From a virus, in the IMG/VR virus record IMGVR_UViG_3300027759_000050, positions 64,001-128,000 of that record: 64,000 bases of DNA. One strand, 5' to 3'. The translations under genes were made by a program, and so were the position numbers. The notes below the pieces were generated by a model, which was not told the DNA's origin, ran no database searches, and worked only from the letters and a program-made list of their open reading frames with translations. Numbering within the stretch: the first letter of the stretch is position 1; each line of letters starts with the position of its first letter. This document shows positions 1 to 64,000 of the stretch, piece by piece.

Positions 1-83
1 ATCCTAAAATTAATGTTTATCATGGAGAGGCAAAGAACTATTGCGGAAACTACTATGCTGAAAAGTATTGGTTTACTTCGCAT
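1..83 (-). CDS. 5' end of a gene with an N-terminal signal/TM segment (truncated by window edge)
   Basis: ATG at 83 after AAAGGAAA RBS; reads MRSKPILFSIVVSAIVLCLSMININFR. Confidence 0.6.
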   Translation of the reverse strand, partial: MRSKPILFSIVVSAIVLCLSMININFR

Positions 84-159
84 GGGTTTCCTTTCGAAAA
101 ATTGATAGGTTATTTGGACGGGAATGCCGTCAGGGGAAACCTATTAAACCCTTTTTAGT

Positions 160-603
160 TTAGAAACTAAATTTAAGACCAGCAGTGATACGGCTTCCGT
201 TTTCTGCAACAACACGGTCTTGACCAGCTTGGTAACTGTAATCAAGTCCTGCTGAAACTGATTTAGTGATTGGCAAACGAGCACCAATACCAACTACAGC
301 GGCATAACCATCAGAAGATGGGCCTGATTGGCTATCAATAAAAAGAAGACCAAATTTAGCATCAACTGCTACAGGTCCCATTTTTGCTACCTCTACAGCA
401 TTTACCAAACTATAAGAGTCGGCTGTTGTAGAACGATTGAATCCTGCGGTTAGGTCATAACCTTTTACGGTTTCACCTACTGTAACACCCCAAACATTTT
501 GCGTTGAGCTAAGATTAGTGCCATCATTGATACCAACTTCTAAAGCTTGTGCGCTTGCAAATACACCCATAAGAGATGCGATAAGTACGAGTTTTTTAAT
601 CAA
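160..603 (-). CDS. Small outer-membrane beta-barrel protein (OmpA/OmpW/Lom-like)
   Basis: Signal peptide ending AQA, alternating hydrophobic strands, C-terminal beta-signal GLKFSF; AAGGAG RBS upstream. Confidence 0.75.
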   Translation of the reverse strand: MIKKLVLIASLMGVFASAQALEVGINDGTNLSSTQNVWGVTVGETVKGYDLTAGFNRSTTADSYSLVNAVEVAKMGPVAVDAKFGLLFIDSQSGPSSDGYAAVVGIGARLPITKSVSAGLDYSYQAGQDRVVAENGSRITAGLKFSF

Positions 604-629
604 AATTTTCTCCTTTTGTTGAACAAATT

Positions 630-929
630 GCCGACTGATTGGATAATAAGGACAGTCGGCGAAACCTCAGCTTAGCTTAAGCAGCTAGGCGATATGCGGA
701 GTCGTTTGCATTTACGTTTTTTTACTTTTATCGACTATCTGTGTCGGGTAGCCAATTAGTTTACTCATATGTCGGTCGATTACCGTATCATCCCCATCAA
801 AAGCATATTAGTTCTCAGTGACCGATGCCGTTAAATAACACCGATGTATCTAATATGCTTATGGTGGAGATGGAGGGAGTCGAACCCTCGTGTCGCCATC
901 GTTTCAAAAAATCAGTTTACTACCATTAC
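630..929 (-). ncRNA. ssrA: Circularly permuted (two-piece) tmRNA gene
   Basis: Acceptor piece with T-arm GAGGG-TTCGACT-CCCTC and CATCTCC-ACCA (3' end 862) lies upstream of the coding piece starting GGGGATG (795); 7-bp acceptor stem with G3.U; tag ANDSAYRLAA* at 709-677; terminal hairpin 630-660. Confidence 0.92.
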
Positions 930-1022
930 AACACACTTAGGGAGATTCTCACTCCCGTACCCACAATGTGGGAACTTAGTCTAATTGCACAGCCGAGCCA
1001 TGTCCCAGTTCATAAGTGTGTT
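930..1022 (-). ncRNA. Putative structured RNA or leader in front of the tmRNA
   Basis: 10-bp closing stem AACACACTTA/TAAGTGTGTT enclosing CCCAC-ATT-GTGGG and GGGAG-TGAGAAT-CTCCC hairpins. Confidence 0.5.
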
Positions 1023-1030
1023 AAGTATGT

Positions 1031-1059
1031 ATTATATCACAGGATTAGAGACTTGTCAA
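1031..1059 (-). promoter_or_regulatory. sigma70 promoter for the tmRNA locus
   Basis: TTGACA-17-TATAAT. Confidence 0.85.
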
Positions 1060-1077
1060 GCCCTTCTGTGAAATGTA

Positions 1078-1842
1078 TTATCCCAGCGTGCCGAGTCTGG
1101 TGCCTGTTGTTAACCAATTGATATATGCATTTGAACCGGTCGTTGTGCAATAACCAGCTGCGCCACCTGATGTACCTAGACCTGCACCGTTACTTCCAGC
1201 AGTACCTAAATTACCGCCTGAACCACCGGCCCAACCCCATCTATCATTACCGTACCCACCAAAAGAACCACCTGAACCACCTGCACCACCAGTTGTAAGT
1301 GTTCCTGCTGTTCCTGCTGTTTGGCCGTAATTCTGAGTTGAACCATTTTTATTCAATGGGCCACCAGCACCGACAATATTACCCGCGCCGCCGCCACCGC
1401 CGCCACCATAACCATCTATGCCACCATTACCACCAGCTCCGCCTCCGCCGCCACCACCACCGCCGGCGATTGTTCCATTGTTGGTAATACTTACTGAGAA
1501 GCTCGCCGTAAGTGCTGGGCCGCCCGGTCCACCGACACTGCCAGCTGAACCAGAACCGCCAATTGAACCTGTACCACCTGTGCCACCTGCACCAGCTATA
1601 GTTCCTGAATTGATTATTTCAACACGGTCACCTGTAGCAAATCCTGAGATTGTTAATGCTGGAGTGGAAATCGATGTACTTCCTATAACCACACCTGAAG
1701 GAATTATGTAAGTTACAACCGATGAACCACTAACATAATTCGGAAACATCGCCGGATTAACGGTCACATTGGTGGCACTAGATGCTGTCACCGATGCAAC
1801 TAATCGCCTCTTTGATAAGAAATAATTAAAAGAACTAAACAT
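1078..1842 (-). CDS. Glycine-rich tail-fibre adhesin (T-even gp38-like)
   Basis: Poly-G motifs (IAGGGGGGGGG, YGGGGGGGAG), gp38-like end GTRLGTLG; start 1842 overlaps upstream stop (TAATG). Confidence 0.65.
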   Translation of the reverse strand: MFSSFNYFLSKRRLVASVTASSATNVTVNPAMFPNYVSGSSVVTYIIPSGVVIGSTSISTPALTISGFATGDRVEIINSGTIAGAGGTGGTGSIGGSGSAGSVGGPGGPALTASFSVSITNNGTIAGGGGGGGGGAGGNGGIDGYGGGGGGGAGNIVGAGGPLNKNGSTQNYGQTAGTAGTLTTGGAGGSGGSFGGYGNDRWGWAGGSGGNLGTAGSNGAGLGTSGGAAGYCTTTGSNAYINWLTTGTRLGTLG

Positions 1843-2213
1843 TAAGCATAACCTTGAGAAAAGCTTCCATACCAATATGTTCCGTCACAAATGAATGAGA
1901 GTATGTCGTTTCTGCTGGCTGTTGTAGTTATTGTTGGTGCCGTTCCATAAGGCCATTTTACACCAGTAAAAGTTGCTGTAAAACCTCCAGCAACAGTGTA
2001 AAGCATCAGAATAAAAGAAACACCGGACGCAACAGAAGGCATTGTAAAAGTGCAACTTTGATTCAAAGTGCAAGTTTGATATGTCCCAGTTGCCAGTGAA
2101 AGTGTTTTTGATGTTCCAGAATTACCAATAGCCACGACACCTTCATTATAAGGACCACTTAGTGTTAGACCTGGTAAAGAAACTCCAGAAGTGCCATTAA
2201 TTGTAACAGGCAT
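1842..2213 (-). CDS. Virion structural / tail-fibre-associated protein
   Basis: Thr/Ser/Gly-rich with WP.GTAPT.T and D+LSF motifs typical of fibre tip modules; late promoter upstream. Confidence 0.55.
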   Translation of the reverse strand: MPVTINGTSGVSLPGLTLSGPYNEGVVAIGNSGTSKTLSLATGTYQTCTLNQSCTFTMPSVASGVSFILMLYTVAGGFTATFTGVKWPYGTAPTITTTASRNDILSFICDGTYWYGSFSQGYA

Positions 2214-2242
2214 TTTTTACCCCCCATTTTTTGTTTATACCC

Positions 2243-2250
2243 TATTTATA
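2243..2250 (-). promoter_or_regulatory. T4-type late promoter
   Basis: TATAAATA upstream of structural gene 2213. Confidence 0.7.
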
Positions 2251-2905
2251 AGGTTGTTTTATAGAATTCAATTGCTTTCACAAGTCCCTCAATGTGGTCT
2301 TCTGTCTTTTCAATAAACACCAATGGTTCTGAACCATCTACTGCCATAAGCGTAACAATCTGGTCAACAGGTGTACCAATCATTTCTTCCAACATCAATG
2401 CATACGCAGTTTCTTGCCAAAAGTAAGACATAACCTTATCTCTACTTTTTATTCTGCTACTTGTCTTAAAGTCAATGATGGATAGTTTACCGTTCCAATG
2501 TGCAATCAAGTCAACACGACCAGCAACACCAAGTTTCTTGGAGAACAATGCACACTCTTGATACCAAATATCGGTCACATTGTCATCTATGATTGGTTTG
2601 ATACTCTTGAACATTTCCAATGCATCCGGCATAGCCTTCTTTGAATACTCTAGGTTATTGTTTAGATATGCCTCACAAATACTATGCACATTAGTGCCAC
2701 GACCAGATGCTTTGCGTGAGATTTTGTTTGCTTCTTCTTCACCAACCCGCTTGCGCCATGCAAGTATGTCAGCTTTACTTAATGCACCCAGCACGGTCGT
2801 AATAGATGGCAACCTTGTGCCATCTTCCATAACATAGTATCGACCGTCTGGGAAAGTCTCAGCCTTAATATCTTTTAGTGTAGGTACATCACAATAGTTA
2901 AACAT
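2246..2905 (-). CDS. PD-(D/E)XK exonuclease (Cas4-like, T4-like phage exonuclease)
   Basis: PSITTVL, RGT.VH, AGRVD, IIDFKTS, Q..AY motifs. Confidence 0.85.
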   Translation of the reverse strand: MFNYCDVPTLKDIKAETFPDGRYYVMEDGTRLPSITTVLGALSKADILAWRKRVGEEEANKISRKASGRGTNVHSICEAYLNNNLEYSKKAMPDALEMFKSIKPIIDDNVTDIWYQECALFSKKLGVAGRVDLIAHWNGKLSIIDFKTSSRIKSRDKVMSYFWQETAYALMLEEMIGTPVDQIVTLMAVDGSEPLVFIEKTEDHIEGLVKAIEFYKTTL

Positions 2906-3669
2906 TATATTCCTAATTTATCGCAGGCAACAATCCATGATTTAACCAAACTGCTGCGAACAATATCGTCTGGTGTAAATCCAATTTCAGTAAACTCATT
3001 CATATGTCTCGCAACATTCAAAAACTCCGCAAGGCCTGATATATCATTCCTACTCTTAATTAGGTCATTCTGTTTCAGGTCGCCAACAAAGATAATCTTA
3101 GAACGGTGACCTACACGGGAGATAACAGAACTCAATTCGTGAAAGGTCATTGACTGACATTCATCTACAATAATGATAGAGTTATCAATAGAGATACCAC
3201 GAATAGCGGTAGTTGAAATGAATCTAGCGTAACCTTGTTCCTTTAATCTTTCCCATGCATCAGAACGACCAAAAAGTGTCTCACAAATTTCTTTGTAAGG
3301 CACTTCATAAATCTCCATCTTTTCTTCTAGTGTACCTGGAACAAAACCTTGGTCCCTTACCTGTACAGCAGAGCGAACAACTACAACATGAGTGAATGGA
3401 TTATCTTTGTTTAATACTTCTTCGATTGCACGATATAAGGCTAAAAATGTTTTACCTACACCTGGTGATCCTAATAGGCCAATAAAGTAATCACCTGTTT
3501 TGTATGCATCAAAGAACTTTTGTTGATTTTGTGTTAGTGCTTCAAATGTTTTTAAATGGTCTAATTTTATTTTTAGTGAGTTTGAAACGGGTTGATGTCT
3601 GTGTGTTGTTGAATCACCTTCAATTGAATCATCACGTTTTTGTATTGCTGTTTTTCTATTGGTTGCCAT
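2905..3669 (-). CDS. phoH: PhoH-like ATPase
   Basis: GSPGVGKT, GFVPG..EEK, RG.S, VDECQ, GD..QND, DIVRS motifs. Confidence 0.92.
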   Translation of the reverse strand: MATNRKTAIQKRDDSIEGDSTTHRHQPVSNSLKIKLDHLKTFEALTQNQQKFFDAYKTGDYFIGLLGSPGVGKTFLALYRAIEEVLNKDNPFTHVVVVRSAVQVRDQGFVPGTLEEKMEIYEVPYKEICETLFGRSDAWERLKEQGYARFISTTAIRGISIDNSIIIVDECQSMTFHELSSVISRVGHRSKIIFVGDLKQNDLIKSRNDISGLAEFLNVARHMNEFTEIGFTPDDIVRSSLVKSWIVACDKLGI

Positions 3670-3845
3670 TGAAACATCCTTGTTGTTGTTGCGGGATTAT
3701 TTGGAGGTTTTTGTTATCGCAGGATCCTTCTTCAATAAAGCAGCTACTTTGGTTTGTGGGACTTTCTTGGCTTGTGCTTGATGTTTTTGTGGCTGCTTGT
3801 AGAAGCCAGTACCAAGAAGTGCAGGAATGCGATAAGGACGATTGA

Positions 3846-4124
3846 TTACCATTCTCTGGGCAACTTTGTCTTATGACCTGACATTGTGTTTCCTGGAATG
3901 GTTTCTTTCATGCGTTGAATGACACCACGCTCAAAGGCCATGTGAGCTTGACCAATACCAGGAACAGACATGCGAGCACCGTCTGACATAATTGGAAGAT
4001 TGTGTGCTGTGTGATAGCGTTCAAGGTGTGGATTGTTTTGAGCAAACGAATCTAGTTCCGCAATTCTCATACGGTGTTCTTCTACTTCGTTTGTATCTTT
4101 ATTTAAGAAATCATAGCTGGGCAT
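3846..4124 (-). CDS. FmdB-like small regulatory protein
   Basis: MPSYDF.N..T.E..E N-terminus typical of T4-like phage FmdB family. Confidence 0.6.
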   Translation of the reverse strand: MPSYDFLNKDTNEVEEHRMRIAELDSFAQNNPHLERYHTAHNLPIMSDGARMSVPGIGQAHMAFERGVIQRMKETIPGNTMSGHKTKLPREW

Positions 4125-4677
4125 TATACCATCCTGGAACATTACGAGAGTTAATCTTACCACGCCATGAGGCTAGGTGCGTCTTATTATTTATATAGTA
4201 ATTGTGATAGGAGGCAATAGAATCACCGGCAATTTTTACCTCATCAGGCATTGCAGGAGTAGGTTGTGTAAAACCACTGTTCCCAATATTATGAGGAATG
4301 TTTTTAAGTAGTACATCAGCAAGTCCATCTCTTTCAACTTTATGAGTTTTGCCATAACGATAGGTGTATTCTTCACACAATGCAATCAACATGTTAGCTA
4401 ACCAAAGATAGTTTTCAATAGATTGTCTACACCAAATTGCTGATGGATGGTTAATATGAGTTGCCCGATAAAGCAAAGAATCACGATTATCAGAGAGTAT
4501 ATACGTGGTTCGTTGTCTACCAGTTGCACCTCCCCTATCAACAGTAGGGACGCCATCAAGATACCGATGGGCGGTAGAAAGTAGTTGAGCATATTCGATA
4601 ACCATTTTTGTTACATGACGATCCACATGCATTTTAGCACATTCAGCAGGATCATGGGAAAGATAAAAAATGTTAAT
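4111..4677 (-). CDS. Pyrimidine-dimer glycosylase-like (DenV-related) conserved protein, probable ATT start
   Basis: Family N-terminus NIFYL..DP..CA.MH.D.H..KM..E.AQLLSTAH is in frame upstream of the annotated ATG (4632); ATT at 4677 follows AAGGAG by 7 nt. Confidence 0.75.
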   Translation of the reverse strand: MNIFYLSHDPAECAKMHVDRHVTKMVIEYAQLLSTAHRYLDGVPTVDRGGATGRQRTTYILSDNRDSLLYRATHINHPSAIWCRQSIENYLWLANMLIALCEEYTYRYGKTHKVERDGLADVLLKNIPHNIGNSGFTQPTPAMPDEVKIAGDSIASYHNYYINNKTHLASWRGKINSRNVPGWYNAQL

Positions 4678-5203
4678 TTTGTTTCTCCTTCAAAGCTTTA
4701 TAAAAATTACCAATCATAATTAATTCATCTAATGTTGCATCTTTTTTAAGTTTATTTGCTCTTACGGACATAATCATAATGTTATTTTTAATGTAACCTT
4801 TACTATTGTCAATCCTATCGATACTTGGTGCATTTTGGTTGTTTCTTCTTGTACCTGTTTCCAATTTGATGTTTAGCACCGGACAAAAATCAGGAATAAT
4901 AATGTCATCTATTTGTATGTTATGTTCAATTCCAGATACTTTAGCTCTTTGTTTTGAATTATTCAACATATGTCTAGCTGGTTCATTTTTCCAATTTTCT
5001 TTTCTTTTTTCTCTTTCTTTTTTTGCTCTTTCACTACAACAAGATTTACAATTATCACGGATTCCTTGCGAAGGATCATTTTTTATTTTATACGAAAATA
5101 GATTTTGTGTCAACCATTTTTTACAACCAACACACATAACTTTTGGTCTTGCTGTACCATGTTGATTTTTACCATTTCTGGCCATTTGCGGCATCTTTAA
5201 CAT
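4673..5203 (-). CDS. Free-standing HNH homing endonuclease
   Basis: N-terminal CxxC...CxxC; CPVL...SIDRIDNSKGY...N...S.RAN..K. Confidence 0.85.
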   Translation of the reverse strand: MLKMPQMARNGKNQHGTARPKVMCVGCKKWLTQNLFSYKIKNDPSQGIRDNCKSCCSERAKKEREKRKENWKNEPARHMLNNSKQRAKVSGIEHNIQIDDIIIPDFCPVLNIKLETGTRRNNQNAPSIDRIDNSKGYIKNNIMIMSVRANKLKKDATLDELIMIGNFYKALKEKQN

Positions 5204-5215
5204 AAATCCTCCTGT

Positions 5216-5255
5216 GCATATTCTTATATATTATATTTATAAAAAAAGAATATGC
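5216..5255 (-). promoter_or_regulatory. Late promoter inside a hairpin just upstream of the HNH RBS
   Basis: GCATATTCTT/AAGAATATGC stem with TATAAATA (5234-5241) in the loop, followed by AGGAGG. Confidence 0.7.
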
Positions 5256-5263
5256 TAGAATAT

Positions 5264-5566
5264 TCATAATTGAATTTGTATCCGTGGCACTTCTTGCCAA
5301 ATTCCATGTAGTTTAATATTGCCGTATTGGTCATGTGTATGCATACAAACTTGTAAAGCAACCTTATCTATTTTTCCATCTTTCATATATTCAGCCACCC
5401 GAAACTCATAACTGATTGGTTCGGGGATTGTAACAGACCAACTTGGTGAAGGTGGCGGTGGAGGTGGTGGAAAAGGTGTTAGCTGGTTAACAGTGAATGT
5501 ATTTGTCGTTAATATCATAGTACCATTCTTAATAGTCCGATAAAGTCGATGGTGACCAATAGGCAA
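5264..5566 (-). CDS. Hypothetical protein
   Basis: ORF in tightly packed operon; start uncertain. Confidence 0.55.
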   Translation of the reverse strand: MPIGHHRLYRTIKNGTMILTTNTFTVNQLTPFPPPPPPPSPSWSVTIPEPISYEFRVAEYMKDGKIDKVALQVCMHTHDQYGNIKLHGIWQEVPRIQIQL

Positions 5567-5793
5567 TAATTAGCGAGCATACCAAAGGAACGCCGACTAT
5601 AAGCGCACCCAGCGTAAATAAAACAACCTGTAATCCAAACTGGGTACAAGAAAAGAAGGGGAGGATTAGGCACGGTGAGGGCCATAGTGATAGAACAACC
5701 AATAGATATAGCCCAAGCAAGGACCTCAAAACAAAAACGTATTCTATTACTTTTGTAATCATTACCAATCCATTTTAGAATGTTACTCATCAA
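5515..5793 (-). CDS. Small membrane protein (about 3 TM)
   Basis: Hydrophobic ORF overlapping neighbours. Confidence 0.7.
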   Translation of the reverse strand: MMSNILKWIGNDYKSNRIRFCFEVLAWAISIGCSITMALTVPNPPLLFLYPVWITGCFIYAGCAYSRRSFGMLANYCLLVTIDFIGLLRMVL

Positions 5794-6055
5794 ATACTGT
5801 AGACCATTTTTTTAGTTTGTGAATTTTGTTTTCTTGTGCTTCAAGCACCTTGACAGGATTAATAATTTTCAAATCGTAGCAAATGTAAACCATAGCCATT
5901 AGGTCACCTATTTCTTCTTCTAGGTGTTCACGATTAGTTTTAGTTGTATTTGGCTTGATGTTATCGAGGCCAAACCTAAAACATTTACTAATCGCTTGTA
6001 TTACCTCTGCACATTCTTCTTGTGCAATTAACAATACTTCTCGGTTATTATCCAT
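5783..6055 (-). CDS. MazG-like NTP pyrophosphohydrolase
   Basis: EECAEVIQA.SK and LEEEIGDL motifs. Confidence 0.8.
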   Translation of the reverse strand: MDNNREVLLIAQEECAEVIQAISKCFRFGLDNIKPNTTKTNREHLEEEIGDLMAMVYICYDLKIINPVKVLEAQENKIHKLKKWSTVFDE

Positions 6056-6375
6056 TATTCAAGACTCGCTGCGCCGCCAGCAACACTCATACCTTGTTTT
6101 GGTGGCCGACCTGGACCACGGCGTTCTTCTTGCGGTTGCATTTTTTGAATTCGTGCTGCAATATCTTCAGGTGATACTGTTTGTAGTGCAAATTGCAAAA
6201 ACATAGCATAAGAATCTGTAACTTTCATGGAGTTTTTACCACCAACAGCCGCAGCATCAGGGAAAAACAGATTACAACCACCTTCACGGAGTGGTGCAAT
6301 TTCTAGAATTGAATCTAGATTGATAATTACTTTGGTGTTTTTTTCAACAGAAAATACTTCGATAAATGTGCTCAT
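6055..6375 (-). CDS. Hypothetical protein with AT-hook-like RGPGRPPK
   Basis: Coupled ORF. Confidence 0.65.
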   Translation of the reverse strand: MSTFIEVFSVEKNTKVIINLDSILEIAPLREGGCNLFFPDAAAVGGKNSMKVTDSYAMFLQFALQTVSPEDIAARIQKMQPQEERRGPGRPPKQGMSVAGGAASLE

Positions 6376-6564
6376 AATATTCTTTCAGGTTAGTGGTTGG
6401 GTTGTATTTATTCGTCTTTATTCTTAGCATTCACACCCATCATATGTCGTTCGGATGTATCTGCTGCGTACTGAGCTTGAATCATGTTTTTCTTAAAAGC
6501 ATTTCGCTGTTCCTCAGTTTTGAAAGGTAACAGAGCAATCATAGTTTTATTTTTTTTCGACAGT

Positions 6565-6822
6565 TTAAAAGTGGAAGGGGTTTTCATATAATCCTAAAAA
6601 GTTATTAACAAAATACAGTATAACACAAAGACACATGATTGTCAAGGTCTTATATCCTAGGGATACCATTTCATCACGGTAATAATCAACTTCTAATTCC
6701 AAGAAGTCTCTTTGGCCTAGAAGCATAGGTTGACATTCATCCTCACCACCCATCATTAGGATAGTTTTTTTGGCTTCACGCAACCTATTCTTTGCCTCAA
6801 AATAATTAAATATAGATTTCAT
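6565..6822 (-). CDS. Hypothetical protein with C-terminal TM
   Basis: Coupled ORF. Confidence 0.6.
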   Translation of the reverse strand: MKSIFNYFEAKNRLREAKKTILMMGGEDECQPMLLGQRDFLELEVDYYRDEMVSLGYKTLTIMCLCVILYFVNNFLGLYENPFHF

Positions 6823-7334
6823 TAGATAAAACCATCTTCGTTTTGAAGAGCAATAGATCCATCTTCAACTGTGTGGCGATATTCATAGATTGGTTTATCT
6901 GGCACAGTATATGGAAATGTCACAGGCACACGGGAATCACGGGCAGTATAATATATTTTGATTGCTTGACCTGTTTCCAAATCTCTAAACCATTCCCAAA
7001 ATACCTTGCCATCAATATCATAACAAGAACCATCAGCATCTTTGAATACTGAACTATGTCGGTTATTTTGCCAGCGCATGGTAGTTCCATCTCCGTAGGA
7101 TGCTACATCATTCCATTCAGAATCTTCACCAGTCAATGGTGTCAATGGTTTAAAGTCCATCAATTTGGTTAGAATTTTTATTGCATATGGTGCAGAGAAA
7201 CCAGAATGTCCTTCATCAGCAAATTCTTTGACCATGTGTAGAATATGTTTACGCATCGCAGAATCATATTCACCATTATCAACAAGACCTAGAAGGTCCA
7301 TTTCTCTTTCGGCGTGCTTAACTAAATTACTCAT
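6822..7334 (-). CDS. Conserved phage protein (GHSGFSA family)
   Basis: F..EGHSGFSA and PLTPLTGED.EW motifs common in large phages. Confidence 0.7.
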   Translation of the reverse strand: MSNLVKHAEREMDLLGLVDNGEYDSAMRKHILHMVKEFADEGHSGFSAPYAIKILTKLMDFKPLTPLTGEDSEWNDVASYGDGTTMRWQNNRHSSVFKDADGSCYDIDGKVFWEWFRDLETGQAIKIYYTARDSRVPVTFPYTVPDKPIYEYRHTVEDGSIALQNEDGFI

Positions 7335-7621
7335 AGGTTTTCTTCATTTATATTCAAACCATTACTATGTTTGTTTGTTTGTGCATCGACATCCTGAAAC
7401 AGGCGTTTTTCCTGTTGTGTAGGTTCGTTGAATACTTTACGAGGATTACCACACATTACACAATTTGGATTGCCACAATTCAATGCATGTTTCTTGGCGA
7501 ACTTATGTGGTTCTTTAACCTGAACACCAAATGCTTTGGCAATTTTTGCCTGTTTGTTTACAGCATTCTCATCTTTGAGTAGGCGTTTGCTATGTTTGAA
7601 TTTGTCATCTTCATTGCTCAT
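7331..7621 (-). CDS. Conserved phage protein with CGNPNCVMCGNPRK zinc motif
   Basis: Cys motif, coupled ORF. Confidence 0.7.
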   Translation of the reverse strand: MSNEDDKFKHSKRLLKDENAVNKQAKIAKAFGVQVKEPHKFAKKHALNCGNPNCVMCGNPRKVFNEPTQQEKRLFQDVDAQTNKHSNGLNINEENL

Positions 7622-7788
7622 TTTGTAGTGCCTTTATATAACGATACAAATATATGTAGTAAGCGAACCTTCTAGGTTCATGCACATGGTTTGGTAAATC
7701 ATCACCAAACATTTCAATCAACTCAGCACCAATATTGTCGTAATCCATATATGTTAATCCCAAAAAGTTCGATATACTAAATACCTAT

Positions 7789-8439
7789 ATGATATACACA
7801 ATTTACAAGTCTGTCAATAGACAAAACGGCAAAGTTTATATAGGTTTTGATTCCAATTGGCCTAACCGAGTTAAAATACATAAATCTTCCTATAAAAAAC
7901 AAGATTATAAGTTCTACAGAGCCATCCAAAAATATGGATGGGAAGAATTCGAATGGTCTGTTGTATATCAATCTTTAGAAGAAGAACATACATTAAATAT
8001 TATGGAAAACTTTTTCATAAAAGAATACGATTCATATCAAAATGGATATAATTCAACATTGGGTGGTGATGGTACATTAGGTGTTGAAATGTCCAAAGAA
8101 AATAAATTGAAAATGAGTGTGTTGCATAGTGGTAAAAAATTAACGGCAGAACACATTGAAATACTTCGTGAAAAGGGTAAAAAATTAGTTGGTGATAAAA
8201 ATCCAATGTTTGGTAAAAAACTCACAGATGAACACAAAAAGAAGATTTCTAAATCCAGTAAAGGTGTATCGAAAGTTTTTACGGAAGAACATAAAAAAAA
8301 TCTAAAATGTCATAACAATAATTCATCCAAAGTTTTATGTCCCTATTGTGATAAAATTGGACAATTAACAAACATGAAGCGTTGGCATTTTGATAATTGT
8401 AAATTAAGTCCAAAGTCCTCTATAGTAACGGCCAAATAG
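7789..8439 (+). CDS. Free-standing GIY-YIG homing endonuclease with NUMOD3 repeats
   Basis: TIYK...NGKVYIG, GYNST.GGDG, repeated GKKLT.EH, NPMFGK; antisense to neighbours; late-like CTAAATA at 7777-7783. Confidence 0.9.
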   Translation: MIYTIYKSVNRQNGKVYIGFDSNWPNRVKIHKSSYKKQDYKFYRAIQKYGWEEFEWSVVYQSLEEEHTLNIMENFFIKEYDSYQNGYNSTLGGDGTLGVEMSKENKLKMSVLHSGKKLTAEHIEILREKGKKLVGDKNPMFGKKLTDEHKKKISKSSKGVSKVFTEEHKKNLKCHNNNSSKVLCPYCDKIGQLTNMKRWHFDNCKLSPKSSIVTAK

Positions 8440-9081
8440 AAGCATAGCATTGTCAATACGATCCGAATGGACCTTGTAACCTTCAACATCAAAGTGACTG
8501 GTATCTTTATCTGTTTTCCTCATTTCAAACATACCATCATCTTTTGGAATCCATTCGTGGTCATGTACACCTGTATGGTATTGAGCATCCCAATCATAAT
8601 CAGGTTGTTCTTGTTCAAAACCCCAAATGATTTCATCAAGTACCCAATCCCAACGCTTGAAATGGTTTTCATCGGTGTCCCATTCATTTTCTTTAGGTGG
8701 TGCTTCAGTAGAACGGAGATTCAAACCTTCAGGTACATCTTCATCACGGACATATGGTGCACCGTGTTTACGATCCTTTAGTTGTTTCAACATTGGCAGA
8801 ATAATCAAAGCCAATGTTCCATCCATGTTCCAAGTATCCCAACGGTCAATTTTTACCTCGACAGTTCGATTTCTTTTTGAATGTACCCAGTGGCAAAACT
8901 TAGACAGAAGCGATTCTTCACCTTTGCTGTTTTTACTTAAGCGTTTACCAAATTCGTGTACCCAATCTGGTTTATCTTTAAATCCGTGTTCATCTTTTAC
9001 TTCTTTAACCCAAAAGCAAAGCATATCTGCAATCTGATATGGGCCAATCCAGTTGATGTAGGGACCAATTTTGATTTTCAT
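8404..9081 (-). CDS. Conserved T4-like phage protein
   Basis: ID.WDTW.MD.TLA.II.PML.QL...KHG.P and RWDWVLDE motifs. Confidence 0.75.
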   Translation of the reverse strand: MKIKIGPYINWIGPYQIADMLCFWVKEVKDEHGFKDKPDWVHEFGKRLSKNSKGEESLLSKFCHWVHSKRNRTVEVKIDRWDTWNMDGTLALIILPMLKQLKDRKHGAPYVRDEDVPEGLNLRSTEAPPKENEWDTDENHFKRWDWVLDEIIWGFEQEQPDYDWDAQYHTGVHDHEWIPKDDGMFEMRKTDKDTSHFDVEGYKVHSDRIDNAMLLFGRYYRGLWT

Positions 9082-9347
9082 TACATACCTTTAATTTCAG
9101 GATTATCTTCGACAAAAGCAATCAATGCATGAGTAAGAAACTTAACTTGTTCTTCATTCATTTTTAGATTGTATGCATCACTGAGTATATGTAGGGTTTC
9201 ATGCCACAAAGCAATCTTTTTGGTTTGCTCTGAAAAATTGTTATTGATCCAAATCTCTTGGTCATTGAAACGAGCTAAGCCAATATTGCCTTGCATTTCT
9301 TCTGGTGTTTTGTACAACACCTCATAGTTTATTCCACAAATTTTCAT
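9081..9347 (-). CDS. Small zincin-like protein (HExxH)
   Basis: LWHETLH motif. Confidence 0.6.
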   Translation of the reverse strand: MKICGINYEVLYKTPEEMQGNIGLARFNDQEIWINNNFSEQTKKIALWHETLHILSDAYNLKMNEEQVKFLTHALIAFVEDNPEIKGM

Positions 9348-9595
9348 ATTTCTTCCCTGTTAGTCCAATTCTTCCTACATTCTTCTTCTGAGGATTTCAA
9401 ATACAACATACAATCAGAAATGTATTGTATTGGTGTAGTTTCAATTACAACTTCAACCGATTTGTCTTCAATCTTTACAATTGGAACAATTTCAACAATC
9501 TTTTGTTCTACAGGTACAATACAGGTTTTATTATCATCAGTGCAAGCATGAAGTAAAAAACAAATAAGCACAACGGCCAAAATTTTATCAAACAT
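9344..9595 (-). CDS. Putative lipoprotein
   Basis: Signal peptide with LHAC lipobox. Confidence 0.55.
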   Translation of the reverse strand: MFDKILAVVLICFLLHACTDDNKTCIVPVEQKIVEIVPIVKIEDKSVEVVIETTPIQYISDCMLYLKSSEEECRKNWTNREEI

Positions 9596-9597
9596 TT

Positions 9598-9948
9598 TTA
9601 GTTAATGTAAGGTTCACAGTTAACAGAAATGGGTACCAGAATTTTGCCAGCTTCTGCACGGACAGAAACATAGGTAACACGAGGACGCATTTTAGAAAGA
9701 ACACATTCACGGGAATGCATTGCTAGTTCGTTAGAGTCCATTGCTTCAGGACCTTTGTAGTTTTGCAACTTGTAGGTATCTGTTTCAACGGGCTTAGGCA
9801 TGTTGACAATAACGGTTGGTGCCGGTGCAGGCTTTGCAGGAACATTTACTTCCCATGCAGTCTTATTGGAAGCTGCACAACCAGTGATAAGAACAACAGC
9901 AGCAAGAGCTGACAACAATTTAACTTTCATAATATACTCACTTTTCAC
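9598..9948 (-). CDS. Putative lipoprotein
   Basis: ITGC lipobox. Confidence 0.65.
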   Translation of the reverse strand: MKSEYIMKVKLLSALAAVVLITGCAASNKTAWEVNVPAKPAPAPTVIVNMPKPVETDTYKLQNYKGPEAMDSNELAMHSRECVLSKMRPRVTYVSVRAEAGKILVPISVNCEPYIN

Positions 9949-10169
9949 AAAAAACGACCAGTATGGTCACTAACAAACTTTCGCACCATTTCATCATATG
10001 GTTTACCAAGATACATTGCTTCCCAAATCAAACGCAATTCATCTGTAGGATCACCCATTGGAAGACTACCAACAGATTGAAATACTGTATAACCTTTACG
10101 CTCAATGTAATCAATTATATCATCAGTATCAAAATCATCTAGATGAACTTCAACTTCAACATAAGCCAT
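9945..10169 (-). CDS. Hypothetical protein
   Basis: Coupled ORF. Confidence 0.6.
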   Translation of the reverse strand: MAYVEVEVHLDDFDTDDIIDYIERKGYTVFQSVGSLPMGDPTDELRLIWEAMYLGKPYDEMVRKFVSDHTGRFL

Positions 10170-10171
10170 GA

Positions 10172-10429
10172 TTATGCTCCGAATGTAATCGACTTAACAG
10201 ATTCAATACTGAATGCACGCCAGCCTTTAATATCCAAATCAAACACAGCAACTGATGTTTCAGATTTAGCACGCTGAGTAGTTTCAGTGGATTCAGGCAG
10301 GTCTTTGACCGGCAGCCATTCAGGCATAAGTGTACAACGCATATTGCGGTCAGTACCATCTTTCTTAACAAAAGCCACTGTCACAACTTGGTCAGTTAGC
10401 AATTCTTCAAACCATTTACGATTCATCAT
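10172..10429 (-). CDS. SH3/WYL_2-like beta-barrel protein
   Basis: V.F.KKDGT.R.M.CTL and VFDLD..GWRAF motifs. Confidence 0.75.
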   Translation of the reverse strand: MMNRKWFEELLTDQVVTVAFVKKDGTDRNMRCTLMPEWLPVKDLPESTETTQRAKSETSVAVFDLDIKGWRAFSIESVKSITFGA

Positions 10430-10440
10430 ATATCCTCAAT

Positions 10441-11529
10441 TTACAATTTACTCTTAATACTATTGATTAGGTCATTTGCCTGGGCAAAATCCCCGTCCTC
10501 GGGACCATCATAACACAAAACTCGACGATTGTCAAGCTCTTCGCTGTACATTTTCAAAAGTTCGGTTGCATATTCCCTGTCCTGCATAGGGGCCGACAAC
10601 CACCACGCAAGTAATGTCATTTCATCCAAACTCATTAGGTAATGTAGGTTTTTTCGGTCTCTTTTTTTCATGCCAATGTGTCCACTCTTTGTCCTGTAGG
10701 ACGGTTTAATTTACGATTCATTTCAACACGCTGAGCCTCATCAACTTTTCGCTGTTCTTTGTTTCTAATTTCCTCTTGCACCAATTCTGTATGTTCTTTT
10801 TCCATTCTTTTACAGTCTTGCAATCTATACAGCTCATTAGTATGTGTTTGGAGTGAATTGATTTTCATTTGCGGAATCCAGAACTGCGTAGAAAATAGTT
10901 AGCAAGCAAAAGGATAAAATTGATACCAGCAAACCAATAGTGACCCTTTGCAAGAGAATCCAGTGTACCCATTATCAAGATTCCTATTACAAGCCAAGTA
11001 ATCTCTACATTGTTTTCTTTGTACCATTCTGTAATGCTTTGAGATTCTGGTCGTGGCGGATTGGCAGGACAATCACGACCTTGATTGCAATCACCATGGC
11101 ATGGCGGGCAGGTCAATTCGTTCTCTATACTATCAGCAATCTGACGCTTTCTCCAACCACTCATACAGTCTCCAATTCTTCCGTTACGATAGTTGTTACA
11201 ATAGTTTCTCTTTCAGTAACAGGTGTCACAGTAGTGGGTCGACCAATATATCGTCCTTCTGCATTAAACTCGTTACAATTCTTTAGTTGATATGCGGTGA
11301 CATTGCGACCTGTCTTGAACACTTTAATCACGCCTCCATCACGACGGATATTGTATATATTAGTCGGCAACCGATACAGGACTGCCTCTTGGTCGGTGCC
11401 CTTGAAACAGGCCTTAATATCATCTGGTGATACAGGCAGGCCTGACAACAGGACAACAGTGATTTTTTCGTGGCGATTTTGTTTGCCGGTGCGTACTTTA
11501 AGTTTTGTAGCCATAATATATTCTTTCAA
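10441..11529 (-). other. Run of four small hypothetical genes (10441-10671, 10668-10868, 10865-11164, 11161-11529)
   Basis: ATGA-overlapped ORFs; 10865-11164 has CPPCHGDCNQGRDCP plus TM segments. Confidence 0.6.
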
Positions 11530-12708
11530 TTAAAAGGGAATCTCATCATCAAATGCCGGTGCAACCGGTTTTGCAGGTGTTGGCACTGGTTCAGGTTCAG
11601 GTGCATGGACTTTTGCATCAACCTTGCTATACAGGTCAAGGAATGCAGTCTTAGTTTCTTCATCGAAACGATTGACACAGAGTGTAATAGCCTTCATACG
11701 GTCATTGAAAATCGTATATGCTCGTGCAATGTGAACCAAACGGCGAGTAGAAATGATTTCATCTGTACCACCCTCTTTGAATGTCTTACGAACTGTATCA
11801 GCCCATGTAACCAAGCAGGTAACAAAATCTTCTTCAGCAATCAAAGGCTTCAGAATCTTTGTTTCAGTCTTAACATCAGGATAGTCCTGTTCGACTGTAA
11901 TAGGGAATCGTTCAAGGAATGCATCATCAAGAATTTGTGACAGATACTTACCCTCATCTGAACCACGACCTTTGGTGTTCGCAGTAGCAATGATATTGAA
12001 ACCGGTTTTAGGATGTACCAACTCACCAGATTTTTTGTTGTAGTAAGGTTTGCCCTCAAGGATGCCTTGCAAGCACATTAGTTTGTTTGAACCGCGGTCA
12101 ACTTCATCGATTAGAAGGACTGCACCGCGTTTCATAGCGATAATGACAGGACCATCACGGTTGACGACATTGCCGTTGACAAGAGTAGGACCACCCAGCA
12201 GGTCTGATTCATCAGTTTCAATAGAAATGTTAACACGGATGCACTCACGCTGGAGCTCAGCACATACTTGTTCAACCATAAGTGTTTTGCCGTTGCCAGA
12301 ATGACCAGTAACGAACACGGGATAAAACATAGAAGACTTAACAATATTGCGAAGGTCTTTAAAGAAACCAAAAGGGACATAATCAGGGTACTTTACGGGA
12401 ATAGAGGTGTCAGATTCATCAACCAGTTTAGGTTGGCGAAATGAAAGGACTTGACCAACTGCCATATCAACAGTTTCAAGCTCAGGTTCTTTTGCTTTCA
12501 CAGATACAAGACCTGGAATAAAGGGAACAATATACTGACCACGACCTGCACGGTGTTCAGTCTTAGTTACTAACCAGAAAGGATAGGTGCAACCAGATTC
12601 TTCTACAACATCAGAAATTTGGTCACGGGAAATAATTGCACCGACACCATACTTTTGTGTAGCTGCTGCAATAAACTCTTTTTGATTCTTATTCATCATT
12701 TTCTCCAT
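11530..12708 (-). CDS. cobS: CobS/MoxR-type AAA+ ATPase
   Basis: GHSGNGKT, LLIDEVD, ATANTKG.G, AFLERF, ISTRRL. Confidence 0.85.
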   Translation of the reverse strand: MEKMMNKNQKEFIAAATQKYGVGAIISRDQISDVVEESGCTYPFWLVTKTEHRAGRGQYIVPFIPGLVSVKAKEPELETVDMAVGQVLSFRQPKLVDESDTSIPVKYPDYVPFGFFKDLRNIVKSSMFYPVFVTGHSGNGKTLMVEQVCAELQRECIRVNISIETDESDLLGGPTLVNGNVVNRDGPVIIAMKRGAVLLIDEVDRGSNKLMCLQGILEGKPYYNKKSGELVHPKTGFNIIATANTKGRGSDEGKYLSQILDDAFLERFPITVEQDYPDVKTETKILKPLIAEEDFVTCLVTWADTVRKTFKEGGTDEIISTRRLVHIARAYTIFNDRMKAITLCVNRFDEETKTAFLDLYSKVDAKVHAPEPEPVPTPAKPVAPAFDDEIPF

Positions 12709-12860
12709 CTACTGTCAGGCCCAATGCAGCCTGCACTTGTTTAATATCAACTTCCAACATCAATGCAATGTCATCAGGTTCATAACCATTATCAGCCATA
12801 TCCTGAATATCTGCGTAAACATCTTTCATTTTTGCCATACAATCCTCAGTTAAAAATTAC

Positions 12861-12889
12861 ATTATACACCATTTTTCGGTATATGTCAA
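12861..12889 (-). promoter_or_regulatory. sigma70 early promoter
   Basis: TTGACA-17-TATAAT. Confidence 0.8.
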
Positions 12890-12903
12890 GCACTTTTTTG
12901 GTT

Positions 12904-13440
12904 TTAGCCCTTGACAATATCGAAACTCAGTATAGGATGGCGGTGTCCCTGATTGAACATAGGTGCTCTAGTGGTTTCTTTCCATGTCCAGATTTCATTA
13001 AAACCTTCCTCTAATTTAGGAGGTTCATATCCTTGGATCATGTTATCAATTACATCCACTGGAATAACTTTACCAGCACGAAGGCTTAATCTTTGATTCA
13101 ATTCTGACCTGTCAGGTGTAGGAAATACCACAGCAATAATATAGTAATCAGACAACATAGCGAACTTTTTACGCCGACTGTTTATAGTAGTGGAGGTTTG
13201 ATCCCAAATAATATCCTGATTGTTTTCGCGAGCATAGATAACTTCAGCAGCCATCAACTCTACGGCTGCTGGCATAAAAGTGGAGAAAATATCACTATAC
13301 TCCCGATACAATTCTCCAGCCCATTTTTCAATGTGTTTGTCTGTAGAAATGTAAGCACACTCACTAGCCCATTTTTGATTTTGTGCCCAAGAAGATTTAC
13401 CTGAACCTGGAACACCAACCAACATATACAAATAACTCAT
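12904..13440 (-). CDS. P-loop kinase (AAA_33, polynucleotide-kinase-like)
   Basis: GVPGSGKS, ISTD, IIWDQT. Confidence 0.8.
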   Translation of the reverse strand: MSYLYMLVGVPGSGKSSWAQNQKWASECAYISTDKHIEKWAGELYREYSDIFSTFMPAAVELMAAEVIYARENNQDIIWDQTSTTINSRRKKFAMLSDYYIIAVVFPTPDRSELNQRLSLRAGKVIPVDVIDNMIQGYEPPKLEEGFNEIWTWKETTRAPMFNQGHRHPILSFDIVKG

Positions 13441-13649
13441 TCTTCAACTCCGAAATGTTTTTTAATCTCTAGAATAGGATGTAGGTATTCTTCACCTGGT
13501 CTGCTCATTCTAACAGTATACGGAGCAATAATGTCAATACATTCCTGCACAATCAACTCGGCGAACTTTTCTTTGTCAAATGTTCGTTCTTGTCCGTTAC
13601 TATAACATTCAGTAGCCTGTTTGATAAGTTCTCGAATTCGTTCGTTCAT
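13437..13649 (-). CDS. Small phage protein, MNERI...KFAELIV family (copy 1)
   Basis: Paralogous to 18171-18398. Confidence 0.7.
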   Translation of the reverse strand: MNERIRELIKQATECYSNGQERTFDKEKFAELIVQECIDIIAPYTVRMSRPGEEYLHPILEIKKHFGVEE

Positions 13650-14413
13650 ATCTTCACCTTTTTTACCTCGACAAAGGTCCTATTCTTAAAGTTCATTATC
13701 AGGCCATTTTTGAAAAATGCTACCTCATCACTATCTTGCCGAATGTAACCTACAGCCTTCACCGTCTTACCTTTAGGTTTATCTTCAAACAAGTATAGAT
13801 GATTGCAGGCCGAACCTGCCATCTTCCAATCAGTTGTTTCTTTTAGAATGTGGTACATAACTTTTGATACCTTCAACGATAGCATTATAAACGGCACGAA
13901 CGGACATATAGTATTCGTAATTTACATTTTCCACATCTACATTTTCATATTGATTATAATCTTGAAGGTCGATAATATCACAGGCCAAATTCACTGGTGT
14001 TTTGTATGCAGCAGTGAAACTTTCACGGTCATTATGCCTAGTGAATCCATTTCTATTTGAAATAAACTCATACGACCTTTTGGTCATAAATTCAATATCA
14101 ATAGTTGCACAGACAATCAGGTTGCTAGCAATAAGCACCTGGTCTGCTTTTGATATAGGTTCTCTCATATTAGGTCCAACTGAATTTGATATGATTGCTC
14201 TTTCATTTCATGGTCGAATATTCGTATTGTAGTACCAACACCACCACAATTTTCATTTTTCATTATGTGCAGGACATTCAGCAATGCTGTAGTTTGTGTG
14301 CTAAAAGGACCACACACAAGGTCTTGAATTGTTGTATTATAACCAACACCATTGACGATAGCACGAACCCGTTGCTTGTTTTTGAAACCGGGAACAATTT
14401 GTTTAGTACGCAT
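13646..14413 (-). other. Three small hypothetical genes (13646-13858, 13830-14168, 14165-14413)
   Basis: Coupled ORFs downstream of the promoter at 14444-14471. Confidence 0.55.
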
Positions 14414-14443
14414 AAAAATCCTATTTACTGAGTCAATAGTGGT

Positions 14444-14496
14444 ATTATACACTATTCGGCATAAATGTCAATGGTATGTGTTGTTTTTAGGCAACA
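14444..14496 (-). promoter_or_regulatory. sigma70 early promoter with upstream TGTTG-N8-CAACA palindrome
   Basis: TTGACA-16-TATAAT; TGTTGCCTAAAAACAACA. Confidence 0.75.
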
Positions 14497-14663
14497 GTCC
14501 TAGGGAATGTTTTCATCCATTCCACTAGAATGTCTCGCGCTTCATACCGGCCGAGTCCATACTGTTCCTGGATCAATCGGCCACCCTCAAACATATTGAC
14601 AGCACCAGATTCTCGGACAGCGTCCAGGAAATCGAACATTTCATCTTTCATATCATTACTCAT
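14487..14663 (-). CDS. Small conserved phage protein (LD..RESG..NMF family), absent from ORF track
   Basis: MSNDMKDEMFDFLDAVRESGAVNMF...TVA*; AGGAG RBS. Confidence 0.7.
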   Translation of the reverse strand: MSNDMKDEMFDFLDAVRESGAVNMFEGGRLIQEQYGLGRYEARDILVEWMKTFPRTVA

Positions 14664-14675
14664 ATTAAACTCCTA

Positions 14676-15542
14676 TCAACCGCAGATAGCGTATTCCGCC
14701 AATTCTTTCCACTTACCATTCGGATTAGATTTCCGAATCTTAATCACTTGCATAAGAGTACGCAAGGACAATTCTTTGATTTTCTCGCACAGAGTATCAA
14801 TCAGCTCCATTGCATCCGACTTGTGAGTCATAGCAAAATCTTCCATGAAGTCTGGTTGAGTCAACAGGAAATGCATACGCTCGACCTTCTGCTTAGCAGT
14901 CATAGTCAAGTCAACAGCAAGCGAACGGGTAATGATTGCTTGGTCCATAGAACCTGAGGACAGGTTAGAGATAAACACCACACGGCCTTTGAATTCAAAG
15001 ACATTAGGCAGGTCTTCATCTTTAATATCTGCACGCCAAGAGATGATACGGCGAGAGTACGAATCGAGAGCAGCTTTGAGCAGATTCAAGGACACAGGAT
15101 CCTTGAGCACAGAGTCACAATCATCGAACACGATAACCGAATTGCGGTTCTCATACAGGACACGATACAGACCTTTAGGTGTAGAGTAACCTTTGATAAC
15201 ACGATACGAATTCTTGGGGATATTGTCGCCAACATCGAGCTCATCGAGCACAGATACATCATTGAAACCGGCGTCACGCAGAGCAGCCGACACAGTATGA
15301 GATTTACCAAGACCACCAGGACCAGTAACAACCACGGACGCTTGGTCGCCGTTAGCGAGCATAGTGACCATATCTTTCACAAAACCGAAACGCTGGTTGA
15401 TTGTGAATTTAGATTCAACGACAGGTTCTGCCGCATCGGTACGCTTGAGCATACGCTCTAGAGCACGGCGATTGGAACGCTTGACGGTTTTGCCGTCAAT
15501 GATAGCTGCAAATTTGTCGCCGAGAGTGAAAATGTTTGACAT
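14676..15542 (-). CDS. AAA-family ATPase
   Basis: GPGGLGKS, IVFDDCD, LLKAALD, F.GRVVFISN. Confidence 0.8.
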   Translation of the reverse strand: MSNIFTLGDKFAAIIDGKTVKRSNRRALERMLKRTDAAEPVVESKFTINQRFGFVKDMVTMLANGDQASVVVTGPGGLGKSHTVSAALRDAGFNDVSVLDELDVGDNIPKNSYRVIKGYSTPKGLYRVLYENRNSVIVFDDCDSVLKDPVSLNLLKAALDSYSRRIISWRADIKDEDLPNVFEFKGRVVFISNLSSGSMDQAIITRSLAVDLTMTAKQKVERMHFLLTQPDFMEDFAMTHKSDAMELIDTLCEKIKELSLRTLMQVIKIRKSNPNGKWKELAEYAICG

Positions 15543-15642
15543 AAAATCTCCAGTAGTCAATCAGTTAAAATGGCAATTATACACGATTGGGACGGAAAGT
15601 CAAGCAACCACAGTTGTGATTTTTGTTGTTTTTAGGCAACAG
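15543..15642 (-). repeat. About 100-bp early promoter/RBS cassette, copy 1
   Basis: Identical to 16026-16125 except 2 nt; contains TTGACT..TATAAT and GGAGA RBS. Confidence 0.95.
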
Positions 15643-16024
15643 ATTTTTCGGTGCAGAATTCACCGAATTCGGCCCAAGTGCCATAAAAAATAACGGCGTT
15701 TTTATAGTTTTTTACAAGTACGAATTCCTGATAGATGTGGTATTCGTATTCTTGGCCGGCATCATTCGTATTGGTGGGGTAGAGATAAAATGCACCAGTT
15801 CCAATTTTGAAATGTGCAATCATTTGAGCAGCCAGGCAACCCATGCCGTTTGCTGTTTTACGGGTTTCACCAACTTGGATGCCATTGGTTATGGCTTCAA
15901 ACTGATTCAGGAATTCAACCAGTTCGGCACCGTGGCCTGTAGGATAACCATCAAACTGGCGGTACATACAAACCAAAGGTTCATCATTTGAATCGTAAAC
16001 AAAAGTCAATGAACGAGTACCCAT
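15632..16024 (-). CDS. Conserved phage protein (MGTRS...Y...DGYP.GHG family)
   Basis: Motif recognition; lies between the two cassette copies. Confidence 0.75.
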   Translation of the reverse strand: MGTRSLTFVYDSNDEPLVCMYRQFDGYPTGHGAELVEFLNQFEAITNGIQVGETRKTANGMGCLAAQMIAHFKIGTGAFYLYPTNTNDAGQEYEYHIYQEFVLVKNYKNAVIFYGTWAEFGEFCTEKSVA

Positions 16025-16025
16025 A

Positions 16026-16125
16026 AAAATCTCCAGTAGTCAATCAGTTAAAATGGCAATTATACACGATTGGGACGGAAAGTCAAGCAACCACAGTTGT
16101 GATTTTTGTTGTTTTTATACAACAG
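16026..16125 (-). repeat. About 100-bp early promoter/RBS cassette, copy 2
   Basis: Direct repeat of 15543-15642, offset 483. Confidence 0.95.
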
Positions 16126-16347
16126 TTAGACTTGTCCTTTTAGGTCGTCCACTTTTGCATTGATACAGGTGCCTTCCAATGTCTCAATAGGAAATCCTGA
16201 TTTCTCGGCATTTTGAATCATCACTTTCTTTTGTGTATCGATAGATGCTCTGCATTGTACTTCACTCTTATAATGTGTTTGCGCCTGCATAAAATTGCAG
16301 CTTCCGTTTAGGCACATGAATAGTACCGGTATAAAAATTTCAATCAT
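16126..16347 (-). CDS. Small Cys-containing hypothetical protein
   Basis: Coupled ORF. Confidence 0.6.
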   Translation of the reverse strand: MIEIFIPVLFMCLNGSCNFMQAQTHYKSEVQCRASIDTQKKVMIQNAEKSGFPIETLEGTCINAKVDDLKGQV

Positions 16348-16739
16348 TTTGTTTCCTCTGCTAGTTTCCTATAACCCGACCAACTTGGATGTATTTTGTC
16401 TTTCGCAAGTTTTTCAATTGGTAATACAATATCACCATAATCTTTTGCTACCAATTGGACCATTTGCTGAACATAGGGTTTGTTTGCAGGCAATATCCAA
16501 AACACCCTGTCAGCATCAACTCTATTCCTTAGTTTCTGCAACTCCCACAGCGTCCTAACACCCTCATGGTCGTTTGATCCTAGGCTGATAATGACTGTTT
16601 TTGCATTCAGATTCTTATTCGCATTCCGTTTGTTCCATTGAGAACTATTGATACCACTTTCTGCATATGCAATACACCTAGGCCGAAACTGCTGTGTGCC
16701 TTCTGCAATACTATCACCAAGAATCAAACAATCAATCAT
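16344..16739 (-). CDS. SGNH/GDSL hydrolase
   Basis: GDSIA, LGSND, D.IHP blocks. Confidence 0.85.
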   Translation of the reverse strand: MIDCLILGDSIAEGTQQFRPRCIAYAESGINSSQWNKRNANKNLNAKTVIISLGSNDHEGVRTLWELQKLRNRVDADRVFWILPANKPYVQQMVQLVAKDYGDIVLPIEKLAKDKIHPSWSGYRKLAEETK

Positions 16740-16942
16740 TCTTCGATTTCCTCATTCCACATTCTTACAGGCATATAACCCATTGAGCTGTTTAACCAGT
16801 AATCAACTTCCGATTGGGGCATTCCTTCTGCGACCAACCATTTATAGAATTCATTTCCGACTAATGCTTCATCAGGCATTGCTTTTGGGAATCCCCATTT
16901 CCAACCACTTGGTGGGTCACATATAGTTACAGTTTTTTTCAT
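16736..16942 (-). CDS. Hypothetical protein (DPPSGWKWGFPK family)
   Basis: Conserved-looking motif, AAGGA RBS. Confidence 0.7.
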   Translation of the reverse strand: MKKTVTICDPPSGWKWGFPKAMPDEALVGNEFYKWLVAEGMPQSEVDYWLNSSMGYMPVRMWNEEIEE

Positions 16943-16976
16943 ATATTATCCTTATACTGAGTAAATAAAGTCCCTG

Positions 16977-17061
16977 TAGACACCATAGCGGCGTATCAGA
17001 ATCGTAATTAAAACGCCTATGGTCAGTTCCAATGCGAACAAAACCGCTAGTATGGTGCCTA
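16977..17061 (-). ncRNA. Putative intergenic structured RNA
   Basis: UAGGCACCAUA/UAUGGUGUCUA stem (one G.U), inner GCGG/CCGC stem and GUUC-GCAUUG-GAAC hairpin. Confidence 0.4.
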
Positions 17062-17186
17062 AAATTATCATTTTTTAGTAGTCATTTCGACCATCCAAGT
17101 CCTAAAATCACGGCGAGATATATTGGTTATAGGTATACCAGCCGTCTTACAGAAATGGTAAGCATCAAGATAAAATCCAAACTCTT

Positions 17187-17702
17187 TCATACTTTTTCTC
17201 CTTCGGAATCATCTTCATCCATATTTTCTTCTTCCCAATCTCGAATATAACCAACGATATTAAACATTTCATCCAATTCCTCAGGAATGGTTGCAGCAAC
17301 ATCATCGGCATCACCTTCAAGAGCATACTCATCATTCTGGCCATTTTCGTAGATACCAGCAAAGCCCATGCCAGATTCGTAGTAATAACCTTTGACAGTG
17401 TAACCTTGTTCAGTCAGATAATCATAGAATCGAACAGGAGGTGCCCATGCTGAATCAAATGAAAGGGTTACAGATTCATCGGTGTCCTCGGTGACATAAA
17501 CATCCACATCCCACTTGGTTCCCCAATTAGAAACATTCCAATCATACCAGCTTTCTTCTTCACCGGCAGGCCGAGGAAGCAGGACATTCATAAAATCAGT
17601 TGAAACCTTGGTTTGGTTATTCAGCACGGCCTGACGGAACTCATCCAATTTAGATTTATCGGCATGAGAAACAACAACAACATTAGCGCACCAATTAGGC
17701 AT
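17187..17702 (-). CDS. DUF1281/Api92-like ferredoxin-fold protein
   Basis: MPNWC.N, WYDW...NWGTKWD, FDSAWAPP, YYE.GM.FAG. Confidence 0.8.
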   Translation of the reverse strand: MPNWCANVVVVSHADKSKLDEFRQAVLNNQTKVSTDFMNVLLPRPAGEEESWYDWNVSNWGTKWDVDVYVTEDTDESVTLSFDSAWAPPVRFYDYLTEQGYTVKGYYYESGMGFAGIYENGQNDEYALEGDADDVAATIPEELDEMFNIVGYIRDWEEENMDEDDSEGEKV

Positions 17703-17724
17703 AATAATTCCTTAAAATATAAAA

Positions 17725-18174
17725 TTAACGATTACACAATTCACAGTCAGCACCATCAGGGCCAACCTTTACTTCGTCATACCATGACAAGTCCATCCCA
17801 TCAGTTAGCATGAAATCGACACGAGCTTGTGCTAATTCTGCTGTGGGATAAACACCAAAGATATAACTCTCAGGGCATCCCCGGGTCTCTGCACGGACAA
17901 TAAAAATTGAAGTCATAATAATCCTTTAACCAAAAATCTGAGCGTCCATCTCTTGGACTTGTAACTCTTTAGTGGTGTGGTCGATAATCTCCCAAATACC
18001 ACCTTTGACCGGCAAGGCCATCACAATATCATGCGAATAGACCGAACCCATTTCAGTGTAATAACCTTCTACCTCGACCATACGGGTCGTACCGCGTTGG
18101 TTATCCATCATAGTACCGTACCAGCCATTACGCATACGGACACGCATACCTTTTTTAATATCAGCAGTTTTCAT
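17725..18174 (-). other. Two small hypothetical genes (17725-17916, 17926-18174)
   Basis: ORFs with RBS in the early array. Confidence 0.6.
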
Positions 18175-18398
18175 TCTTTGACTCCAAAGTGTTCCATTAT
18201 AACATCAGACGATATGCCATAAGGTTCATCATTCCTTATACATTCATAATTGTATTTTCTCACCAATTTGGCACATTCCCACACAATCAACTCGGCGAAC
18301 TTGTTCAACTGTGCTGGCAATAATTTATCAGTTGCAGGGTTATCCCAATATTCTTCTGCCCAAATTTTATCAGCAAGTTCTTGGATTCGTTCGTTCAT
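18171..18398 (-). CDS. Small phage protein, MNERI...KFAELIV family (copy 2)
   Basis: Paralogous to 13437-13649. Confidence 0.7.
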   Translation of the reverse strand: MNERIQELADKIWAEEYWDNPATDKLLPAQLNKFAELIVWECAKLVRKYNYECIRNDEPYGISSDVIMEHFGVKE

Positions 18399-18487
18399 AT
18401 CAAGGTTCCAATAACATTCGTATAGTAATCAATATTACACACACTACAATGATCCAGGCTTGTGTTTCTGTCATCATTCATTACCTC

Positions 18488-19015
18488 TTACTTGTTATCA
18501 ACCACAACAAACTCGGTGATGCCATACTTTTTGGTCAGAAATGCTTTTGCAGCATCGACAGTAGGACGGGCCGCTTCAGATTTACCACCGAACCAGGCCA
18601 TATACTTTTGACGGTCTGCACGGAACACGATAGTACCATCTGCAAAGGTTTCTTTAGTAGATACTTTTGCTACCTTGACAGTCTTAGGTGCTTTCGGCGC
18701 TTTAGCAGGTTTTGCTACCTTGACAGGTTTGGTACCAGTGATATCCATACCTACAGAATCCATCAATTCTACAACGGACACTTCCTTGGTCGCTTTTGGT
18801 GTCAGCACCTTGACAGGACCACGCCACGGTAGGAAACCGAGAGCACCAGTCTTACCTTTGGCTTGCATCACATCTTCCATGAGATACTCGCAGCGTGACC
18901 ATTCCTGGGACTCGGCATCGAACCAGCGATACGGAGTGCCGAGTTTCTCACCACGGTCGACCACATACAAGCCAGAGTGAACAGGATTAACACCAGAATT
19001 AAATACTTTTTCCAT
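18488..19015 (-). CDS. Early protein with H1-like PAKAPKAPK linker
   Basis: GAGG RBS, own promoter, Lys/Ala/Pro repeat. Confidence 0.7.
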   Translation of the reverse strand: MEKVFNSGVNPVHSGLYVVDRGEKLGTPYRWFDAESQEWSRCEYLMEDVMQAKGKTGALGFLPWRGPVKVLTPKATKEVSVVELMDSVGMDITGTKPVKVAKPAKAPKAPKTVKVAKVSTKETFADGTIVFRADRQKYMAWFGGKSEAARPTVDAAKAFLTKKYGITEFVVVDNK

Positions 19016-19043
19016 AATTACCTCTATCAACAAATCAAACTAT

Positions 19044-19096
19044 ATTATAACAGAATCCAACGGATATGTCAAGCACACTGTTGTTTTTATACAACA
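19044..19096 (-). promoter_or_regulatory. sigma70 early promoter with upstream TGTTG-N8-CAACA
   Basis: TTGACA-17-TATAAT; TGTTGTATAAAAACAACA at 19079-19096. Confidence 0.85.
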
Positions 19097-19336
19097 TCAA
19101 TATTCATATGCCGAGAAAGCAACAGCATTCTGCTTCAGGCAGGTAGACTGACGGCAGGTACCGTTCCGATTAGGAAACGCATCGGCAGGAGTATTACGAG
19201 GACCACGGTATCGCAGTTTGTAATATTTACCAGTGATTTTAGATATTTCCCGAAATACAGGAAGATATTTAATTGGGATATTAGAATATTCAGCCCGTGC
19301 CGAGTAATTAGCAAAAGAATTAAAAGATATTTTCAT
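19097..19336 (-). CDS. Hypothetical protein
   Basis: LRYRGPR...CLK..A..FS.Y. Confidence 0.65.
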   Translation of the reverse strand: MKISFNSFANYSARAEYSNIPIKYLPVFREISKITGKYYKLRYRGPRNTPADAFPNRNGTCRQSTCLKQNAVAFSAYEY

Positions 19337-19360
19337 GATAATATAATAATTAAATAATAA

Positions 19361-20110
19361 TTATGCCGCTTTGAGCATAATTGAAGGGTATTTTACGAAA
19401 CCAGAGGTATCTTTTTTCGCTTTACCTTTTGCATAGAGACCGACCACAGAGTTTGCAGGGTCCAGAAAACGCAGGTCCGATTCATCGCCGTTAAATACAG
19501 GCATAAATTTATAGGTTTCAGGCATTGCTGAACCTTTTTTGATACCGAATACCACAGCAATATTATAACCTTGGGTCATCGCCGACATTACATCAGCATC
19601 ATTACCATCAGCAGCAGAAAATGTCAGGTGATAATTAGCAATATTATTTACTTTACGACCTAGCACCTTGGTGTAGTCATAGAATTGGACATTAGGAAAT
19701 GCCGCGAAAATATTGATATATGTCACACCGTCTACCTCGACAGTATATTTTTCCCATGATATATCAGAGGTACCATTGAGGCGGAACACAGGAACCAGAC
19801 CTTGTTTCGCTGCCTGCTTGATTGCTAATTTAATATCAGCGACCAACCACTCAAAGAAACCAGCACGCTCTTCGTAGAAAAACACCGTTTTGCGAATCCG
19901 TGCCTTTTGAATAACATTGGTATTTTCACCTTTTTTGAACATACCGCCGCGACCGGCAGTATTCAAGCAGGCAGCAATACAACCTGCCGTTGCTTTGGGG
20001 CAAGTATTATGTCCTGATAATGTAGCAGGAGCAAGGTGCAGAATATAGGTCATATAACCTTGAGTCATACCCTTGAGCGTTTTGGGATTACCGACTGATA
20101 ATAATTTCAT
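19361..20110 (-). CDS. GP88-like (radical-SAM-related Cys motif) protein
   Basis: CP.AT.GC...CL..AGRG, RLNGTSDI.W, QFYDYTK, GD.SDLRF.D. Confidence 0.75.
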   Translation of the reverse strand: MKLLSVGNPKTLKGMTQGYMTYILHLAPATLSGHNTCPKATAGCIAACLNTAGRGGMFKKGENTNVIQKARIRKTVFFYEERAGFFEWLVADIKLAIKQAAKQGLVPVFRLNGTSDISWEKYTVEVDGVTYINIFAAFPNVQFYDYTKVLGRKVNNIANYHLTFSAADGNDADVMSAMTQGYNIAVVFGIKKGSAMPETYKFMPVFNGDESDLRFLDPANSVVGLYAKGKAKKDTSGFVKYPSIMLKAA

Positions 20111-20113
20111 AAT

Positions 20114-20323
20114 TTACTCCACAGAAACAAAAATATCAACTACAGAGGACAAAAGCATCGACATTTCATAGTCGCCATTATTATCATCTTCGCATTCTGC
20201 CACCAATTCGAATTCGTTTAGAGCATCATAGATTAAATCTAATTGCTCTTGCGTGAATAATTGTTGCAACATTGCTTGCTGTTCTGCTTTTGTCATTTTG
20301 TTACTTTCAGTATCGTTTAACAT
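20114..20323 (-). CDS. Small acidic early protein (start 20323 leaderless, or 20296)
   Basis: ORF directly after the promoter. Confidence 0.6.
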   Translation of the reverse strand: MLNDTESNKMTKAEQQAMLQQLFTQEQLDLIYDALNEFELVAECEDDNNGDYEMSMLLSSVVDIFVSVE

Positions 20324-20330
20324 GAGTGCC

Positions 20331-20372
20331 ATTATACACGAATCCTAGGATTTGTCAAGCAACCTTAGTTGC
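20331..20372 (-). promoter_or_regulatory. sigma70 promoter plus GCAAC-N4-GTTGC operator
   Basis: GCAACTAAGGTTGC-TTGACA-16-TATAAT-GGCAC. Confidence 0.85.
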
Positions 20373-20845
20373 GATCCGGTCTTTCTTTACAGAATGATCC
20401 GAAAATACAGAATAAACTCCGTCGGGGGTAATAAATTTCCGCAATTTATGGTTATATTGACCATCCGATACTTTAGTATAACCGTATTGTGGGTGCTGCA
20501 AACGAATATCATCCGTTTTCAACATAAACAGGACATTTTTATATCCGTTATAAACGGCACAGTTTGCAATAATTTTCATTTTGGACTAATTCCGACTACC
20601 ATATTCATAGTAGAAAAAGATATATTAACCAGAAGCATATTACGGTCGTTCAATGCTGCTTCGATTTTATTCACAATATTATCCTTGAATTGTTGCTCTT
20701 CAAAGGATAGATTATGCCGCGCTTCATGGAGATGGGTATAACCATTATTATCAAAAGTAAATGGTACCAAATATACCTCTTTTGATCCACCTGCGGTAGT
20801 ACCATTCAGCAGTCTCCGAGAATTAAATAATATTTTATTCGCCAT
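20355..20845 (-). other. Two small early genes (20355-20579, 20576-20845)
   Basis: ATGA-coupled ORFs. Confidence 0.6.
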
Positions 20846-21063
20846 AATATCTACCTTTACAGTCCAGACTAATCAATATTCCGCCAGCATTTCATACTCC
20901 GATACCACAGTATCAAAAGCATCCTGCTCAGTAGCAGTTAAGCCCGCATATTCCAGTTCCATTGTTTCAATAGCGTCCATAAATGATTCGCATTTATTAG
21001 AGTAACCGAAGCGAGAAACTACCGCCATTGCTTGTCCGAATGTCATAATATAACCTTTTCCAA

Positions 21064-21336
21064 TTAAACCGTTATTAAATAATAATCTTTGATAATACGA
21101 ATAGCATCCTGAATATTATCAGCAGCATTATACAACCAACCAGTTTGAGTATCACCCAAATCAATATTAGAATGATATACTGATATTCCACCAGTTTTCA
21201 TATTATGCACAAATTTACCGATTAGTTTAGAACCATCGAATAAATTATAAGTATAATATTCGGGGTCAGTATCAGCAGTAAATTTGCTAGATTCAGCAAT
21301 AATATAAAAATTGCGCGCGGTAGTATCGTTTTTCAT
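21064..21336 (-). CDS. Early hypothetical protein, probably leaderless
   Basis: ATG 7 nt after TATAAT, no SD. Confidence 0.65.
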   Translation of the reverse strand: MKNDTTARNFYIIAESSKFTADTDPEYYTYNLFDGSKLIGKFVHNMKTGGISVYHSNIDLGDTQTGWLYNAADNIQDAIRIIKDYYLITV

Positions 21337-21343
21337 AGGTGCC

Positions 21344-21875
21344 ATTATACAGGTGCCATAGAGGATTGTCAAGCACTCATAGTTGCGATCCTAGGATTAT
21401 TGTGCAATATAGTGCATTTTTGTGTCATAAAAACAACAGCCCGCAGGATATGTCGCATTATCATGTAAATGAGAATGATTCTCATCCATATTGTCGCATC
21501 CAGAACATTTTAGCGGAGTTTAGTCTGTGTGTCCGATTTTCCTGTGAATAATCCAGCATTATATCAGAAAATCCGAAGGTTGTCAAGCGTTTTCCGCACA
21601 ATTTTCGCATATTTTTCGCTATTGCTTCGAGGTTCTTCATAGATAAAAACTATCGCGGGTCTCTGAGATGCTCTGAGAATATATCAACCACTCTCCACGT
21701 CCATCCCGCTCATTGCTTCGAATCATGCGTCCATTATACCAGAACCCCTGAGCATTGTCAAGCCCTCCTGCCTATTGTATTCCTCTATCAGCCTCTGAGG
21801 TCTCATAGAGGGACTCTATCGATTCGCCCACAGTCGGTGTGCCTCCATCCTATCACAATCCAGAGCCCCTGTCAA
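21344..21875 (-). promoter_or_regulatory. Four tandem leftward sigma70 promoters (21344-21372, 21558-21586, 21733-21761, 21847-21875)
   Basis: TTGACA-17-TATAAT three times and TTGACA-17-TAGGAT once. Confidence 0.85.
21467..21485. promoter_or_regulatory. Fur box
   Basis: AAATGAGAATGATTCTCAT; perfect 7-1-7 inverted repeat TGAGAAT-G-ATTCTCA (Fur consensus TGATAAT-N-ATTATCA). Confidence 0.7.
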
Positions 21876-21885
21876 GCCCCAGCTG

Positions 21886-21975
21886 GACACTACCTGGCCA
21901 CCTGTTTTTTCGGATAGCTTCGAAAAGCTGCAGCTTTCCGCTGGTTTTGACGGAATCAGGTGGCCAGGTAGTGTC
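21886..21975. repeat. 90-bp dyad element at the transcription divergence point
   Basis: Perfect 19-bp inverted arms (21886-21904, 21957-21975) centred on palindrome AAAGCTGCAGCTTT (21924-21937). Confidence 0.9.
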
Positions 21976-21985
21976 TCACCATTTC

Positions 21986-22037
21986 GCAACCATTGTTGTG
22001 ATTTTTCGCTTGACAATCCCACTGGTTCTGGTATAAT
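21986..22037 (+). promoter_or_regulatory. Rightward sigma70 promoter 1
   Basis: GCAACCATTGTTGT...TTGACA-16-TATAAT-GGCAC. Confidence 0.8.
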
Positions 22038-22044
22038 GGCACCT

Positions 22045-22191
22045 ATGAAAACGACACACCCTACACCACCAGCCACAGGATGCGACACCGGCCTTTGCCA
22101 GGACTATGATAGTGGATTGGCCCGCTGGTTCTCCAGCCGGTTGGGTGCTCTCTATTATTTGAGACTCCATTTCGCAACTAAGGTTGCTTGA
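22045..22191 (+). CDS. 48-aa leaderless ORF (MKTTHPTPP...FATKVA), absent from ORF track
   Basis: ATG 7 nt after TATAAT; stops in the -35 box of the next promoter. Confidence 0.55.
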   Translation: MKTTHPTPPATGCDTGLCQDYDSGLARWFSSRLGALYYLRLHFATKVA

Positions 22192-22216
22192 CATTCCTAC
22201 CAATCCATTGTATAAT
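22174..22216 (+). promoter_or_regulatory. Rightward sigma70 promoter 2 plus operator
   Basis: GCAACTAAGGTTGC-TTGACA-17-TATAAT. Confidence 0.9.
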
Positions 22217-22246
22217 GGCACCACTTAAACGAAACAAGGACGCAAA

Positions 22247-22558
22247 ATGATAATCTCCGAATATGATGCTCTGCAAAGCTACGACGAAATGCTGGATGAC
22301 GTATACCCTGAGGTTACTCTGGGCTTCTCCTCCTTCCTGCCTTCCCGTGTGCTGAAGGAAATGGACCGTACGGCCTACAATGAGGGTTTCCATGACTATG
22401 TAAATTCTATGGCTGACGACGGCACCTACGTTGAAGGCTACACCGATGACCTGGAAGAATCCGTCGATGATTCTATGGACGGTGACCACGATTCGGCCAT
22501 GGCCTCTGCGGGCTTTGGTACGGATGAGGATTATGGTTCTTTTGGTAATGAGGAATAA
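22247..22558 (+). CDS. Acidic early protein (DSMDGDHDSAMASAGFGTDEDYG family)
   Basis: AAGGA RBS; very acidic, possible DNA mimic. Confidence 0.8.
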   Translation: MIISEYDALQSYDEMLDDVYPEVTLGFSSFLPSRVLKEMDRTAYNEGFHDYVNSMADDGTYVEGYTDDLEESVDDSMDGDHDSAMASAGFGTDEDYGSFGNEE

Positions 22559-22559
22559 A

Positions 22560-22688
22560 ATGAAATTTTTAATTGGTATGGCTTTTGGTATCATAGTGGC
22601 TACGGTTGGTTTTACTGGCTTTGCTCAGTTGGCCGACCATGGTCTGGTCAAGGTCAAGGCTGCGGCCACTGAGGTGATTGCCAAATAG
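22560..22688 (+). CDS. Small single-TM protein
   Basis: MKFLIGMAFGIIVATVGF...; GAGGA RBS. Confidence 0.7.
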   Translation: MKFLIGMAFGIIVATVGFTGFAQLADHGLVKVKAAATEVIAK

Positions 22689-22697
22689 TTCCAAATC

Positions 22698-22739
22698 GCA
22701 ACTATAGGTTGTGACAGGAAAGACCAACTCTGGTATAAT
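22698..22739 (+). promoter_or_regulatory. Rightward sigma70 promoter 3 plus operator variant
   Basis: GCAACTATAGGTT-GTGACA-17-TATAAT. Confidence 0.8.
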
Positions 22740-22760
22740 GGCACCATCTAAACGAAACAA

Positions 22761-22846
22761 GGTTGATCCAAAAAGCAAGACACGCAAAACGGAACCCACG
22801 CGAAAGCAAAAAGGGAACCACGCAAAAAGTCAAGCACGGATCAACC
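22761..22846 (+). ncRNA. Structured A-rich leader or small RNA
   Basis: 9-bp stem GGTTGATCC/GGATCAACC enclosing three CACGC(A/G)AAA repeats. Confidence 0.5.
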
Positions 22847-22866
22847 ACCTAATTTAAGGACTCCAA

Positions 22867-23235
22867 ATGACCGAAATGACCCGCACCGAAGAGCTTCAAT
22901 CCATCCACTGGGATATGTACAAGGACGCTCATGGCTTCCGTCCTCGCCATGTAAATACCCTCCACTGGACCGAGGAAATGTTCTTGGCTGAATTTGAGGC
23001 TCTCGAGCTGGTCATCCGCCAAGAGGAGCTGCAGCGTGCCTTCGCTGAAGGTAAAGCCGCTGCTCGCTTCGAGGCTCGCGTGGATGACCTGATGGCCACT
23101 GGTGCTAAGGATGCCGAGACGGCCATCCGTTGGATCATGGACGCCGAAGGCGCTAATGGCGACCAAGGCTTCGCTGAGTACCTGCTGGGCCTGCCCTACG
23201 GTTACATTACCAAATTCGCAACCAAAGTTGCTTGA
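22867..23235 (+). CDS. Conserved early protein (D.YKDAHGFRPR family)
   Basis: AAGGA RBS; motif common in T4-like early regions. Confidence 0.8.
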   Translation: MTEMTRTEELQSIHWDMYKDAHGFRPRHVNTLHWTEEMFLAEFEALELVIRQEELQRAFAEGKAAARFEARVDDLMATGAKDAETAIRWIMDAEGANGDQGFAEYLLGLPYGYITKFATKVA

Positions 23236-23260
23236 CTTTTCTCTCAACCGGGTGTATAAT
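23218..23260 (+). promoter_or_regulatory. Rightward sigma70 promoter 4 plus operator
   Basis: GCAACCAAAGTTGC-TTGACT-17-TATAAT. Confidence 0.85.
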
Positions 23261-23293
23261 ACATCCATCGTAAACAAAAAAGGAAACTTTAAA

Positions 23294-23563
23294 ATGGCTA
23301 AATCAAAATCTTTTCTCGGTTCTGCTCTCGCACTCAAGCGTGAAGCTCTGAAGGCTCTCAAAGCTGAAGTCGCTCAAATGGCTAAACAATATGCTCATGA
23401 GCGTTTCGCTATCAAGCAAGATAAATTGGTTATGGCTGCTGCGCGCAAGGAAGCTGCTATCGCAAAAGCGAAAGCTAAACTGGAAAAGCTGACTGCTCCA
23501 GTCGGTGCGAAAGCTCTCAAAGCGAATCGCAAACCATCCGCAGTTATTGTGACCAAGGGCTGA
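23294..23563 (+). CDS. Lys/Ala-rich basic early protein (histone-like composition)
   Basis: AAGGA RBS; GCT/AAA/CGT-biased codons. Confidence 0.75.
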   Translation: MAKSKSFLGSALALKREALKALKAEVAQMAKQYAHERFAIKQDKLVMAAARKEAAIAKAKAKLEKLTAPVGAKALKANRKPSAVIVTKG

Positions 23564-23596
23564 TTATATCACAAGGGGCTTGCTTTGTCAAGCCCC
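23563..23596 (-). promoter_or_regulatory. Antisense sigma70 promoter overlapping a hairpin
   Basis: TTGACA-17-TATAAT on minus; GGGGCTTG/CAAGCCCC stem. Confidence 0.7.
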
Positions 23597-23694
23597 CATA
23601 TAGAAGCATACTGCTTGCCTGACCGAAAAAGTCGTGGTAAACTATAAGAGAAAGAGGTTCGAATCCTCGGGACTGGTAGTGTGCTTCTATATGG
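23596..23694 (+). ncRNA. tRNA-mimic-like small RNA (long closing stem plus T-arm)
   Basis: 19-bp stem with two G.U pairs; GAGG-TTCGAAT-CCTC at 23654-23668; GTGGTAA D-loop-like stretch. Confidence 0.65.
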
Positions 23695-23710
23695 TAACCA
23701 AGGACATAAA

Positions 23711-23941
23711 ATGAACGAAAATTACAAAGCTGACCTGATGCAACGCTTACAAGGACAAACCTTGACCCGTGCCGAACTATTCAAGGATGACCCTGCTTCC
23801 CTAATCGATGCCGTCCTGGATCAGATTAAAACCGACATAGCCATGGGTGACCTGATGGCCATCGAGGGGCTCCTGATGAATTGCCGCGAGGAGGCTCTGC
23901 TGGGATACCTGCCTGAAGAATTCCTAGGATCGCAACTATAG
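23711..23941 (+). CDS. Early hypothetical protein
   Basis: AAGGA RBS before ATG 23711. Confidence 0.7.
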   Translation: MNENYKADLMQRLQGQTLTRAELFKDDPASLIDAVLDQIKTDIAMGDLMAIEGLLMNCREEALLGYLPEEFLGSQL

Positions 23942-23973
23942 GTTGTGACATTCCGACCGAACCTGTGTATAAT
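23932..23973 (+). promoter_or_regulatory. Rightward sigma70 promoter 5 plus operator variant
   Basis: GCAACTATAGGTT-GTGACA-17-TATAAT-GGCAC. Confidence 0.8.
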
Positions 23974-24003
23974 GGCACCATCTAAACGAAACTAGGAAGC
24001 AAA

Positions 24004-24237
24004 ATGTTCAAGACACAATCCGCAGCAAGCAAAGTCCGTACCCTCCGTATGCAAAACCTCCTGAGGGACTTCGGTGACGCTTCGGTTAAAAAGCACAAGA
24101 CCTACGCCTTCTCGGCAGGTTACATGGAGAGCACGGTCCTGTCCATGTTCTCGGAGATGACCAAGGCACAGCAAGAGCATTGGCTTGAGTGCTTCGCGGC
24201 TCGTACCTCTGACGCTATCAAAGCTTTGGAGGCATAA
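24004..24237 (+). CDS. Early hypothetical protein (YAF.AGY.ES motif)
   Basis: AGGA RBS. Confidence 0.75.
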   Translation: MFKTQSAASKVRTLRMQNLLRDFGDASVKKHKTYAFSAGYMESTVLSMFSEMTKAQQEHWLECFAARTSDAIKALEA

Positions 24238-24458
24238 TATGGACAAGGACATGGAGAAGACCTTGACTGGTCTGGCATTCACCTTGACCTACCTGTTGGT
24301 CTTGGTGGTAGTGGTAATGGATACAGTTTACTGGAGGGCAGGATAATGGCATGGTTGGATATGGTTAATGTTCTGATGGGTTATGATATGGCTCGGAGGA
24401 TCGGGCTCGCTCTGGATTGCTCTGTGGCTGGCAAGCTAATCCACAAGGCTAATCAGGC

Positions 24459-24487
24459 AGTATAACACAGGTGGTGGGGGAGGTCAA
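24459..24487 (-). promoter_or_regulatory. Antisense sigma70-like promoter at the end of the rightward arm
   Basis: TTGACC-17-TATACT with extended TG. Confidence 0.55.
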
Positions 24488-24826
24488 GCCCCCACTGCTT
24501 GGAAGCACAGTGGTCGGCAGGGGCTGGCAGCAGTGCCGGCGACAGGCTATGGCGATATGGCGGTGCGTGCTAAGAAAAAGTTCTCCATGGCGAAACTCTT
24601 TTCTTTTCCATTTTATTTTCTGGCCCCTCCAAGCAGTTTTCGAATTTTCACTATTTTCGCCTCCTAATTTTTTTTCAGGAGGCCGCAGAGGCCCTAATGT
24701 TTTTTCCTCTTAGTGGTTCTAGCAACACCTGATGGTTTCACTCTCTTGGTCGATGTACTGACCTTACCTGTCTTTCTATTTGTGGTCTTTGTGGTTCTAA
24801 AAGAACCCGCAATCTTTACCATCTTC

Positions 24827-25587
24827 TCAAATAGTTTCATTCTTTATCTCCCACCTAGTCTTTATTTCCTCTAAGGCTTCTTCGAGCGCCTTCGTTCTTT
24901 GTTCCAAATTGGGGTTCGGATAACTATACTGAGTGGTTACTGTGGTGTTAATATTACTAATTGTACCACCTGATCCTATTGGTAACATAGTAACAGGTAA
25001 CATAGTACCAACGGCAACCGTAATAGCCGGCTGCGGCTGAAATTCATCATTAATAATAGTGGAAGCGAATTTACCTGATATACCGTTGGAACCTTTTTGA
25101 ACATCCTCTATGGTCTTTCTAGCCTTAATGGCTTTTATGCACCATGTTATCTCATCTAAATCAGTTCTGTCCTCATAGGACCCAATATAGTATCCTTCTA
25201 TTTCGTTCAAGCCTTTAAGTTGATTTGCATTACTAACATAGACGTACTCAGGAAAATATCCTTCTAATTCTCCACCATATTCGGTCCACTCATGGAGTTT
25301 CTTTCTTTGGTAATCTTCGAACTCTTTGGGGTTACCCGCCACTATAAAAATTTTCTTCTTGGGGGTCATTTAATCTCTAAGCGTTTGATTAGGTTAGTAA
25401 GCAAAGAACTTGGTGACCTAGGATTGGAAATCTGAAAACCACCACCAGGTGCTCGTTTGACTTTGACACCAGGATTCTGTTTCTTGATTTTCTTAATCAT
25501 CTCCTTATCTTTGGCTTTTTTCTCGGCCGGTGTAAGTTCAGGTTCTTTGTTGATTGGTTCAATATCTTCAATAATTTCTTCGGTCAT
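24827..25587 (-). other. Two hypothetical genes (24827-25369, 25366-25587)
   Basis: ATGA-coupled ORFs. Confidence 0.65.
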
Positions 25588-25614
25588 TCTTAAACTCCTA
25601 TTTGTCCTATTTGT

Positions 25615-26079
25615 TCATTTCCTATTTCTTTCAGCTTCCGCCACTCTCTTACGGAGACTGGAGGATGAAAAAGAATGGTCTCGGCCATTGTAAACAATTC
25701 CTATTCCTCTTTTTTGGCATATATCTCTACCAGTAAAGTCCTTATCCTTGTACTCTACTCCTAATATTCTAACATCAACAGGCAGAATAAGCAAGAGGTC
25801 CTCTAAATCTTTTTCTGTCTGATAAACTACCACTTCATCCACATTGCGATTCGTAGATAATTGAATCTGTCTTTCTACTATACTCTGAATGGGAGGATTC
25901 TTGGACTCAGGTCGGTCGATAGTCGGATCGGTCTGAAGTGCAGCAATCAGGTAATCACAATGGTTCTTCGCTTCAGCCAGCATAGCAATATGTCCAGCAT
26001 GTAATAGGTCAAAGGTCGAAAAGGTAATACCGATGGTCAGGCCTTGTTGTTTTAATTCTTTGATTCTATTGAATATCAT
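25615..26079 (-). CDS. TagD/RfaE-like cytidylyltransferase
   Basis: FDLLHAGH, ER, VDEV, SSS.LR. Confidence 0.85.
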   Translation of the reverse strand: MIFNRIKELKQQGLTIGITFSTFDLLHAGHIAMLAEAKNHCDYLIAALQTDPTIDRPESKNPPIQSIVERQIQLSTNRNVDEVVVYQTEKDLEDLLLILPVDVRILGVEYKDKDFTGRDICQKRGIGIVYNGRDHSFSSSSLRKRVAEAERNRK

Positions 26080-26976
26080 ACCATGTCCATAAAAAGTCTA
26101 CTACGAGCTTTCCGGCTAATCTGTGAATCTATGATTTCAGCTGACCGTTGCATCATAGCACAAGCCATCATTAGAAGTTCTTCTCGGCTATCACACATCA
26201 AAATTTGTTGTTCTACAGGAAACATTAGTTCATGCATCCTAATACGAACGGAATCTTTTTCATCTTCTGTCATTTCTTTTTCCTCTTAGGTGGAGGTTCA
26301 ATAGTCTCCTGAAACCTTGCAACCCATTCTTCGTGGTCTTTGTTGTTTTTATTGAATGTCACTTCATCAATCTCAACATCATTCCAGAAGTGCCTGTAAC
26401 CTTCGGTACTCAGGACTTCTACGACAAACGGTTCAGGCTTCTTGCTTCTGGTCGCCATTGTACATCCTCACACATTCACGGAGCCTCAGTTCTTTCTTAA
26501 TGAAAAAGGCTTTATCGTCATACTCCATGTGTTTGCTTTTGTGTTCAATAGACAATCCAGTATAATATTGAAAGTTGGCTTTCAGGGCCGCATCGGACAA
26601 CCGTTCAGTGGGTTCAGTAATCATATAAAGTTTTTCCATAATAAATTCATTTAACCTGTTTCAAGATTTGTACCATGTCCGAAGGAACAAGGAATGCTCG
26701 AGCTAGATAATCGGTGCCACCTATTATTTTATCTTCCCTTTTTGTAAACAAAACATGTTTAGACCGTAACAATTCTTCAGCAATCATATGACATAAATTT
26801 TTCTTAATCCAAGCTTCTGAATCTCCAACGTCGAGGCTTAATTTTTGAAATTCTGTTATTTTAAAATTAGCCGTCAACATTTCACCTTTGATTACATGTT
26901 GAGTTTCTAGCAATGGGTCATTTATGTTTTTGTGAAAATCGTCCCAAGAATTTATATTCCAATTTGTTTTTGCCAT
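26076..26976 (-). other. Four small hypothetical genes (26076-26273, 26270-26458, 26433-26639, 26647-26976)
   Basis: Coupled ORFs. Confidence 0.6.
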
Positions 26977-27237
26977 TTATTCCTCAAAAATCAAAACTAC
27001 ATCTTCTTCGGAAAGGATATAGAATGTGTTTCCTTCAACAACAGTCTTTGAAGCTGCATTCCAGTTGGTTAGTATAACATCACCAACAGAAATGTCAAGC
27101 ACTTCTGGACCAACAGAGATAACTTTACCGCGGTTAACTTCATCACGGTCAGTTCTGGTCAAAATAATACCACCTGGTGATACCTTTTCTTTTTCGATAA
27201 TTTCTACCACTAGTTTTTTGTTCAAAGGCTTTAGCAT
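26977..27237 (-). CDS. groES: Co-chaperonin GroES
   Basis: LKPL..K+VV, S.GGIIL, G.VISVGP, VGDV+, E.DV. Confidence 0.9.
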   Translation of the reverse strand: MLKPLNKKLVVEIIEKEKVSPGGIILTRTDRDEVNRGKVISVGPEVLDISVGDVILTNWNAASKTVVEGNTFYILSEEDVVLIFEE

Positions 27238-27247
27238 AATTTTCTTT

Positions 27248-28069
27248 CTATATTTTTAACATTTCTTCGTAAGTATAATTACGTTCCATGTAAGTTGAGG
27301 GATTCTTCAAATAATTTTCTACGGCATCACCCGGTCGCCTAGGAGAATGACTCACTTTGAAATCTACACCGTTGACTTTCTTAAAAATGTCAATAATCTC
27401 TTGGACTGTCCGAGTATCACCATAAGCTAAGTTCTCAATAGACATACTTGGTTTATCTATAGCTTTAATGAGCGCTCTGCAAATATCGTTCACATGGACA
27501 TATTCCCGGACAGCAGTACCATCCTTGGTTCGATAATCCGTTCCATTAAGAGTGAAATCTCTAGTTTGTATAGCGTTAGTCAGATTGTAGAACAGACCAT
27601 CTGGATTCGTTGCAGGATAACCTCCAGACCCAATAACATTATAGAATCGAAATATGGTGTAATCTCTTTCTCCCATATATTCTCTAATGATATGTTCAGC
27701 CATCAACTTACTATAACCATAAGGACTTGTTGGATTGTCTGCAGCACCGGTAGATGCAAAAATGAAGTTTTTATATTCCAAATTCTCCAGTAGATTGATT
27801 GTACCATTGACATTTGTTTTGCAATATTCGCTAGGTTTTTGAACCGATTCTCCCACACGGATAAGTGCGGCAAGATGGATTACGGCACCAAACTTAATAC
27901 CAAAAAAACTCTTGTAAAGAGCATTAGGATTACGAATATCAATACTGTTAGTCCACACAGGATCAGCATAGTCTAATCGCCAAATATCAATGTCAGGTCG
28001 AGTCTCGGTAAGCATCTTATACAAATGCTTACCGATGTACCCGTTTGAACCAGTGATTAATACTTTCAT
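27248..28069 (-). CDS. NAD-dependent epimerase (GalE-like)
   Basis: TGSNGYIG, HLAA, SPYGYSK, R.YNV.G, DGT.VR.YVHV.D, RRPGD. Confidence 0.85.
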   Translation of the reverse strand: MKVLITGSNGYIGKHLYKMLTETRPDIDIWRLDYADPVWTNSIDIRNPNALYKSFFGIKFGAVIHLAALIRVGESVQKPSEYCKTNVNGTINLLENLEYKNFIFASTGAADNPTSPYGYSKLMAEHIIREYMGERDYTIFRFYNVIGSGGYPATNPDGLFYNLTNAIQTRDFTLNGTDYRTKDGTAVREYVHVNDICRALIKAIDKPSMSIENLAYGDTRTVQEIIDIFKKVNGVDFKVSHSPRRPGDAVENYLKNPSTYMERNYTYEEMLKI

Positions 28070-28263
28070 TCTGATAGGAATGTAGGACGGCTATTACCAA
28101 CAAAATCATCAGCCAATTTCTCAGCTTCTTCTTTTACATAACTCCGTGAAGAATGTGAAAACATTTCATTCATATAGAAAGCGATAGTGTATACACCCAT
28201 TGCATCCTTGCGAACTTCACTTTTCTTATTATCTACTTGTGCAGTATAACATAAATCAAACAT
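28066..28263 (-). CDS. Hypothetical protein
   Basis: AAGGAG RBS, coupled. Confidence 0.6.
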   Translation of the reverse strand: MFDLCYTAQVDNKKSEVRKDAMGVYTIAFYMNEMFSHSSRSYVKEEAEKLADDFVGNSRPTFLSE

Positions 28264-28272
28264 ACTAACTCC

Positions 28273-30477
28273 TTATGTAATCAAATCAATAAACCGGTTC
28301 AAAACAACACGGCTACTTTTCCTTGAAGAACTGAATTTATTAAATTCAGAAGCAATCTTTTTCAAAGATGCAGATTCTTCTACTTCAAATTCAGAATCTT
28401 CATCAGTATCTAGGCCTTCGGAACGGAGCAAATAATATTCATCAAAACCACCGTTGGTGATAACCTGAAATTTGTTAGTACGAAAATCTTTTTTCATTTT
28501 GTCAACATGAACAGTGTCAAGGTCTGGCATGTATTTTGATGCAACATAACTAAATTGGCGACCTGGAAGAACATAGAAACCAATGATGTTACAACCTGTA
28601 CGAACTTTCAAAAGTTTGATATAAGCTGAAGTCAGTTCATTGTCGGACATAGTTGAAATCATCACTTCATACTTTGTAATTGGATCACGGATAACCAATC
28701 TTTGATTCTTACTACCATAACCTTGAGCTGACCACAGATAACGGCCATAACCATCAGCAACAGCAGTCCATTTGTTTCCTTCACCATCAGTCAAGAATAC
28801 GGTATTAACAATTTGCAGTCTATTTTCTTTTTTGAATTTAGGAACAATTTTCATTGCAGCAACAATAGATTCATTCAAAGGAGTTCCGCCAAGTTTAAAC
28901 CAATCAGGCATTGTCCAACGCCCATGTTGTTCATATCTTAAAAGAGCACCAGCAGCTTTAGTGAATTGAACGGCACTCATTTTGTTTGAAAGAAGATTCA
29001 ATAATCTAAAATCAGAAAGACACATATCTCCACGTTTTAAACTATTTTGATGTTGCCAACCTTTATCAATGTCTTCATATTCTGTACTGAAAGCATACAC
29101 TTCATAAGGAATATTAATCTTCTTGCAAAACATCACAAGGTTCAATAATTGCTTTACGGTGTTTCCAATGTTATCAGACATGGAACCTGACCAATCAATG
29201 AACATAACCAGACCATGTGATTTACCACCAGGTACAACAGTAATCTTCTTGAAAATATCTTCACTGAATTGATAAGAGAAAATCTTACTCATGTTCAGTT
29301 CACCAGTTTTTGAAATGCTTGCACGTTTCATTTGGTCAGCATTCTTACGCAGCTCAAATTCTTTTACAAGATAAGAAACCACTTTCTTAGAATCTTCACG
29401 AAATTTAAGAAATTCTTCTTTATCTTTTACTAAGAATTCTTTCCATTCGGATTTGGGTCCACCCAATTCTTTATACTTAAAAGTAACATCATCTTCATAA
29501 CGAGACCAAACTACACTGTGGTCCACGATAATTCTATCAGTGTTCAGATTTGGAACATTACCATATCCATATTCTAAGGAACTAGAAGAAAACATTCGGC
29601 TTTCGTTTTTACGGTAAGCTTCATCTGTTTCTGAAACAGGTTCTTCAACTTGTTTTGTTTTACGGCCGCCGGCACCACCACCTTGATTTTTACCAGATTT
29701 ATCATCAACACCTTCAGCTCCGCCACTTTCAGGTTTAGAAGATTTTGTTCCTTCTTCATTTACACCTTCTTCATCAGAAGTTTTGCCTTTTTTACTTTCT
29801 TCTTCTTTGGAATTTTCATCAGATTTTTCACCAAGGATTTCTTCAAGAATTTGATCCATTTCTTCATCGGATAAATCAACTTCGCCTTTTTCAGTTCCAC
29901 TTTCTTCTTCCGGATTTTCTTCTTCTTGGCTTTTCATGTAATCAGAAACTTTTTTATAAACTTCAATTACATCATCATAGGTTTGTGTATTTTCGATTTC
30001 TTCCAGAAGTTCGGTTTCAACATCATCGAATTTAATACCAGTAGATGCACCACCTTTGCAGTAAAGGTTAACACGGTCGATGAAATTTAGTTCATTTAGG
30101 TCTTTGCCTGCGGTACCAAAGAAATCTTGGTCAACCAATTCTCTGTAAGCACGAATGAAAGACTGGCGAATGCCAGGATATTTTGTTTTGATTTTACGTT
30201 CAATACGGGAATCTTCCAGTACATTCATAACACTCATGGAGTATTTTAGGTCGTAGGCCTTTTTCATACCATCTTCTGGTGTATAAAGTGCATGACCGAC
30301 TTCGTGACCCATGAATAGGTCGTACAGGTAAGATGATATTCCGTTTTCCAGGATAGGAATGGTTAGAATACGATTTTTAACATCAAAGGATGCTGTTGGA
30401 ACCTTGCGTTGTTCGATATGAAGGTTCTCGGTTGCCATAAGTTTGGCTAGAATTGACTTGGATTCGATTAGTTCCAT
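28273..30477 (-). CDS. CobT-like metallopeptidase-VWA protein (likely partner of the CobS-like ATPase)
   Basis: HEVGHAL, N.LED.RIE, acidic linker, DWSGSM, GGTPL, FLTDGE. Confidence 0.85.
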   Translation of the reverse strand: MELIESKSILAKLMATENLHIEQRKVPTASFDVKNRILTIPILENGISSYLYDLFMGHEVGHALYTPEDGMKKAYDLKYSMSVMNVLEDSRIERKIKTKYPGIRQSFIRAYRELVDQDFFGTAGKDLNELNFIDRVNLYCKGGASTGIKFDDVETELLEEIENTQTYDDVIEVYKKVSDYMKSQEEENPEEESGTEKGEVDLSDEEMDQILEEILGEKSDENSKEEESKKGKTSDEEGVNEEGTKSSKPESGGAEGVDDKSGKNQGGGAGGRKTKQVEEPVSETDEAYRKNESRMFSSSSLEYGYGNVPNLNTDRIIVDHSVVWSRYEDDVTFKYKELGGPKSEWKEFLVKDKEEFLKFREDSKKVVSYLVKEFELRKNADQMKRASISKTGELNMSKIFSYQFSEDIFKKITVVPGGKSHGLVMFIDWSGSMSDNIGNTVKQLLNLVMFCKKINIPYEVYAFSTEYEDIDKGWQHQNSLKRGDMCLSDFRLLNLLSNKMSAVQFTKAAGALLRYEQHGRWTMPDWFKLGGTPLNESIVAAMKIVPKFKKENRLQIVNTVFLTDGEGNKWTAVADGYGRYLWSAQGYGSKNQRLVIRDPITKYEVMISTMSDNELTSAYIKLLKVRTGCNIIGFYVLPGRQFSYVASKYMPDLDTVHVDKMKKDFRTNKFQVITNGGFDEYYLLRSEGLDTDEDSEFEVEESASLKKIASEFNKFSSSRKSSRVVLNRFIDLIT

Positions 30478-30502
30478 GGTATTTCCTAAAAGTAATGTAT
30501 GT

Positions 30503-30530
30503 ATTATACACTATTTTCGTTATTTGTCAA
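30503..30530 (-). promoter_or_regulatory. sigma70 promoter
   Basis: TTGACA-16-TATAAT. Confidence 0.75.
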
Positions 30531-30719
30531 GCTTTTGTCAGTAATAATTAGTGTGCCTTCTTCGGTCACCTCTAAATGTAGTGTTGTTCCTTCTTTCCAA
30601 CCCATTTTTTCGATTAGCTCTGGTGGAAAAGTCAGAATTCCATCGCCGGATCCGTCTTCGGCTTCTTGAATGTATGTAATCCAAGTGTTTTCAGTTGGTA
30701 TATTGTCGTAGTTGTTCAT
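30504..30719 (-). CDS. AbrB/MazE-like DNA-binding protein
   Basis: GD.IL.FP.E+...+GW.EG..L.+.V. Confidence 0.75.
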   Translation of the reverse strand: MNNYDNIPTENTWITYIQEAEDGSGDGILTFPPELIEKMGWKEGTTLHLEVTEEGTLIITDKSLTNNENSV

Positions 30720-30845
30720 AATTTTCTTGATCCTGTTCGAATTGTGTCATAACAGCCCATCGGCAAACTGCTTGATTGAGTTCATTTAGTGATTCCGCAG
30801 TGAATTTTGGTTTTTTATTGTCAATTTCTGTATTTTCTGTCATTT

Positions 30846-30995
30846 TTATTGCTCTCCGAGAAGAATTCGTGACAGTTTCTGCGGATGTTTGACTTTCCGG
30901 TCGTGCTCTGACACAATTTTGTGCTTTTGCACGGGTTTTATGGGAGTCCGGCAGTGCGGACGTGCTAGTTTTAGTGTAAAATTGAGTTTTTTCAT
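30846..30995 (-). CDS. 49-aa basic protein, weakly ArfA-like (absent from ORF track)
   Basis: MKKLNF...PVQKHKIVSEHDRKVKHP; GAGG RBS. Confidence 0.5.
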   Translation of the reverse strand: MKKLNFTLKLARPHCRTPIKPVQKHKIVSEHDRKVKHPQKLSRILLGEQ

Positions 30996-30996
30996 G

Positions 30997-31341
30997 TTAA
31001 CGCCTCATACTTGAAATGTCTTTTGCTTGTTCATCAGTAAAAACAGGTACGGCATTAGATTTATGCATTGTTGCAATACCTTTGACCATAGAACCAGTGT
31101 ATATTTTAGCTGGAGCTTTAGTTGCATCACCTGGTCCCGTATCTAAAGACTTAAATTTGGCCGTTTCACGGACATAAACACTGGTCACAACAGGAGTTTT
31201 AACTTCCATTGTTTTAGAGTATTTACTTAATGACTTAGGCTTCATATCCTCGATGGATTTGAGCCATTCTTCATACTGTGCCTGTTGGTTCTTAGGCACT
31301 TTCCGTTTTTTAGATTTGGGAACTTTACAGTGGATAAACAT
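30997..31341 (-). CDS. Conserved T4-like protein (GIATMHKSNAVPV...ISSMRR family)
   Basis: Motif recognition; own promoter. Confidence 0.75.
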   Translation of the reverse strand: MFIHCKVPKSKKRKVPKNQQAQYEEWLKSIEDMKPKSLSKYSKTMEVKTPVVTSVYVRETAKFKSLDTGPGDATKAPAKIYTGSMVKGIATMHKSNAVPVFTDEQAKDISSMRR

Positions 31342-31365
31342 AATATATTTCCGTACAAGATTCAC

Positions 31366-31418
31366 ATTATACAGAACTTTCAAGTAATTGTCAAGTTATT
31401 TGTTGTTTTAATACAACA
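31366..31418 (-). promoter_or_regulatory. sigma70 promoter with upstream TGTTG-N8-CAACA
   Basis: TTGACA-17-TATAAT; TGTTGTATTAAAACAACA. Confidence 0.85.
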
Positions 31419-31614
31419 CTTAACGTCTAAATTTCATTTTATCGGCACCCCAATCGGTTTCGTACTTATCAAATTGAGATGGTCTAGTAAAACTCTTTTG
31501 TTTGTCTCGCTTCTTACGTTTATCGTATTGGTTTTTTTCAAAACCATAATCTTCGTTGTAGTTTCTATCTTTGCGAAACTTCTCTACATCTTTTGACACC
31601 TAAAACTCCTATAG

Positions 31615-32037
31615 TTATGGCAACATTGCCGGGAAAGCCTCTTTAACGAACTTATAATTAAGTCCAATTACACCGAAATCTTTTCTGAAAATACCCATTA
31701 CAACTTCCGCTTCACGGGGTTCCAAATTCTGCAACAACTCAACCAAAAGTTGTTCACGTTTTTTATCTGTTAGTTTATCAGCGGTTTCGTTACCCTTTTG
31801 GAACATATACAGTTTTCGCATCTCGGTTGAAAGGCTCGCATAACTCATTCCTGGAGGAACATTTTTAACCACATATCCAGCAGGCATTTCATTAAAGTAC
31901 CATTTTGGTTCTGGATGAAATCCTAGCTTTAACACATCAGCCAATACTTGTGATAGATTTTTTCCAATTACATCCATTCGTTGTTGCTTAGTTACAGCAA
32001 GTTCAAATTGGTCGAATATTTCATATATATTTTTCAT
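31615..32037 (-). CDS. Conserved T4-like protein downstream of rnh
   Basis: KRE.L...LL..L.P.EA, VKEAFP. Confidence 0.75.
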   Translation of the reverse strand: MKNIYEIFDQFELAVTKQQRMDVIGKNLSQVLADVLKLGFHPEPKWYFNEMPAGYVVKNVPPGMSYASLSTEMRKLYMFQKGNETADKLTDKKREQLLVELLQNLEPREAEVVMGIFRKDFGVIGLNYKFVKEAFPAMLP

Positions 32038-32897
32038 TAAAAGTCCTCAATTACTTCCATTAAATTTTTCAGCCTGTACTGAATAAAATAGTTAAACATC
32101 TTTTGTTTAGATGCAGGTTTAGAATCATCATAGGTATTTATGATTTTCTCTTTGATTTCAACAGGTATGCAAGTAAGGTCAATTAATGTCCTATTGCGTG
32201 AGAACCCCGTCAAAGCATTACTGTCAATTAAGTCACTGGTTTTATCCATATCTTCTTTTAACAGTTTATTCAATTTATCTTCTGATATACTCTTTTGTCG
32301 AACACCTCGGACAAAGCAATCTGATGGTGAAAAGATGTTTGGAATGCCATCACCTTTATCACCACGAATGATTTTCTCTTTTAACTCAATCAATGGGTTC
32401 TGTGATTTAATATATTTCTTTTGTGCTGGATTGTATTGTTTAATATTTGGTCCATATTGTTGCAACTGGAGAAAATCTCCATCACTGGACAAAATCAATA
32501 CTTTTTGGTGTGCTGCATATCTTGGTGCAAGTGTACCAATAATGTCATCAGCTTCTGCTCCGTCAACATCAATAACTTTGTATGGAAAGTTTTCTTTAAG
32601 CTCTTGTTTGAGTTTGGTCAACAATTCGAAAATCAGGTGCCAATCAAGTGCAGATTTTTCACGGGTTGCTTTACGACCTGCCTTGTAGAATGGAAAGAAC
32701 TCCTTACGCCAATACTTGCGGTTGTCACAACAGAGTACAACTTCACCATATTCGTTACGGAAAGTCTTTAGGTGCATCCTAAGAATATTTAGGACCAAGT
32801 GGCGAATTAAGTCTTCTTCCAACTTAACTCCTTTTTGGTTTGATAGTTGAGCCATTAAGCCTGCTAAAAGAACCTGGTTCAGGTCGACAAGAATCAT
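32037..32897 (-). CDS. rnh: RNase H / 5'-3' exonuclease
   Basis: LVDLNQ, YWR...FP.YKA.R, EADD, SSDGDF.QL, GD.GDGIPN. Confidence 0.93.
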   Translation of the reverse strand: MILVDLNQVLLAGLMAQLSNQKGVKLEEDLIRHLVLNILRMHLKTFRNEYGEVVLCCDNRKYWRKEFFPFYKAGRKATREKSALDWHLIFELLTKLKQELKENFPYKVIDVDGAEADDIIGTLAPRYAAHQKVLILSSDGDFLQLQQYGPNIKQYNPAQKKYIKSQNPLIELKEKIIRGDKGDGIPNIFSPSDCFVRGVRQKSISEDKLNKLLKEDMDKTSDLIDSNALTGFSRNRTLIDLTCIPVEIKEKIINTYDDSKPASKQKMFNYFIQYRLKNLMEVIEDF

Positions 32898-32929
32898 TAT
32901 AAATCCATAAGTTATAAAACTACACTATA

Positions 32930-33271
32930 TCACGTTTCTTGAAATTTGTCAAATATTCCATCCATAAGTCTACCAGATGTTGTTGTTTTTTTGCAAATGA
33001 CTCCATAAAAATCCAACGGAATTAACATGGACATATATTCCAACGGTGCGGCCAGAATTGCATCAAATCTCTCTAAATCATCAATGTCTCCGTCTTCAGT
33101 TTCTCTGAACAATATAACATCATAACAATCACCTAAAACACTGCCAGGTACTTTTTCACCAGCTTCTTTCAATTCATTAACTTCAATGTGAAGTGAATCT
33201 TCTTCTTCACCTGGCAGAAACATAAATGTGTGAAAATTTGCCTTATCAAATTTCTTTAAGTAGTCTAGCAT
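32930..33271 (-). CDS. Hypothetical acidic protein
   Basis: ORF in operon. Confidence 0.65.
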   Translation of the reverse strand: MLDYLKKFDKANFHTFMFLPGEEEDSLHIEVNELKEAGEKVPGSVLGDCYDVILFRETEDGDIDDLERFDAILAAPLEYMSMLIPLDFYGVICKKTTTSGRLMDGIFDKFQET

Positions 33272-33677
33272 TATAATCCTTAATGTGTGATTTTCTTACT
33301 CTAACCATAATCCAGCTATTGTAATATTCTTCACTCTCCATAACTTTGTGTGCAAATTGTTCTTTTGCTTCAACATAACTACATTCACCTTTTGATTTAC
33401 ATAGATGTAGTATTTCTCTTTTGAATTTATCTTTTCCATAGAGTACAACATCTTTTTGTAATTCTTCACTACTTCCATAATAAGTTGGCCAGTCACTAGC
33501 CACTTTATATTTTTTCTTTTTGCCTTTTACTTGTCTTGTTTTGGAGAAATAGAAAAGTTTCTTACCAATGTATTTTCTATTTGTTTCTAGGTTTGTTATC
33601 ATGTATACAAACCCGTAACTATCTCCAATCAAATCTTCTGCAAAGTCTGAGTCTTTATATAACCAGTTTATTCCCAT
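33246..33677 (-). CDS. Short GIY-YIG nuclease (Seg-like catalytic domain only)
   Basis: GFVY.ITN....KYIGKK, YYGSS, F.REIL, YYN. Confidence 0.8.
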   Translation of the reverse strand: MGINWLYKDSDFAEDLIGDSYGFVYMITNLETNRKYIGKKLFYFSKTRQVKGKKKKYKVASDWPTYYGSSEELQKDVVLYGKDKFKREILHLCKSKGECSYVEAKEQFAHKVMESEEYYNSWIMVRVRKSHIKDYNARLLKEI

Positions 33678-33856
33678 TTTAAGTCATCTTCATCAATGTC
33701 ATCATCCTCTATATATTCTTCGGATAATTCTTCGATGGGTTCGCCACAAAATGGACAAAACTCTGGCATTTCTTGTGAGGTTAGTTCCTCATAAAACTCA
33801 ACTTCGTATGTTGATTCACAGTTTAGACATTCTCCTGATACTATCTTGTTTTTCAT
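33668..33856 (-). CDS. Zinc-ribbon protein
   Basis: CLNC...CPFCG, acidic tail. Confidence 0.7.
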   Translation of the reverse strand: MKNKIVSGECLNCESTYEVEFYEELTSQEMPEFCPFCGEPIEELSEEYIEDDDIDEDDLKWE

Positions 33857-33877
33857 TTTTATCTCCCATTTTTGTTA

Positions 33878-34864
33878 TTAGTTTGCCCATACATCACCCC
33901 AATCTCCAGACAAAGCACCTTTTGCATAATCGGTTGCTCTGTTCTCAAAAAAGTTTGTATGCGTTGGAGCATTAATCATTTCTTCAACCCATGGTAATGG
34001 GTTTTTCTTAACTTTAAAGATACCTTTCAAACTCAACGAAATCAATCTACGGTCAGCAATGTAACGAATGTACTTCTTAACATCTTCCGCAGATAGACCT
34101 TCCATAGCACCCATATTGAAAGCTAAATCAATAAACTTATCTTCAAGTTCAACCATCTTTTCTGCGATAGTATAGATACGAGATTTCAGTTCATCATTCC
34201 AAATTTCTGGATTCTCACCTATGTATGTTCTAAACAATTTAATCATGTTCTCAGCATGTTGTGTTTCATCAACGATGGACCAAGTAACAATCTGACCCAT
34301 ACCTTTCATTTTGCCGTGGCGTGGGAAATTCAATAACATAATGAATGAAGAAAACAACTGCATGCCTTCGGTGAATGCAGAGAATACAGCAATGTGTGTT
34401 GCTGTATTTTGTTTAGTTGTATTCTGTTTAGATATGTCGATTACATAATCATGTTTCTCACGCATTTCAGCATACTCAGAGAATTCATTGTATGTTGTTT
34501 CTGGTAGACCAAGAGTTTCAATCAAGTGTGAGTAAGCAGCAACGTGTAGAGCTTCACGAGCAGCAAAACCCAACAACATCATACGCATTTCTGGTTGTGG
34601 GAAATATGGCAAGTAGTTGTTTACATAACCACCAGCAACGTCAATATCTCCTTGTGTGAAGAATCTAAAGATGTGTGTCAAGAATTGTTTTTCTTCGGTC
34701 GATAGTTTGTTTTTCCAATCTTTAACATCTTCCGACATTGGAACTTCTGTATGCAACCAATGTGATTGTTCATGTTTCAACCATGCATCATAAGCCCATG
34801 CGTAGTTGAATGGTTTAAAGTATGTTCGTTCTTGTGTAACGTCTTGTTTTGTTTTTTTAATCAT
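33878..34864 (-). CDS. nrdB: Class Ia ribonucleotide reductase beta subunit
   Basis: FFTQGDIDV, REALH..AY, EGMQLFSSF, DETQH, NFFENRATDY. Confidence 0.95.
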   Translation of the reverse strand: MIKKTKQDVTQERTYFKPFNYAWAYDAWLKHEQSHWLHTEVPMSEDVKDWKNKLSTEEKQFLTHIFRFFTQGDIDVAGGYVNNYLPYFPQPEMRMMLLGFAAREALHVAAYSHLIETLGLPETTYNEFSEYAEMREKHDYVIDISKQNTTKQNTATHIAVFSAFTEGMQLFSSFIMLLNFPRHGKMKGMGQIVTWSIVDETQHAENMIKLFRTYIGENPEIWNDELKSRIYTIAEKMVELEDKFIDLAFNMGAMEGLSAEDVKKYIRYIADRRLISLSLKGIFKVKKNPLPWVEEMINAPTHTNFFENRATDYAKGALSGDWGDVWAN

Positions 34865-34876
34865 TTCTTTCTTTCT

Positions 34877-35587
34877 TTAATTCCAGTATTTTGAGTGATT
34901 TATGTTGTCCCAGTATTTTTTATTATTTCTATTCCAAAAATTCTTGATTAGGTATAAAGCCATACCAAAGTAACCCATTTTTTGAAATCTTCTACTATCT
35001 TGGCCAACATAATGATTGACTAATTTAAACTTCTTTGTATCATACATCTTTGACAGGAAAAAGTCTTCACTTGTTCCATACTTCTCAGCAAAGCCACCAT
35101 ATTCTTCAAATTTATCTCGGCGTGTAAGCATGAATGCACCAACAGCAAAAGGAACTTTGTAACTCATTATACGGTTTACAAAATTGAATGTCATAAATCC
35201 AATCTGTGCTGTTTTGTTCTTATCATAACACTTTATATAGAGTCCAACAAGGTCGAGGTTGTTTGATTCCAATTCATCAACTGCATCACGAATAACCATG
35301 TCACTAAAAAATCTCACATCGGCGTCAATAAACAAAATGTAAGGAGTAGTGACTAGTTTTGCACCATTATTCTTGGCAATTGAAACTGGTCCACCTTCAA
35401 TAACTTCAACATTTAAATTACCTTTATAAAAATCGATAGTATCTCTTGTGGCGTCCGTAGAACAATCAGCAATAATAATTCTTGTATTACCTATGTTCTG
35501 TCTCTTTAGGTTGAGTAACAGATGAAAAATATATCTTTCTTCATTCTTGCAAGGAATAACAATAGTAATTTTATCACTCAGCATCAT
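34877..35587 (-). CDS. GT2 glycosyltransferase
   Basis: IVIPCKNE, AD.STD.T, A.N.GA, FIDAD, GGF, SED. Confidence 0.88.
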   Translation of the reverse strand: MMLSDKITIVIPCKNEERYIFHLLLNLKRQNIGNTRIIIADCSTDATRDTIDFYKGNLNVEVIEGGPVSIAKNNGAKLVTTPYILFIDADVRFFSDMVIRDAVDELESNNLDLVGLYIKCYDKNKTAQIGFMTFNFVNRIMSYKVPFAVGAFMLTRRDKFEEYGGFAEKYGTSEDFFLSKMYDTKKFKLVNHYVGQDSRRFQKMGYFGMALYLIKNFWNRNNKKYWDNINHSKYWN

Positions 35588-36338
35588 TATCTGATCCTTT
35601 TGTCCAAGTGATTATTTCCCATTTACCGTCATGGTGTTCTACCAATGCAGTACAACTTTCAACCCAATCACCATCATTCATATAAACAACACCATTAATA
35701 TCCTTAATTTCCGCCTTGTGTATATGGCCACAAATTATACCATCATATCCACGTTTTTTGCAATAGTTAGATAGATTATACTCAAACTTGAACATAAAGT
35801 CAACAGCTTTTTTCACACGCTGTTTCAGATACTGACTTAAACTCCAATATCCAAAACCAAACTTATGTCTGAACCAATTAAATTTGGAATTTAAACTCAA
35901 AATTAAATCGTATGCTCTATCACCTAAGAATGCTAACCAAGGAGCCAATCTTGTGATACCATCAAACAAATCTCCATGAACAACAAGGTAATGTTTACCG
36001 TCAGCACCAATATGTTCTATTTGATTATGTATTTCAACTAGACCAAAACTGAATCCATAGGGAATCATAGGTCTTAGGAATTCATCGTGATTACCTGCCA
36101 CATACACTACTCTAGTCCCGCGCTTGGCATGGCCAAGAATTCTACGAACAACATTAGTGTGGCTTTGTTTCCACCTCCATTTGTTCTGTTGTATTCTCCA
36201 TGCATCAATAATGTCACCCACAAGATAAAGAGTGTCGCAACTATTATGTTTTAAAAAGTTATTCAATCTATCTGCTTGACAATCTTTGGTTCCTAAGTGA
36301 ACATCAGAAATGAATATACTTCTATATGTCTTTTGCAT
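35574..36338 (-). CDS. PlcP/LpxH-like metallophosphoesterase
   Basis: ISDVHLG, GDIID, GNHD, HGD, CGHIH, NDGDWVESCTALVE. Confidence 0.8.
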   Translation of the reverse strand: MQKTYRSIFISDVHLGTKDCQADRLNNFLKHNSCDTLYLVGDIIDAWRIQQNKWRWKQSHTNVVRRILGHAKRGTRVVYVAGNHDEFLRPMIPYGFSFGLVEIHNQIEHIGADGKHYLVVHGDLFDGITRLAPWLAFLGDRAYDLILSLNSKFNWFRHKFGFGYWSLSQYLKQRVKKAVDFMFKFEYNLSNYCKKRGYDGIICGHIHKAEIKDINGVVYMNDGDWVESCTALVEHHDGKWEIITWTKGSDNDAE

Positions 36339-36347
36339 TTTTTAAAT

Positions 36348-36593
36348 TTATGTTGTTAACCAAATTTCCAAATCGTTCTTAGTTTTCAAACCGGTCATTC
36401 TCTTAACTTCAATATTTTCATTCATCATTACAAGAGTCGGCACAGACCTAATACCAAACTCAACTGCAATATCAGAATATTTGTCAATGTCGATTATCTC
36501 AATTAAAGTATCTCCTTTGACTTCTTCTAAAATAGCAGCCATTGATTTACATGGCCTGCACCACTCTGCTGTGAATCTTAAAATTCTTTTCAT
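36348..36593 (-). CDS. Thioredoxin
   Basis: WCRPC, IRSVPT. Confidence 0.9.
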   Translation of the reverse strand: MKRILRFTAEWCRPCKSMAAILEEVKGDTLIEIIDIDKYSDIAVEFGIRSVPTLVMMNENIEVKRMTGLKTKNDLEIWLTT

Positions 36594-36594
36594 T

Positions 36595-37239
36595 TTATTT
36601 CTCCGTTAATTTATTAACAAATTCCAATAATAACTTATGGTGTCTGCCCTCATGCCAATATTGTTTTAATTTCTTGTTATCATACCACCATTCCAAAGAA
36701 TCTAAACAGGCACCCATAACACCAATTTTACCTTGTCTAATACACATTGGTTCTTTATTATAATATGTGCTTACTATTTCTGAATGACTAAGGTCTCCTA
36801 CAAACGTACAGCCGTCACGGAAGAATATTTGTTCTTCTTCACCTTCCCACATACAATGTGCAGCAATGTTAAAACTTCTCATGATGTCGGCGGTAGGCCT
36901 TTTGATATATTGTACAGGTTCTGCACCTTTTAAGATGTCAAAATAGTTTGGACCAGCCCAATAAGCACCAACACATATACCAAGATATGCGCCACCATTT
37001 TCAACAAATTTAGCTACTGCGTTTGCTCTTTTCCTAGGAAACATATGAAAATAATCATCTGCATCACCAACACCTCCAGGAAATGCCAACATATCAACAC
37101 ACTCAAATGTTTCTTCTGTACATTGTTCTTTTTTAAAGATTTTAATATTAAAATGTGGTGACAGTGCTTCAATCACACCATCAACACAAGATAGTGATTC
37201 TTTATTTCGGTCATCTTGGAATAGAGCTATAGTTTTCAT
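36595..37239 (-). CDS. Stand-alone BPL_N / class I GATase-like domain protein
   Basis: FPGG.G, FV..GG.YLGIC.GAY.A. Confidence 0.75.
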   Translation of the reverse strand: MKTIALFQDDRNKESLSCVDGVIEALSPHFNIKIFKKEQCTEETFECVDMLAFPGGVGDADDYFHMFPRKRANAVAKFVENGGAYLGICVGAYWAGPNYFDILKGAEPVQYIKRPTADIMRSFNIAAHCMWEGEEEQIFFRDGCTFVGDLSHSEIVSTYYNKEPMCIRQGKIGVMGACLDSLEWWYDNKKLKQYWHEGRHHKLLLEFVNKLTEK

Positions 37240-37481
37240 TTTATTAATCTCCGTCTTAAAATCATACCAACGAAAGTACCACAAAATGCACCTGCACCGG
37301 CGGGAATTAATAACCAATGGTCAACTGTATAATTTATAACTGCAACACAAGCAATAACGAAAACTATAGAAGCCCATATACTGGCATTAATTACTTTTTC
37401 TTCTTGTACCGATTTCAAATAGTAAGTATAAAATATGTCGGTAAAAAATACAGCAAAAAATGTCAGTATATACTCAAACAT
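37236..37481 (-). CDS. Small membrane protein
   Basis: Three hydrophobic segments, GAF.GT. Confidence 0.7.
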   Translation of the reverse strand: MFEYILTFFAVFFTDIFYTYYLKSVQEEKVINASIWASIVFVIACVAVINYTVDHWLLIPAGAGAFCGTFVGMILRRRLIK

Positions 37482-37483
37482 AA

Positions 37484-39268
37484 TTAACCTTCACAAGCTA
37501 TACAATCGTTACCTTGTGCAATTTGTGTCATATCTATTTCTTTAATGACTTGTCTTTCAATTCTCTTTGAAACTTTATCAGCTTTGCCAATCTTCTCTGA
37601 ACGGCAGTAGTACAATGTCTTCAATCCTTTTTTCCATGCCATAAAATGGATAGCATGAAGATATTTGATGTTAACGTCTGGCCTGAAGAATAGATTCAGT
37701 GACTGTGCTTGGTCAATGTATACCTGTCTATCGGCAGCCAAATCAATTACCCAACGCTGGTCAATTTCCATAGATGTTTTGAATACCGCTTTTTGATTTT
37801 CATCTAAGATATTCAAATGTTGGACAGAACCATCATTAGCAATAATAGAAGACCACACTTCATTATATTCTTCTTCTGTTTGTGTCAATCCTTTAATGAT
37901 TATATCAAGCCATCTGTTCTTATTTAAAAATGATCCAGATAAAGTGTCCTGACGGTAAGCGTTAGCACGGTAAGGCTCTATACTAGGACTAGTATTTCGC
38001 ATAATGATAGATGAAGAAGCATTTGGAGCAATAGCCATAAGATGACTGAAACGCTTGCCAGTACCAAGAGCATCTGGAGCTTCACCACGTTCTTTACCCA
38101 AAGTGAGATTAGCTTCATCTAATTTCTCTCTTATTGACTTAAAGATTCTATTGTTTGCGACCTTGGCCATAACTCCTTCAAAAGCGATTCCGTTTCGTTG
38201 GAGGTAGGCATGAAAGCCCAAGGCGCCAACGCCAATAGAGCGTTCACGAGCGGCAGAATACCTAGCACGTTGAATTGTATCAGGAGCATTATCAATAAAA
38301 TACTGCAAAACATTATCCAGCATTTCTGCAACATCTCTGAGAAATAATGGTTCATCTTTCCATTCATCGTAGTTCTCCAGATTTAACGAGGAAAGGCAAC
38401 AAACAGCTGTTCTTTCTTTATCTGTCGGTAAAATGATTTCTGAACAAAGATTAGATTGGTGTACTTTTAGTCCTTTGTCCTTCAACCATTGCGGAAGCAT
38501 TCTATTACTTGTATCAATGAAGTGGATGTAAGGTTCACCTGTGTGCATACGCAATTCAAGAATCTGTTGCCAAAGGTGTTTAGCTGAAACAGTTTCACGA
38601 ATTACACCACTATATGGATCAACTAGATTCCAAGAATCATCCGCTGTTGGATCCAACATACAGTTTTCAATCAACTGCATAAAGTCATCTGTGATATTTA
38701 TTCCGTGATGGAGATTCAAGCAACGAACATTTGGGTCACCTGTGGGCTTACGCATTTCTAGAAAAGCTGTAATATCTGGATGAGAAATATCAAGATAAGC
38801 GGCATAACTACCACGGCGAGTCCTACCTTGTCTATAAGCGAGAGATGATGCATCATAGATTTTAAGGTGGGGCATAACTCCAGTAGATTTATCATCCGCT
38901 GAGCGAATGCCAAAGCCGATGCCGACACCGCCGCCGAACATTGAGAGCCAATTTGTTTCAGATAGGTTGTCAACTAGACCCTCCGCTGTATCATCGATAA
39001 AATTAAGGAAACACGATATTGGAAGTCCTTTTTTAGAACGACCATAAGATAAAATAGGAGTTGAATAAGATAACCAGTGTTTTGAGGAATAGTCGTACAA
39101 TCGTTGAGTGTGAGCTGGGTCAGTTCCGAAGGCTGCGGAAACGAAGGCAAATCTTTCTTGTGGTGAAGTTTCATCATCTTTCATGTAAGACTCTTTAAGT
39201 CTTTTTATTCCTAATTCATCAAAGAGTTTATCTCTTTCTAAATCTATATTTATACCCATGTATTCCAT
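37484..39268 (-). CDS. nrdA: Class Ia ribonucleotide reductase alpha subunit (no ATP cone)
   Basis: PISC, GGGVG, RRG, SNLCSEI, APNASSS, LKTLYY, C-terminal CIAC. Confidence 0.95.
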   Translation of the reverse strand: MEYMGINIDLERDKLFDELGIKRLKESYMKDDETSPQERFAFVSAAFGTDPAHTQRLYDYSSKHWLSYSTPILSYGRSKKGLPISCFLNFIDDTAEGLVDNLSETNWLSMFGGGVGIGFGIRSADDKSTGVMPHLKIYDASSLAYRQGRTRRGSYAAYLDISHPDITAFLEMRKPTGDPNVRCLNLHHGINITDDFMQLIENCMLDPTADDSWNLVDPYSGVIRETVSAKHLWQQILELRMHTGEPYIHFIDTSNRMLPQWLKDKGLKVHQSNLCSEIILPTDKERTAVCCLSSLNLENYDEWKDEPLFLRDVAEMLDNVLQYFIDNAPDTIQRARYSAARERSIGVGALGFHAYLQRNGIAFEGVMAKVANNRIFKSIREKLDEANLTLGKERGEAPDALGTGKRFSHLMAIAPNASSSIIMRNTSPSIEPYRANAYRQDTLSGSFLNKNRWLDIIIKGLTQTEEEYNEVWSSIIANDGSVQHLNILDENQKAVFKTSMEIDQRWVIDLAADRQVYIDQAQSLNLFFRPDVNIKYLHAIHFMAWKKGLKTLYYCRSEKIGKADKVSKRIERQVIKEIDMTQIAQGNDCIACEG

Positions 39269-39280
39269 CTTTATTCCTTA

Positions 39281-39643
39281 TTATTTTTTCAAAATACTTT
39301 TAATATCAGGCGGAGTCCAACCTTCAGGTTTTAGAACTTTTCCATCTGCTCTTTTTAATACTTTTCCAGTTTCATCGTCAATTTTGGCCAAATTACTTCT
39401 TGCAACTTCATTCCAAACATCTTGTTGTGGAATTTGCAAAGTGTGTTCTAATCCCTCAATTACCCATTTTAAATCTGCACAACCATCTGCAATATCCACC
39501 ATATTTCCGCGAAAAAAGGCATTCATTAATTCATCAAACTCTTCCCGAATTAAGGCCATATAAAGGTTTGATTGTTTTCCAAATCCTGTTTCTTTTTGGT
39601 CACAAGCGTCCATAAATCGTTTAACATCATCAGAACTATTCAT
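39281..39643 (-). CDS. MazG/PRA-PH-like NTP pyrophosphatase
   Basis: LI.EE..E, D...DL, EV.RSN..K, DGKVLKP. Confidence 0.85.
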   Translation of the reverse strand: MNSSDDVKRFMDACDQKETGFGKQSNLYMALIREEFDELMNAFFRGNMVDIADGCADLKWVIEGLEHTLQIPQQDVWNEVARSNLAKIDDETGKVLKRADGKVLKPEGWTPPDIKSILKK

Positions 39644-40283
39644 TTGTATACTCCATAATCATTGGGAAAATTGGTTCAATTGCGGCCGCACATGCAAGAG
39701 CTATTTCTTGGTGTTCTTTCTGTGTTCCGTTTGCGCTTCGGAGTTGTATATAGTGGACCCATGACCTAAGGGTTCCGTTCATATACATGCGTGATTTTGT
39801 CATGCCTTCCGGTAAAATTGCACGAGCCTGTTCCTTTGCAATACCGTTGTCGAGGGCCCATTTGTATGTTTTTTGCACTTGTTCTAAAAGTTTATTTTGT
39901 TGAATTTGCCACATATCATCCAGTGTGAAGTCTGTACTAGGCAAACTATTTTGCCGATTTTTGGTATCTTGCAATCTTGCTTCACGCAATTCAAAACCAA
40001 GTTGTGATGCATCAGCATATCGTTGTGAAAACTCTTGGAATGAAAAAGAACGGTGACGCAAAATCTGCCTTGCAATGTCACGGGTTGTTTCAATCTCCAA
40101 ACACACCGAAACCACCTCCAACGGTGACCAGTGTTGATTGTTAATCAAGTATCTAACCAATTTCTCAGCAGTCTCTGAGTTGTTCTGGTTCGCTGGATTA
40201 GACACACGGGCCGCGTAGGCAACCTGGTCCATTAAACTTTTACCATCTACTCCCTGAGAGTATGAAATCAAATTTACATTCAT
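39636..40283 (-). CDS. thyX: Flavin-dependent thymidylate synthase
   Basis: H.SPLE, RHRSFSFQEFSQRY, KEQAR..LP. Confidence 0.95.
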   Translation of the reverse strand: MNVNLISYSQGVDGKSLMDQVAYAARVSNPANQNNSETAEKLVRYLINNQHWSPLEVVSVCLEIETTRDIARQILRHRSFSFQEFSQRYADASQLGFELREARLQDTKNRQNSLPSTDFTLDDMWQIQQNKLLEQVQKTYKWALDNGIAKEQARAILPEGMTKSRMYMNGTLRSWVHYIQLRSANGTQKEHQEIALACAAAIEPIFPMIMEYTNE

Positions 40284-41281
40284 ATTTTTTTCCAATTCAC
40301 AAATTCCATTTTAGCCCTAAGATTCACAAAGGTGTGTTTCTCCATTATATCATGTAATTCTTCAATGTCAAATCCAGTTAATACCATATCATTAATGTCT
40401 TTGTCTGTTATGATTCCTGGCCAGACAACGACATTGAAATGGTTATCGACTGCATGTTCCATCAATTTTACGATTTCTTTATTCCTAGGTTCATTGTCGA
40501 AAACTAGTACAATTTTTGATTTGTCCAAATACTCTGCGGCCGATTCCAGTGACGAACTGGCGACAGCTACAGAATTTTTAATAAACATTGAATCGATTGG
40601 TCCTTCAAAGACATATATTGGTTTGTCTTCGTTTACACGGTTGATACCAAACATGCGTGGAACATCGTCCATGAGTTTGATTGTGATGTAACGAATCTTT
40701 GACTGTCCAAGTGCTCGGCCTTGAAATCCAGTCAGGTTCCCTTCTTTATCATAGAAAGGGATGATTAGGCGTTTGTCGCCTTCCATAATATCTTTTTCAA
40801 CTTCAAACGAATCCACAAAAGCCTTGAAGTCATCCGAATAATATAACTGCGAATACATATTTCTTGGTATCATTCTACCCATAACATATTTCTTAGCATA
40901 GTGTTCATCTGGCAACGATTCAATTGTCGGCAAGTCCAATTTCTTGGAAAATACAGGTTTGACCTTCAGTTCTGAAAACTCAGGTTCAGGCGAATTGGTA
41001 TTTGCAGAGTTTTTATACCGTTCCATCTGGTATTCCTCAAGTAGATTAGGATCAACTTGTTTTAGGAAATTATAGAACGATGTGGATACACCACAATTGT
41101 GACACATATAGAAGTAGTCATTCTTCTTGCGATAGACATAACCACGGCATTTGCTTTTGTTTTTCTGTGAGTCTCCACAGAGAGGACACCGAAAATTATA
41201 GAGGTCATCTTTCTTCTTGGAGAACTTCTGTAATTTGGGTGATAGTTGTAATAGAAAATTTCTGTCAATGAAGACGCTCAT
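40280..41281 (-). CDS. 61: DNA primase (gp61)
   Basis: FRCPLCGDS, CHNCG, QGR, EGPIDS, FDNEPRN, KDINDM. Confidence 0.95.
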   Translation of the reverse strand: MSVFIDRNFLLQLSPKLQKFSKKKDDLYNFRCPLCGDSQKNKSKCRGYVYRKKNDYFYMCHNCGVSTSFYNFLKQVDPNLLEEYQMERYKNSANTNSPEPEFSELKVKPVFSKKLDLPTIESLPDEHYAKKYVMGRMIPRNMYSQLYYSDDFKAFVDSFEVEKDIMEGDKRLIIPFYDKEGNLTGFQGRALGQSKIRYITIKLMDDVPRMFGINRVNEDKPIYVFEGPIDSMFIKNSVAVASSSLESAAEYLDKSKIVLVFDNEPRNKEIVKLMEHAVDNHFNVVVWPGIITDKDINDMVLTGFDIEELHDIMEKHTFVNLRAKMEFVNWKKI

Positions 41282-41300
41282 AATAAACCAGGAAGTTAAG

Positions 41301-41726
41301 TTACTTTAAATTTCCTAGTAGTATATCAGGTCCTACATGAGAAAGCAACCATGTAACGACAATTATGCCACCAACAATCATCCACTTCCAATCTAGAAGT
41401 TGTTGGAGCTTTTCTTTTTCCTTGGCATTGTGAGCTTGCATTTCTGCTCGAAGGCCTTTAATTTCATCTAATAAAGTTTTTTCGGTATGTTGAACTTTAT
41501 CTAAAACTGTATCAATACGTCCATGTATCTCTTTAATGTCCATATCGGTCTCCACGCGCCTTTTATCAATATCATCATAGACCTTAGCTATGTGGCGGTC
41601 ATGTTGATCCACCAATTTTTCTATTACTTGGTCCATTTTGTTACAGAGTGTACAAATAGTTGTGACTTGCGTCTTTAAAATGCCCACATCTACTTGGACA
41701 TTCCTTAAATCGTCTGGTGTTGCCAT
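41301..41726 (-). CDS. Coiled-coil protein with C-terminal TM
   Basis: WKWMIVGG then TM; between lysis genes and primase. Confidence 0.7.
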   Translation of the reverse strand: MATPDDLRNVQVDVGILKTQVTTICTLCNKMDQVIEKLVDQHDRHIAKVYDDIDKRRVETDMDIKEIHGRIDTVLDKVQHTEKTLLDEIKGLRAEMQAHNAKEKEKLQQLLDWKWMIVGGIIVVTWLLSHVGPDILLGNLK

Positions 41727-41926
41727 TATTTTTTCTTTTTCTCTGGAACTTTAGTGCCATCCAATTTCTTATGAACTTTGATTTTTTTGCAAACACTTTT
41801 GATTTTTCCTTGAGCATTTTTTACTGTTCTGCAAACTTCTTTGGTTGCAGCCATTGTTGGTGTTACTGTTATAAGCAAGAAACATGCAAGGAAAAATAAA
41901 CTGACATAGTGTTTAATATTTTTCAT
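41726..41926 (-). CDS. Small secreted basic protein with two Cys
   Basis: Signal peptide; EVC...VCKKIKVHKK. Confidence 0.65.
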   Translation of the reverse strand: MKNIKHYVSLFFLACFLLITVTPTMAATKEVCRTVKNAQGKIKSVCKKIKVHKKLDGTKVPEKKKK

Positions 41927-41932
41927 AGGACC

Positions 41933-42319
41933 TCAAAGCATTGGTTGACTGGATTCAGGAACTGGACTTTTACGACCAACAACTGCTGTTGGTGTTTGAT
42001 TATTTATAATTGGTTGATTGTTAGGTGTTGGTGGTACAGGCGGAGCAACATAATTTGTTCCGCTTATTTTTTCCTGTGTTCTACCAAAAGCTGCAACACC
42101 TAATACAGCACCCATAGCGAGATGAAACAAACCTGCGCCTTGAAGTGTTAATGGTTGCCATTGACTTGTAACTTGGCCATGACTAAATGCTTGTAATAGA
42201 CTCCAGAGAATTGGAAATATTACAAAGTCACAGGTACACACCAACATGTACATCCATCCCATGGCTGGACGCCATTTAGCGTTCATCCAATCTTCTTTTT
42301 TATGAGTGTGTCGAGTCAT
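41933..42319 (-). CDS. Holin (3TM, GTA-type)
   Basis: WRPAMGW, LG..A.GRT.EK. Confidence 0.75.
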   Translation of the reverse strand: MTRHTHKKEDWMNAKWRPAMGWMYMLVCTCDFVIFPILWSLLQAFSHGQVTSQWQPLTLQGAGLFHLAMGAVLGVAAFGRTQEKISGTNYVAPPVPPTPNNQPIINNQTPTAVVGRKSPVPESSQPML

Positions 42320-43057
42320 TTAAACCTTCGTGTCTTGTGGTTTTTTTACAGGTGCCTTTTTAGCAACTATTCTTTTAACAGGTTTTTTATCAAGTACTTC
42401 TTTGTGTTTGATAACCATTACTAGTAAAATTAAACTTAAATTTATAACAATAATCATTGTCCATGCTGCTGTCATATAGAACAGATATTCCGATTGCAAT
42501 CTGTTCACTACCATTACATAGAATTCATTTGTAGTGTCAACAATTTCTTTCTTGTATTTTTTGTAATCATCTCCAAACATCAACATCTGTGCTTCTGTGT
42601 AGTGATGCATCATTATGTCAAAATTTGGTTCGGGTTTACCTTTGTCAATCCATGCAAACGCTTCAACCTCAAGTTTAGCAAGATTATTGCTTAATTGTTC
42701 CGCTTTCAATAACTTATCCAATTCAGTCTGTGAGAACGGTACTTCATTTACTCTGACTTTGAATGATTTTGTGATTCCGTTGTCATCTGCTAGTTCTCCT
42801 TTGCGAATTTTGAGGACATTGTTAAACTCTGTTCTCCATTGTTCGTTCTTGGTTGTTACGAAAAATCTAGCATAATTAGTTAAATCGTCTGATGATTTAG
42901 CCATAACATGACTAAGTGAAGCTGCATGGTTAAGAGTAGTCAGTTGCGTTTCAGCACTTTTGAAACAACTAAGAACAACCAAACTGCTTATGAATATAAC
43001 CCCCGCAATAACATATGGAGTTCTTTTAAATTCTAAAATTTCATCTAATATTTTCAT
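42320..43057 (-). CDS. 2-TM protein with MCP/histidine-kinase-type periplasmic sensor domain, no signalling domain
   Basis: SSDDLT..AR.+V.T, IR.G, E...L.KA...SN.LA.LE..AF, FG..Y...K..I; basic tail of about 30 aa only. Confidence 0.7.
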   Translation of the reverse strand: MKILDEILEFKRTPYVIAGVIFISSLVVLSCFKSAETQLTTLNHAASLSHVMAKSSDDLTNYARFFVTTKNEQWRTEFNNVLKIRKGELADDNGITKSFKVRVNEVPFSQTELDKLLKAEQLSNNLAKLEVEAFAWIDKGKPEPNFDIMMHHYTEAQMLMFGDDYKKYKKEIVDTTNEFYVMVVNRLQSEYLFYMTAAWTMIIVINLSLILLVMVIKHKEVLDKKPVKRIVAKKAPVKKPQDTKV

Positions 43058-43231
43058 GTTAATGTCTTCATTATTAAAGATAGTATCTGTTTGACTTCTG
43101 CTTGATAATTGGTAAGAATAACCATACCCACACCTAGCAACGCGGTTGGGAAACTTTTTGTAGCCGGCGATGGTGCCGGTGCTGGTTCAACTACTTTTCG
43201 TCTAGTAGTAACCTTTTTTGAAACCATTTTA

Positions 43232-43837
43232 TTAACCTAATACATGCAGAGCATGTTCATAGTGTTTAATTCTATCTTCTAGACCAATAGTTCCTCCATT
43301 GATTCTTTTTGTCAGTGTAACAATGTCACCTTTATCTGCCCATTGGTTTAAGTTATTGCTTTCCCAGAACCAGCATGCTGATTGTACTGCACCTTCAAAT
43401 GTACCAAGATACTCTGGCAATTCTTCAATATTCATTTCAAGACTATCAGCAAAATTCTGATAGTTATCTTTACCTGTCAACTGAATTAGTCCACGGCCAC
43501 AGTAACGATAACCATCACCAGATTCTTCAGGACCATTACCCATTCTATTTGCGTATACACGATTTGCAATAGCTTCTTGTTTACCTGCAAATTGTTGAGC
43601 TGATGATTCTGTGAAATATTTTGGAAATACTTTGCAAAGTGTTGCAGCTCTATAATTTAGATTCTCTTTTAACGCAGTGAAACCACCAGACTCATGTGAG
43701 CATTGAGCAATAAATGCTGCGATCCGATGTGGTGTATTAATCTCATAGTCAGGCAATAGTTGCTCTAATGCTTCATGCCATTGTTGAACATATTGATTGT
43801 TTGGAAGAAGTTGTTGTAGTTGTTCTAGTGTAATCAT
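43232..43837 (-). CDS. GH19 (chitinase-like) endolysin
   Basis: AAFIAQ..HESGGF..L.ENLNY, GRGLIQLTG..NY, T+RINGG. Confidence 0.92.
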   Translation of the reverse strand: MITLEQLQQLLPNNQYVQQWHEALEQLLPDYEINTPHRIAAFIAQCSHESGGFTALKENLNYRAATLCKVFPKYFTESSAQQFAGKQEAIANRVYANRMGNGPEESGDGYRYCGRGLIQLTGKDNYQNFADSLEMNIEELPEYLGTFEGAVQSACWFWESNNLNQWADKGDIVTLTKRINGGTIGLEDRIKHYEHALHVLG

Positions 43838-44118
43838 TGTAACTCCTCAAATATTTTCTTTTGTTTATTAAACCATTCAATCAATCCACTATTATTAGCA
43901 GAACAATCTTTGTATTGTTTGTAGTTTTCTGTTATTGTTTTTGAAATGTCACTTAGTTTTGATTCATCTGGTATTTTCTTCAACGGAGGACATTGTACAT
44001 TCAGTTCTTCCGGAATAGAAGGAAAATTAACTGTTACAGGAACAGTTGTTGAGCATCCTGTAATAAGAATCAGTATTGTGATAAAAATATAAATGGTGAA
44101 TAATCTAACTAAGTTCAT
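43834..44118 (-). CDS. o-spanin (Rz1-like lipoprotein)
   Basis: ITGC lipobox, Pro-rich, NY..Y..C. Confidence 0.8.
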   Translation of the reverse strand: MNLVRLFTIYIFITILILITGCSTTVPVTVNFPSIPEELNVQCPPLKKIPDESKLSDISKTITENYKQYKDCSANNSGLIEWFNKQKKIFEELQ

Positions 44119-44540
44119 TCTGCGGCCTTATTCAAAGATTCAATGAATTCTTTAGGCATTTCACAAGGTCCACCTGGCAGAAATTTGGTATCATATTTGA
44201 CAACTTCTTTGTCAATGTACTTTATAATTTCTGCACCTTTTTGTTTGATGAATTGTTTTTGATAAACAACTTTCTCAACAACTTTGACTGTCTCTATTGC
44301 AGATTTATTTTCAGCTACAACAACTTTAGCTTCCAATTCGGCGACACGTTCTTTCCATTTTTTGTTTTCAGAAATGCCACCAAACATATACACAGAAAAC
44401 AATAAAACAACCACACAAACAACTTGTATGAGTGTCTTATGCATTGGTGCAAAAATGGATAAGATTAATCCAAATAGACTCAGAAAGAATGGAACATAAA
44501 AAACCCAATCAGGTAAGAAATCCAATAACCACATAAACAT
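44115..44540 (-). CDS. i-spanin (Rz-like)
   Basis: N-terminal TMs, coiled coil, C-terminal C.+P. Confidence 0.75.
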   Translation of the reverse strand: MFMWLLDFLPDWVFYVPFFLSLFGLILSIFAPMHKTLIQVVCVVVLLFSVYMFGGISENKKWKERVAELEAKVVVAENKSAIETVKVVEKVVYQKQFIKQKGAEIIKYIDKEVVKYDTKFLPGGPCEMPKEFIESLNKAAE

Positions 44541-44542
44541 GA

Positions 44543-44920
44543 TTACATCCTTGGTGGAGCTCTATGACCCATTGGTTGAAGGACCACTTTTCTTTTCTTT
44601 TTCAGATAAACACCAGGTTCACCACCTTTGCCACCTGAACCTGCAATAGCACCAGTACCTACAACATTGGTAGGACCCGGAACAGCTATACCGTCTTCTT
44701 TCATATAGCTTTCTTTGATGTTTGCAATGTAATTATAATCATCCATTGTTAGAGTTCCTTTATTGCGTATATCAATAAGTCTCTCTACGACACGGTGTAG
44801 GTCCATGTCTGATTTAATATCTTCTCTTGCTAATTCTAAAACACGAATCATCAAAGGAATATCTAATGCGATTGTGTCTTTCTTGTCAGCTTCAGTTACA
44901 AATTGTTTGAATGATTTCAT
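44543..44920 (-). CDS. Putative internal head protein
   Basis: N-terminal MKSFKQFVTE resembles the T4 capsid-targeting sequence. Confidence 0.65.
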   Translation of the reverse strand: MKSFKQFVTEADKKDTIALDIPLMIRVLELAREDIKSDMDLHRVVERLIDIRNKGTLTMDDYNYIANIKESYMKEDGIAVPGPTNVVGTGAIAGSGGKGGEPGVYLKKKRKVVLQPMGHRAPPRM

Positions 44921-45435
44921 TAGCAATTCCATTTTCTTAATGCTAATGCTTTGCGTGAAGGTTCACCATTAGGTTTTTTCATTGCACCTTTCATACCACC
45001 CATTCTAGCACAAAATGATTTACGGCGGTTGGCTGCTTTAGAACCTGGTTTCAATTTTGATGGCTTTGTAGTCACTGCCATACTTAACTTTGAACCTGGA
45101 TTTTCACGGCGGTATGATGCAATACCTTTGCGGTTTAAACCACCTTTTGGATCTTTTCCTTCTTTACGGCGCCATGCCGCAGATTCATATAGTTCTTCAT
45201 CCGATACATCTGCAAGTTCTTCCCAAATGATTTCAGGATCAATATGGTGTACTTCTGAGATTTCCATGACCAGTTCTTCAATAATATCAAACATTGCTTC
45301 CACTTCTTCTGGAACACAATTAGGAACTGTTCGACCACCCTTTTCTTTAGTGCCGACTGGATGATAACCAGTCCAACAAGGGTTTGTGTTTTTTAAGGTC
45401 TTTTTTTCTTCCAGGAATTGTTTGAATGATTTCAT
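44920..45435 (-). CDS. Putative internal head protein (PCW.GY...VPNC plus RRKSFCARM domains)
   Basis: MKSFKQFLEE start; motifs common in T4-like late genes. Confidence 0.7.
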   Translation of the reverse strand: MKSFKQFLEEKKTLKNTNPCWTGYHPVGTKEKGGRTVPNCVPEEVEAMFDIIEELVMEISEVHHIDPEIIWEELADVSDEELYESAAWRRKEGKDPKGGLNRKGIASYRRENPGSKLSMAVTTKPSKLKPGSKAANRRKSFCARMGGMKGAMKKPNGEPSRKALALRKWNC

Positions 45436-45821
45436 ATATTTCTTAGTATGTCTGCTATTTTCATGTCTACTGATATTAAATCTGTATCTATGTCTTTACC
45501 TCTTATACCCTTTACTACCTTTGGCAATATATTTAAGAATAATAAAAATGTCTTTAAGGAATCATAATCCTTTTCATCGATTCTAAAAAATAATATTCTG
45601 GAGGTTGCTTCAGGTCCAAATACATTATTTAAGAGAATGATATGATTAAGAATTAGTCTTTCTTTTATGTTTTTGGTTGCCTTGTATCTACGAAATAACC
45701 TTTTTAGGTATTTTGTTCTTTTTAAGTCTCCCTCAAACTCAGACATTAAACAACTAGGTGATGTATAACATTTTACTGCATACATCACAAAGTTGTCTTC
45801 GTTTAGTTCATCAAAATTCAT
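45432..45821 (-). CDS. Conserved T4-like protein (ERLILNHII.L.NVFG family)
   Basis: Motif recognition. Confidence 0.75.
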   Translation of the reverse strand: MNFDELNEDNFVMYAVKCYTSPSCLMSEFEGDLKRTKYLKRLFRRYKATKNIKERLILNHIILLNNVFGPEATSRILFFRIDEKDYDSLKTFLLFLNILPKVVKGIRGKDIDTDLISVDMKIADILRNI

Positions 45822-45836
45822 TATAAAGAGAATACA

Positions 45837-46463
45837 TTAGGTATTAGCGAATGCTCTACCCCATGAAGTGTTACCACCAGCAGTGTTTACGGATGACGCA
45901 TCAGTCAAACAAACTAGAGTTTCACGCAAATAACGGACTGATCCATCAGCGTTTGTTTTCTTTCTAACGTGAACCCATCCTGTGTTAACTGATCCAAGAA
46001 TTTTGTTATTGGCAGCAGTAATTCTAGTATCTGTTGCAAGAACTGTGTCGGCATAGTAAGTAGCAGAAACTTCACCTGTTGGTCGTACAATAGGTGAATC
46101 AAAACCAATAATTGAACCAGCTGCAATATTGCCTGTTGTTCCCGTTGACATAGTTACTAGATTTCCAGCTGAAACAGCTGTTGTAGTAACATTCGAAAAG
46201 AACATACCAGGTGAACCGTTTGATGATAGGTTAGCAACAGCTGAACCACCACTCAAAAGATTTACATATAAACCACCTGTAACACCGACATTTGCTACGT
46301 TTGCAGCATAAGTAAATTTAATGGTTGTAGCGCCGGCGACGGTTAAATTAGCTGTAACTAGTTGTGTGACAGTTCTAACTTGGCGTTCATATGGCCATTC
46401 AGGATGTCCAAATCCACCTGGTGTTTGTGGGGTGTCGTTATTATTCCATGTTTCGTAAGCCAT
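45837..46463 (-). CDS. Virion structural protein
   Basis: Thr/Ala/Gly-rich, GWV....R...ETLV; late-like ATAAATA upstream (about 46496-46502). Confidence 0.65.
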   Translation of the reverse strand: MAYETWNNNDTPQTPGGFGHPEWPYERQVRTVTQLVTANLTVAGATTIKFTYAANVANVGVTGGLYVNLLSGGSAVANLSSNGSPGMFFSNVTTTAVSAGNLVTMSTGTTGNIAAGSIIGFDSPIVRPTGEVSATYYADTVLATDTRITAANNKILGSVNTGWVHVRKKTNADGSVRYLRETLVCLTDASSVNTAGGNTSWGRAFANT

Positions 46464-46497
46464 TTTTTCTCCTTGGGTAGAAAGGTATTCTATCTAT

Positions 46498-47703
46498 TTA
46501 TTGTTCTTGTGGTTTCTGCTTGATTTTGTCCATACTCTTGTAGTCTGGCATCTTACTGCGATTCTTCATCATAGGATCAAGTTCAACGGTATCTCTTGGT
46601 TCACCAGTCAATGTTTTACCACCTTTTAGTATTAACCTTGCATTTGGTTTATCGTCACCTATGTTATTTACACCGTCTATTTTTTGTACAGTTGGTTTTT
46701 TACCATAAGGCTTTGCGGCCTTATCGTCTTTCTCCCAATCATATAAATCTTCCTGTACTTGGCGGGAAGCTGAATGGAATTCTTTTACAATTCTCTTAAT
46801 AGACTTCTTTGGAGGTGCAAGTGTTTCACCACCATTTGCACCATCAGCTGGAGATTGTGTTGCAGCTTGTGGATCAACGGAATCTTCATTTGTTCTACTT
46901 CTTTTTTGACTTGCATAATAAGCAGCAAGAGCCATTTGCATACGTTGTGCTTTAGATTTTCCATCAAACTTTGGATTGTCTGAATGGACAAAATCATGGA
47001 TCCAATTGTAAGCAGTTGAATTTTTAGATAAAGCTTCATCTAAACTGATTTCTTCTTCCAATTCATCAGTAGACTTTAAGTAATCCAATGATGTTGTGAT
47101 ATAGTCTTCAGCTTTTGTGATTTTTGCTTGTACCCATTCTGGAAGATTCTCATCATCTTCAAGCATATCTTTTAGAGCTTCAGCATTTCTACAAATTGTT
47201 TGAAGTTGTGTTTTGGCCATTGCACCTTCATAATCATATTCACCAGAATCTTTGGCTTCAGACACACGTTTATCATCGTTTGCAAATTGTTTCTTGGTTG
47301 CCTTGACAATACCGGAGAAACGCTTGTTAGCTTTCTGAATGTTTTCTCTACCACCAGCTTTATCCAATTCTGATGCTTGACTTCCTGCAGCAGTCTTGTA
47401 GCGACCTAGTAATTCATTTGAAACTTCATCGATTTGGTCATCTTCATAGATGCCATGGTCTCTTTTCCATTTTTCATAATCACCAGTCTTAGATTGAGAC
47501 ACTCTTTTATTCTTAGTAATGTAATTCACATTCCAACCCTTCGACTTGTAAAATTGTTTTAGTAAATCTGAACGCTTTGATGTAATATTTTCAGCAACAT
47601 TAGCCTTTGCTGACCAAGGATCATTTGGGTCAGTAAAACTACTTTTAGGTGAAATGGATGTAGGTTTTATTACATCCTTGATTACATTTTTTTTACTTTT
47701 CAT
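46498..47703 (-). CDS. Putative internal head polyprotein
   Basis: Short modules separated by hydrophobic-X-E sites; EG.MA..QL, LPEWVQ.KI. Confidence 0.6.
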   Translation of the reverse strand: MKSKKNVIKDVIKPTSISPKSSFTDPNDPWSAKANVAENITSKRSDLLKQFYKSKGWNVNYITKNKRVSQSKTGDYEKWKRDHGIYEDDQIDEVSNELLGRYKTAAGSQASELDKAGGRENIQKANKRFSGIVKATKKQFANDDKRVSEAKDSGEYDYEGAMAKTQLQTICRNAEALKDMLEDDENLPEWVQAKITKAEDYITTSLDYLKSTDELEEEISLDEALSKNSTAYNWIHDFVHSDNPKFDGKSKAQRMQMALAAYYASQKRSRTNEDSVDPQAATQSPADGANGGETLAPPKKSIKRIVKEFHSASRQVQEDLYDWEKDDKAAKPYGKKPTVQKIDGVNNIGDDKPNARLILKGGKTLTGEPRDTVELDPMMKNRSKMPDYKSMDKIKQKPQEQ

Positions 47704-47706
47704 TTT

Positions 47707-48540
47707 TTATTCCGAAGTTCCTGTTTTTCCCAACATTTCTTTGATTCTCTTGAATGTAGGTTTAACAGCTTTATTGATTTCTCTGTGTGTTGCAGAATCG
47801 GTAACAAAAGGTACAGCAGTATCTGTGCCTTTACCTTCAGCTTTCAATGTTGCTTTTTTACCAGAGAAATGAGCATTTGCATTTTTCACTTCTGGATCAT
47901 TGGAGAGTGTAGGTCCTTTAAGTGTATCAACTCTTACAGCTTTCTTTCCTTTGTTTTCTCCAACGACACTTTGCATTGCACCAATGTCTTCTTTGGTTAA
48001 ACGGTCAATTGCTTTTTCAACACCATCTCTGCGTTTCCAAGACGTTTGTTTATATTTACTGGATAGTTGAGTGTTGGAATCTTTCATACCTGGACTTCTT
48101 GCTCTGTCAGCCCTGTTTTCAAAATCTGCGCCAATTTTACGCATAATTGTAGCATCACGGGATGCTTTCTTAGCATACGAACCAAGAGTGGACTTTGACA
48201 ATTCATCAAGTTCTTCAACTTCTTCTTTTTTCATTCTTAGTAATTTGAAATCGTGGGAATCTAATTTACCATTGCGATTCTTGTCCAACTTGTGTTGGTC
48301 GCCTTTTAATTCTTCCGACACATCTTCTTCTTTAACGTCCTTAGGAATAGCCATTTTAGCTAAATGTTTAACTCTAGAAGCATCACCATGGCCAGGTTTT
48401 GTATCTGGTTTTTTGTATGGACCATCAAATGGAGGAGTTTCTTTTTTCTTTCCAGGTTCAAGGAGCAATTTTTTGTCTTCAGCTAAAACAGATTCAACTG
48501 CGTCTATCATTGATTGTGAAACACTATTCTTAGTAAACAT
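47707..48540 (-). CDS. Putative internal head polyprotein
   Basis: EELKGDQHKLDKNRNGKLD (EF-hand-like) and DELSKSTLGSY module. Confidence 0.6.
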   Translation of the reverse strand: MFTKNSVSQSMIDAVESVLAEDKKLLLEPGKKKETPPFDGPYKKPDTKPGHGDASRVKHLAKMAIPKDVKEEDVSEELKGDQHKLDKNRNGKLDSHDFKLLRMKKEEVEELDELSKSTLGSYAKKASRDATIMRKIGADFENRADRARSPGMKDSNTQLSSKYKQTSWKRRDGVEKAIDRLTKEDIGAMQSVVGENKGKKAVRVDTLKGPTLSNDPEVKNANAHFSGKKATLKAEGKGTDTAVPFVTDSATHREINKAVKPTFKRIKEMLGKTGTSE

Positions 48541-50303
48541 TATTTTGCTCCTGATTTTTTGTTTTGTATTTTAGGTGTAATACCTGATTTTATGTATTTA
48601 TCTGTAGGCTTAACTAGAGGTTCTTTGTTCATTGCACCACCCATAACACCTGCAACTCCCATTTCATTGCCTGTTTCACCGGAGTATACGGATTCTTTGA
48701 AACCTTTGAGTTTTTTCTTTTCACCTAGTGGATTTGGATTGACATTTTTAGGTCTAGAATCTAAACCAGCACCGGCAACATTTATGTTATCGAATTCTTC
48801 CGCTTCACTGTAGGTCTGATTACCCAATCCTGCACCACCAATGCTTGCTGCATCACCGCCGCCGCCACTTCTTGCATTCGTTGTTTGGCCAATACCAGTT
48901 CCGTCAGAAACTCTATTATTTGTTAATGCAGTCTTTTTCTTGCCAGTTTCTTTGTCTTTATTGAAATTGGCTTCCGCATAGGTTCTAAATGCGTATGTAC
49001 TATTTGATTTTACATCACCGTCCCGAACATCATCTTGTTTACCCATCTTATATTGAGCTTGCATAAAAGGACTGTTATTATCTTTTAGAATTTTAACTTT
49101 TTTAATCTTAGAACTTTCATACAAACCCCTGAAACGATTTCCATTCTGTAGAGATTCGATGATGGAACTAGATGACAGGAACTCTTTTGTTAGTTTGTAA
49201 GTTTCTGTAATATCTTCTTCTTTAGATTCTAAGTCACCGGAATTGTCAAATCTTACAAAATCAGTAAACATTTCTGAAAGTTGTTCAGCATTATTTTGTG
49301 CTTTTTCCCACTTTTGTTGGCGAATAGATTCCATCATCATCTTGGACAACAATGTGTTTCTTTCTTGACTGACTGAATTGGTTGTATCTACAAAGACCAT
49401 CATTGTCTTGTAACCCAAATCTTCCAATTCTTCCTTGATTTGACCAATCTTCTCCAAATCATCTGCCGGTCCATTGATAATCAATGGTGCGCGGGTGCGT
49501 ATGGATTCGAATTTTGGACTCATGGATCTCATTGCAAGTTTGTGTTTATCGTTTAGAATATCAACAACTTGTTGGAAATTATGTTCAACAATTTTTTGTG
49601 AAGCAATACATTCACGAACGATAATGTCTTTACCAGAACCAGGGCCACCAGTTACAAAGATTGCTTTGTGGCGGCCATAACTGTAATCTTCATGTAATCC
49701 CATTCCTTTGCGGACATCATGCATCAATTCTTTTGCATGGTGTTCAGGTACATGAGAGGGAACACCTTTACGGAATTCTCCGAAGTTACTATTCTTGGCA
49801 TGTTCACGCATCTTGGTGCCAGACATTCCTTCTGTACCCTCTGCGTCAGGATCTCTTTGTCCCGCAGAATGAACAGTTATCTTCTTGAAATGATACAGAG
49901 CTCCAGGATGATTTCCATTGTATTGGTGTAACTTGTCGTGCATTTCTTTCACGCGGTCAGAACCAACAACCATGTGCAAGTGTGTCACACCTTTTTTATT
50001 TAATTCAGCTGCGTGTTGTAGAAAAGTTGGTTTCTCTTTAGAAGAAGCTTCAAAATGTGTACCAGGCGAATATCTTTTCAGGTGTTTAATCTTCTGTTGA
50101 GAAGAAAGTGGGTTCTTTTTTGAATCCTGTGAATGTGAAACAACCACAGCGGAATGATCCGCATGTTGTTTTTTTGCAACTTCTTTTACTTTGTCTATAA
50201 GCTTTAGATGACCAGTAGTCGGAGGATTCATCCGACCAAAGGACATTACATGGTGAACATCACCAGATGCTTTTTCTTGTATAACTTCTAAAAAGGATTT
50301 CAT
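48540..50303 (-). CDS. Cytidylyltransferase/NMNAT-like domain fused to a P-loop kinase-like domain
   Basis: FGRMNPPTTGH, VGSDR, MSGTKMR; GGPGSGKD; MKSFLEVIQE start; His-rich N-terminal half. Confidence 0.8.
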   Translation of the reverse strand: MKSFLEVIQEKASGDVHHVMSFGRMNPPTTGHLKLIDKVKEVAKKQHADHSAVVVSHSQDSKKNPLSSQQKIKHLKRYSPGTHFEASSKEKPTFLQHAAELNKKGVTHLHMVVGSDRVKEMHDKLHQYNGNHPGALYHFKKITVHSAGQRDPDAEGTEGMSGTKMREHAKNSNFGEFRKGVPSHVPEHHAKELMHDVRKGMGLHEDYSYGRHKAIFVTGGPGSGKDIIVRECIASQKIVEHNFQQVVDILNDKHKLAMRSMSPKFESIRTRAPLIINGPADDLEKIGQIKEELEDLGYKTMMVFVDTTNSVSQERNTLLSKMMMESIRQQKWEKAQNNAEQLSEMFTDFVRFDNSGDLESKEEDITETYKLTKEFLSSSSIIESLQNGNRFRGLYESSKIKKVKILKDNNSPFMQAQYKMGKQDDVRDGDVKSNSTYAFRTYAEANFNKDKETGKKKTALTNNRVSDGTGIGQTTNARSGGGGDAASIGGAGLGNQTYSEAEEFDNINVAGAGLDSRPKNVNPNPLGEKKKLKGFKESVYSGETGNEMGVAGVMGGAMNKEPLVKPTDKYIKSGITPKIQNKKSGAK

Positions 50304-51341
50304 TTAGTTTGTGTGGCCCAAAGTTTTTTTGAATTTTTCCATATGTTCATCGTGGTCTAAATTAACGTGACTGTGATTTAGACCTTTTTTACCATCTGGA
50401 TGGAAAGCTACTGTACGAGCTGATTTATTACCTTTTTGTTTTTCTCTAATTCTCCAGACACCTTTGCCTGAAATTTTAGGCAGGCCATGACCTGTTTCAT
50501 CATGTTCACCAACTCTATAAGTACCGTGGCCACCAACTTGCAATACGTGTACATGATGGTCTTTTAGATAACCTTCTGCTGGATGTAGATTTGGATGTTT
50601 AATTTCAATAGTTTTAGCACGACCAGATTCTGTTGAAACTGCCTTATCAGGATGTGGTTCATGTTTGTTCATGTGGTCAAGAATACCTGATTTTTCAATA
50701 TGTTTTGCATATTCAGGTCTTTTCTTTTTGGCTGCATCACCAACATGCCAACCTTTTTCTTTTGTATGGTGAATTGTCAATTGACCCATTGCAGCGGTAA
50801 CACCGTTCTTTGTTTCACCGTTAAGTAATCCGCCTGTAACTGAACCTGCGTGGAATTTACCTTTTTTCTTATTTTCGACAGCAAAATCTGTACCGCCAGT
50901 AGAACCTGCACCGGACATATGATGTGGCATAACTCCATGATGTTTTAATCTTGCAACAAATTTATTCTCATAGTCATGCCCTTTGTTTTCTGGAGCTTCA
51001 CCTGGCTTATGCAACTTTGAAGCAAGCATTGTGTGGTGATTACCAACTTCATCTTCAACATGAACATGAGTTTGATGTTTACCCGTAACAAGATTATAAT
51101 GTTTTTCAACACCATGAATTTTTACCGAAGAACCTTTAGGTAAATCATCATGTTCAGAAGCTAATGTGTGAGTAGGAGTTTTTGAACCAACATGTGGTAG
51201 TATGTACTTTTTTACATGAGCTTCAGCATCTGCACCTGACGCAGAAATTTTACCTCGACCCTCAGAAAGGATTGGTATACCATCTTCATCGACTTCTATG
51301 CCAGCTCTTTCCCAATAAATTTGTTTTTGTCTATCTATCAT
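50304..51341 (-). CDS. His-rich PD-(D/E)XK-like protein
   Basis: G.DYE, GTDF, GETK; about 39 His in 345 aa by hand count. Confidence 0.55.
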   Translation of the reverse strand: MIDRQKQIYWERAGIEVDEDGIPILSEGRGKISASGADAEAHVKKYILPHVGSKTPTHTLASEHDDLPKGSSVKIHGVEKHYNLVTGKHQTHVHVEDEVGNHHTMLASKLHKPGEAPENKGHDYENKFVARLKHHGVMPHHMSGAGSTGGTDFAVENKKKGKFHAGSVTGGLLNGETKNGVTAAMGQLTIHHTKEKGWHVGDAAKKKRPEYAKHIEKSGILDHMNKHEPHPDKAVSTESGRAKTIEIKHPNLHPAEGYLKDHHVHVLQVGGHGTYRVGEHDETGHGLPKISGKGVWRIREKQKGNKSARTVAFHPDGKKGLNHSHVNLDHDEHMEKFKKTLGHTN

Positions 51342-51343
51342 TT

Positions 51344-52345
51344 TTATGCCCTTTCGTCCGATTTTACATTTCCGGATCTTCCTTCACCCTTAGGTAGTGC
51401 AATTCTAGGACGAGGTCCTTCATAGTTTTGTTGATCCACATGTGAAACTTTTGCTTCTTTACCCGCAGTTGATGATTTTACTAAATGAGAAGCTGCTTGA
51501 GCTGAACCTTTTCCAAATTTACCTTCACCTGTAGTAGCTTCTTTTCTAACAAAATGGTTCAATTCAGGATGTCTATCGTGAGCTGAATTCATAGCTTTTT
51601 GAGCTTCATCACGATGATGTTCCATTTCTGACCTAGAAGAAGTTTTCATAGAATTTAAATGTTTAGCCACCGAACCCATATCTTTCATAATACCGGAATG
51701 GATTTCATCTTTCTTTTTTTGCGGTAAATTTTTATATTTTGGATGGTTGTTTAACATTTCTCTCGCAGCATGGTCATGTACTGCATTATTTTCTTCTGGT
51801 CCACCTGACATTAATTGTGAACCGCCGCCCTTTTTCATTGAAAGTCTAATTCCTGAATGATTATTATCATTAGGATTATGGATTGAAACATCAGCTTTAG
51901 ATGTTGCACCTTTAGTCGCTCCATGCTTTTTCCATGTATCCGTAACAGTTCCTCTATCACCACCCATAACTTTTGCTTTATGTTTTTCTTTTATTGCTTT
52001 TTTGAAATCTGGATGATTGGCTAGTGCATGAATTGTATGTACTGCTGTTTCATGTTCTGAATGATAACTATGTTCTGCTTCTTTTGTTTTTTTGCCGCCG
52101 GTGAAACCTTTATCCTCAGCATTGTTGAAATGTAAAGGATGAGTTTTATCGTTTTTTGATTTTTCTAATTCTTTCATCATAGAAGGCTTATCATGAGCAA
52201 TTCCTTTGCCAACCATGTGATTCCATATATTGGCATGAGCGTGTTCATCATTATAACTCACACCACTTTGTGCTTCATCTAATGGACCAATTTGTTCCAT
52301 TAGACCAGCTCTATCCAACCAAATTTTTCTCTGTAGAGAAATCAT
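51344..52345 (-). CDS. His-rich restriction-endonuclease-like protein
   Basis: TSKADV...IRLSMKKGG..QLMSG; about 28 His in 333 aa. Confidence 0.55.
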   Translation of the reverse strand: MISLQRKIWLDRAGLMEQIGPLDEAQSGVSYNDEHAHANIWNHMVGKGIAHDKPSMMKELEKSKNDKTHPLHFNNAEDKGFTGGKKTKEAEHSYHSEHETAVHTIHALANHPDFKKAIKEKHKAKVMGGDRGTVTDTWKKHGATKGATSKADVSIHNPNDNNHSGIRLSMKKGGGSQLMSGGPEENNAVHDHAAREMLNNHPKYKNLPQKKKDEIHSGIMKDMGSVAKHLNSMKTSSRSEMEHHRDEAQKAMNSAHDRHPELNHFVRKEATTGEGKFGKGSAQAASHLVKSSTAGKEAKVSHVDQQNYEGPRPRIALPKGEGRSGNVKSDERA

Positions 52346-53097
52346 TTTCTCACCTTTAGTCTGTTTTGTTTTGCGAACTCTGCTCTATTTACTAGCTTTG
52401 TTGGTTCAGATTTTCCAGATTCTGGAGTATGATGAACCACAAATCCTTCGGGTTTAGATTTAACACCGCTGATGTGGTGTTCATAATGGCCTTCGTGGCC
52501 CTCTAGATGTTTAACTAGAGTATTCTTAGCTTGTGCTAAATGGTGGTGCATCGTCAAAAGATTCTGATAATGCTCTTTATTTTTCTCAATATGGTCGATA
52601 TGTTCTTGTCCTGCAGCAGTTTTTGCATTCTTTGACGCATCTGTTTTGACTTTATCTGCCATCTTGGCGTGTTGAGACTTGATGTGATTCTTCAATCCTG
52701 TGACATTTGGAACTTCGCCTGTGTCAACGGTTTTGTTGATATAGGTCGTTAAATGAGTATTTTCACCTCTGTGCTTGGAGGTTGCAGGATACATTTTTGC
52801 ACCATGTGTGTCATGGATTTCTTTTGCCGCAGCCATGTGCTTGTGAAATTCATCCTGAGCGTGTACTGGGTAATCAACTTTTGCTGTGTCATGTCCTGCG
52901 CCGTGGTGGTGAACATCTTTGTGCTGTTTAAAGTTGTGTAGGTCAACATCATGGTGTGCGGACATATTACTAATGTCGGAACCATGATATTTTGTGTGGA
53001 CTACTACGCCGACTTTAGATGCACCAATCTTTTTAGCCTCATCACCGTGTGCGGTGTATGTGATTGTATTTGGAGTAAATGATACTTTTTTAGTCAT
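52342..53097 (-). CDS. DUF6267-like ligase-fold protein, C-terminal part
   Basis: FTPNTITY, PEGFVV, KLVNR.EF; about 33 His in 251 aa. Confidence 0.7.
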   Translation of the reverse strand: MTKKVSFTPNTITYTAHGDEAKKIGASKVGVVVHTKYHGSDISNMSAHHDVDLHNFKQHKDVHHHGAGHDTAKVDYPVHAQDEFHKHMAAAKEIHDTHGAKMYPATSKHRGENTHLTTYINKTVDTGEVPNVTGLKNHIKSQHAKMADKVKTDASKNAKTAAGQEHIDHIEKNKEHYQNLLTMHHHLAQAKNTLVKHLEGHEGHYEHHISGVKSKPEGFVVHHTPESGKSEPTKLVNRAEFAKQNRLKVRK

Positions 53098-53536
53098 GGT
53101 GGTGTAAATCCTCTGAGGAATGCATCATATCGCCTTGGTAAACACCATGTTTTGGTGTGACTTTTGGCAAATGTTTCAAAGCAGCTTTAAGTTTTGATGC
53201 AAGTCCTGGTGCGTGGCCATGGTTCTTGTCAACATCAGCTTCTGTGTGATTGATTTTTGGTGTCTTATTGAACGCGGATTTACTTGCGACAAAGAATTTA
53301 CCTGTTTTTGGGTGGTGTCCAAAGATAATTGCAGGTGAACCATCGTATTTCATGGTCAAATTACTGCTGTTTGCTTTGGCTTTCATGTGTTCGTGAGCTT
53401 GCATCAAAGCACCATGTGCATGTTCAAAACCTTCGGCACCGTGCATTAATGGACGGTCTTCCGCGTGATGAATATGTTTTAAAGCCGAACCTTCTGGTTC
53501 TGCCTCTTCTTTTAAGAAGGAAATAAAAGTTTTCAT
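53090..53536 (-). CDS. DUF6267-like ligase-fold protein, N-terminal part
   Basis: H+.H.ED, KYDGSPA, FFVASKS.FN, YQGD; MKTFISFLKEE start. Confidence 0.7.
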   Translation of the reverse strand: MKTFISFLKEEAEPEGSALKHIHHAEDRPLMHGAEGFEHAHGALMQAHEHMKAKANSSNLTMKYDGSPAIIFGHHPKTGKFFVASKSAFNKTPKINHTEADVDKNHGHAPGLASKLKAALKHLPKVTPKHGVYQGDMMHSSEDLHHHD

Positions 53537-53578
53537 TGATTGCCCTTAGAATTGTAACACACTCTGGTTACCATCAGT

Positions 53579-53586
53579 TATTTATA
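53579..53586 (-). promoter_or_regulatory. T4-type late promoter
   Basis: TATAAATA in the intergenic gap upstream of 53536. Confidence 0.8.
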
Positions 53587-53638
53587 CAACTTTTTAATTC
53601 AAACTCCTAAATCCACAAAGATTGAGGAGAATACATAG

Positions 53639-54310
53639 TCAATCAAATTGAATATAACCGGTTGCCGAAATTTGACATTTAAACCCCATAACGTCCCATT
53701 CAACAAGTTTTTCTTTATCTACCAATTCTAAAATGCAATGTTCCAAGTCTCGGGTTGTGGATAAACAATGTTTTACCAATTTACCCATCAATTCTTTTGC
53801 TTCTGGAGTAATACTGTGGCAGAATGAAAAAATTCTAGTGTCCAGTACCCGCAAATCATCGGATATCCAAGATGGACCTCGTTTTTTGAAAACATATTTA
53901 CCAAATAAGTTTGGATCATCATAATTTTCGATGTGAAAATCATCCGTTAACTCACCCCTACCGGTTAGTTTAAAGATTCTCTGAATATTTGGTATATTCA
54001 TTTTTTCAACAGCATCAATCGTCACAAATAAACTATATGCTTCAGCCGGACTCTTTAGGCCCATTTGGCCAAGTTTAGCCACATCAGGTATGTTTGAGTT
54101 GATTAACAAGTAATCGACTTTTTTTGATAAGTCATCCAACATGTATTGTGGAACAGGATTTGGAGAAGATTCAGCCAATACAATTATGGAATTTTTATCT
54201 TTTAATCTAATCGATTCCAAATCTTTTAGTGTTTGTTCATATCTGTTTTCTATTGATATAATGCTTGTAAAAGAGTTGATTGCCGAAGTTAAAATAAATA
54301 CATTACTCAT
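53639..54310 (-). CDS. Putative glycosyltransferase-like protein
   Basis: F+LTSAI, R..QT...+.SIR, FKLTGR motifs. Confidence 0.55.
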   Translation of the reverse strand: MSNVFILTSAINSFTSIISIENRYEQTLKDLESIRLKDKNSIIVLAESSPNPVPQYMLDDLSKKVDYLLINSNIPDVAKLGQMGLKSPAEAYSLFVTIDAVEKMNIPNIQRIFKLTGRGELTDDFHIENYDDPNLFGKYVFKKRGPSWISDDLRVLDTRIFSFCHSITPEAKELMGKLVKHCLSTTRDLEHCILELVDKEKLVEWDVMGFKCQISATGYIQFD

Positions 54311-54870
54311 TATTTGTACCAATACCAAACATCACATTCAGTTTCCAAAATTTCTTTACCAACAAGAGCTGCAAATTCTAAAACGGCTTTGTTGACGCCT
54401 GGGATAACTCTAAAGTCGTGACCGGAGAATACACCACCAGGTTTAACTTTTGAATAATAGTTATGACAATCAATTAGTACCTGTTCATAGGTGTGTAGAC
54501 CATCGATGAAAAGTAAGTCTACAGAATTATCATCGAATCTATCAACAACATTGTCGGAATAGTCTCTAATCATTTCAAATCGGTTACTATAACCAGAAAG
54601 ACGATGCATTGTTTCTTCAAAAAATTCTTGGCGGTCGTTTAAAGAAACGCCATTCCAATCAACATAGTTAGCATATGGATCAATAGAAACAATTTTCAAT
54701 TCAGGGTTACATTGTAGTAACCATTCAGTTGTGTGTCCTTCAGAACAACCAATTTCAACAACAAAAGGGTTCTTCATAGGTTTAACTAACTCACCTAGCC
54801 CGTGGCCAGAACTTTTCCTAAAGTTGTAAACATTTTGTGTCATAGTGTTAAATGTGATTGTATCACTCAT
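54310..54870 (-). CDS. Class I SAM methyltransferase (Methyltransf_24)
   Basis: VEIG...G.T, D++FIDG.H.YE, V+PGG+..GHD. Confidence 0.88.
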   Translation of the reverse strand: MSDTITFNTMTQNVYNFRKSSGHGLGELVKPMKNPFVVEIGCSEGHTTEWLLQCNPELKIVSIDPYANYVDWNGVSLNDRQEFFEETMHRLSGYSNRFEMIRDYSDNVVDRFDDNSVDLLFIDGLHTYEQVLIDCHNYYSKVKPGGVFSGHDFRVIPGVNKAVLEFAALVGKEILETECDVWYWYK

Positions 54871-54900
54871 AGTATTTCTCCGTTGTATTAATTTAATAGA

Positions 54901-55581
54901 TTATTTCACACCATTTATATGTATCTGTGAAGGATAAACAAATTCCTTATCTGATGTTTTTTGTAGAATACAATGTACATAACAAGGCCTCAAAGACATA
55001 CTATTCATTTCAAAATAATTTTGGAGTGGTGCTTCTTCAAAACTTTCTTTTATATACAATCCTATTATGTTATACTCGTTATATTTGGCCAAACTTTCAA
55101 AGAAAACAGGATTATAACAAAAGAATCCGTGATTGTAATCTATACACGGCAAAACATTTAACAAAGCTCCACCTGGTTTCGTTAAATCATGCATCAGTTT
55201 AAAAGACGTTGCTTGGCCTATCAAGTGTTCAGTTGTTCCATGGTTTGTACATAGGTCATATTTATTTTTATGTTCTTCTGGGCAACTCTGAACATTTAAG
55301 TCCCAGAAGTATGATTTTGGATCTAATGGATCCAAATCTATACAATCATATGTGTGACCCATCATTTCGTGAGCTGAACGATTGCTTATGTGATAATAAA
55401 ATCCATCAGAAAGATTTTCATCCAAATCTAGATGTTTTAAATATTCTTTAACATAACCTTTATCGTCGAAATGGATTGTTTGAGCTCCCAATTCCATCAC
55501 TTTAATGTTTTTTCTGAAATCAATAACACCTTCATCTTTTAATTTTTTATAGTGTTTAAATGTTTCTCTAGTTGCACCCAT
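54901..55581 (-). CDS. Methyltransferase-like protein
   Basis: ELGAQ, YD+.TN.GT.EH, H...KPGG, HGF. Confidence 0.65.
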   Translation of the reverse strand: MGATRETFKHYKKLKDEGVIDFRKNIKVMELGAQTIHFDDKGYVKEYLKHLDLDENLSDGFYYHISNRSAHEMMGHTYDCIDLDPLDPKSYFWDLNVQSCPEEHKNKYDLCTNHGTTEHLIGQATSFKLMHDLTKPGGALLNVLPCIDYNHGFFCYNPVFFESLAKYNEYNIIGLYIKESFEEAPLQNYFEMNSMSLRPCYVHCILQKTSDKEFVYPSQIHINGVK

Positions 55582-55582
55582 A

Positions 55583-56392
55583 TCATTTCTCCAATGTGTT
55601 AAAGTTTTTAAAAATTACAAAAGCATCAAGACCAAATTGATGGTCTGGAATTCTATGTTGTTGGAATAAATTAGGATATTGAGTTGCACACATCAACATC
55701 ATTGATTGGTCATCATCTGTCAATCCTTCACTATACAGTTGTTCAAAAGCTTCAAACATTTTAGTTCTCATAAATGGCCAAAGTTTTTTATCTGCCACCA
55801 TTTTTGCACCTAAGATATGCACATCATTGGTTACTACAACTTGTTTAAAGGATACATTAGGTTTCAAATCTTTATAAGAAAACAAATGAATCTTTTCTGG
55901 ATCGAAATCATAACACCACTCAAGACTTTTTGGTAGTGTTTGTTCACTCCTACAATAACCAAAGTCTAACCAAGCAACAGTATCATTTGTTACCAAACCT
56001 TTATCTATTGCCAGATTTACAAAAGTGGATTTCAACAAATTAACCAAAACATATTTCTCACTCCAATATTCTGGATTTTTAATTTGACTTGGTTCAATCA
56101 TCCGTTTATAAGCTTCATTATTATGGATAGAAACTATCTTTTTTGAAACATCTGAAAATTCAGTAAATGGATCGTATTCAATAACTTTAATCCTGTCACT
56201 TACTTTTTTAAGTTTTTCAGCAATGTCAGGTGAAGTTATTACAATGATTTCATTCTTTAACTTAGTTAGATGTGTGAATCTTTCAATATATGTGTCTGTT
56301 GTTCTATGTAAATAGTGTGGATGACCTTTATCCATAGACCAATCACCACGACCAATATCAAAGAATGCTGTTACAATACTAATGTTTTTCAT
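55583..56392 (-). CDS. HtrL/YibB (WlaTC)-family glycosyltransferase-like protein
   Basis: IVTAFFDIGRG.W, PEYW...Y, AW+DFGY, DDDQ. Confidence 0.85.
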   Translation of the reverse strand: MKNISIVTAFFDIGRGDWSMDKGHPHYLHRTTDTYIERFTHLTKLKNEIIVITSPDIAEKLKKVSDRIKVIEYDPFTEFSDVSKKIVSIHNNEAYKRMIEPSQIKNPEYWSEKYVLVNLLKSTFVNLAIDKGLVTNDTVAWLDFGYCRSEQTLPKSLEWCYDFDPEKIHLFSYKDLKPNVSFKQVVVTNDVHILGAKMVADKKLWPFMRTKMFEAFEQLYSEGLTDDDQSMMLMCATQYPNLFQQHRIPDHQFGLDAFVIFKNFNTLEK

Positions 56393-56415
56393 TTTATTCC
56401 ATTTCAAATAATCTA

Positions 56416-57429
56416 TCAATAAGAATTGATTGTATGTGTTATTACTTTTTTCAGGCCTTCTGTGAAATCAATTTTTTTGGTCCAACCTAAAGATTTCAAA
56501 TAATCACCGGAAATCAAATACTTAAAATCGTGTCCTGGTCTATCAATGCTAGGGTCAACCATTTCATATGAAGTATCTTTACCCATGAATGCGGATACTA
56601 GTTTAACAATCTCCAAATTATCGTATTCATCATCACTTGAGATGTTGAATTTGAAACAATTTCCACCCCTATGATTCTCTGGTTGTTTTGGATTTTTCAA
56701 GTTAATCAAAAATAACAAAGCATCCGCAACATCAACTGCATGTAAATAACATCTGCTTCCAATTAGACCTGTTTTACTATCAAAGTGAACAATAACTTTT
56801 TCATTCTTATAAATTTTCTTTATAATCATTGGAATGTATTTTTCATCACTTTGTCTTTCTCCATAAACATTCATTGTGTGTGTTATGTAAATTGGAAGTT
56901 TATAAGTATTTTCATAGGCTACACACAATTCTTCTCCTGCTGCTTTTGAAGCTGAATATGGATTGCAAGCATTGAATCTATCCCATTCAGAAAACTTAAC
57001 ATTATCAATTGCTGGACCAAAAACTTCATCTGTGGAAAAATAAATCATTCTTTCTAAGTTTTTTAGTTTTCTAGCATACTCAAGTACATTAGCAGTACCA
57101 ATAATGTTATCATTGATAAATTCCATTGGGTACTTAATAGAACGAGTAACGTGAGATGCGGCCGCCATATGCAAAATGATGTTAACATCACCTAGCTTAT
57201 TGATTATGTAATCATTGAATTCAGCTTTCAAATCATGGTGTACAATACTGACTCTTTTCTTAGTTGCAGTATCAACATCTTTGAGTATTGAACTCAATCT
57301 GTTTAAATCACCAGAAAAATCCAATCTGTCTAAACAGACAATATCATAATCTGTATTTTGTAAAAAATAATAGACTACATGATGAGCAATAAAACCGGCA
57401 GAACCAGTTATCATAATTTTTTTAGCCAT
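56416..57429 (-). CDS. dTDP-glucose 4,6-dehydratase-like SDR
   Basis: TGSAGFI, H.AA.SHV.RSI, STDEVFG, PYSASKA, DRPGHD. Confidence 0.88.
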   Translation of the reverse strand: MAKKIMITGSAGFIAHHVVYYFLQNTDYDIVCLDRLDFSGDLNRLSSILKDVDTATKKRVSIVHHDLKAEFNDYIINKLGDVNIILHMAAASHVTRSIKYPMEFINDNIIGTANVLEYARKLKNLERMIYFSTDEVFGPAIDNVKFSEWDRFNACNPYSASKAAGEELCVAYENTYKLPIYITHTMNVYGERQSDEKYIPMIIKKIYKNEKVIVHFDSKTGLIGSRCYLHAVDVADALLFLINLKNPKQPENHRGGNCFKFNISSDDEYDNLEIVKLVSAFMGKDTSYEMVDPSIDRPGHDFKYLISGDYLKSLGWTKKIDFTEGLKKVITHTINSY

Positions 57430-57437
57430 TAATCACC

Positions 57438-58292
57438 TCAGTTTGTTTTGTAAATAAAGAAATTTTGTGGATCTTCTTGTTTATATTTTTTAGAAATATA
57501 ATCTTTCCATTCAGGAACCCTATCATACTGATGCACGATAGCAAAAGGTTTTCCTGTTGATGTATAAACAATATTATCCTTGTAGTAAGGTTCTGCTTCC
57601 AACAATTTAGGTCTAAACGAATCTATCTTTAGTGGGTCTGCTACAACACCAGCTTGACAAGCCCATCCATCTTTCTGTTTAGCAAACAAAACTATGTCTT
57701 TATAGGGATGAGTGTGCATTAGTAAGTTGAATGTTCCTTGGTCAAGAGCACCAGGAATTCTTAAAGCTAATAGGTAATTGTGTAAGAACAAGTCTCGCAA
57801 ATATTCAATTTTACCTCCAAGAACTCCAACATTAAACACTTCAAAATCTTTAAATTTTTCGTAAATATAAGGTCCAAAAGTGTCAATTAAATTTTGATTG
57901 TTCCAAGGTTCATCTTTGTATTTGATGCATTCAGCACCTGCAACAATTTTTTTGTCACCTAAGTTTTCAGTTAGCCATTTAAACGGGTCTGTTTGAAAAT
58001 AAACATCTTTCAAATCAGTCATTATTACATTGTCATACTTGTCGCTGTGTTCCAACAAAAAGTCATAAACAACAATCCAACGAGCAATGTGTGGTGGTAA
58101 GTTTGTTGTAGGTGGCATTCTTTTTATAATGAATCCCTTTTCTTCCAGTTTGTTTAATGTATCTGGATCGGTTTGACCAGCAATCATACATCTTTCAGCT
58201 GTTATACCTGCATCGTCAATTGATTCAACCCAAGGTTTGAGTTGATTATAATTGTAACCTGAGAATGCACCAATGATTAAATTTTTTTTCAT
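57438..58292 (-). CDS. GT-A fold glycosyltransferase-like protein
   Basis: TDLKDVYFQ.DP, N.G, DQ..+N, IVHQYDR. Confidence 0.7.
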   Translation of the reverse strand: MKKNLIIGAFSGYNYNQLKPWVESIDDAGITAERCMIAGQTDPDTLNKLEEKGFIIKRMPPTTNLPPHIARWIVVYDFLLEHSDKYDNVIMTDLKDVYFQTDPFKWLTENLGDKKIVAGAECIKYKDEPWNNQNLIDTFGPYIYEKFKDFEVFNVGVLGGKIEYLRDLFLHNYLLALRIPGALDQGTFNLLMHTHPYKDIVLFAKQKDGWACQAGVVADPLKIDSFRPKLLEAEPYYKDNIVYTSTGKPFAIVHQYDRVPEWKDYISKKYKQEDPQNFFIYKTN

Positions 58293-58327
58293 TTCAATAC
58301 TCCAATAGTCTTAGACAAATTCATAAA

Positions 58328-59047
58328 TTATTTCCTCCAAGGTAAATCACCATTATATTTTTGTTTCATCATTTCATTACCTTTTATGAAAAACTCAGCT
58401 TGAACGGAGTCTGACCGGCTAGCAACTCTATAATTTATTGTGTATTTGAAATTTGTATCAAACTGTTTCATATTCTGCATCATAAAAGGTGATAGTATCC
58501 TGTCAATTTCCGGTTGGTCATCGGGGTGTCTAGCTCTACGATACCAATAAGGTGAAAAACCTAATGCGGCTCGTTTTGGAATCATAAAACAGTTAACATC
58601 GACAAAATTATCATTAATAACTGAAATCCATTTACCCAATGATTCACAATCATCATTACATATGTATTCACCCTCCTGATTAACAATTTTTCGAAATGAG
58701 TAAGCCCAGTCATTTCCTTTTCTTATAACATCAACAAGAGTTTCTATGTGATTTTCTTCATACCAATTGTCTTCATCTAGGAAACAAAAGAAATCACCTT
58801 TAGCTAGATATGTCATAGCTCCATAAATTCGGTGACCATTATATTGTTCTTTTCCTGTAGCATACGGCAACTTGATTAAATCAATATTGGGATACTCTTG
58901 CATTATTGGATTGGCTTTTGCATGGTCACCATCAATCACCACAAGATGTTGTATGTTTTTATATGTTTGATTCTTAACACCATCAAGTGCTTGACGGACG
59001 CAAGATGCTCCGGTTGTTGGAGTTATCACTGTTATCATAGGATTCAT
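58328..59047 (-). CDS. GT2 glycosyltransferase
   Basis: VITPT, QTY, VV+DG, FLDEDNW. Confidence 0.85.
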   Translation of the reverse strand: MNPMITVITPTTGASCVRQALDGVKNQTYKNIQHLVVIDGDHAKANPIMQEYPNIDLIKLPYATGKEQYNGHRIYGAMTYLAKGDFFCFLDEDNWYEENHIETLVDVIRKGNDWAYSFRKIVNQEGEYICNDDCESLGKWISVINDNFVDVNCFMIPKRAALGFSPYWYRRARHPDDQPEIDRILSPFMMQNMKQFDTNFKYTINYRVASRSDSVQAEFFIKGNEMMKQKYNGDLPWRK

Positions 59048-59050
59048 AAT

Positions 59051-60157
59051 TTACCTCATAATGTCAATATTTTTACCTGAAGTCCAGACCTCAAGTTCCG
59101 TTCTGAGTCTAAGTTCATCTGTCAGTGTCAGATAACGATTTGTTGCTTTCTTTTTCCACCATTTAATAATATTTTCAAGGCTAAACTTATCATAGTTTTC
59201 ATCTTTAATCAAAATATCAGTTTCACCATTGACAACATCGATAAAATTCTCAAAGCCATAGTTAGATATGTAGTATCTCTTTTGTTCAGTTAAATTCTTT
59301 GCATTCTCAATTACCTCATTGAATCTTTTGAGTTCTTCTGTTCCTTTTAGTCCAGCTTTTGTTAAAGCAATGATTCTCATGCTTGTTTTTAGTTTCTTGC
59401 TTGATATGTCATCTTCAACAATTTTACCAACTTTAGATTCTACAAAATTACGCAAATTCTCATAAGGTTTTCCGTGCATCATTGGCAGAAAATCACTTTC
59501 AGTTTCACCTTTATGTCTTATATATGGCTTCATACCATCATACTGTGAAGATGACTTGGAAGAACCATAAAGACTTGTGGTTTCAAACATACACAAGTTC
59601 ATATCATACTTTTTGTTAATGATTTCACGGACTTCATGGGAACAACAGATAGCTGCAAGTAACTTTCCTCCCAAGTAATTGAAACCAAAAGGTTGTGCAG
59701 GTACAATAACAAACCCCATCATTGTGGTGTTATTGAATGCTTTTGCAGTCTCCGGCTTTTGTGTGAATACTTGTCCAAGCATTTCATTTCTAGGTTTGCA
59801 GTTGATAACTGGAGAACCAATGCGAATGAATCCAAGGAACTTGTTTGTCTTTTTCTCTTTGACACCTAAACGAATTTGGCGACCAACAGGTGAAATGTTA
59901 ATGTGTGATGAAGTGATATTCAGTAAAGTTTCCCATGTCTTGGTGTTACATTCAATAACATCAATTTCCATGTCATTTGGATGCATAGAAAAATCAGAGA
60001 ACAAATCATCTTCAACCGGGAATAATGGGTTTGTTGTCATTTCAGACAACGAGGCCAATTTTTGGTCTCGCATATATTCATCAATGCGTTCAAAGTTACT
60101 AAAGTAATCTTCAAATACTTTGGCACAATGAATAGCATCTTCCTTAGACAACATCAT
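59051..60157 (-). CDS. DUF4338-like (Mom/GNAT-related) protein
   Basis: GFI..GSP, PR, IVP.QPFG+NYLGGKLLA..C.S, ETTSLYG, SQY. Confidence 0.75.
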   Translation of the reverse strand: MMLSKEDAIHCAKVFEDYFSNFERIDEYMRDQKLASLSEMTTNPLFPVEDDLFSDFSMHPNDMEIDVIECNTKTWETLLNITSSHINISPVGRQIRLGVKEKKTNKFLGFIRIGSPVINCKPRNEMLGQVFTQKPETAKAFNNTTMMGFVIVPAQPFGFNYLGGKLLAAICCSHEVREIINKKYDMNLCMFETTSLYGSSKSSSQYDGMKPYIRHKGETESDFLPMMHGKPYENLRNFVESKVGKIVEDDISSKKLKTSMRIIALTKAGLKGTEELKRFNEVIENAKNLTEQKRYYISNYGFENFIDVVNGETDILIKDENYDKFSLENIIKWWKKKATNRYLTLTDELRLRTELEVWTSGKNIDIMR

Positions 60158-61545
60158 ATTTTAAATCCATCAAACGATTTCTTAGCTTTCAATTCTCGTT
60201 CACCAAAAGTGTTAATTGGTTTGTCTTGACCTGCATCAGCCAGTCCATCTTGACCGGATTGTTCTACATCATACAAACGCATTTTACTTCTGTCAACACC
60301 AAGGGTGAACCTCTTGTAATATGTAGGATCGTTGTAACGGTTCTTTAATTGTTTGACCATAATCTGGCCAAGTTCTTCCAGTTCTTCGGAAGAAATCAAG
60401 GCAAACATCAAGTCGGCTGTTGCAGGCAGACCAAAAGATTCACTGGTGTCTTCAAGACCAGGATCGGAACTACTGAAACCACTTCTTGTAGTTTGTGTAG
60501 CCGAAACAACAGGAACTTTGAATTCAACAGCTAAACCCCTAAGTTCTTCTGCAATAGATTTCACATAAGTGTAAGAGTTGATGTTTGAACCAGGTTTAAT
60601 CCTGGAAGAACAACAGATGTTCAGATAATCAATGAAGATAATATCTGGTCTAAATGACTTCTTCAAATATAGTTCATTTAGCAATGTTCTGAAATGAGTT
60701 GCAGATGCTGATGCGGTTGGATACTCTTTGATGATTAGTTTACCAGTTGTTTTAGATTTAACTTTTGCAACTTTCTTATCATACATTTCTTTAGACAAAT
60801 CTGTCAAATCATCCAATGATACATTCAATAAATTAGCATCAATACGTTCTGCTATCTTTTCTTCGGCCATCTCCATTGTGATATACAATACGTTACGGCC
60901 TTGAGACATAGCACCAGCGGCAACATGACACATAAACAAAGACTTACCGACACCAGTACCAGCCAAAGCAATATTAAGGGTTTTTGCTGGAAGACCACCT
61001 TTTGTGATTTTGTTGAAATAGTCGAGGTCGAATGGAATTCTTTCTTCCTTTCGGTGATAGAATTCATATCGTTCATCGGAATTCTCAAGATAATCGTGTC
61101 CAACAGATGTATCAAAGCTTACTCCAAGTGCGTCCGATAGTATCTTGGGAATCTGACCTTTGTCATGCGTTTTGTCTTTTCCATCGAGTATAGAAATCGA
61201 CCCCAATACTGCGTTGTATATGGCTTTTTCTTGGCAGAATTTTTCTGTCTTGTCAACAAGCCATTGAATCTGCGATTGTTCTGACTTAGTTTGCTCAATT
61301 TCTTTGAGATATTCTTCGCACTTCTCCACTTCTGCATCTGTGATATTGCGTAGGTCTTTGACGGCCAAACCAAGAGCTTCAACCGACGGTGGTACATTGT
61401 AAGTGCTTGTGAACGATGTAATCTCATTATAAATTGCTTTCTCTGTTCTGTCTGAAAAGTATTCTTCTTTTAAGAATGGAAGAACTTTCCTAAGATAGTC
61501 TTCCGAGTAAATCAGGTGTTTCAGAATCGTTGTCTCTAGTTTCAT
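60154..61545 (-). CDS. 41: Replicative helicase gp41
   Basis: AGTGVGKSL, EMAEE, KEYPT, DYLNIC, SATQT.R, KQLKNRY. Confidence 0.96.
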   Translation of the reverse strand: MKLETTILKHLIYSEDYLRKVLPFLKEEYFSDRTEKAIYNEITSFTSTYNVPPSVEALGLAVKDLRNITDAEVEKCEEYLKEIEQTKSEQSQIQWLVDKTEKFCQEKAIYNAVLGSISILDGKDKTHDKGQIPKILSDALGVSFDTSVGHDYLENSDERYEFYHRKEERIPFDLDYFNKITKGGLPAKTLNIALAGTGVGKSLFMCHVAAGAMSQGRNVLYITMEMAEEKIAERIDANLLNVSLDDLTDLSKEMYDKKVAKVKSKTTGKLIIKEYPTASASATHFRTLLNELYLKKSFRPDIIFIDYLNICCSSRIKPGSNINSYTYVKSIAEELRGLAVEFKVPVVSATQTTRSGFSSSDPGLEDTSESFGLPATADLMFALISSEELEELGQIMVKQLKNRYNDPTYYKRFTLGVDRSKMRLYDVEQSGQDGLADAGQDKPINTFGERELKAKKSFDGFKI

Positions 61546-61825
61546 CAATTATTTCCTCATCTATATTGGCAGACATAAGTTCTACCAACAAATCGCCTGC
61601 ATATTGTTTGAAATCCGAGTCTTTCTCCAAAAGTTTCGGCTTCATCACAGGACATTCTAACACATAATAAGCAAAAAGTAAATGGGGCCCTTCGGCATAC
61701 TCTCTAAAAGATACCTTACCATATTTGAATAAGGTATCCTTATAGTCGCCAGTTAGAATTTTGATATGTGCCGTTTCTTTATCATCCTTAGGATAAATGA
61801 AACAGTAGTCTATTCCTTCAATCAT
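61490..61825 (-). CDS. Conserved protein between uvsX and 41 (gp40 position)
   Basis: I.IL.G.Y....+.YGKV; synteny with T4 uvsX-40-41. Confidence 0.6.
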   Translation of the reverse strand: MIEGIDYCFIYPKDDKETAHIKILTGDYKDTLFKYGKVSFREYAEGPHLLFAYYVLECPVMKPKLLEKDSDFKQYAGDLLVELMSANIDEEIIDETRDNDSETPDLLGRLS

Positions 61826-62856
61826 TCCGATTCTTGCATAATGTCACCTGACGTAACACTATACTTCTCCTCAACGAATTTCATAAATGTTGGATCTTCC
61901 AAAATAGAGGTCCAGAAATCTTTGGTATCAGTGTCTTTGATTCGGTATTTTTTATCTTCAATTTCACCAGTTTTAGGATCAACTTTAGAATACCAACCAT
62001 TTGTAGGTTTCACTACATGTTTTGATTCAAGGGCAATGTCAAGTAAGCCAGACCACTTGCTAATACCGCCATCAAAAGATACAGAAACAGGAATTTTAGA
62101 TTTTTCTTTAACATAACGTGATTTTTCTACATTGATAATGAAATTGTAACCGACAATCTCGGTGCCTTCTTTTTCTTGTTGGCGACCAAGAATGAAAATA
62201 TTATCGGCAGAATAATAAGAACCTGTACCACCACCTACAATATCTTTAGGAAACATTCCAATTTCTTTGTAAGTATGATTTACTACAACCATTGGAATAT
62301 CTTTCAATGACAGGTGTGGAGTCACCATACGAAACAAGGATTTAACTTGTTTAGCACGGCTCATATCTGCTACTGATTTTCCATCCAATGCATCCTCAAC
62401 TTCTTTCTTTGAAGCAAGATTACCAATAGAATCGATAACGATGATAAGGTGTTCACCACGTTCCAATTCTGTCAGTTGTTTCATAATATCAAACTTTAAC
62501 TGTTCAATGTCGGTAAGAGGAGTATGCAACACCCTATCGGTATCAATACCGAATGAATCAAAGTAAGATTGAGGAGTGCCAAACTCAGAATCATAAAATA
62601 GTAAAGCTGCGTCATCATATTTGTCCATGTAAGATTTTGCCATCAATAAACTGAATGCTGTCTTAAAGTGTTTTGATGGACCTGCCCACATTGTAAGACC
62701 TGGTGTTAAACCGCCGTCGAGTTTTCCCGATAGTGCAACATTGACAATAGGCACTCCAGTTGGAATCATATCTTTGTTTAGAAAGAATTTTGATTTTGAT
62801 AGAATTGCAGAATCTTTGATGCTGCTGTTCTTTTTGATTTTATCTAATATACTCAT
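61822..62856 (-). CDS. uvsX: RecA-like recombinase UvsX
   Basis: AGPSKHFKT, YDSEFG, DSIGNLAS, VNHTY, GGTG.YYSA. Confidence 0.96.
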   Translation of the reverse strand: MSILDKIKKNSSIKDSAILSKSKFFLNKDMIPTGVPIVNVALSGKLDGGLTPGLTMWAGPSKHFKTAFSLLMAKSYMDKYDDAALLFYDSEFGTPQSYFDSFGIDTDRVLHTPLTDIEQLKFDIMKQLTELERGEHLIIVIDSIGNLASKKEVEDALDGKSVADMSRAKQVKSLFRMVTPHLSLKDIPMVVVNHTYKEIGMFPKDIVGGGTGSYYSADNIFILGRQQEKEGTEIVGYNFIINVEKSRYVKEKSKIPVSVSFDGGISKWSGLLDIALESKHVVKPTNGWYSKVDPKTGEIEDKKYRIKDTDTKDFWTSILEDPTFMKFVEEKYSVTSGDIMQESE

Positions 62857-62864
62857 ATTGTTCC

Positions 62865-64000
62865 TTAATTAAAAAAGTCATCTAGTGTCGTTTGTTTCTC
62901 TGTTGACCAACCCATGCAATCCAGAATAATCTTAATTGGTTCCAAGAAAGTCTTTTCGAATTGTGTATTGTAATCGATATATTTTGAAATGTCAAATTCT
63001 TTTGGCAATCTTGTTGGATAGGAGATAACCGTATCTTTGAATGGATTTGGCATAATCAAATATGAAAACTTAATCTTCTCACCTTCTTGAATCAAAGGAT
63101 ACTTCTTGGTCAACTTCATTTCTCTGAGATAATGATTGTAAAGAATTGCGCCCTTGACATGAATTGGTGTACCAGATTTGTATAAACTATTACTATCGGA
63201 GTATTTACTTAGGCCATTTAATCCGCGAGGGAATGAAATGTCTTCAGGTGGAAGTCCAGTAAAGTATTTTTTAAAGTCTGCAATAAACTTATGCATGTCC
63301 AACTCTGTGCCAGAAATCATAATTTGAATAGACTCTCGCATCTTTGACCGAACGGCCGCAGGCGTGGAAGACTTAATCATTTCAAGACCCATAACTTTCA
63401 AGTCAGGTTCATTGTAACGAACACCTTCATTATCATATACATTCATAATGTAACGCTTCTTGGCAGTCCAGATACCTTTGTCTGCAAGAGCTTCACGTTT
63501 CATCTGCATCTTCTGTGCATAACCATGGACATATTCGGCCAATTCATTGAATGACTTATCAATATGTGGTTCAATCTTATCTTTACAAACTTTGTCCATA
63601 AAATCAATAACTTTGGTCTTAGGCATAGAAACTACACCATCAACACCATATACTTTATTGACCAATGGCCCAAGTTTCAAGTAAATCGAATCTGTGTCGG
63701 ATGCAATGACATAATCTTTATCTTCCGTTGACAGAATCTTGTTCATGTATTGATTAATTTTGTTTTCAATCCATCGAATCGATAACTGACCAGCGGTAGT
63801 AACACCCAAAGCCATCCGTAAGTCATAGAATCTAAAATACTGAGAACCAAGGGCACCATAAGCAGAGTTAAGTGAAACTTTCTTCGCCAATTGTAGATTA
63901 TTGAATCGTGCAATTCGTTTTTCGATTTCATACTTTTTGGAAACATCTTTTTCATTTTCATAATCCTGCTTGGCATTCAACATCATCTTCTTGAATTTTT
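62865..64000 (-). CDS. 43: Family B DNA polymerase gp43, 3' part (truncated by window)
   Basis: K+.LNSAYGALG, ASDTDSIY, KKRY, G+E...SSTP, clamp-binding tail LDDFF. Confidence 0.97.
   Translation of the reverse strand, partial: KFKKMMLNAKQDYENEKDVSKKYEIEKRIARFNNLQLAKKVSLNSAYGALGSQYFRFYDLRMALGVTTAGQLSIRWIENKINQYMNKILSTEDKDYVIASDTDSIYLKLGPLVNKVYGVDGVVSMPKTKVIDFMDKVCKDKIEPHIDKSFNELAEYVHGYAQKMQMKREALADKGIWTAKKRYIMNVYDNEGVRYNEPDLKVMGLEMIKSSTPAAVRSKMRESIQIMISGTELDMHKFIADFKKYFTGLPPEDISFPRGLNGLSKYSDSNSLYKSGTPIHVKGAILYNHYLREMKLTKKYPLIQEGEKIKFSYLIMPNPFKDTVISYPTRLPKEFDISKYIDYNTQFEKTFLEPIKIILDCMGWSTEKQTTLDDFFN

Follow-up and report, generated by a model that had tools for sequence, protein, structure and literature searches.

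In uncultured T4-like phages, the gene for a 57-residue protein (s57) and the gene for a 245-residue sensor-like membrane protein (sensor245) form one conserved, translationally coupled two-gene unit. Sensor245 is the input module of a widespread, unnamed chemoreceptor/histidine-kinase sensor family, cut short soon after its second transmembrane (TM) helix. The analysis covered a window of 64,000 nucleotides (positions 64,001 to 128,000 of the virus record IMGVR_UViG_3300027759_000050), in which the pair sits between the endolysin and holin genes within one tightly packed gene string. The two proteins may together constitute a periplasm-sensing unit that modulates the timing of lysis, a reading to which we assign a probability of roughly 35%.

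Gene order and junctions of the lysis cassette

All open reading frames of the cassette were present, tightly packed and on the minus strand, in the order given by the first-pass annotation: i-spanin, o-spanin, GH19 endolysin, small ORF, sensor, holin and a two-Cys protein. The i-spanin (44115–44540) matched phrog_4952 (3.7e-10) and, weakly, the Rz-like phrog_2536 and phrog_1327, and has a coiled coil after its N-terminal TM segments. The o-spanin lipoprotein (43834–44118) carries a lipobox and matched PF23793 LysC/Rz1 (1.5e-5) and phrog_456 (5e-9). The GH19 endolysin (43232–43837) was identified by phrog_181 (8.6e-83) and PF00182 (3e-7), and a sequence scan of this enzyme found no signal, SAR, TM or other hydrophobic segment. 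Its stop codon is followed after 4 nt by the ATG of the s57 gene (43054–43227), the stop codon of which overlaps the start of the sensor245 gene (42320–43057) in an ATGA junction. The holin ATG lies directly after the TAA of sensor245, and these two genes therefore abut, as had been claimed.

The holin gene (holin128, 41933–42319) encodes a 128-residue protein with two TM segments that matched PF11351 (26.6 bits with a cut-off of 24.8; 9e-6) and phrog_3427 (1e-8). This is the sole PF11351 match in the genome, and holin128, a small membrane protein with a family match encoded near an endolysin, is a predicted holin. A search of the genome with PF11031 (T4 holin T) returned no match, as did the control search. 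Downstream lie sec66 (41726–41926), a secreted basic peptide of 66 residues with two Cys and a signal-like segment at residues 8–26, and cc141 (41301–41726), a coiled-coil protein with a C-terminal TM anchor and a weak match to phrog_689 "holin" (2e-4). Sec66 is a conserved member of the cassette that follows the holin in relatives too, and the position of cc141 between sec66 and the primase gene is likewise kept. The T4 late-promoter motif TATAAATA was not enriched in the window (6 found versus 4.95 expected), and scans of the cassette for sigma-70-like promoters and terminators gave background levels, with no sign of separate regulation.

Architecture, fold and homology of sensor245

Sensor245 begins with TM1 (residues 14–32, 42962–43018, minus strand), which has a hydropathy of 2.22 over 19 residues and is helical in the AF2 model. 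It is followed by a helical periplasmic domain of ~165 residues (33–197, 42467–42961, minus strand; pLDDT 82–92) and by TM2 (198–216, 42410–42466, minus strand), in which W199 and N206 are invariant across the phage family. The remaining ~28 residues form a Lys/Pro-rich cytoplasmic tail (217–245, 42323–42409, minus strand) that is disordered (pLDDT below 50), has no Pfam match, and varies in length and sequence among phage relatives. The helices of the model span residues 13–69, 72–85, 110–140 and 146–223 (overall pLDDT 80.5), and the family motif is SSDDLTNYARxxVTT...W...IRxG...E...SNNL..E..AF...Y. Two TM helices around a helical extracytoplasmic domain of ~130–170 residues are the layout of a four-helix-bundle input module, and sensor245 has this layout. 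It is not a complete methyl-accepting chemotaxis protein (MCP) or sensor histidine kinase: Pfam found no HAMP, MCPsignal, HisKA or other output domain after TM2, and all phage relatives are truncated at the same place. The TM-sensor-TM architecture with a short basic tail and no output domain was thus described correctly at first pass.

The profile of the phage family matched the N-terminal TM-sensor-TM region of proteins with MCPsignal or HisKA/HATPase domains at E-values of 1e-21 to 1e-11; the best hmmsearch E-value to proteins carrying MCPsignal or HisKA+HATPase_c was 2.4e-21. Sensor245 and the cellular sensors share the invariant positions L59, G87, E112, S123, L126, E130 and Y165, and share S55, S56, T60, R64, T69, R85, G94, A133, I172, F179 and R186 at ≥90%; all of these positions are also kept within the phage family. 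Judged by sequence, sensor245 is a genuine homologue of chemoreceptor and kinase input modules and not a chance likeness. Since every residue conserved across the cellular sensors is kept, the polar signature residues of the family included, sensor245 probably still binds the ligand of its sensor family.

The fold agrees with this assignment. In an exhaustive VIA-align comparison with 48,161 PDB representatives, ranks 1–12 were all sensor domains of kinases or chemoreceptors (Z 14.3–10.9, rmsd 2.1–3.7 over 119–183 residues), although helical models can reach a Z of ~13–14 through helix arrangement alone. Because of this, and because four-helix bundles are common, the fold evidence leans on the sequence homology. 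Atlas TM-scores were 0.76–0.82 to the N-termini of MCP, HAMP, cyclase and HisKA proteins. Foldseek searches of the PDB returned weak matches for sensor245 at best (E ≥0.03), interspersed with BAR domains and further long-helix structures, and neither the phage profile nor a wider profile had a meaningful match among PDB sequences. The MCP/histidine-kinase resemblance that had been proposed from the sequence, and the sensor-fold match by which it was to be checked, were both borne out.

The family itself has no name. No family was assigned to sensor245 in Pfam, PHROGs, NCBIfam or PADLOC, and 4HB_MCP_1 (PF12729), TarH (PF02203), CHASE3 (PF05227) and PilJ (PF13675) did not match it at E ≤1. Among 36 homologues searched at E ≤1, these named sensor families were absent from the 25 most-matched families. 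DUF6377 matched weakly in 9 of 37 sensor sequences, and CHASE3 (0.94) and PilJ (0.93) were language-model look-alikes of sensor245 without an HMM match. The closest cellular sensors are just 21–28% identical to sensor245 and come from scattered phyla (Spirochaetaceae, Bacteroidota), so the description of sensor245 as a captured sensor holds in a deep sense only.

S57 is the constant partner of sensor245

The s57 product consists of a basic N-terminus, a Pro-rich linker, a moderately hydrophobic stretch of 15 residues and an invariant LTNYQxExKQ motif, and had no family in Pfam, PHROG, NCBIfam or PADLOC. The first-pass annotation had called it a small TM ORF; the ORF exists, but its TM character is uncertain because the hydrophobic stretch is only 15 residues long. 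The gene lay immediately upstream of the sensor gene in every locus having upstream sequence, including those with 31–42% sensor identity, and the ATGA overlap was kept in every such relative, down to 31% sensor identity. A complex prediction of sensor245 (alignment A2) with s57 (A4) scored 0.00, which weighs neither for nor against pairing.

Homologues of sensor245 formed 560 clusters at 90% identity, and the profile had 1,273 matches, cellular sensors included. Selection on both genes is strongly purifying (dN/dS 0.07–0.12 for sensor245 and 0.07–0.24 for s57), and the architecture of sensor245 is kept down to 31% identity; the sensor gene is not a sporadic, decaying insert. No sensor245 match was obtained by tblastn against 50,697 cultured phage genomes, and a scan with phage-type patterns (A1) found no relative in 185,579 GTDB species genomes.

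The constant neighbour of sensor245 is s57 and not the holin. Lysis genes lay ≤4 kb from the pair in 12 of 45 viral loci, also in L053, L055 and L057, whereas ~6% would be expected by chance for a random site in a 160-kb genome (our own estimate). These lysis-adjacent loci had at least five different gene orders. The sensor-then-holin order of the window recurred in L012 and L053; L055 had the order GH19, s57, sensor, sec66, cc, primase, in a cassette without holin128, and L020 had spanins, s57, sensor, cc. The gene most often found downstream of the sensor encodes a DUF4337 protein; of 41 loci, 25 had DUF4337 and 24 had a phrog_32327-like protein among the neighbours. In G002, a relative whose genome is 98% complete, the cassette comprises o-spanin, GH19, holin, sec66, cc141 and primase without the pair, which is located 25 kb away beside the DNA polymerase gene; in G001, the holin is 13 kb from the pair. 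The expected presence in the cassettes of relatives was therefore found in part: several relatives carry the pair within a lysis cassette or next to one, but the G002 cassette lacks it and DUF4337 is the commonest neighbour of the pair.

In this phage group, the pair occupies accessory slots adjoining replication genes (gp43, gp61), and the s57-sensor unit moves between these slots. Several of the arrangements near lysis genes occupy one and the same slot, upstream of primase, and a single insertion into a variable region may be their common origin.

A possible role in lysis timing

We propose that sensor245 would read a periplasmic cue with its four-helix-bundle domain and relay it through its two membrane helices, TM2 carrying the invariant W199 and N206, to a membrane partner. 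As sensor245 has no cytoplasmic output, the membrane helices are the sole route for such a cue. The first partner would be s57, and the next the membrane protein encoded by the following gene, i.e., the holin in the window and DUF4337 in most relatives. The pair would thereby act as an accessory regulator that senses the periplasm and adjusts a membrane event. In the window, this event would most likely be the timing of holin triggering, in an antiholin or lysis-inhibition type of role, by analogy with T4 RI and with a different fold.

In favour of a role in lysis timing, we counted the enrichment of lysis genes near the pair, the packed or overlapping junctions, the homology, the fold match, the invariant s57-sensor pairing, the purifying selection on both genes and the stand-alone bacterial homologue described below. 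Counted against it were the lack of a match in cultured phages, the G002 cassette without the pair, the distant holin of G001, the near-absence of a periplasmic part in the holin, the possible single insertion upstream of primase, and the commonest neighbours, DUF4337 and the phrog_32327-like protein, neither of which has an assigned function. In T4, the holin, antiholin and endolysin genes are unlinked on the map, and non-adjacency in some relatives therefore leaves a lysis role possible. A more specific form, in which the pair is a ligand-gated lysis switch of a virulent T4-like phage and a small molecule or envelope state advances or delays holin firing via membrane-helix contacts, is doubtful.

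Alternative roles of the pair

One alternative, also rather doubtful, is that the pair protects the envelope or excludes superinfecting phages. Often together with DUF4337, the secreted Cys protein and the C-terminally anchored helical protein, it would form a module of the inner membrane and periplasm and detect or block incoming phage components as T4 Imm and Sp do. Every recurrent neighbour is an envelope protein, and the unit lies in accessory slots by gp43 and gp61, where early genes lie; in T4, gene 61 encodes primase and spackle (sp) is three genes upstream of it, and imm is found close to gene 43. Moreover, the module is 84–86% identical in DNA between the window and L053 while its flanks are 93–95% identical, which would fit allele exchange as in conflict genes. 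However, the pair is not homologous to Imm or Sp, nor to any exclusion family of PADLOC or PHROG, and the PADLOC defence models matched none of sensor245, s57, DUF4337 and the phrog_32327-like proteins. The periplasmic domain is also highly conserved (81% mean column identity), unlike typical arms-race surfaces, and the kept signature residues of cellular sensors point to a small constant ligand and not to a variable phage protein.

Interference with host signalling is unlikely. Four-helix-bundle sensors act as dimers, and the phage protein keeps both the TM-sensor-TM unit and the signature residues; sensor245 could, as a dominant negative, heterodimerize with a chemoreceptor or kinase of the host that belongs to the same sensor family, or soak up its ligand, and rewire the host during infection in a manner comparable to SafA and MzrA. 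The low identity to cellular sensors from scattered phyla and the empty scan of species genomes gave no host-like donor, and such interference would leave both the obligate s57 partner and the proximity to lysis genes unexplained.

Still less probable is a second, autonomous holin-antiholin system able to replace holin128, in which s57 would be a small effector of the holin or pinholin type and sensor245 its dedicated inhibitor. S57 is a small protein with one basic end and a hydrophobic middle, and in the cassettes of L055 and L020, which have no holin128, the pair stands where that gene would be, adjacent to GH19 or to the spanins. Against this, the 15-residue hydrophobic stretch of s57 falls short of a 19-residue TM, and the GH19 enzyme, having no SAR, requires large holes. 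The contigs of L055 and L020 are fragments, so the holin may sit elsewhere, and the cc141-like proteins of those cassettes could serve instead.

Finally, direct contact between the sensor periplasmic domain and the adjoining holin, with a ligand freeing or blocking the holin as suggested by the abutting genes, the same order in L012 and L053, and RI touching T in T4 (PMC8385771 and PMC11413866), is similarly improbable, because the two-TM holin128 has a periplasmic loop of just 18 residues, its family occurs in relatives unlinked to the sensor (in G002 directly after GH19), and the pair stands in L055 without holin128 and in L020 among spanins and cc. The T4-style periplasmic holin-antiholin contact invoked by the first-pass annotation is accordingly implausible here, and with such a loop any coupling would need to run through the membrane helices.

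Comparison with known systems

Sensor245 resembles solved MCP and kinase sensors in its TM-helical bundle-TM topology and fold (Z 11–14); the solved four-helix-bundle sensors include HK9 (3va9), Adeh_2942 (4k0d), MCP2201 (9kup), Vc1313 (8bsa), PcaY (6s18), Tsr (2d4u), TorS (3o1h), McpN (6gcv) and NarQ (5iji). Its homology in sequence is to uncharacterized MCP and kinase N-termini. Unlike these sensors, sensor245 ends ~28 residues after TM2, has no output, is phage-encoded and is tied to s57.

SafA acting on PhoQ, MzrA on EnvZ, and YycH/YycI on WalK are non-enzymatic membrane proteins that act on their partners via periplasmic or TM contacts. Sensor245 has no homology to SafA, MzrA or YycH/YycI, and here it is the sensor-like protein itself that is the orphan. 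In T4, lysis inhibition involves the holin T and the periplasmic antiholin RI (PMC8385771 and PMC11413866). Like RI, sensor245 is a membrane/periplasmic protein of a T4-like phage, placed to sense the periplasm and possibly to delay lysis. It has no homology to RI or T, differs in fold and is anchored by two TM helices, and the holin here has no periplasmic domain; sensor245 also matched no lysis-regulator family in Pfam or PHROG, and by homology is not an RI-type antiholin. T4 Imm and Sp are small envelope proteins whose genes occupy accessory slots in the two neighbourhoods where the pair occurs, next to gene 43 and ahead of gene 61. The pair showed no sequence similarity to them, however, and the imm gene of T4 flanks gene 43 on the opposite side.

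A bacterial stand-alone member of the family (L059, in the cluster of P0156) is a 233-residue, output-less TM-sensor-TM protein with the same motif. Its gene has a STAS gene on one side and a dCache-SpoIIE-HATPase gene on the other, and overlaps the next membrane signalling gene by 4 nt. By analogy, it may be a bacterial parallel in which a copy lacking output domains works next to a signalling protein of the membrane. It differs from the phage unit in that its neighbour is a partner-switching phosphatase and a 127-residue STAS protein, not an s57-like gene, lies upstream. A second candidate precedent (L061), a 233-residue sensor followed by a HAMP-MCP ORF without its own TM, was dropped, as it looks like a frameshifted or split chemoreceptor.

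Biological significance

Phages can shift the time of lysis in response to superinfection, as is known for T4, ICP1 and N4, and in response to peptide signals. To our knowledge, no phage uses a bacterial-type periplasmic ligand sensor for this purpose. Literature searches yielded no publication on chemoreceptor-type sensors encoded by phages, nor any on the function of DUF4337. The present analysis brings to notice an unnamed, unsolved bacterial sensor-domain family and, in phages, an abundant and strongly conserved form of it that is stripped of output and bound to a 57-residue partner. Residues 33–197 of sensor245 constitute a small soluble domain suited to ligand screening. If the ligand-gated switch were true, it would be a sensing principle for lysis timing distinct from that of T4 RI. 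If the pair controls lysis or exclusion, it would show a sensor domain signalling purely within the membrane and would provide a lysis module that responds to the environment and comes from uncultured phages that are very common. The s57-sensor245 pair may couple the timing of lysis, or a defence of the envelope, to a cue sensed in the periplasm.

Results

The source record is complete (160,679 bp, with direct terminal repeats; the window is its bases 64001–128000) and represents a remote member of the T4-like phages, with ~45% identity between its gp61 primase and those of cyanomyoviruses and with no close cultured relative. On the minus strand of the window, the genes from i-spanin to primase form a single unbroken run: i-spanin (44115–44540; Rz-like PHROGs), o-spanin (43834–44118; PF23793, phrog_456), GH19 endolysin (43232–43837; phrog_181, 8.6e-83; without a signal or SAR segment), the 57-aa s57 (43054–43227; no family), the 245-aa TM-sensor-TM product sensor245 (42320–43057; sensor homology), the two-TM holin128 (41933–42319; PF11351 above cut-off, phrog_3427), the secreted, basic, two-Cys sec66 (41726–41926; signal-like segment), the coiled-coil, C-terminally anchored cc141 (41301–41726), and the primase (40280–41281; gp61 homologue). 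The s57 ATG begins 4 nt past the GH19 stop, the s57 stop and sensor245 start overlap as ATGA, and the holin128 ATG directly abuts the sensor245 TAA. The gene order and packing described in the first-pass annotation were correct in all particulars, because the ORF order and the tight junctions of this one gene string bear them out.

Downstream of the holin, sec66 comprises a signal peptide and a very basic 40-residue peptide with two Cys, and is kept 3' of the holin in relatives. In every related cassette, cc141 follows the secreted peptide and precedes the primase gene. It weakly matches phrog_689 'holin' (2e-4) and may be an unrecognised lysis component.

Sensor245 has a TM segment at residues 14–32, a helical domain up to 197, a second TM segment at 198–216, and a 28-residue disordered Lys/Pro tail. 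It matched no family in Pfam, PHROGs, NCBIfam, or PADLOC. A profile built from 24 phage homologues was searched against 1.84 billion representatives and gave 1,273 matches. The non-phage matches were long proteins, aligned at their N-terminal TM-sensor-TM region with E values of 2e-21 to 1e-11. When ten of these were scanned for domains, five carried MCPsignal and five HisKA/HATPase_c, some together with PAS and receiver domains. Alignment of sensor245 with 36 long matches (19–28% identity) revealed a common signature (SSDDLT.Y.R.YV.TGD..W, IRNG, E112, SN.L..E..AF, Y165, R186), and the phage family keeps every position of it seen in the cellular sensors. The AF2 model of sensor245 had a pLDDT of 80.5. 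In an exhaustive PDB search (48,161 representatives), ranks 1–12 were all kinase or chemoreceptor sensor domains (Z 14.3–10.9), including HK9, Adeh_2942, MCP2201, Vc1313, LytS-N, PcaY, Tsr, TorS, McpN, and NarQ. In the ESM Atlas, TM-scores of 0.76–0.82 were obtained against N-terminal regions of MCP, HAMP, cyclase, and HisKA proteins. Sensor245 is thus a true sensor module of the four-helix-bundle class in its topology, its fold, and its sequence, and the sensor resemblance noted initially reflects homology.

None of the 4HB_MCP_1, TarH, CHASE3, and PilJ models covers the sensor245 domain, and PDB sequence searches found no sequence relative with a solved structure; the domain therefore represents a sensor family of four-helix-bundle type that has yet to be named, with CHASE3 and PilJ appearing solely as language-model neighbours. 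A HAMP or output domain after TM2 is absent from all phage members, which rules out sensor245 as a chemoreceptor or kinase. Nor is it an RI homologue.

Grouping the homologues of sensor245 (E up to 1e-3) at 90% identity gave 560 clusters, many of them on phage contigs of 100–345 kb. Full-length members down to 31% identity keep its architecture, and its dN/dS against seven relatives was 0.07–0.12. The gene is thus maintained, contrary to the proposition that it could be a sporadic, decaying insert. Any capture of the sensor was ancient, since the nearest cellular sensors are only 21–28% identical and come from scattered phyla.

The constant partner of sensor245 is s57, not the holin. Wherever upstream sequence is available in the 45 IMG/VR loci and in the short metagenome contigs that carry the most distant sensors, a 53–64-aa gene lies directly 5' of the sensor gene, usually overlapping it by 4 nt. 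The s57 family has an invariant motif, G...LTNYQ.E.KQ, and a dN/dS of 0.07–0.24. In the s57 product, a basic N-terminus and a Pro-rich linker accompany a hydrophobic stretch of only 15 residues.

All neighbouring ORFs at 41 loci were clustered. Downstream of the pair were DUF4337 (PF14235, 3.5e-32) in 25 loci, a C-terminally anchored phrog_32327-like protein in 24, a small secreted CVRW-motif protein in 13, GH19 in nine, a spanin in seven, and holin128 in five. The gene is present in the cassettes of several relatives, a check proposed in the first-pass annotation; holin128 followed in 5/41 loci. DUF4337, the small secreted C-V-R-W-x-W-T protein, and the phrog_32327-like protein recur as a trio 3' of the sensor (L002–L038), itself an uncharacterised envelope module of these phages.

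The pair is mobile and is not constantly accompanied by the holin. In the related genome G002 (98% complete), the cassette reads o-spanin, GH19, holin128, sec66, cc141, primase, and the endolysin and holin genes are direct neighbours; 25 kb from there, the pair and DUF4337 lie divergently to the gene for DNA polymerase. The situation is reversed in the window's genome, which has the pair in the lysis cassette and lacks s57, sensor, and DUF4337 in the polymerase-adjacent slot. Two genes remain in this slot, which lies outside the window at about 129,400–130,530 of the record (L047:868–1992): one for a Pro-rich membrane protein (102 aa) and one for a C-terminally anchored, phrog_32327-like protein (163 aa). 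The slot of relatives additionally carries s57, sensor, and DUF4337; that of the window's genome resembles the donor, or empty, site of the relocated pair. In the sensor-protein tree, arrangement classes were interleaved, and the window's sensor245 was closest (89%) to copies outside lysis cassettes. Compared with L053, a locus of identical gene order, DNA identity was 84–86% in the s57-sensor block (42310–43200) and 93–95% in the flanks. Given the low dN/dS, this mosaic patch argues for recombinational allele exchange over rapid evolution of the proteins.

Lysis genes were found within the fetched 4 kb at 12 of 45 viral loci and on three of four further metagenome contigs. By our own estimate, a site chosen at random in a genome of 160 kb would have lysis genes this close in about 6% of cases. 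The orders were GH19, pair, holin (window, L012, L053); spanins, pair, small ORF, holin (L057); spanins, pair, DUF4337 ... GH19, holin (L006–L010); GH19, pair, and a different two-TM protein (L039; sensor identity 52%); and the pair near a convergent GH19 (L030–L034). Two cassettes are without holin128: L055:2712–4757 (GH19, pair, sec66, cc) and L020:3249–5163 (spanins, pair, cc). The cc-type protein directly follows the pair in L020, and a sec66-like peptide intervenes in L055. On these fragments the holin is either encoded at another position or replaced in its role by a different protein. The lysis-linked orders are not all independent, because several occupy the slot upstream of primase.

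Discussion

Sensor245 is a sensor module that lacks an output but preserves the family signature; it has an obligate small partner, s57, is under selection, and in the window's phage is predicted to be co-transcribed with endolysin and holin. Related known kinds are phage lysis or envelope accessory regulators and sensor input modules. A literature search found no paper on sensor modules of this kind encoded by phages, nor any on the function of DUF4337.

We consider the pair tentatively as a lysis regulator (probability about 0.35). A role in superinfection exclusion or envelope protection is possible, though doubtful. It is favoured by the neighbours of the pair, which are all envelope proteins, and by the allele exchange. 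T4 (NC_000866) offers a further, purely positional analogy: the spackle gene sp is located three genes upstream of gene 61, for primase, and imm two genes from the polymerase gene 43 (19,758–20,051 and 26,373–26,624), the same two neighbourhoods that house the pair in this phage group. Interference of the pair with a host sensor is unlikely. Direct periplasmic gating of holin128 by the sensor, as first proposed on the model of T4, is improbable; holin128 exposes only ~18 residues to the periplasm, which makes a T4-style contact unlikely. That s57 is a small holin and sensor245 its inhibitor is just as improbable.

Any periplasmic signal would have to run through TM1 and TM2 to membrane partners, because sensor245 is without a cytoplasmic domain; W199 and N206 in TM2 are invariant across the phage family. 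In a bacterial operon (L059:1448–5177), a STAS gene is joined by one for a stand-alone 233-aa sensor, which belongs to the sensor245 family, and by one for a dCache_1-SpoIIE-HATPase_c_2 protein, which overlaps the sensor gene. This arrangement indicates that a module of this family can act in trans next to a membrane signalling protein. The sensor-domain family itself carries no name in Pfam or NCBIfam, and no structure has been solved for it. In the window's phage, the likeliest target of the pair would be the timing of holin firing.
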